Assembly (NCBI GenBank): GCA_048884785.1 | Contig: JBHLQM010000061.1 | Span: forward strand, 2,313 to 21,699 | Reading direction: 5' to 3' | Length of the DNA: 19,387 nt | Source: Candidatus Thorarchaeota archaeon | GTDB taxonomy: Archaea > Asgardarchaeota > Thorarchaeia > Thorarchaeales > Thorarchaeaceae | Shown here: one piece after another, positions 1 through 19,387 of the stretch | How the letters are laid out: each line of letters opens with the position of its first letter | Numbering within the stretch: position 1 is the first letter of the stretch | Program-made: the position numbers and the translations under genes | Notes under the pieces: generated by a model | The model's database searches: none | Seen by the model: the letters and a program-made list of their open reading frames with translations, nothing else | Told to the model about the DNA's origin: nothing

Positions 1-144
1 CAAGTTATCGAAAATGTGCAAGCCTCTAATGTGAGTCTTTCAAGCAGCATACTGGAGGAGATTGAAGCCATTCTTGATAATGCTCCGGAGTGGCCTAGAA
101 CCTATGCACCAAACATTTTCTACGAGGACCAAATGAGGAACTAA
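1..144 (+). CDS. 3' end of a probable aldo/keto reductase (truncated by the window start)
   Basis: Frame 1 is open from base 1 to TAA 142-144: QVIENVQASNVSLSSSILEEIEAILDNAPEWP... This resembles the AKR C-terminal 'QLEENL.A.dv.L..e.l.eI..il' segment. Confidence 0.7.
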   Translation, partial: QVIENVQASNVSLSSSILEEIEAILDNAPEWPRTYAPNIFYEDQMRN

Positions 145-210
145 TCAGGAACACTTCGACATCCGATTCACATTAATGGGATTGATGCAATTGTTTGAAA
201 TCGAAATACA

Positions 211-972
211 ATGACTCATCCATATAGATTGGCACAATTAACTTGGAAAGAGGTTGAAACTCGCGTCAATGAATGCAAGATAATACTTGTACCAATTGGT
301 TCCACAGAACAGCATGGTCCGGCATTGCCACTGGATAACGATTACTTCATTGCAACCCGTTTTGCTGAATTGATCTGTGAAGCGTTGTGGCCGGATGTCA
401 AAGTGACAATGGCCCCAACTATTGCCTTTGGATATTCCGCTCATCACATGGACTTCAAGGGGACCATAAGTCTTGATGAACTCACTCTAGCAAGTGTCAT
501 TGTCGATATTGTCAAATCTCTTTCTCATCATGGTTTCGAGAACATCATTCTTCTCAACGGTCACGGTGGGAATGAAACTGGTATTAGCCTCGCAATTAAC
601 AGACTTCATGAGGGATCAATTCGAAAGGTGTTCTCAATTGGCTGGTGGACAATGATTTCGGATAGGATTCCTGAACTGTTCACGAGGCCCGTATGTCATG
701 CCTGTGATATGGAAACCTCAGTGGCATGGGCTCTAGGTCAAAGAGTGCTTGAAGATCGGCGAGTTGATGAGCCCGGCAGAATCCCATATCCCGGTTTTAT
801 TGAGCCCGATATGTTATCTACGTCTGCTCAAATTCAAACTGGCCTATCAATGAAAGATTATACGGATTCTGGTGTAATAGGTTATTCAACTCGTGCGAGT
901 GTCGAAAAGGGCAAAAAGGCTGTCGAGTTGGTCGTGAATCGGATTGTAGAATTCATTAATTCTCTCATCTAA
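211..972 (+). CDS. Creatininase / creatinine amidohydrolase family metallohydrolase (ArfB/MftE-like superfamily)
   Basis: Family motifs LTWKEV, PIGSTEQHGPALPLDND, GYSAHHMDFKGTIS, NGHGGN, HACDMETS and SGVIG...AS.EKG. The substrate cannot be assigned from sequence alone. Confidence 0.92.
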   Translation: MTHPYRLAQLTWKEVETRVNECKIILVPIGSTEQHGPALPLDNDYFIATRFAELICEALWPDVKVTMAPTIAFGYSAHHMDFKGTISLDELTLASVIVDIVKSLSHHGFENIILLNGHGGNETGISLAINRLHEGSIRKVFSIGWWTMISDRIPELFTRPVCHACDMETSVAWALGQRVLEDRRVDEPGRIPYPGFIEPDMLSTSAQIQTGLSMKDYTDSGVIGYSTRASVEKGKKAVELVVNRIVEFINSLI

Positions 973-1032
973 TTTGCTTGAAGAGAAAGCATAACATTCA
1001 GATGTGTATTTGGCGAAAGCAGGTATGCTGCA

Positions 1033-1809
1033 ATGAATCTAGCTGTGGAGAATCTCCTCTCAGTCAGTATGTCTGCAGTAGTATCCTTCTTCTTCACATG
1101 GCTTCTGATTTACCTTCTAGCAAAGGTACACAAGGGACGAGAATTTCATCTCATCAAGAGAAAACCTCTCATCATTCCAGCATTGGTATTCATTCTTGTT
1201 GTTGTTTTTGTTCCTCGCCAACATATTGGTCCTCCACCCGGTCTAGAATCAAATGCCATACATCTGGAGTTGCAGCGAAATGCCTATGCAGATTTTGAGG
1301 CATATGACTGGACACCTTATATCCCGAGAGCTAGAGTTGATTATTCCTATCACTTGCAGCATGCTGAAATCATCGAATGTAGCCTTCTGGTATATGAGAA
1401 TGGCAATCTCGTGACCAATGTAACGACTTCCATATACTATTCAGGCAATCCCAACAGACTGTCTTCAGCACACTCTACATTTGACCTGAATCCCGGGAAC
1501 TATACACTCAGTTTCTCGCAGAGGGTTCTGAATTCTGATGGAGCACCAACTCCATTTTTCAGAATTGTCTCAGCCTCGTTTTATCAGCTCCAAGACTACG
1601 AATGGATAGATGTGTCACTACAATGGGAACAGTATCTTCTAGTGCTCTTCGTATCGGGGTTTGGATTGCTTCTTTTTGGCATCTACGCAACAGACCACTC
1701 TCAGGACACTCCAGAGGAGAAAGAGAGATACGATCGCAAGAGACGAGGTGAACACAACTATCCTTACAGCAGGGCCTACAGACGTGCCATGCGACGACAG
1801 AGAAAGTGA
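1033..1809 (+). CDS. Hypothetical membrane protein (2 N-terminal TM helices, beta-rich extracellular domain, C-terminal TM helix, basic tail)
   Basis: 258-aa ORF with AGGT upstream, hydrophobic segments near aa 10-31, 45-60 and 200-218, N-x-T/S sequons in the loop, and an Arg-rich C-terminus. Confidence 0.8.
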   Translation: MNLAVENLLSVSMSAVVSFFFTWLLIYLLAKVHKGREFHLIKRKPLIIPALVFILVVVFVPRQHIGPPPGLESNAIHLELQRNAYADFEAYDWTPYIPRARVDYSYHLQHAEIIECSLLVYENGNLVTNVTTSIYYSGNPNRLSSAHSTFDLNPGNYTLSFSQRVLNSDGAPTPFFRIVSASFYQLQDYEWIDVSLQWEQYLLVLFVSGFGLLLFGIYATDHSQDTPEEKERYDRKRRGEHNYPYSRAYRRAMRRQRK

Positions 1810-1844
1810 TGCTTCCTGCAAGTGTTATGTGATTCTATCTTTGA

Positions 1845-1866
1845 GCGGCGTGATTTCGCGCCACGC
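1845..1866 (+). terminator. GC-rich hairpin downstream of CDS 1033-1809, possible terminator or processing stem
   Basis: GGCGTG (1847-1852) / CGCGCC (1857-1862) with an ATTT loop, followed 12 nt later by a T5 run. Function is inferred. Confidence 0.3.
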
Positions 1867-1882
1867 AACGATAGTTTTTAAG
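1865..1882 (+). promoter_or_regulatory. Candidate archaeal BRE/TATA promoter for the putative ncRNA
   Basis: TTTTTAAG at 1875-1882 with a purine-leaning GCAACGATAG upstream. The expected start ~25 nt downstream (1905-1910) coincides with the start of the structured region. Confidence 0.5.
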
Positions 1883-1907
1883 GAGCTACTTCCTAATAGT
1901 ATATAAT

Positions 1908-2190
1908 AGTCCAACCCGAAAACGGGTTTGATGGTCGCACGCCCACCTCTCTTCTATGATACCGGGCAGGTTCCGTAGACCGAAAGTTATAACTAGAGTC
2001 GGGACCTATCTCAGTATTGAGGACCTAAGGGCGAAGAAACCGATAACGTGAGTCGACCTGTTCTTTGGCGTGCGGATCAGGTCTTGCATCTGTCTCAAAA
2101 TAGATAGAATGGAACGTGACGCAGAAAATATAGGTGGTGGCGCGGCAAGCGTCACGTTGCTTGCGGGTTTCATCGCCCACCCTATATTCG
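1908..2190 (+). ncRNA. Candidate structured non-coding RNA of unknown family (~280 nt)
   Basis: Helices read by eye: 1924-1943/2067-2084, 1964-1972/2055-2063, 2009-2013/2018-2022, 2089-2095/2102-2108, 2127-2142/2174-2188 and 2145-2150/2159-2164. Pseudoknots: 2113-2120/2151-2158 and 1913-1917/2165-2169. G-U pairs favour the + strand. About 51% GC by hand count over 1911-2190. TATA-like box upstream and T-rich tract 2191-2202 downstream. Confidence 0.68.
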
Positions 2191-2217
2191 TTGTTTTGAT
2201 TTGCTACTTCAGAGTAG
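2191..2217 (+). terminator. T-rich tract and small hairpin, probable 3' end of the ncRNA
   Basis: TTGTTTTGATTT directly follows the last stem, then a CTACT/AGTAG hairpin at 2204-2217. Confidence 0.4.
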
Positions 2218-2262
2218 TGAACCATGGTGATTTGAAGATGCAATCTTTTATGGATTAAGAGA

Positions 2263-2988
2263 TTATAATTCCCAGGCAGATTCTTTAATATCTTCGAATT
2301 GAGTGCGAGTGAGAATAATTTCATAATCAAATCCATTGGGATGAAGGAATAGCCAGTAGTGTGAAATAAAATTCGGGATGCCGGTGCTCTTCTCTATTTC
2401 ACCATAACTCGAAGAGATATACATCCCTACATCTGATTCTTGTTGATACCAACCAGCCATAAAGGTGTAAATCGATTCGTCATATGATTTACCCTGATAC
2501 CTGTAGTATCTAGGGTACTCTCCTTCTTCATCCATAATTGTGAGTTCGTTCTCAAAATGGTCATCGAAGAATTCCCAATCTCCAATTGGGAATATCAGTT
2601 TAGACAGAGTTCTTTCCAATATGCTTCTCAAGCTATATATGATATGCATACTGCTAATGCTACTCACCTTGACTTTGCCGGAATCGCCTATATTCTCAAT
2701 ATACCATTCTGTGCACATTGAGGAATTTAGATTTGGTAAATCAGAGATTCTAACAAGTATTCTTGAATTATTAAGCGGAAACCAGTATTGAAACACATCC
2801 TCTGTGCCAAAGTCTGCAAGTATCATAAAGCGATACACCAGAACCGTACCGAGAATTTGTGCCCATTCCATTGTGTTACTTTCATAGAATCCGTTTTCAA
2901 GAGTACTGGTAGGCAGAACGAAGAATCCGAAACTGCCTATAACTAGAAACACTACTAGCAGGCTCGTAAATCTTCTACTTTGTGATAT
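2263..2988 (-). CDS. Hypothetical secreted or membrane-anchored acidic protein; ORF-track start is GTG 2952, probable start is ATA 2988
   Basis: 229-aa ORF whose frame extends upstream to give ISQSRRFTSLLVVFLVIGSFGFFVLP (basic n-region plus hydrophobic helix). SD GGAGGGTGA at 3003-2995 and TATA-like TTATATAC at 3055-3048. Confidence 0.75.
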   Translation of the reverse strand: MSQSRRFTSLLVVFLVIGSFGFFVLPTSTLENGFYESNTMEWAQILGTVLVYRFMILADFGTEDVFQYWFPLNNSRILVRISDLPNLNSSMCTEWYIENIGDSGKVKVSSISSMHIIYSLRSILERTLSKLIFPIGDWEFFDDHFENELTIMDEEGEYPRYYRYQGKSYDESIYTFMAGWYQQESDVGMYISSSYGEIEKSTGIPNFISHYWLFLHPNGFDYEIILTRTQFEDIKESAWEL

Positions 2989-3120
2989 GATTTGTCACCC
3001 TCCAAATCATATTCCCTTTACCCGTGTCCAGAATTATGTGAAAGGCTGTATATAAGAACACTATATTCCGTTATGCACTTACAGATCTACATCCAAAATA
3101 GCACATGGAACTCAGGAAAA

Positions 3121-4125
3121 TCATTCTTTATCCCAGATATAACTGATAGAACCTTTCATGTGTTTAAAGCCCAGCCGCTCATAGAGACCTATTGCTGTTT
3201 TATTCATTATGTCAACCTCTAGCTTCATCAAATCATGACCATTCTCTGCTGCTCGAAGCATGCTGGTGCCAAGAACATATTTTGCGAATCCCTGTCCTCT
3301 ATACTCAGGGACAACTCCAATCCCGTGGACGAACGTGCTGTCACTATGAATGTCTATCTTAACGAAGCTCACTATATGCGTTCCATCAAAAAGCACTATT
3401 GATGCATCTTCATCAATGGGAACGTTTCTTGAGAAGAATGAATCGAAGTTCTCACGACGCTGTTCTTCTGACTGTGCAGCATACCTTCGGTCCCCTCCAG
3501 ATGCAAATGTTTTATCGTAGCTCGGCCATAATTCATCGTTCGATACTTCAGCTAGCGATTTAGTGAACATTGTTTCTGGAATTTCGCGAAGCCTGATATC
3601 TAGTTTAGTAAGATCAGCATCCATGAATGTCCACTCAAACCCTCTCCTCATGCCCGCTGCTGTGTACATTTCTCCACAAATTGCAGCATACTCTTGGTAC
3701 TCGTCTGTCAAGTTCATGAGGAACACCTCCATTCTATTCCTTCCCGACTCCTCCGTGTATCTAATACATTCCTGAACCAGGAGTTTCCCAATCTCCGCAT
3801 TTGGGGGATTTACCAATGGGTGCCATGCCAAATAGTACGCCATCGATTCTGTCCAGTGATAGACTCCTGTCCAACCCCTGATCTTGCCATCCTCTCTAGC
3901 AATTGCGATAAAATCCGGACAATCATGGGGATCACTGAACCATTTTATGATATTTTCAGGCGTACTCCCATACTTGTAGGGAATGGGAAGAGTGTTGTAA
4001 GCTAGCACTGTAAACTCAGCTAGCTCATCAACATCTATTGACTCACGGGAATGGTGTTCGAATTCAATCATGAGAAGGATTTGGTTGTCTTCTGAATATA
4101 ATAGGATGGTTGTCCGCCAATCCAT
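3121..4125 (-). CDS. Tandem-domain GNAT N-acetyltransferase (MshD-like architecture)
   Basis: The C-terminal domain has the acetyl-CoA motif IGVVPEYRGQGFA and N..AIGLYERLGF. The N-terminal GNAT-like domain is degenerate (IGKLLVQEC, MYTAAGM). The start is either ATG 4125 (AAGGAGG upstream) or ATG 4071. Confidence 0.9.
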   Translation of the reverse strand: MDWRTTILLYSEDNQILLMIEFEHHSRESIDVDELAEFTVLAYNTLPIPYKYGSTPENIIKWFSDPHDCPDFIAIAREDGKIRGWTGVYHWTESMAYYLAWHPLVNPPNAEIGKLLVQECIRYTEESGRNRMEVFLMNLTDEYQEYAAICGEMYTAAGMRRGFEWTFMDADLTKLDIRLREIPETMFTKSLAEVSNDELWPSYDKTFASGGDRRYAAQSEEQRRENFDSFFSRNVPIDEDASIVLFDGTHIVSFVKIDIHSDSTFVHGIGVVPEYRGQGFAKYVLGTSMLRAAENGHDLMKLEVDIMNKTAIGLYERLGFKHMKGSISYIWDKE

Positions 4126-4136
4126 TGTTCCTCCTT

Positions 4137-4520
4137 CTAGAAGGGAATTATCAGTGATAGAAATTCAGGAGTTGGTCGGTCAAAGAACTGATAACTCGCC
4201 ACTAAAAGCATATCCTGTTCAATTTGATTGAATTTGAAACCAGATTCAAGCAACCTGATTGCATATCTAAAGAGACCGATTGAATCCTCCAGGCATTTGC
4301 TCAAATGGCTTGAATCAATGGTTTCGCTCTCCTGCGGAAAAACAGGAATTTCAGGCAAAGAAAGCTCAATCTCCAGCAAGACACAGCTTTCTAGCCTTGT
4401 AAGAATCATGCGAACATGCGAGCTATCGTATACGGGATACGTATCATGGCTAAAATGGGCTGAGGAGGACTGCAGAGTAATAAGCTCATCATACCCCTCA
4501 GCTATTCTATCAATGACCAA
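4137..4520 (-). CDS. Hypothetical protein (~127 aa), probable TTG start at 4520
   Basis: Part of ORF 4137..4613. Starting at TTG 4520 removes the overlap with the upstream gene and puts AGGGGT upstream as an RBS. It fills the gap in a co-directional gene run. Confidence 0.65.
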   Translation of the reverse strand: MVIDRIAEGYDELITLQSSSAHFSHDTYPVYDSSHVRMILTRLESCVLLEIELSLPEIPVFPQESETIDSSHLSKCLEDSIGLFRYAIRLLESGFKFNQIEQDMLLVASYQFFDRPTPEFLSLIIPF

Positions 4521-4533
4521 CGGAATTACCCCT

Positions 4534-5376
4534 TTAGTTTTTCTGAGTTCTGCCCAATAGATAACTGATCGCCAATCCAGCAAACAGAGAATCGGCAAAC
4601 AGCTCGATTCCATGGACCATCCTCAGAAAGAGCGGGAATTGGTCTGATATAATGAAAACTGCAAGAGCACCTCCGATGTAGAGCAGCGCTGTAAGAATAA
4701 GTGCTAGTGGCTTCTTTCCTGTATCAAGTGCCATCACCAAAGGCAATACACTAAATACATAGATGAATCCCCGAAATGTCTGCAGCAAGAGAACTATCTC
4801 AATAGAGGGCAATGTAAGACTGTATCCAACTCCATCAACTGTATAGTAGGGTAGCACTATTGGCCCCACAAGGCTTCCGAACACAAAGTAGATGCCCATC
4901 CATAGCACCGAGCTCACAATGAGTCTTAATGCTAAACTGTTTCTTGAAAAACCTCCAAAGTAGTTTGCTCTCATTTCCTTAAAGCTCTTCAAGGCCCCTT
5001 TCGGTTGAAATAGGAATCCTGCAGCCAGGGCAGTTGGGAGTGTTAAGATAGTTCCAAAAATAACAGCTCCAAATATCAATTCAGGATGGCCCTCGAACTG
5101 TGTTGAGAAGAAGAAACCCTCGAGAACGGGGTTCAACATCTGAATTACATAGACTGCAATCCAAATCACTAGTATGCGCACTTTCCTTGAAACAGGCAAA
5201 TATAGCGAGGCATACCAGAGGACCAGTCCATAGAGGACTCCTGTCAATACAGTACCTAATGCAAATGCAGGGCTGATATATCCCTGAACGGGTAAAAGTA
5301 GCCCCAATGCAGTATAGATGGTTGTGAATCCCAGCACTCTAATTAGATCGTTTAGATGAAAATTCAGTGAGGTCAT
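4534..5376 (-). CDS. Hypothetical polytopic membrane protein (~8 TM, apparent two-fold internal repeat)
   Basis: 280-aa hydrophobic ORF with GTGAT upstream of the ATG and TATA-like TTATATAG at 5412-5405. Confidence 0.82.
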   Translation of the reverse strand: MTSLNFHLNDLIRVLGFTTIYTALGLLLPVQGYISPAFALGTVLTGVLYGLVLWYASLYLPVSRKVRILVIWIAVYVIQMLNPVLEGFFFSTQFEGHPELIFGAVIFGTILTLPTALAAGFLFQPKGALKSFKEMRANYFGGFSRNSLALRLIVSSVLWMGIYFVFGSLVGPIVLPYYTVDGVGYSLTLPSIEIVLLLQTFRGFIYVFSVLPLVMALDTGKKPLALILTALLYIGGALAVFIISDQFPLFLRMVHGIELFADSLFAGLAISYLLGRTQKN

Positions 5377-5500
5377 ATTTGATCACATGATGACGTCACG
5401 AATTCTATATAAGATACTTCGCCTATGTGTAGATTCGGATTCTTGACGCCTGACGGATTGTTTTGTCCGATATGCAACCAGATGATTAGGATTCGGCCAT

Positions 5501-6400
5501 TCATATAGGGATTCCTTTCAGAAGCTCTTCAAGTTTGTATTGCCTTAAATCAGGATAATTCCGAGACCTTTTCCCAAGAATTGTAGTGTATTTTGATATT
5601 ATATCACTGCTCTTGAATCGTTTAGTGATTTCATCGATCTGCGACACATCTGATGCTACAAAGGAAGCATATAGAGTGGGTTCTGTTGCGACCAGTATTG
5701 GAGTATAGAATTCGGGTATTCTATTCAGCCAATGCAGAATCTTTGGAAGGTCAGCCTTGTCTGGTCGCCACTCGACTCGCACCAAAAAACCGATTCCGTC
5801 ACCTGCGCTAAGATCCCACATGATGCCCAACCTGATACCTTCTCCCTCGACTATTTCATTGATCAAGCGTCTTACGGTTCTTGGTGCAAGTTTTGTTAAT
5901 TTTCCAATGTCTGCAACCGGCATTCGAGGGTCTTTGATCAGGTAGCGAAGAATTCGGAGGTGTGATTTAGTATAATGCACTTTCTTTCCTTTAGGATAGA
6001 GAATTGGTTCAATGCGTACCTCCTTAACACATGATTGGCTCCTCACGAACTGACTCAATTCCGACAGCCCTTCAGCACCAATATAGGTGGAGAATGCTAT
6101 GTATGAGTGACCTGAACCTGGTCCCACGACTCCAATCAATTGACTGGACCCGAGAGTATCACAGAATTCATCTTCATCTTCAGAGCCATCGGTTGTTACA
6201 TTTAGTAATGCCATATCTCCGCCAAACATCGAGAGACTTAGATCAACAGTGAAACTTGTTATCACTCCTTCCTCAACTAGCTTGTCTACTCTCTTTTTCA
6301 CGGCATTGGAGCTAATGTTCAGCTTACGGGCGATTGTTTGATAGGGTAACCTGCAATTGTATGCCAATTCCAAGAGGATTACCTTATCGAAATTGTCCAT
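5501..6400 (-). CDS. Lrp/AsnC-family transcriptional regulator with two tandem wHTH+RAM modules
   Basis: Module 1: MDNFDKVILLELAYNCRLPYQTIARKLNISSNAVKKRVDKLVEEGVI. Module 2: HLRILRYLIKDPRMPVADIGKLTKLAPRTVRRLINEIVEGEGI. Each is followed by an ACT/RAM-like region. Confidence 0.9.
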   Translation of the reverse strand: MDNFDKVILLELAYNCRLPYQTIARKLNISSNAVKKRVDKLVEEGVITSFTVDLSLSMFGGDMALLNVTTDGSEDEDEFCDTLGSSQLIGVVGPGSGHSYIAFSTYIGAEGLSELSQFVRSQSCVKEVRIEPILYPKGKKVHYTKSHLRILRYLIKDPRMPVADIGKLTKLAPRTVRRLINEIVEGEGIRLGIMWDLSAGDGIGFLVRVEWRPDKADLPKILHWLNRIPEFYTPILVATEPTLYASFVASDVSQIDEITKRFKSSDIISKYTTILGKRSRNYPDLRQYKLEELLKGIPI

Positions 6401-6535
6401 TGATAATCACACATAACCAGCAATTCAGTAGATGTATATTATTCTAGCGCCAGAGACCATGTAACGATGGTGCCATGAAGATTTCCAATGTATGCGCCAT
6501 AACCCGAAACCAGTTGGCTTCAACCCTTGGTTAAC

Positions 6536-6566
6536 CTGAGCTATATAGCTGCTATTATTAGCTCAG
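6536..6566. promoter_or_regulatory. Inverted repeat over a TATA-like element just upstream of the DUF4256 gene
   Basis: CTGAGCTA (6536-6543) and TAGCTCAG (6559-6566), overlapping the perfect palindrome AGCTATATAGCT (6539-6550). Confidence 0.4.
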
Positions 6567-6567
6567 A

Positions 6568-7149
6568 ATGAGAACTATTACTATGCCCAAGCTCAACAAA
6601 GAGTTGTCTAAAGGACAACGTGAAGAACTAATCAGAACATTGAAAGCACGTTTCGAGAAAAATATGGACCATCATAGGGGAATGGAATGGACCAAAGTAC
6701 AGGCGAAGCTGGAAGCTAGCCCTGAAAAACTCTGGTCTGTCAATGAGATGGAAAGAACTGGTGGTGAGCCGGATGTTGTCGGTCATGACAAAAAGACAGG
6801 TGAGTACATCTTCTACGATTGCTCAGCTGAAACTCCTGCAGGACGAAGAAATGCCTGTTATGACAGGGAAGCGCTGGAGTCAAGGAAATCAGCCAAACCG
6901 GAGAACAATGCGATTGATATGGCAACTAACATGGGCATTGAGATTCTAACAGAGGAACAATATCGAATTTTGCAAAAACTAGGAGAATTCGATACGAAGA
7001 CATCGAGCTGGGTGAAAACGCCTCCTGAAATCAGAGACCTTGGCGGCGCCTTGTTTTGTGACCGCCGCTATAACCATGTCTTTGTGTATCACAACGGTGC
7101 TCAGTCCTACTATGGCGTAAGGGGTTTCCGTGGCTCTTTAAGAGTCTAG
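6568..7149 (+). CDS. DUF4256 domain-containing protein (start may be ATG 6583)
   Basis: Characteristic segments LKARFEKNM.RH, KLWS.NEMERTGGEPDVV, DCSAETP.GRR..CYD, LG.FD.KTSSW, LGGALFCDRRY.HVFVYHNGAQSYY..RGFRG.L.V. Confidence 0.88.
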   Translation: MRTITMPKLNKELSKGQREELIRTLKARFEKNMDHHRGMEWTKVQAKLEASPEKLWSVNEMERTGGEPDVVGHDKKTGEYIFYDCSAETPAGRRNACYDREALESRKSAKPENNAIDMATNMGIEILTEEQYRILQKLGEFDTKTSSWVKTPPEIRDLGGALFCDRRYNHVFVYHNGAQSYYGVRGFRGSLRV

Positions 7150-7228
7150 CATAGACTTCGAAGCCTCGAACGCGATTCAAACGATAATGTTTTCACTGTA
7201 TCGTATTTTGAAATTGACAGTGATATCA

Positions 7229-8296
7229 ATGGACACTGAACGAAGATTGGAACTCATTGCCGCACCTCCAACAGAAGAAATAGTCACTCCAGAAGAACTT
7301 AGGAATCTCATTGAAACAGGTGTACCATTGATAGCTTATGATGGCTTTGAACCGTCTGGGATGGCACATATCGCAACTGGGCTCATGCGGGCCATTAAAC
7401 TCAAAGATATGATTGATGCAGGTGTTCATTTCAAGATTCTCATAGCAGATTGGCATGCTTGGATTAATGACAAGATGGGTGGTGATCTTGAAAAGATCCA
7501 AGCTGTGGGGAGATACTTACCAAAGGCATGGGAAGCGTGCGGAGTGCCCAAGGATAAGATAGAATATGTATGGGCAAGTGATATGGTCAAAGACGCTGAA
7601 TACTGGGAAAAGGTCATCCGGATCGCAAAGAATACTACTGTGGCACGAACAAACCGTTGCTTGCAGATTATGGGACGCAAAGAAACCCAATCTATGGAAA
7701 CGGCCAAGTTGTTCTACCCTATGATGCAGGTCGCCGACATATTCCATCTTGAGGTCAATATCACCCAGTTGGGTATGGATCAACGAAAGGCAAACATGCT
7801 TGCAAGAGAGGTGGGAGAGAAGCTTGGCTATTGGAAACCAACTGCAGTTCATCATCATATCATGCCTGGTCTTACAGGTCCATCGAGAATGGATGTTGCC
7901 GATGCTGACGATGAATTTGCAGGAAAGATGTCAAAGAGCAAAGCGGATACAGCTATCTTCATTCACGATAGCCCTGAAGATGTCATTCGGAAGATGAAGA
8001 AAGCGTACTGTCCCCCTGGAGAAGTAAAGGATAATCCTGTGCTAGAGATTGCCAAGTATATCATCTTTCGGAAGATGGATGTACTTGAGGTGGAACGGAA
8101 GCCAAAGTTTGGCGGGGATGTCCAGTACGTCAGTTATGAAGAACTTGAATCCGCCTATAGGAATCCCGAAGGACCAAAGGGGATACATCCGTTCGATTTG
8201 AAAATGGGAGTGGCGAATGCACTTAATCATATACTTGAACCTGTGCGCCGCTATTTCGAGAAACACAAGGAATTGCTTGCTGTCTTCACAACATAG
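7229..8296 (+). CDS. tyrS: Tyrosine--tRNA ligase, archaeal/eukaryotic type
   Basis: AYDGFEPSG..HIA (HIGH-like), IADWHAWINDKMGGD, YPMMQVADIF, LGMDQRK, KMSKS and IHPFDLK. ATG 7229 with a GTGAT RBS is preferred over 7187. Confidence 0.96.
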   Translation: MDTERRLELIAAPPTEEIVTPEELRNLIETGVPLIAYDGFEPSGMAHIATGLMRAIKLKDMIDAGVHFKILIADWHAWINDKMGGDLEKIQAVGRYLPKAWEACGVPKDKIEYVWASDMVKDAEYWEKVIRIAKNTTVARTNRCLQIMGRKETQSMETAKLFYPMMQVADIFHLEVNITQLGMDQRKANMLAREVGEKLGYWKPTAVHHHIMPGLTGPSRMDVADADDEFAGKMSKSKADTAIFIHDSPEDVIRKMKKAYCPPGEVKDNPVLEIAKYIIFRKMDVLEVERKPKFGGDVQYVSYEELESAYRNPEGPKGIHPFDLKMGVANALNHILEPVRRYFEKHKELLAVFTT

Positions 8297-8311
8297 GCAT
8301 ACTTCACAGCT

Positions 8312-9415
8312 TTAGATGTTCAATTTGTCATGAACTAGTGTAGCACCGCGACCAAGTGCCTCCAAATACTGCTGGAGACCTACAGACAGGTTTTCCCAGC
8401 TCCGGGTAGCCGATGGTTTCTTCCTCTTAATTGTCTGAGCCACTAATCCTACTTCCTCAAAAGCACTGAGAACCTGGGAGAGAGTGATGTTTTGAGGCGG
8501 ATATGGTTTGAATCCCATTTGTTGAAGCACACGCTGTCCGTAATACGTAAACCAAATGCTCTTTGCATCAGCCTTGCCATCGATTATTTCGATTTTCAAT
8601 TCTTCAATTTCCTTCTTTCTCATCTCTATTATGCTAGGAATCAGTTTAGCTGCAAAAGTAGTTGAAACTTCGTCGATATCTAGGCAGTGTGTCGAGCCTC
8701 CTTTGGATATCTGTTTATCCAATAAAACAACAACACGATCCTCTATTTCGTTGACAGCAGATGAATAATCAAGGTCCTCAGGAATCCCATTCAAGATCTT
8801 TTTCGGATCACCATCAAAGGCGGCAATCTCTCGAATTCCAAATCCTGAGAGAAGTCCTTTCTGAGCCGCATACCAATGGTGGTATGGTAGAACTCTGAGG
8901 AACTCCAAGGTATTGAGTAATAGAGTTCTCCAGCCTACTCTTTTGAAAATTGGCTCATAGCTAGTTTCAATGGTGAGATTGGCTTGTGACATCAAAGCCG
9001 AATTTGCATATGCATAAAGCGCAGTTGGGTCGGCTGAAATGGGGATGTTATCAATGCTCAGTTCATTTAGCGAATCACAATAGAATAGCGGTGTTATGTT
9101 CAGATTATCAAGCTTGTTTTTATGAAGGCGAAGCGCTGACAGGTTTGCCAGAGAACAGAGCGGATTGAGGTCAATCATTTGTAGGAAATTCGAACTTAGG
9201 TTCAATGAACGAAGCTTTGCGCAATATTCCAGTGGATTGAGATCAATTGAGACTATATCCCGTTCTGCCAGATTCAGTTGTCGTATTTGAGTATCTACTC
9301 TTATTGTTTCTTGACGTCCGGAAGTAGTATAGTATCGTAGATTTACACGTCCCACAACCAACCTGCAGTGCCCCCTCATCAAAGAGTTGCTATTTACAGT
9401 ATATGAACTACACAT
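8312..9415 (-). CDS. Leucine-rich repeat protein with an uncharacterised C-terminal domain (true start probably downstream, ~9354-9379)
   Basis: About 3.5 23-aa repeats LxxLxLxxNxLxxIDLxPLxxC, e.g. LRSLNLSSNFLQMIDLNPLCSL. Confidence 0.85.
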   Translation of the reverse strand: MCSSYTVNSNSLMRGHCRLVVGRVNLRYYTTSGRQETIRVDTQIRQLNLAERDIVSIDLNPLEYCAKLRSLNLSSNFLQMIDLNPLCSLANLSALRLHKNKLDNLNITPLFYCDSLNELSIDNIPISADPTALYAYANSALMSQANLTIETSYEPIFKRVGWRTLLLNTLEFLRVLPYHHWYAAQKGLLSGFGIREIAAFDGDPKKILNGIPEDLDYSSAVNEIEDRVVVLLDKQISKGGSTHCLDIDEVSTTFAAKLIPSIIEMRKKEIEELKIEIIDGKADAKSIWFTYYGQRVLQQMGFKPYPPQNITLSQVLSAFEEVGLVAQTIKRKKPSATRSWENLSVGLQQYLEALGRGATLVHDKLNI

Positions 9416-9480
9416 TTTCAGATGAAGTGCGCGTACAGAGCACCTAATATGCGAAATAATATTCTCTCAGCAGGATTACA

Positions 9481-10080
9481 ATGAACCTCAGAACACAAAG
9501 ATCGGCAACAATCTTCATTTCATTCGTGATTGTTGCTCTCATCGTTCTGCATTCAATGCCAACAACTCACCCAGGTGACCAATTTTCGGTTTCTGGCACC
9601 CCCATACTCTCTCAAGACGACACTATTCGTCCGGAAATCTATGAATGGGGTCTTGATGGAACTGTGAACAATGAGACATCCTTTGTAGTCTGGGCAAATG
9701 TATCAGATGTGGGTTCTGGAATAAAGAATGTCACAGCAAATCTTAGACAGGATACCCTGGATGTTTCTGAATACATCATGTCCTTCAATTCGACTTTCTA
9801 CAGGGTTGTTTTTCCTCCTGTAGAATCAAACCATACCTACACAATTAGAGTGAGAGCCTTCGATAATGCAAACAACTCTGCACTGAGTTTTCCGCGAAGT
9901 TTTGACCTTCGGATTATACCAGGTACAATAACCGACCCCTATGTGACATTGCCAATCGTTGTATCATCAAGTCTCGTGCTGCTTGTGCTGGTTGCTGTGG
10001 TTGCTAGGGAATATGACAAGCGTCATCCTAGAGAAGTTGCAGGGAATGAGAACCAAGCCGCCGAAGAAATCGGAAACTAG
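9481..10080 (+). CDS. Cell-surface protein: N-terminal signal/TM helix, Ig/FN3-like beta-sandwich, C-terminal TM anchor
   Basis: V.ANVSD..SGI.NVT ... YTIRVRAFDNANNSA pattern, many N-x-S/T sequons, and hydrophobic segments at both ends. Confidence 0.8.
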   Translation: MNLRTQRSATIFISFVIVALIVLHSMPTTHPGDQFSVSGTPILSQDDTIRPEIYEWGLDGTVNNETSFVVWANVSDVGSGIKNVTANLRQDTLDVSEYIMSFNSTFYRVVFPPVESNHTYTIRVRAFDNANNSALSFPRSFDLRIIPGTITDPYVTLPIVVSSSLVLLVLVAVVAREYDKRHPREVAGNENQAAEEIGN

Positions 10081-10242
10081 TTCACTGACATCTCAGACAA
10101 TCATGCAAAGGCCTTATAATGGGAAAATCCTACATGATGTGAACCGAGGTACAGAAGAGTGGTTGGCAGAAATCAAAGGTTCAAACAATGCCAAACACTT
10201 ATAACATCGAAATCATCCTGAAAAATGCGGATGTGAGTCATC

Positions 10243-13035
10243 ATGTTCAAGTATGCTCTCAAACGGGTTGTTAGAAGCTACCGGCTTTTTGTCGCGCTCA
10301 CTCTGGGGGTACTGGTTGCAACGACTTTCTTTGCCAGTACAAATGTTGCAGCTGATATTCTTGCACGTGATGCACTTGATAGTAGTCTTGAGGGTGTCCT
10401 CTATGATTATGTGGCAAATTCAAGAATCTCTGGCTGGACTCCAGCGATGTTGGCTGAGATTGAGAGCGAACTTTCACAAATTACTGAGGTCAACAACTAC
10501 ACTAAAATGACTGCACTCACATACGATGCCAATGAAACTTTGGAGAATGAGTTTCAGATATTTGCCATAGAATGGGAATCATTCTATGCAGGCGGCGTCA
10601 GTCTCGTAGCGGGCTACCCAACTCTGGGTCCAAATGAAACCTACATTGTGACTGGTTCCGATAACGAATCGCTCTATACTGTTGGCGAAACAATCACGGT
10701 TCCTATAACTGTCAATCTTGACTCAGCACCTTTCTCGGCCGTGATGGACTGGAATCTAACAATTGCAGGAGTCGTGTCTCTTCCAATTGACAGTAGAGAG
10801 GGACTTCAGCAGAACCAATTTGCCGGTATTCTCCGAGGTGCTTTTGGTTTCACTTTTGAGCAACCCTACAATGTCATGCTGGCAGACTGGGATTTGACCG
10901 GATTGCCTATATTGGAAGCAGTAACTTCCTACGAGAACTTCCAATCGGCCCGTATTTTGAACAGCTATCATATCAAGGTAGATAGATACGCTCTGATAGA
11001 TCCGTATGACATCCAAGCATCGCAGCAAAGGATTCAGAGCATCCAGGCTAAAATAGAGGCAAGACTTGAGAGATTTGATGCCTTAGTATCATCGAATCTT
11101 CTCTTCCCACTAATCTCCTTCATGATCGTTTCACTGATGATGAATTTCACATTCATCTCATTGTCTCTGCCAATATTCTTCATGGCTTATTTCACCGGAA
11201 CGATGGTGAGTGATGTAAGCTATAATCTCAGACGAAGAGAGATAGGCTTGCTTCTTACCAAAGGCTACAAGCGCGGTGAAATCAGAAATATGCTTCTTGT
11301 TGAGGGAGCATTGGTAGGGGCGATTGCTGGTGGAGCTAGTGTCTTTTTGGGATCCTTCATCTCATGGATAGTTCTTCAAATACAGGGTCTAGATTTCTTA
11401 ACTGTAATCAATAACAACATGAGTGCCATTACAATTTCTATTATTCTTGGGCTGTTCCTAGCTCTCATATCGGTTTGGCGACCAGCAAACAGAGCATCTA
11501 AACTGGAGATTCTAGATGCGCTTAAACAGTACGTCTTTGTTGAGGAAACCTCTGAGTATAAGCGTCTCTTGCCAACCCTTTCGTTCATACTCGGAAGCTA
11601 CAAACTTATCCTTTGGATTCTTGGAATCAATGCAACTACTCTGCTCAATATTCTGAATATAGGCGGAAATATTACCTTGGCAATAATAGCTATCGCTCTT
11701 GTTGGACTGGATGTGATTCTGAACTATATTGGTCCCCTGTTATTCCTCTATGGTACAACCAAACTCTTCATGAGGGGGTCCCAAAAATTCCAGGAGGTAA
11801 TTGTAAACGCAGGACAAAGATTCTTTGGAGCTTTTGGAAAGCTAGCAACTCGTAATGTAAAGCGAAATCCTGCGAGAAATGCCGCAATGGTCTTTCTCAT
11901 CTCACTCATCGTATCCTATGGTGTCTTTGCCGTAGGAAGCCTCTACTCAGAGAATGATGTTGTTGAAAGAAATGCCCTCTATGATGTCGGCGCAGATGTC
12001 AGACTAGAGCTTTCACAAGGAGCAAACATCTCAGAGGTGCTTGGCATAGTGGAAGGCTTCTCTTCGGTTGATTCGGCAACAGTAGAATATCGTTTGAATC
12101 TTCAAACAGGTTCAACAAGTATCGCCGCACGCGGAATCAACCCTGAAGAGTGGATGCTGACAGCATTCTGGGAGCCTAATTGGTTCATTGGAAATGTAGA
12201 AACAATGATGGACGAGCTAGATTCAGGAGGGATAATACTCTCATTAACTACAGCGAATGACCTTGGACTTGCTGTTGGCGACACTCTATTTGTGCGAAGC
12301 TCACTATTGAGCGAGCCACAGCAGGTTGAGATTGTCGGCCTCATTGGATATCAGTCTGTTCTGGAGGGTATAATTGTTGGCATGGGAGGTCAATCTGACA
12401 TGCAGATATCTGCAGCTGGGGATTATCCTTCTTTTGTATCAATAGCATTCCTGAATGAGTCAGGCTTCTTGAACAGTGCAACGCCTAACGTCTTGATCAG
12501 CACAACTTCAGGTACAAACGGAACGGCAATGCAGGAAGAAGCACACAATGAGATCTCTTCACTCAAGAGGAGTTATTCCTTTACATCTGAAATAGCAGAC
12601 TATTGGGCCAGACCCATCCAGAGTGGAATCACAAAGATTCGCTGGGTGGCGATTGCATTTTCTCTGATTCTTGCCCTCGTTGGTACATCATTAGTAATCA
12701 TTCTCTCCCTTAGAGAGAAGGAAAGCGAGATAGCACTGATAACTGTAAGAGGTTTCACCAAATGGCAATTGTTTAAGACGCTAATGGCTGAGATGCTCGT
12801 TCTTGTAGCATTCTCTCTCATTCTAGGAACATTTGTTGGACTTGTGCAAAATTTTGGAAATGTCAGTCAGCTCAACGATAGTCTTACGGGGCTAATAAGA
12901 TATAACATAGTTCTTGGTGGGATGTCTGGTTTTACAATGCTGGGAATTGTAGGTGTCGTGCTATTAGCGGCAGCCCTCCCCGTCTGGTGGGCATCGAGGC
13001 GACCTGAATCAAAGGTCGATGTCTTGCGTGCATAG
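10243..13035 (+). CDS. ABC transporter permease, FtsX/MacB family (duplicated, two extracellular domains)
   Basis: Two FtsX signatures, RRREIGLLLTKGYKRGEI and KESEIALITVRGFTKWQL, plus LATRNVKRNPAR and VGADVR. Adjacent to an ABC ATPase. Confidence 0.93.
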   Translation: MFKYALKRVVRSYRLFVALTLGVLVATTFFASTNVAADILARDALDSSLEGVLYDYVANSRISGWTPAMLAEIESELSQITEVNNYTKMTALTYDANETLENEFQIFAIEWESFYAGGVSLVAGYPTLGPNETYIVTGSDNESLYTVGETITVPITVNLDSAPFSAVMDWNLTIAGVVSLPIDSREGLQQNQFAGILRGAFGFTFEQPYNVMLADWDLTGLPILEAVTSYENFQSARILNSYHIKVDRYALIDPYDIQASQQRIQSIQAKIEARLERFDALVSSNLLFPLISFMIVSLMMNFTFISLSLPIFFMAYFTGTMVSDVSYNLRRREIGLLLTKGYKRGEIRNMLLVEGALVGAIAGGASVFLGSFISWIVLQIQGLDFLTVINNNMSAITISIILGLFLALISVWRPANRASKLEILDALKQYVFVEETSEYKRLLPTLSFILGSYKLILWILGINATTLLNILNIGGNITLAIIAIALVGLDVILNYIGPLLFLYGTTKLFMRGSQKFQEVIVNAGQRFFGAFGKLATRNVKRNPARNAAMVFLISLIVSYGVFAVGSLYSENDVVERNALYDVGADVRLELSQGANISEVLGIVEGFSSVDSATVEYRLNLQTGSTSIAARGINPEEWMLTAFWEPNWFIGNVETMMDELDSGGIILSLTTANDLGLAVGDTLFVRSSLLSEPQQVEIVGLIGYQSVLEGIIVGMGGQSDMQISAAGDYPSFVSIAFLNESGFLNSATPNVLISTTSGTNGTAMQEEAHNEISSLKRSYSFTSEIADYWARPIQSGITKIRWVAIAFSLILALVGTSLVIILSLREKESEIALITVRGFTKWQLFKTLMAEMLVLVAFSLILGTFVGLVQNFGNVSQLNDSLTGLIRYNIVLGGMSGFTMLGIVGVVLLAAALPVWWASRRPESKVDVLRA

Positions 13036-13044
13036 GTGATAAAG

Positions 13045-13926
13045 ATGGCGTACATTGAAACTACTGATTTGGTTAAAGTGTTTAGACTTGGAAATGTAGA
13101 AGTTCAAGCACTGAGAGGTCTCTCTATGAGTGTTGAAAAAGGTGAGATGGTTGCGATTGTTGGTCCATCCGGCAGTGGGAAGACCACTCTTCTCAATATT
13201 CTTGGAGGTATTACAAAAGCTACTGCCGGAAAAACAATTGTTGCTGGTAGAGATGTTACAAACGCGACTCCCGGAGAGCTTGGATTTCTCCGACGTGATG
13301 TTGTTGGTCATATCTTTCAAGAGCTGAATCTCATTCCAACATTGACTGCCTACGAGAATGTTGAGTTGCCTATGCTTGCCGCTAATGTCAAAGGTACTGA
13401 GAGAAAGAAGCGCGCTGAGGGTCTCCTAGAAACTGTTGGTCTTTCTGATAGAATGAAACACAAGCCTGATGAGCTAAGTGGCGGTGAGCGACAAAGAGTT
13501 GCAATTGCATCTGCCATAGCAAACAATCCAGAGATTCTTCTCTGCGATGAACCAACGGGAGATCTCGATACTGCAACAGGTGCTATCATCGTGGACTATC
13601 TACACAAAGTGAACAAGGAGTTCGGAAAAACTGTCTTGATGGTGACCCACGATCCATCAATTGCAAGGCAAAGCGATCGAATATACAGGATTCAAGATGG
13701 TCGAATCAGATCAGTGCAATCACCAACAGCTGATGATCAGACATCAGCCGTGAGCCGAGTTGATATTATTAGAGAACGACTCGCCGAGATTGATGCAGAG
13801 ATTGCTAGACTTGATGAACGCGCAAAGTCAGGCCAAATTGAGATGGGCGTATTCGCGGGACGAAGAACTGATTTGAGTGACAGAAAGAAGATATTCGAAG
13901 AAGAGCTACATAGATTAGGTATGTGA
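13045..13926 (+). CDS. ABC transporter ATP-binding protein, LolD/MacB type, with a C-terminal helical extension
   Basis: Walker A GPSGSGKTT, Q-loop IFQ, signature LSGGERQR, Walker B LLCDEPTG and H-loop VTHD. AGGTGAT RBS before ATG 13045. Confidence 0.95.
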   Translation: MAYIETTDLVKVFRLGNVEVQALRGLSMSVEKGEMVAIVGPSGSGKTTLLNILGGITKATAGKTIVAGRDVTNATPGELGFLRRDVVGHIFQELNLIPTLTAYENVELPMLAANVKGTERKKRAEGLLETVGLSDRMKHKPDELSGGERQRVAIASAIANNPEILLCDEPTGDLDTATGAIIVDYLHKVNKEFGKTVLMVTHDPSIARQSDRIYRIQDGRIRSVQSPTADDQTSAVSRVDIIRERLAEIDAEIARLDERAKSGQIEMGVFAGRRTDLSDRKKIFEEELHRLGM

Positions 13927-13936
13927 CAGCAGCCAG

Positions 13937-16189
13937 CTAAAACTCTGGAGATTCTGGCAGGTTGACAATAAACACTGTTCCCTGAGTGTAATCTCCATTG
14001 ACCCTATCTTCAACTTCAATTTGTCCTTTGAATAGCTTCACCAACGCGAGAACAACGGAAAGGCCCAACCCAATTCCCTCTGCACCCTTCATGAATCTCT
14101 TGAACAAATGCAACTTCTTTTCAGGGGGTATTCCTTTTCCATGGTCTTCTACTCTCACTATCCAACCATCTTCACCATTGATTTTTGAATGATGTATTCT
14201 TATGTTTACGATCTTTTCGTTGTTGGAGTAGGAAATTGCATTTTTGAAAAGGTTGTAAAATAGATCCATGAGCAGCCTGTTAGCTAGAACATAATAGTGC
14301 TCCTCTTGGCCATTGATGTTGAATTTGATATCTTCCCCTGGATACTCCATCCTAATTTGCTTGATTGCATCCATTATTGACCCAACAAGGTCTGTACTCA
14401 CCAAATCCTCTCTTGGAATCTGTTCTGCAAATCCGATTTGCCGAACATTTTCAACGATTGCAGCCGCTCTATCGAGACTCGCTTTGGCATCATCTATTGC
14501 CATGAATCTTGTTTGTTCATCAATATCAGGCATTTCTATCATTGAAAGGGCAACTAGAATCGCCTGATGCATGTTGGTTATGTCATGTGCCAATAGGTCT
14601 GAATAGAGTGTTGCTCGTCTCTGTGAATCTTGAGCTCTTGACATTGAATCCACATAAAGTGCTCCCAGGAGCGGAGGTCCTACACCCAAGCCTAAAAGAA
14701 GCAGTAGTTCACTAAACCACCATCCGATGCTCCAATCAAAGAAGACTCCCTTCAGCGTTCCAGGCACAATCCAGAACACCAGAAACACTAGAGAGAGTCC
14801 TTCAATAGACCTCCAATCATGATGCTTACTTGCAGTCATGTAGAGATAGATAGAGAACCCAAATAGAGCCAGTAAATTGAACACTAAAAGGAGGATTCTT
14901 CCAACAGGATGCCCCGCTAGGTCTGGAGCTGAACTCAAGACTGAAAGTTCCGAAAAGACAGCTATGAACAGGGCAACTATAACAAGACTAAACCGGAAGG
15001 AAAGCCACTTTGCTCGAAACTGAAGTGGATCTCCGTCAGGCGCCTTTGCTACGTATCTGATTCCACTATATATAACAAGCAATGAAACAATGCTTCCAAT
15101 GATATATGGAACTACCGATTCTCCATCAATAAATGGCAGATAGACGTTATACGCGATGATAACGAAAATCTCGATGAATGACCATGAGAGATAGAATACA
15201 ATTAGAGGTAGAAGATCCCACGATGGCTTGGCATTGAAATAAACAATAAGAAGTACTACCATCATGGCAGACAGAATGGCTGCCGCTCCATGTGAGAGGA
15301 TATATGCTCCAATCTCCTGAAATTTTATGCCAGGAGAGTATGCTTCAGAGAGAATACTCAGGATAAATGGGATTGCCGAGAGGGCTAGTATTGATGAAAT
15401 GACTCCGTCAGTTGCCCTCTTGCTCACACCTGATTCGACATACAATGGTTCCCCTACACCAAAGCATAGAATTGCAAAGGCCAGAGCTTGAAGTATGACG
15501 GATATATTCCACATTGTGGCAAAGCCAAGATAATAACCGTAAACGGCGATTGGGGGAAATAGAAGTATTAGAAAACCTGCAACTAGATGGTCAAGTGCAT
15601 AAACCGGATTTTCTGAGTCAATTCTCAATATTATATAGGCACCAAGGAGGAACGGTATTGTTGAGCTTGTAAGAAGAATTGCAATGAGGATAGATGGAAT
15701 CACGGAAAGGGGGAAGATTAGGAGAAATGAAACACAATAGATTCCTACCGAGGCTATTATCACAACCCCTCCCACTCTATGCTTTAGATATCCTGCATAG
15801 CCCCAATACTCAAGCAACATCGAGGCAAGAAGAAGCGTACCAAAAATGGTGTTACATATCAAATCCATTGTTGACCTAATTGCGGAAAAGCTCTGAGTAA
15901 GGTCAGGGGAAATGAGAGAGTAGGCAATACCTATTGAAATATGAATTATTGCACGAAATAGAAATGCAATAAAGAATACGTAGCGCCCTGGAGATGGATT
16001 CCGGTTGTTCACCAAATATGCCATTGCTGCCAATATAACTGCAAGGAAGGCAAGTAGCGACTGAAAACTCACAAACGCAGTTTTTGAATACATTGATCCA
16101 ACAGTTGACCAATAGAGAACCAGGGAAAAAGCAAAACCCAACGAAAAACGGAGGACTATCTTCCCAAAGGTTTTCTTCTTGATTGACAT
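13937..16189 (-). CDS. Integral-membrane sensor histidine kinase
   Basis: H box LLAHDITN, N box LFYNLFKNA, G1 VEDHGKGI, F box LFKRF and G2 GIGLGLSVV. The ~510-aa N-terminal region has roughly 15-16 hydrophobic helices. Confidence 0.93.
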   Translation of the reverse strand: MSIKKKTFGKIVLRFSLGFAFSLVLYWSTVGSMYSKTAFVSFQSLLAFLAVILAAMAYLVNNRNPSPGRYVFFIAFLFRAIIHISIGIAYSLISPDLTQSFSAIRSTMDLICNTIFGTLLLASMLLEYWGYAGYLKHRVGGVVIIASVGIYCVSFLLIFPLSVIPSILIAILLTSSTIPFLLGAYIILRIDSENPVYALDHLVAGFLILLFPPIAVYGYYLGFATMWNISVILQALAFAILCFGVGEPLYVESGVSKRATDGVISSILALSAIPFILSILSEAYSPGIKFQEIGAYILSHGAAAILSAMMVVLLIVYFNAKPSWDLLPLIVFYLSWSFIEIFVIIAYNVYLPFIDGESVVPYIIGSIVSLLVIYSGIRYVAKAPDGDPLQFRAKWLSFRFSLVIVALFIAVFSELSVLSSAPDLAGHPVGRILLLVFNLLALFGFSIYLYMTASKHHDWRSIEGLSLVFLVFWIVPGTLKGVFFDWSIGWWFSELLLLLGLGVGPPLLGALYVDSMSRAQDSQRRATLYSDLLAHDITNMHQAILVALSMIEMPDIDEQTRFMAIDDAKASLDRAAAIVENVRQIGFAEQIPREDLVSTDLVGSIMDAIKQIRMEYPGEDIKFNINGQEEHYYVLANRLLMDLFYNLFKNAISYSNNEKIVNIRIHHSKINGEDGWIVRVEDHGKGIPPEKKLHLFKRFMKGAEGIGLGLSVVLALVKLFKGQIEVEDRVNGDYTQGTVFIVNLPESPEF

Positions 16190-16322
16190 TTTTGGTCCCT
16201 TGCCTTGCTAGCTCCAATTCCTCTTCAAAACCACTTTTTAACTATTCATGGGATGAAGCACTTTCAGTGATTTGCTACAATATGTTTTTCTTATCGTTGC
16301 CGTACTTATGATGTGATTTGAA

Positions 16323-17204
16323 ATGGTTCTCCCTATTGTTGTGGTCCATGCAGGAGCTACTAGCTTCAGAGAGATTAATTTTGATGACATTTTAACTGCG
16401 GTTGGAAATGCCGCGCAAACGGGACTTGACGCCCTCGACAGAGGCGGCAGCACTCTTGACGCGGTGGAAAGCGCAATTTGGACGCTTGAGGAAACAACAC
16501 TATTTACTGCTGGTAGAGGTGCCTGTGAGAATTCCGATGGGGAGATAGAAGTTGATGCAATGATCATGGATGGATCCAGACTTCAATCTGGGGCCGTGAT
16601 GTGTGTGCATGACATTATCCACCCTATTTCACTTGCAAGGTATGTCCTAGATAGAACACCGGTGATGCAAGTTGCAGCCAATGGTGCATCAAAGCTCTAC
16701 AAGCAAATGATATCTGAAGGATATAGACATGAGTCGGAGCCTCGCAGCACAAAGAGGTTGGCTATTGCTGAAGGATATGATACTGTTGGTTGTATCGCTG
16801 TTGATTCAAAGGGGCGGATTTCTTCAGGTGCATCCACAAGCGGCTGGCCCGGGAAATTGCCAGGACGTGTCGGAGATTCGCCAATCATTGGATCTGGTGT
16901 TTATGCATCGGATTTGGCTGCTGCAAGTTGCACTGGAAAAGGGGAGCAGATTCTCCGAATAGTAATGGCACGAATGGCTGTAGCATATGTTGAAAATGGA
17001 CTATCGATACAAGAGGCATGCAACAAGTCAATCAGAGTCCTCCGGGATAAGACGACCGGTGAAGGTGGTCTTATAATGGCCGGCAAGGATGGCAACATTG
17101 GTTTTGCCTTTGATACACCACACATGCCCATAGCTATAGCTGCAAATGGAGCGGTAAAGTACATGTCTCTAAAACCCTCGTATAAAGAGGTTGGAGACCT
17201 CTAA
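16323..17204 (+). CDS. iaaA: Isoaspartyl peptidase / L-asparaginase (plant-type, Ntn hydrolase)
   Basis: IVVVHAGA, E.DAMIMDG, autocleavage site GYD/TVGCIAVD with nucleophilic Thr, STSG, GRVGDSPIIGSG and TGKGE. Confidence 0.9.
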   Translation: MVLPIVVVHAGATSFREINFDDILTAVGNAAQTGLDALDRGGSTLDAVESAIWTLEETTLFTAGRGACENSDGEIEVDAMIMDGSRLQSGAVMCVHDIIHPISLARYVLDRTPVMQVAANGASKLYKQMISEGYRHESEPRSTKRLAIAEGYDTVGCIAVDSKGRISSGASTSGWPGKLPGRVGDSPIIGSGVYASDLAAASCTGKGEQILRIVMARMAVAYVENGLSIQEACNKSIRVLRDKTTGEGGLIMAGKDGNIGFAFDTPHMPIAIAANGAVKYMSLKPSYKEVGDL

Positions 17205-17240
17205 TCTCAATGTCCCCCAGACCTGAGGTCTCTTCGGTGT

Positions 17241-17957
17241 CTAAACTGCAGCTACGGAAAGCACTTCTCCGCTAACTCCGACAATTAGTGATTTTATCGG
17301 CAGTTCCTTTGATGCAGCTATCGCCGCCTGTTTGGTCATTCTAACAAGTCCGCTACAGCAAGGGACTTCCATGATTAGTACTGTGATGTCTTTGATTTCA
17401 TTAATTCTAATTATCTCAGTCAGCTTTGCCAAATTGGACTGATAGTCTTCAAACTTGGGGCAAACTTGGAGAGCAGTTTTTCCTTTCAACAGATTCTCGT
17501 GCAGAGAAGGATACGCGAGGCCTGTGCAATCTGCTGAAATAAGCAAACTTGCATTTTTCAGAGCTGGGTGGTATGGTGCAATTAGTTTGAGTTTAACAGG
17601 AAAATTCTGTAAGTATGACTTTGCATTGCTCCACCTCTGTATCTGATCTTCAGAATTCTCATGGTTCGTCAGATCAACAGTTGGGCAACAAGAATTCTCC
17701 AGATGCTGTTCTCTGGTCTTGGCAACATGCTGCATTGCCGCTTCTTCATTGAATTCAGCTGTTTCTACCTCTTTTAATGAAAGAGCATCCTCTGGGCAAT
17801 GTCCTATACATGCTCCCAATCCATCACAGAAGCTCTCTGATACAACTCGTGCTTTTCCATCAATAATTGACAGAGCACCTTCCTCGCAGCTCGTGATACA
17901 CAGCCCACAACCAGTACACTTCTCCTCATCTATTTGGATCATCAATCTTCTTACCAT
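17241..17957 (-). CDS. 2x[4Fe-4S] ferredoxin-domain protein fused to a Cys-rich C-terminal domain (Fe-S cluster-binding oxidoreductase family)
   Basis: CTGCGLCITSC and CDGLGACIGHCP, then L.NFPVKL.L, ISADC, CPK and MEVPCCSGL. ATG 17957 is preferred over 17975. Confidence 0.9.
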   Translation of the reverse strand: MVRRLMIQIDEEKCTGCGLCITSCEEGALSIIDGKARVVSESFCDGLGACIGHCPEDALSLKEVETAEFNEEAAMQHVAKTREQHLENSCCPTVDLTNHENSEDQIQRWSNAKSYLQNFPVKLKLIAPYHPALKNASLLISADCTGLAYPSLHENLLKGKTALQVCPKFEDYQSNLAKLTEIIRINEIKDITVLIMEVPCCSGLVRMTKQAAIAASKELPIKSLIVGVSGEVLSVAAV

Positions 17958-18004
17958 TATTTCCCACGCTCTCATTTAATACCATCAACTATAATAAGTA
18001 TAGT

Positions 18005-18022
18005 AGTTACCAAAAGGATAGT
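18005..18022. promoter_or_regulatory. Candidate operator of the HxlR-family regulator
   Basis: Imperfect inverted repeat AGTTACC-AAAA-GGATAGT in the short divergent gap. It resembles the A/T-centred palindromes bound by MarR/DUF24 (HxlR) regulators. Confidence 0.45.
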
Positions 18023-18033
18023 GATAGATTCGA

Positions 18034-18453
18034 ATGAAGTCAAATGTCCAATATGCATCTCGTGTGAAGGATGACGTTCAGAACTGTCCAGTGTATATCA
18101 CCTCTCAGATATTAGGAAAAGCCTGGACAATCCTTATTTTGCAGACGTTGATGGCCCTCTCGTCTAAGGAGGGGTTGCGTTTTAATGAAATCCAGAGAGA
18201 CCTAAGCTGGGTTTCACCAAAAATCCTCTCTCAACGACTCAAAGAGTTAGTGGGTGAAGGCATTATTTCGCGTAATATAGATTCAAGCGAGATGCCGCTT
18301 AAGGTTACTTACACATTAACAAGAAAAGGAGAGGATCTTAGAGGAGTTCTAACCCTGATGCAAAAGTGGGGTGTAAAACACAATCAAGAGAGTCGGAAAC
18401 GATGCAAAAGTGAGGAGTTCTCCGCCTGTGAAGGATGCAGAGAAATTACCTAG
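18034..18453 (+). CDS. HxlR/DUF24-family winged-helix transcriptional regulator
   Basis: CPV....ILGKAWTILIL, LRFNEI, VSPKILSQRLKEL..EGII.R and P.KV.Y.LT.KGEDL; Cys-rich tail. Confidence 0.93.
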   Translation: MKSNVQYASRVKDDVQNCPVYITSQILGKAWTILILQTLMALSSKEGLRFNEIQRDLSWVSPKILSQRLKELVGEGIISRNIDSSEMPLKVTYTLTRKGEDLRGVLTLMQKWGVKHNQESRKRCKSEEFSACEGCREIT

Positions 18454-18932
18454 GATGAAACGTTGTAATCTTCGATTACTTTCACCATTTCCTCTTCAAT
18501 GGTGGGAGTCATTTTTGGTCTGGTTTTTATTCTTCCTATCTCCTCTCCTGTATCCTTTCGAAATAGCAATATTGTAGGACTGCTTCGGATATCGAAAATA
18601 TCTACCTCAATTGGGCTTGGTGGGATTGCCCAGTACCTCCCAGAACCAAATCCTGGCTTTGTCATTCCCCCTAAGGCACGTACCCTTATTCCCAATTCTG
18701 CTTCGATTACAGCAAGAGCCGGTACGGCACGGCGTGCATCACCGCACCAGTCCGCAAAAAGAACAACGATTTCATATTCCTCTGCTAGTTTCTTCAACAT
18801 GTCCAAGGCGGCTGGATTTGGTTTGTAACTACTAACTTCATCAAGCCATCTACTTCGATACATTGGCGACATCGTTTCGATATAATTTCCGCATGATGGA
18901 CAGTCAGTTGTTACATCATCCAACGTAGGCAT
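18450..18932 (-). CDS. Thioredoxin-fold protein with monothiol WCGDA site and N-terminal CPSC (start ATG 18932 or TTG 18953)
   Basis: IVVLFADWCGDARRAVP and cis-Pro region IRSSPTILLF...GEEIGRI; GTGA RBS before ATG 18932. Confidence 0.85.
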   Translation of the reverse strand: MPTLDDVTTDCPSCGNYIETMSPMYRSRWLDEVSSYKPNPAALDMLKKLAEEYEIVVLFADWCGDARRAVPALAVIEAELGIRVRALGGMTKPGFGSGRYWAIPPSPIEVDIFDIRSSPTILLFRKDTGEEIGRIKTRPKMTPTIEEEMVKVIEDYNVSS

Positions 18933-18975
18933 AATTTCACATCCGCACACCAATATACTGAACAGGTCTCTCCTT

Positions 18976-19386
18976 TTACTCTTCTGCTGCGCAGACTATG
19001 TCCGTTCCCTTCTCTGCCTTGACGGCTTGAAGGGGCGCCTTTTGAATGATTCGAATGAGTTCTTCTATTCCCTGTCTATGATGGCTTTCATCTTCCAAGA
19101 GGTGATTCAGGAGGAATTTTGCGATAGGATCCTTGGTTCTTCTAAGTGAATCTGTAGCAAGTGAGACCATTTCTTTTTGTTCTTGTCCAAGTTTGGCTAG
19201 AGTTTTTTGAAGCTTCACTCTATCGACGTATCTCTGCACTTTTGCACTCCACTGGTCACATGGAGTGTCATGAATCATCTCAACTATACCTTCTAGGAAC
19301 TTTTGATGCTTCCAGGAATCCAATCTTAGTTCCATAAAAACAAGCTTTACGGCTGTTTCTGAAACCTCATCCTCAATCTCTGCAAG
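18976..19386 (-). CDS. Ferritin-like / rubrerythrin-type di-iron four-helix protein (5' part outside the window)
   Basis: The frame stays open to the window edge (LAEIEDEVSETAVKLVFMELRLDSWKHQKFLE). Paired motifs DSWKH and EDESHH with ferritin-like helix spacing. Confidence 0.75.
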   Translation of the reverse strand, partial: LAEIEDEVSETAVKLVFMELRLDSWKHQKFLEGIVEMIHDTPCDQWSAKVQRYVDRVKLQKTLAKLGQEQKEMVSLATDSLRRTKDPIAKFLLNHLLEDESHHRQGIEELIRIIQKAPLQAVKAEKGTDIVCAAEE

Positions 19387-19387
19387 C

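What the first reader, a model, noticed from the sequence alone, without database searches (positions are those of the whole stretch)
1908..2190. Stand-alone, ~280-nt multi-helix candidate ncRNA of no recognisable family in a probable Asgard archaeon
Seen: a 453-bp gap between two convergent genes. Inside it are a TATA-like box (1875-1882), a GC-enriched 280-nt block (about 51% by hand count) and a T-rich end. Mutually compatible helices cover much of the block: GGGUUUGAU-gg-UCGCACGCC (1924-1943) with GGCGUGCGGAUCAGGUCU (2067-2084); GGGCAGGUU (1964-1972) with GACCUGUUC (2055-2063); hairpin UCUGUCU/AGAUAGA (2089-2108); AAUAUAGG..GGCG (2127-2142) with CGCC..CCUAUAUU (2174-2188); and GCAAGC/GCUUGC. 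Several G-U wobbles work only on the + strand, which suggests selection on RNA rather than on a DNA palindrome. Because the flanking genes converge, it cannot be the 5' leader of either annotated neighbour. Established: it lacks RNase P CR-I/CR-V, SRP helix 8 and a tRNA cloverleaf. Inference: an independently transcribed, possibly undescribed ribozyme or RNP scaffold.
Basis: partly seen in the sequence, partly recalled or inferred. Interest (0 to 1): 0.9.

Follow-up and report, generated by a model that had tools for sequence, protein, structure and literature searches.

The report
New tRNA-like structured RNA, Thorarchaeota
The gap holds a real gene for a folded 153-base RNA that matches no catalogued RNA family, is kept as a single copy in most genomes of one family of Asgard archaea (Thorarchaeota), and is built and apparently processed like a giant transfer RNA; its job is unknown.

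Summary
The conserved RNA is 153 nt (window 2029-2181, + strand). An acceptor-like closing helix ends in a free 3' ACC. A second helix leads into a four-way junction with three arms. Two arms carry invariant G-rich loops, CUUUGGCGUGCGG and AGGUGGUGGCGCGGCAA.

On a structure-blind alignment of 63 homologues, 91.6% of pair cells are paired (34-42% in slid controls) and 33 of 40 pairs show double changes. A covariance model finds exactly one copy in 68 of 87 Thorarchaeia genomes, all in one family, and none in 125 other Asgard genomes sampled.

In three genomes, 29-30-nt inserts that fit tRNA-type introns interrupt the larger invariant loop. Removing them restores it exactly.

It is not RNase P RNA, SRP RNA, a tRNA or a Y RNA. 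No function is shown; pairing through the G-rich loops is my best guess. This scan has already flagged the same family on other genomes.

The parts
1875..1882 (+). Probably a second, upstream promoter.
   Evidence: Read directly. It resembles the promoters of tRNA-Val, tRNA-Glu and RNase P RNA in this genome. A TATA-like word lies 105-200 nt upstream of G1 in 56 of 67 homologues.
1903..1978 (+). Segment between the two promoters, poorly conserved. It holds the hairpin AACCCGAAAACGGGUU (1913-1928), and UCGCACGCC (1935-1943) followed by CCACCU (1943-1948). These two are complementary to the P3 loop and the P5 loop.
   Evidence: Duplex with the P3 loop has z -3.4 in this lineage. Eight of 32 sequence clusters across the family have p<=0.05 for a segment complementary to one of the two loops. 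Its position and its partner loop vary between lineages.
1979..1994 (+). Proximal promoter motif ACCGAAAGTTATAACT: BRE-like CGAAAG (1981-1986) plus TATA-like TTATAA (1987-1992).
   Evidence: The same motif type lies upstream of the tRNA and SRP RNA genes of this genome. A strict pattern matches 10 of 27 tRNA upstream regions against 1.4% of random 70-mers, and matches here. It is present in 54 of 67 homologues. The TATA start lies 27-45 nt before G1 in 41 of them and 77-78 nt before G1 in one genus. RNAalifold finds no consensus helix around it.
2013..2028 (+). Predicted short 5' leader. The start site is inferred from TATA spacing and is not mapped.
   Evidence: Inference from established archaeal TATA-to-start spacing of about 26 nt. 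The two bases before G1 are AA in 56 of 68 homologues.
2029..2181 (+). Conserved 153-nt RNA (GGGCG...GCCCACC).
   Evidence: Covariance model R1 scores 156.6 bits here. It finds one copy in 68 of 87 class genomes. Covariation is shown. RNAfold z is -4.25.
2029..2039 (+). P1, 5' strand. It pairs with 2168-2178 to form the acceptor-like closing helix, which begins G-C, G-C, G-C.
   Evidence: 97.5% of cells are paired and 5 of 9 pairs show double changes, for example G-C 39 / A-U 20 at the fifth pair.
2168..2178 (+). P1, 3' strand.
2047..2053 (+). P2, 5' strand. It pairs with 2159-2165.
   Evidence: 93.7% of cells are paired and 5 of 6 pairs show double changes.
2159..2165 (+). P2, 3' strand.
2055..2083 (+). 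P3 hairpin (2055-2062 with 2076-2083), with the near-invariant 13-nt loop CUUUGGCGUGCGG (2063-2075).
   Evidence: 85.4% of cells are paired and 7 of 8 pairs show double changes. Invariant loop columns are listed.
2089..2108 (+). Its closing pair covaries (U-A 30, U-G 17, C-G 15).
   Evidence: All 6 pairs show double changes.
2113..2158 (+). P5: a 10-bp helix (2113-2122 with 2149-2158) enclosing a 26-nt loop.
   Evidence: 96.8% of cells are paired and 9 of 10 pairs show double changes.
2132..2148 (+). Invariant part of the P5 loop, AGGUGGUGGCGCGGCAA. This is where the introns sit in three other genomes.
   Evidence: Invariant columns are listed. Inserts of 29-30 nt in L083, L088 and L089 restore this sequence when removed.
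2179..2181 (+). Single-stranded 3' ACC after P1 (discriminator-like A plus CC).
   Evidence: GCCCACC is invariant. The next base is T in 52 and C in 14 of 66 homologues, never A. The tRNA genes of this genome read as ending ...NCCA.
2182..2202 (+). T-rich terminator region (TTTT at 2194-2197).
   Evidence: Read. Across the family, 59% of the 12 bases after ACC are T.

Best explanation
Shown:
- Window 2029-2181 (+) encodes a stable, structured 153-nt RNA of an uncatalogued family.
- It occurs as a single copy and was found only in one family of Thorarchaeota.
- Its layout is tRNA-like. A BRE/TATA motif of the kind upstream of this genome's tRNA and SRP RNA genes starts about 42 nt before the first conserved base.
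- The closing helix starts GGG/CCC, like many of the tRNA acceptor stems here. It is followed by an unpaired A-C-C and a T-rich stretch.
- The fold is a four-way junction with three arms.
- In three relatives, 29-30-nt inserts split the invariant loop. They fit the bulge-helix-bulge geometry of tRNA introns by hand.

Inferred:
- A short leader is removed, probably by RNase P.
- The inserts are removed by the tRNA splicing endonuclease and ligase.
- The RNA works in trans, not as a leader.

Best guess at mechanism, not shown:
- The two invariant single-stranded G-rich loops are pairing surfaces for C-rich RNA. They share the word UGGCG, and the larger one holds tandem UGG-UGG.
- Candidate partners are the RNA's own ACC tail, the C-rich stretch of a longer transcript from the upstream promoter, the NCCA 3' ends of tRNAs, or mRNAs.
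- UGGU and UGGC are the complements of ACCA and GCCA. These are the same words a T-box uses to hold a tRNA 3' end (my knowledge, not tested here).
For: Reality and strand:
- 91.6% of 2497 pair cells are paired on a MAFFT-only alignment of 63 homologues, against 34-42% in slid controls.
- 33 of 40 pairs show double changes, and 0 of 500 shuffles reach the observed values.
- G.U accounts for 9.7% of paired cells against 1.8% for A.C.
- RNAfold z is -4.25 for the core.

Distribution:
- One hit each in 68 of 87 class genomes, and in 21 of 24 high-quality genomes.
- No hit in 125 other Asgard genomes at E<=0.1.

Not a known family:
- No Rfam hit.
- RNase P RNA and SRP RNA lie elsewhere.
- ARAGORN finds nothing in the window.

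Promoter.

3' end: the tRNA genes here read as ending NCCA. This RNA ends in an invariant GCCC-A-CC followed by T or C.

Introns:
- Removing the inserts in L083, L088 (two inserts around a 3-nt exon UGG) and L089 restores AGGUGGUGGCGCGGC exactly.
- Read by hand, the bulges are GG^A and AU^U (or AC^U, AA^U), separated by a 4-position helix (AUUA/UAAG or AGGU/GCCG).

Independent gene:
- Where the usual downstream operon is present, it has its own TAATTAAG-type motif.
- In this genome that operon is absent and the flanking genes converge.

Pairing surfaces:
- Upstream C-rich segments complementary to one of the two loops reach p<=0.05 in 8 of 32 sequence clusters.
- AGGUGG can pair with the 3' CCACCU; 46 of 62 sequences keep the A-U pair.
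Against: - No transcript data.
- The loops never vary, so no covariation can support any loop contact.
- Twelve-base complements of the P5 loop, with one mismatch allowed, are no commoner than the control word in 40 family genomes.
- Pairing to 16S rRNA, RNase P RNA or SRP RNA is no better than with shuffled loops for most combinations. The strongest are SRP RNA with the P5 loop (z -2.70) and with J3/4 (z -2.68), and these were not followed up.
- The upstream complementary segment is absent or weak in about half of the lineages, and it changes partner loop.
- Four family genomes, two of them 97% and 93% complete and one a single contig, show no copy even with loose searches. The RNA may therefore be dispensable.
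- The base after ACC is never A, although the tRNA genes here encode the full CCA. It is thus not a simple tRNA mimic.
Confidence: 0.45

Rival explanations
1. It is a stable RNA that acts as a protein-binding scaffold (RNP). The invariant loops are protein recognition sites, not pairing surfaces.
For: - The 13- and 17-nt loops are invariant across 16 genera, and no enriched complementary target was found.
- It is a single copy per genome.
- tRNA-type introns are typical of long-lived RNAs (the generalisation is my knowledge).
Against: - No conserved neighbouring gene for an RNA-binding protein. The common neighbours are a small membrane protein and an FtsX-like permease.
- No K-turn or other known protein-binding motif was seen by eye.
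- No TROVE/Ro60 gene.
- The upstream complementary segments fit pairing better.
Confidence: 0.25
2. The working molecule is the long, roughly 285-nt transcript from the distal promoter. Its 5' extension pairs with and masks the G-rich loops, giving a two-state switch.
For: - A distal TATA-like box is present in 56 of 67 homologues.
- No T-tract lies between the two promoters in the sequences read.
- Complementary C-rich segments reach p<=0.05 in 8 of 32 clusters, with z -3.4 in this genome.
- RNAfold z is -2.71 for 1908-2190.
Against: - The segment between the promoters is poorly conserved.
- The complement changes position and partner loop, and is missing in many lineages.
- The conserved motif at 1979-1994 behaves as a promoter with fixed spacing to G1, not as RNA structure.
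Confidence: 0.15
3. It is a cis-acting leader or riboswitch of the downstream operon for a small membrane protein and an FtsX-like permease.
For: In roughly half of the 68 loci that operon follows the RNA on the same strand, 50-158 nt after it in the 23 loci measured.
Against: - A T-rich stretch follows the RNA, and a separate TAATTAAG-type promoter motif precedes the operon.
- In this genome and several others the RNA is kept without that operon.
- Introns sit in the invariant loop.
Confidence: 0.03
4. It is an ordinary tRNA gene hidden by several introns, as is common in Thorarchaeota.
For: - ARAGORN finds only 34 tRNA genes in this genome, with several amino acids missing.
- Earlier scan notes describe 3- to 5-intron tRNA genes in this lineage.
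- The acceptor-like P1 and the ACC end fit.
Against: - The best-conserved parts are the loops of the arms, and the arms themselves covary, which is the opposite of introns.
- P4 has a 6-nt loop with a covarying closing pair, not a 7-nt anticodon loop.
- No T-loop sequence.
- No tRNA hit at E<=10 in Rfam.
- 63 of 68 copies share one architecture without length variation of the intron type.
Confidence: 0.02

Closest known systems
tRNA-like non-coding RNAs: bacterial YrlA (Y RNA) tRNA-like domain, tmRNA tRNA-like domain, mascRNA, viral tRNA-like structures
   Same: An acceptor-like terminal helix with a single-stranded 3' tail, a multi-arm junction, and likely handling by tRNA-processing enzymes. 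This comparison rests on my knowledge of those RNAs.
   Different: - No T-arm or T-loop sequence.
- The arms and loops are much larger (153 nt).
- It ends in ACC, not ACCA.
- No Ro60/TROVE gene.
- ARAGORN reports no tmRNA.
- The third pair of P1 is G-C, not G.U.
- It is archaeal and restricted to one family.
Archaeal tRNA genes of the same genome
   Same: - The same type of BRE/TATA motif at similar spacing.
- A GGG...CCC helix followed by A-C-C and a T-rich stretch.
- Bulge-helix-bulge-type inserts of about 30 nt.
   Different: - Twice the length.
- No D, anticodon or T loops.
- Not found by ARAGORN or the Rfam tRNA model.
- The terminal A of CCA is never encoded.
NCCA-binding RNA motifs: the T-box discriminator bulge (UGGN) and the GGU of loop L15 in RNase P RNA
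   Same: The invariant loops contain UGGU once and UGGC twice, the complements of ACCA and GCCA. Those are the two commonest tRNA 3' ends in this genome. The comparison rests on my knowledge of T-box and RNase P.
   Different: - No specifier loop.
- No Rfam T-box hit.
- Not upstream of an aminoacyl-tRNA synthetase gene.
- No evidence of tRNA binding. The resemblance could be chance in a G-rich loop.
Base-pairing archaeal sRNAs with conserved loops, such as Methanosarcina mazei sRNA154. This comparison was named by an earlier scan note, e1-5646142.
   Same: An independent small gene with invariant single-stranded loops that could serve as seeds.
   Different: - No target found here.
- tRNA-like ends and introns are not features of those sRNAs.

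Membership tests
tRNA | Cloverleaf of about 76 nt with a 7-nt anticodon loop and a T-loop (UUCRANY) | tested here: not met
   ARAGORN finds none in the window. No Rfam tRNA hit at E<=10. The arm in the anticodon position has a 6-nt loop with a covarying closing pair. No T-loop sequence was seen by eye.
tRNA | 7-bp acceptor helix, discriminator base, CCA end | tested here: inconclusive
   P1 begins GGGCGCA/UGCGCCC in most homologues and is followed by A-C-C, but the final A is never encoded (0 of 66). The tRNA genes here encode CCA.
RNase P RNA (archaeal) | Match to RF00373 with the conserved regions CR-I to CR-V | tested here: not met
   No hit in the window. The genome's RNase P RNA is at C48:6076-6411, scoring 162 bits.
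SRP RNA (archaeal) | Match to RF01857, with helix 8 and the Alu domain | tested here: not met
   No hit in the window. A full-length match lies at C19:35561-35871, scoring 91.3 bits.
Y RNA / YrlA | A Ro60 (TROVE) protein is encoded in the genome | tested here: not met
   PF05731 was not found in the genome, which is 91% complete.
tmRNA | tRNA-like domain with G3.U70, plus an internal tag reading frame ending in a stop | tested here: not met
   ARAGORN reports none. The third pair of P1 is an invariant G-C. The frame through the loop has no stop inside the RNA (ORF 2070-2258).
Riboswitch or cis-acting leader | Lies in the 5' untranslated region of the gene it controls | tested here: not met
   The flanking genes converge here. 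Elsewhere the downstream operon has its own promoter-like motif.
Trans-acting base-pairing sRNA | Conserved complementary target sites | tested here: inconclusive
   No excess of 12-mer complements. No clearly outstanding rRNA, RNase P RNA or SRP RNA pairing. Short seeds and mRNA leaders were not tested.
BHB (tRNA-type) intron-containing RNA | Two 3-nt bulges separated by a 4-bp helix, with cleavage after the second bulge base; removal restores the conserved sequence | tested here: met
   Read by hand from the sequences: bulges GG^A and AU^U (or AC^U, AA^U), and a helix AUUA/UAAG or AGGU/GCCG (3 pairs plus A.G). Removal restores AGGUGGUGGCGCGGC. Splicing itself was not observed.

The most novel reading that the evidence does not exclude
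An archaeal tRNA-like RNA whose invariant loops (UGGU, UGGC, UGGC) dock the NCCA 3' ends of uncharged tRNAs, or its own ACC tail. That would make it a free-standing, trans-acting counterpart of the T-box tRNA-end sensor. It could monitor or buffer tRNA 3'-end integrity or charging in an Asgard lineage, with a longer isoform from the upstream promoter masking the loops.
Probability: 0.1. Interest if true: 0.85.

Novelty: new variant of a known kind. Interest (0 to 1): 0.62.

Why it matters
Apart from rRNA, tRNA, RNase P RNA, SRP RNA and guide RNAs, very few structured RNAs with strong comparative support are known in archaea, and I found none described for Thorarchaeota in the literature searches run here.

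- This one has unusually clean covariation.
- Its gene layout and ends are tRNA-like.
- It carries probable tRNA-type introns in a non-tRNA, including a 3-nt exon. That extends the known substrates of the splicing machinery in the lineage closest to eukaryotes.
- It gives a concrete RNA to look for in Asgard metatranscriptomes and enrichments.

If the loops prove to bind tRNA 3' ends, it would be a new way of sensing tRNA state.

Tried and rejected
Known families:
- Rfam at gathering and at E<=10 gave nothing relevant.
- ARAGORN found nothing in the window.
- RNase P RNA and SRP RNA identities are excluded; both lie elsewhere in the genome.
- No TROVE/Ro60 gene.

Coding:
- ORFs 2025-2336 (-) and 2070-2258 (+) have no Pfam match, and the covariation pattern is that of an RNA.

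- The terminal helix and the GCAAGC/GCUUGC hairpin have no support.

The motif at 1979-1994:
- I first read ACCGAAAGUUAUAAC as the loop of a conserved 5' hairpin.
- RNAalifold finds no consensus helix there, and the motif matches tRNA-type promoters. I rejected the hairpin reading.

Tertiary contacts checked by eye on the alignments, none with covariation:
- J3/4 CUUGC with GCAAG in the P5 loop.
- CUUUGG of the P3 loop with the ACCRAAAG motif.
- The UUUUGAG/CUCAAAA pairing proposed in scan note e1-5584070. It is present in only two sequences.

Trans targets:
- Exact complements of the loops in this genome are few and look coding.
- 12-mer complements are not enriched in 40 genomes.
- No clearly outstanding pairing with 16S rRNA, RNase P RNA or SRP RNA.
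- The 23S gene is not in the assembly.

Genomes without a hit:
- Loose model and pattern searches of G030, G014, G015, G074, G003 and G037 found only chance matches.

Introns:
- The intron sequence is not a dispersed repeat.

Other:
- Four literature searches and one paper look-up found no description of this RNA.

Full report
**The observation**

The window has a 453-bp gap (1810-2262) between ORF 1033-1809 on the + strand and ORF 2263-2952 on the - strand. TTTTTAAG sits at 1875-1882. G+C is 51.2% over 1908-2190 against 43.4% for the window.

The + strand of 1908-2190 folds better than shuffles (z -2.71), and the - strand less so (z -1.79). The 153-nt core alone gives z -4.25, with 0 of 200 shuffles folding as well.

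**No known family**

- Rfam 15 gives no hit at gathering thresholds in the whole window, and only a meaningless match at E<=10 in 1780-2300.
- ARAGORN finds no tRNA or tmRNA.
- The genome's RNase P RNA (C48, 162 bits) and SRP RNA (C19, 91.3 bits, full length) lie elsewhere.

**Organism and distribution**

Relatives of a window protein come from MAGs labelled Thorarchaeota.

- blastn found one match each in 31 of 36 genomes of the same family, and none in 24 genomes of other families.
- I built covariance model R1 from 20 copies. It found exactly one copy in 68 of 87 genomes of the class, all of them in family f1, and in 21 of 24 high-quality genomes.
- It found none in 125 other Asgard genomes sampled at E<=0.1. 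That search used strict filters, so the result is 'not found', not 'absent'.
- Four family genomes gave nothing even with loose model and pattern searches: G030 (one contig), G014 (97% complete), G015 and G074.

**Structure**

I aligned 63 intron-free copies with MAFFT alone (A3) and drew the structure by hand from one member.

| Measure | This structure | Controls |
|---|---|---|
| Pair cells forming standard pairs (2497 cells) | 91.6% | 34-42% when partners are slid by 1-3 columns |
| Pairs with changes on both sides | 33 of 40 | not reached by any of 500 shuffles |
| Covariation score | 0.577 | at most 0.127 when slid |

No shuffle (0 of 500) reaches any of the five measures.

G.U pairs make up 9.7% of paired cells and A.C 1.8%, so the RNA is on the + strand.

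In window coordinates the helices are:

| Element | 5' strand | 3' strand | Loop or junction |
|---|---|---|---|
| P1 | 2029-2039 | 2168-2178 | followed by unpaired ACC, 2179-2181 |
| P2 | 2047-2053 | 2159-2165 | |
| P3 | 2055-2062 | 2076-2083 | loop CUUUGGCGUGCGG |
| J3/4 | | | UUGCA |
| P4 | 2089-2095 | 2102-2108 | loop CAAAAU |
| J4/5 | | | AUGG |
| P5 | 2113-2122 | 2149-2158 | 26-nt loop; its last 17 nt, AGGUGGUGGCGCGGCAA, are invariant or nearly so |

**The block is not one unit**

A motif at 1979-1994, ACCGAAAGTTATAACT, is conserved in almost all homologues. I first took it for a hairpin loop, but RNAalifold finds no consensus helix around it.

The upstream regions of this genome's tRNA and SRP RNA genes carry the same kind of motif 30-45 nt before the mature 5' end. 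Examples are ACCAAAATCTCTATAAAC, CGAAAACTCTATAATG, GCAAAACCTTTAAC and, for SRP RNA, CCAAAATCCTTAAC.

- A strict pattern for the motif matches 10 of 27 tRNA upstream regions against 1.4% of random 70-mers, and matches here.
- Across the family it matches 54 of 67 sequences.
- Its TATA part starts 27-45 nt before G1 in 41 of them, and 77-78 nt before G1 in the g3-type sequences, which carry an inserted leader.

I therefore read it as the BRE/TATA promoter of the 153-nt RNA. That implies a leader of about 10-17 nt here; this is inference from the usual archaeal spacing.

A TATA-like word is present at a similar distance in 56 of 67 homologues. The gene probably has tandem promoters, and a longer isoform of about 285 nt may exist.

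**tRNA-like ends**

ARAGORN reads nearly all the tRNA genes of this genome as ending ...NCCA, followed by T-rich sequence. Many of them start GGGC.

The new RNA starts GGGCG and ends in an invariant GCCC-A-CC. The next base is T in 52 and C in 14 of 66 copies, never A, and the following 12 bases are 59% T. The two bases before G1 are AA in 56 of 68 copies.

**Introns**

Three copies are longer:

- G100 (L083) has one 30-nt insert.
- G063 (L088) has two 30-nt inserts separated by the three bases UGG.
- G016 (L089) has one 29-nt insert.

All lie inside the invariant P5 loop, and their removal restores AGGUGGUGGCGCGGC letter for letter. Each insert contains a hairpin.

Read by hand, they fit the bulge-helix-bulge rule:

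- Exon 1 ends ...AUUA-GG^ (or ...AGGU-GG^).
- The intron ends ...UAAG-AU^ (or AC^; for the other site ...GCCG-AU^ or AA^).
- This gives two 3-nt bulges around a 4-position helix of three pairs plus A.G.

For the second intron of G063, the helix strand AGGU is contiguous only after the first intron is removed. That suggests ordered splicing (inference). The intron sequence is not repeated elsewhere in those genomes.

One genome (L070) lacks one UGG of the loop, and one copy (L091, G096) is truncated after about 105 nt.

**Neighbours**

- In roughly half of the 68 loci the RNA is followed on the same strand by a gene for a small secreted or membrane protein and an FtsX-like permease gene.
- That operon is preceded by its own TAATTAAG-type motif, 20-35 nt before the start codon in most of the loci listed.
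- It is absent from this locus. The RNA is therefore not its leader.

**Loop partners**

The segment between the two promoters often contains a C-rich stretch complementary to one of the two loops. Here that is UCGCACGCC at 1935-1943 against the P3 loop (z -3.4), followed by CCACCU against AGGUGG.

With dinucleotide shuffles and sequences grouped into 32 clusters, 8 clusters reach p<=0.05. However, the position and the partner loop differ between lineages, and many lineages show nothing.

- Twelve-base complements of the P5 loop are not enriched in 40 family genomes.
- Pairing with 16S rRNA, RNase P RNA and SRP RNA shows nothing clearly outstanding. The strongest z values, about -2.7 for SRP RNA, were not pursued.
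- The loops contain UGGU once and UGGC twice, the complements of the ACCA and GCCA ends of this genome's tRNAs. This is a resemblance to T-box and RNase P L15 contacts recalled from memory, not a test.

**Other checks**

- No TROVE gene.
- Literature searches found no description of this RNA.

**Earlier scan notes**

The same family has been flagged before on other genomes. Follow-up agents described it as:

- a 153-154-nt spliced cloverleaf RNA (e1-5527605, e1-5646142), and
- probably the same RNA again, as an RNA upstream of an ABC-type operon (e1-5564187).

I re-derived the distribution, the covariation, the introns and the synteny independently. The promoter reading of the 1979-1994 motif, the comparison with the CCA-encoding tRNA genes and the hand fit to the bulge-helix-bulge rule are my own additions.

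**Verdict**

This is a real, well-supported gene for a new tRNA-like structured RNA restricted to one Thorarchaeota family.

- Its function is unknown.
- Pairing through the two invariant G-rich loops is my best guess (about 45%). A protein-scaffold role is the main rival.

Noticed in passing
whole genome G000 (for example C14:46354-46431, C26:39648-39756): ARAGORN reads nearly all tRNA genes as ending in a genome-encoded NCCA. Only 34 tRNA genes are found, with none for Asn, Asp, Cys, Phe, Tyr, Trp or Met. That fits tRNA genes hidden by several introns in this lineage.
   Followed up: partly
L012, L048, L049, L059, L064 and other loci of the same lineage, about 25 nt after the distal TATA: In this lineage the region just after the distal promoter reads ATG-NNN-TAT-CAC-CTA-TAG, a conserved five-codon frame (M-x-Y-H-L-stop). 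The same bases, CUAUCACCUA, are complementary to the P5 loop UAGGUGGUGG. Either reading could explain the conservation.
   Followed up: partly
L009, L018, L053, L075, L080 and other loci, 20-35 nt before the start of the gene downstream of the RNA: A recurrent CTAATTAAGG-type motif precedes the conserved gene pair for a small secreted or membrane protein and an FtsX-like permease. It looks like that operon's promoter.
   Followed up: no
G000:C19:35561-35871: The genome's SRP RNA matches Rfam RF01857 over its full length but scores 91.3 bits, just under the curated cut-off of 96.5. Standard annotation would miss it.
   Followed up: no
L091 (G096:C268) and L070 (G021:C226): One copy of the RNA is replaced by unrelated sequence after about 105 nt, from either decay or a chimeric assembly. 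Another copy lacks one UGG of the invariant loop.
   Followed up: no
window 1033-1809 (+) and 2263-2952 (-): Both genes flanking the RNA encode proteins (258 and 229 aa) with no Pfam match.
   Followed up: no
G000, whole assembly: The 16S rRNA gene runs to the end of contig C29, and no 23S rRNA gene is in the assembly.
   Followed up: no

Follow-up and report, generated by a model that had tools for sequence, protein, structure and literature searches.

Positions 2113-2188 of the 19,387-nt stretch of Candidatus Thorarchaeota DNA analysed here (the window) are very probably the 3′ part of the four-way junction of a structured non-coding RNA that is specific to one family of Thorarchaeota. The RNA would constitute a previously undescribed family without recognisable kin. 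The first-pass annotation had interpreted this segment as a loop pseudoknot. Covariation among homologues largely refuted the pseudoknot and confirmed the underlying pairing: the comparison showed that the predicted helix 2113-2122/2149-2158 is a plain 10-bp nested arm (Hc) of the junction.

Distribution, locus and transcript

The RNA is located in a 453-nt gap between two convergent ORFs, at 1033-1809 (+) and 2263-2952 (-). When this gap was used as a BLASTN query, a single match was recovered from each of 20 genomes, out of 24 searched in the same family, and no match was found in 13 other families. The best conserved part in these matches was 2063-2160. Two alignments of the homologues were used. 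The first, A2, is a structure-blind MAFFT alignment of 21 homologues, representing genera and species, and is without model bias. A covariance model built from A2 detected the RNA as a single-copy element, with exactly one match in each of 68 out of the 86 genomes of the Thorarchaeota family; the matches spanned 16 of 16 genera and 21 of the 23 high-quality genomes. The second alignment, A3, was made by the covariance model and comprises 94 rows, 56 of them distinct.

Outside the family the covariance model had no match in 124 genomes from 26 other families of the phylum. An improved model, applied at E<=1 to 36 genomes that represent 18 other families, likewise gave 0 matches. A search of five selected genomes at E<=1 detected no homologue. 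An exact-pattern scan of 185,579 species genomes recovered records titled Candidatus Thorarchaeota or Promethearchaeota, several of them identical to loci of the RNA's own family (f1), along with chance matches in high-GC bacteria. One metagenome-assembled genome titled Candidatus Hermodarchaeota (L149, JBHLLF010000001.1) carried a copy that matched a copy from the RNA's own family (L032, family f1) in both score and length. Its title is probably a labelling difference and not an occurrence of the RNA in another class. Within the family, no copy was detected in a few good genomes, among them one that is 97% complete (G014) and one assembled as one contig (G045). The RNA may thus be dispensable in these genomes, or too diverged there for detection.

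We infer a stand-alone transcript of about 285 nt, occupying roughly 1905-2190 of the + strand, with ends and strand predicted from sequence features. A TATA-like box (Table 1) would place the putative transcript start about 23-27 nt to its 3′ side, near 1903-1908. Many G-U pairs in the homologue alignments were compatible with the + strand only. The G+C content of the RNA is 51%, versus 43% for the window. The U-rich tail that follows the ACC trinucleotide is a probable 3′ end of the RNA or its terminator region. A simple scan for terminators and promoters detected no terminator-like site at the 3′ end of the RNA. Within the variable 5′ domain, the structural surroundings of the conserved 16-nt motif varied from genus to genus.

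Covarying helices and conserved loops of the 3′ domain

RNAalifold folded A2 into four helices, labelled Px, Ha, Hb and Hc, with Px at 2029-2036 paired with 2171-2178. In the pair counts on A2, 92.6% of cells were paired, compared with 75% for shuffled partners and about 40% for registers slid by 1-3 columns, and double changes were present in 27 of 36 pairs. On the 56 distinct sequences of A3 the corresponding values were 95.9% and 31 of 40 pairs, counts that lean towards the model's helices since A3 was fitted to the model. Another helix, Py, was absent from the search model and surfaced in a mutual-information scan of A3. It was 99.5% paired, with double changes in three of its four core pairs. 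Compensation was clear in two of its column pairs: one was represented in A3 by G-C (31 sequences), A-U (19) and G-U (6), and the other by U-G (26), C-G (17) and U-A (13).

Px was 98% paired and had double changes in 5 of 9 pairs. Its variable column, which lies on the 3′ strand shared with the enclosing stem of the first-pass annotation, read G-C in 36, A-U in 16 and G-U in 4 sequences when set against its Px partner. In a divergent copy (G016) a normally invariant Px pair was changed on both sides, from C-G to U-A, and Px was kept. Hc was 96% paired on A2 and 99.2% paired on the 56-sequence A3, with double changes in 8 of 9 pairs on each alignment.

All of the covarying helices (Px, Py, Ha, Hb and Hc) are nested. 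Since the covariation of Py and Px replaces the hairpin and the enclosing stem, the 3′ domain is predicted to be a long stem, made up of Px, an extension and Py, that closes a four-way junction with the arms Ha, Hb and Hc (Table 1). The junction linkers are 0 to 3 nt long: C2054 is unpaired between Py and Ha, 3 nt separate Ha from Hb, and the single G2112 lies between Hb and Hc. On the 3′ side of Hc, the strands of Py, the Px extension and Px follow one another, succeeded by the invariant ACC and the U-rich tail. Hc would be stacked on Py, given that their 3′ strands run on without interruption. In the constrained fold the closing stem is about 18 bp long with a bulge, and a 1x1 mismatch separates Px (2029-2034/2173-2178) from the extension (2036-2041/2166-2171); beyond its first two pairs the extension rests on the constrained fold of this sequence. 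Across the 56 distinct sequences, 38 positions of the 3′ domain were invariant.

Table 1. Features of the RNA and its putative promoter, in window coordinates.
Feature	Position	Strand	Basis
TATA-like box, putative archaeal promoter	1874-1881	+	Sequence; A/T-rich boxes at the matching site of homologous loci
5′ domain, variable in sequence and length	1905-2028	+	Alignments
Conserved 16-nt motif of the 5′ domain, GACCGAAAGUUAUAAC (this genome's form)	1978-1993	+	Recurs slightly changed in most homologues
Px 5′ strand (2029-2034) and extension 5′ strand (2036-2041)	2029-2041	+	Pairs with 2166-2178
A/U-rich 5-nt bulge between Px extension and Py	2042-2046	+	Constrained fold; 5-7 unpaired A/U-rich bases in homologues
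Py 5′ strand	2047-2053	+	Pairs with 2159-2165; mutual-information scan
Arm Ha, with invariant 9-nt loop (2065-2073) containing UGGCGUGC	2055-2083	+	Helices covary; loop invariant in 56 sequences
Arm Hb, with conserved loop CAAAAU (2096-2101)	2087-2111	+	Double changes in 8 of 9 pairs
Hc 5′ strand	2113-2122	+	Pairs with 2149-2158
Hc terminal loop, 26 nt: variable-length A/U-rich linker, G-rich block (2133-2145), CAA	2123-2148	+	Alignments
Hc 3′ strand (hairpin loop of the first-pass annotation plus 2 nt)	2149-2158	+	Covariation
Py 3′ strand, directly against Hc with no linker	2159-2165	+	Covariation
3′ strands of Px extension (2166-2171) and Px (2173-2178)	2166-2178	+	Covariation; constrained fold
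Invariant ACC (2179-2181), then U-rich tail	2179-2200	+	Invariance; U-rich tails in all homologues

The terminal loop of Hc combines a linker whose length varies between homologues (for instance in L018) with a G-rich block in which positions 2136-2144 were strictly invariant. The G016 copy (L157:1501-1706, - strand) carries an inserted hairpin of about 28 nt that separates the first six bases of the G-rich block from the remaining ones. On this evidence the block seems to consist of two modules, and the second one repeats UGGCG, the core of the Ha loop. Both the Ha loop (2065-2073) and the Hc loop (at 2138-2145) have UGGCG followed by YG. From this resemblance, one recognition site could be present twice, once in each loop. 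When this genome was searched for antisense targets of these two G-rich loops, the number of hits was the same as for a reversed-pattern control.

A real pseudoknot through the invariant blocks is possible, for example between AGGU of the Hc loop and the ACCU tail. AGGU, the first four bases of the block, could pair with ACCU outside Px in a crossing arrangement. The core columns of this pairing were invariant in the homologues, including 21 metagenome copies, and its one variable flanking pair was mismatched in 19 of 55 sequences without compensation. A metagenome scan for variants of the invariant block recovered a single one, L205 (2642-2833), in which the first G of the block is replaced by A; this one variant had no compensating change in its 3′ tail. 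Pairing of the Ha and Hc loops with C-rich parts of the 5′ domain was also considered as a real pseudoknot and was not significant across the family, as the duplex energies compared with dinucleotide shuffles gave a mean z of only about -0.7. Strong matches between the loops and the 5′ domain were lineage-specific and fell at non-homologous sites, in this genus at 1936-1943 with 2067-2074. The segment 1936-1947 contains in this genus 8 nt complementary to 2067-2074 of the Ha loop, a match that is not family-wide, and 1941-1947 is a second copy of the 3′-end heptamer that is not conserved through the family.

Gene context and alternative readings

An operon at 9481-13926 encodes an FtsX-type permease of 930 aa, a MacB/LolD-like ATPase and a 199-aa protein anchored in the membrane by its C-terminus. 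In 33 of the 56 loci the RNA is followed immediately by this operon in the same orientation, the next gene being that of the 199-aa protein or the FtsX gene, and these genes were never found next to it on the opposite strand. The RNA could accordingly be read as a cis-acting leader of this surface-protein and MacB/FtsX-type ABC operon, switching between Px and an alternative stem in which the G-rich block pairs with the 3′ strand immediately ahead of the U-tract. Neither partner of the alternative stem varies, and the two can pair in every sequence. However, the other loci have unrelated or convergent next genes (a TPR, ferredoxin, M3 peptidase, MFS, LRR, response regulator or TyrRS gene on the downstream side, with some convergent). 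In this genome the operon is 7 kb from the RNA, behind eight other genes, yet the RNA keeps every invariant position. In the divergent G016 copy Px is preserved by compensation, whereas the alternative stem is disrupted in its lower part. In addition, archaeal transcription termination requires no hairpin. A leader function is thus unlikely as the general role of the RNA, and a cis role may hold in those genomes where the operon follows it.

A riboswitch or other cis-leader would be expected to precede genes of a single pathway throughout, on the same strand; the loci other than these 33 depart from that arrangement, and the variation of the neighbouring genes argues against a riboswitch. An archaeal-type tyrosine-tRNA ligase gene (423 bits) is located at 7187-8296 of the window, and in one relative (L021) a class I W/Y synthetase gene is directly downstream of the RNA.

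The 3′ domain also has features in common with tRNA. Its closing stem leads into an unpaired ACC, it has three arms, and the 3′ strand of the final arm continues straight into the closing stem. Px would then be an acceptor-like stem, beginning with GGGC and followed by an unpaired A and CC, that closes a cloverleaf-like four-way junction. We consider such mimicry very unlikely. Px, the invariant ACC, the U-rich trailer and the junction topology agree with it, as do the GGU repeats of the conserved block, which are complementary to ACC. However, ARAGORN identified 0 tRNA and 0 tmRNA genes in the window, the RNA is without T-loop or D-loop motifs, and its arms (9-10 bp, capped by loops of 6-26 nt) are far larger than those of tRNA. 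The base after ACC is U or C instead of A. The closing stem is bulged and of about 18 bp rather than 7 bp, and it is preceded by a conserved 5′ domain of about 125 nt.

If the RNA did mimic a tRNA, RNase P could cleave it at 2028/2029, the CCA-adding enzyme could finish its 3′ end, or a GGU-ACC contact could hold it, fates to which we give the same slight chance. Equally improbable is that the invariant GGU-containing loop of Hc captures the ACC end of the RNA itself or, in genuine tRNAs, the ACC(A) end. Towards enzymes that act on tRNA ends, such as RNase P, the CCA-adding enzyme or a synthetase, an acceptor mimic would serve as a substrate, decoy or sensor.

The loop pseudoknot of the first-pass annotation was built on complementarities that all exist in this sequence. 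The 8-nt stretch 2151-2158 is exactly complementary to AACGTGAC (2113-2120), as can be read directly in the sequence, and the complementarity reaches 10 bp (2113-2122 with 2149-2158). GCAAGC (2145-2150) and GCTTGC (2159-2164) flank the 8-nt stretch, and the A-rich linker GCAGAAAA is present at 2121-2128. In the proposed pseudoknot core, the hairpin 2145-2150/2159-2164 lies inside a stem 2128-2142/2174-2187, and its 8-nt loop pairs with 2113-2120, taken to be single-stranded 5′ of that enclosing stem. The 10-bp match by itself is only mildly unusual: when the 453-nt intergenic region was shuffled 200 times with its dinucleotides preserved, 6 of the shuffles contained a perfect inverted repeat of at least 10 bp. 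The main support for the 2113-2122/2149-2158 pairing is strong and comes from its conservation and the compensatory changes seen in homologues.

The complementarity was not lost in the homologues, where Hc was 96-99% paired, and covariation supports the simple 2113-2122/2149-2158 hairpin with the outer stems unformed. The proposed single-stranded state of 2113-2120 was an interpretation that found no support, as 2113-2122 pairs as Hc. The GCAAGC/GCUUGC hairpin was 68% paired on A2. On A3 its value of 71.8% equalled the shuffle mean of 71.9% and was reached by 315 of 500 shuffles. A commoner form of the hairpin, GGCAA/UUGCC, had 0 double changes and 15 C-A mismatches, which fall at exactly the column that is compensated in Py; variation in the 3′ arm of the hairpin is compensated at 2047-2053, the 5′ strand of Py. 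The enclosing stem showed no compensatory change, and its AU flank was 48% paired. Its core was invariant across the homologues, so that covariation is uninformative there; it clashes with Px, as the 3′ strand of the stem covaries with 2029-2036. The proposed pseudoknot also leaves no linker base on either side where the hairpin stem meets the paired loop, and steric strain would be expected if all 8 nt of a loop were paired within one continuous helix. With the hairpin not conserved and no crossing among the covarying helices, the pseudoknot core is improbable in the extreme. The expectation of a tertiary-structured functional core stood in part: the pairing is conserved within a highly conserved structured core, and the pseudoknot topology was not upheld.

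Folding energies were computed on 2027-2190. The unconstrained optimum for this sequence, -60.9 kcal/mol, contains the hairpin. The fold constrained to the five covarying helices reached -59.7 kcal/mol, within 1.2 of the optimum, and the fold constrained to the outer stem and the hairpin reached -49.6 kcal/mol. By these predicted energies the consensus fold is near-optimal in this species. Since the optimum single-sequence fold holds the hairpin, an alternative conformer is possible in this organism, and the energies suggest that the hairpin may occur here, and only here, as a minor conformer. The GCAAGC/GCUUGC hairpin and the long AU-extended outer stem appear to be accidents of this species' sequence, or at most minor conformers.

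Proposed role and relation to known RNAs

A search of the whole window against Rfam (15; 4227 families) at the gathering score gave 0 matches, and at E<=10 the region 1750-2320 gave only a spurious 13-bit lncRNA match (E=3). Archaeal RNase P RNA (RF00373) had no match in the window even at E<=10, and the genome's copy was found on another contig with 162 bits. Archaeal SRP RNA (RF01857) had no match in the window either and was matched at full length, with 91 bits, on another contig. Since both RNAs are encoded elsewhere in the genome, the RNA described here is neither of them. Full-text literature searches for structured non-coding RNAs of Thorarchaeota or Asgard archaea found no relevant paper among those covered.

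The likeliest role is that of a trans-acting ribonucleoprotein or recognition scaffold, and within this range we favour the scaffold of a ribonucleoprotein particular to the lineage. Hc would serve as a sequence-free spacer that holds out the 26-nt loop, and the conserved G-rich block of this loop would be a functional surface recognised by a protein or by another segment of RNA.

To our knowledge, archaea have very few large structured RNAs besides rRNA, RNase P RNA and SRP RNA. Asgard archaea are the closest known relatives of eukaryotes. Its length of about 285 nt, its single copy, the five covariation-supported helices and 38 invariant positions of the 3′ domain and the lack of an Rfam relative make the RNA described here a strong candidate for a new class of RNA with a biochemical function of its own. 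The corrected four-way-junction fold replaces a misleading single-sequence fold, the loop pseudoknot, and points to the two G-rich loops, the ACC tail and the junction as the sites of interest.

Compared with the H-type and loop pseudoknots of ribozymes, riboswitches and telomerase RNA, the RNA has a stretch resembling a hairpin loop, the whole of which can pair with a distal strand across an A-rich segment, and here too the pairing lies within a conserved multi-helix core. Unlike in those pseudoknots, the hairpin is not conserved, its strand covaries elsewhere, and the pairing is a nested helix. RNase P RNA and SRP RNA are similar to it in being about 300 nt long and single-copy, with their own promoter (putative in the present case), and in having many invariant unpaired bases in a multi-helix fold. 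OLE, GOLLD, HEARO, ROOL and raiA are large orphan structured RNAs of bacteria that are included in Rfam; they are lineage-restricted, have intricate folds with covariation support, and were without an assigned biochemical function when first described. The RNA of Thorarchaeota differs from them in being archaeal (Asgard), in being smaller than most and in having no Rfam match, and it shares with them a long, intricate, lineage-restricted and covariation-supported structure.
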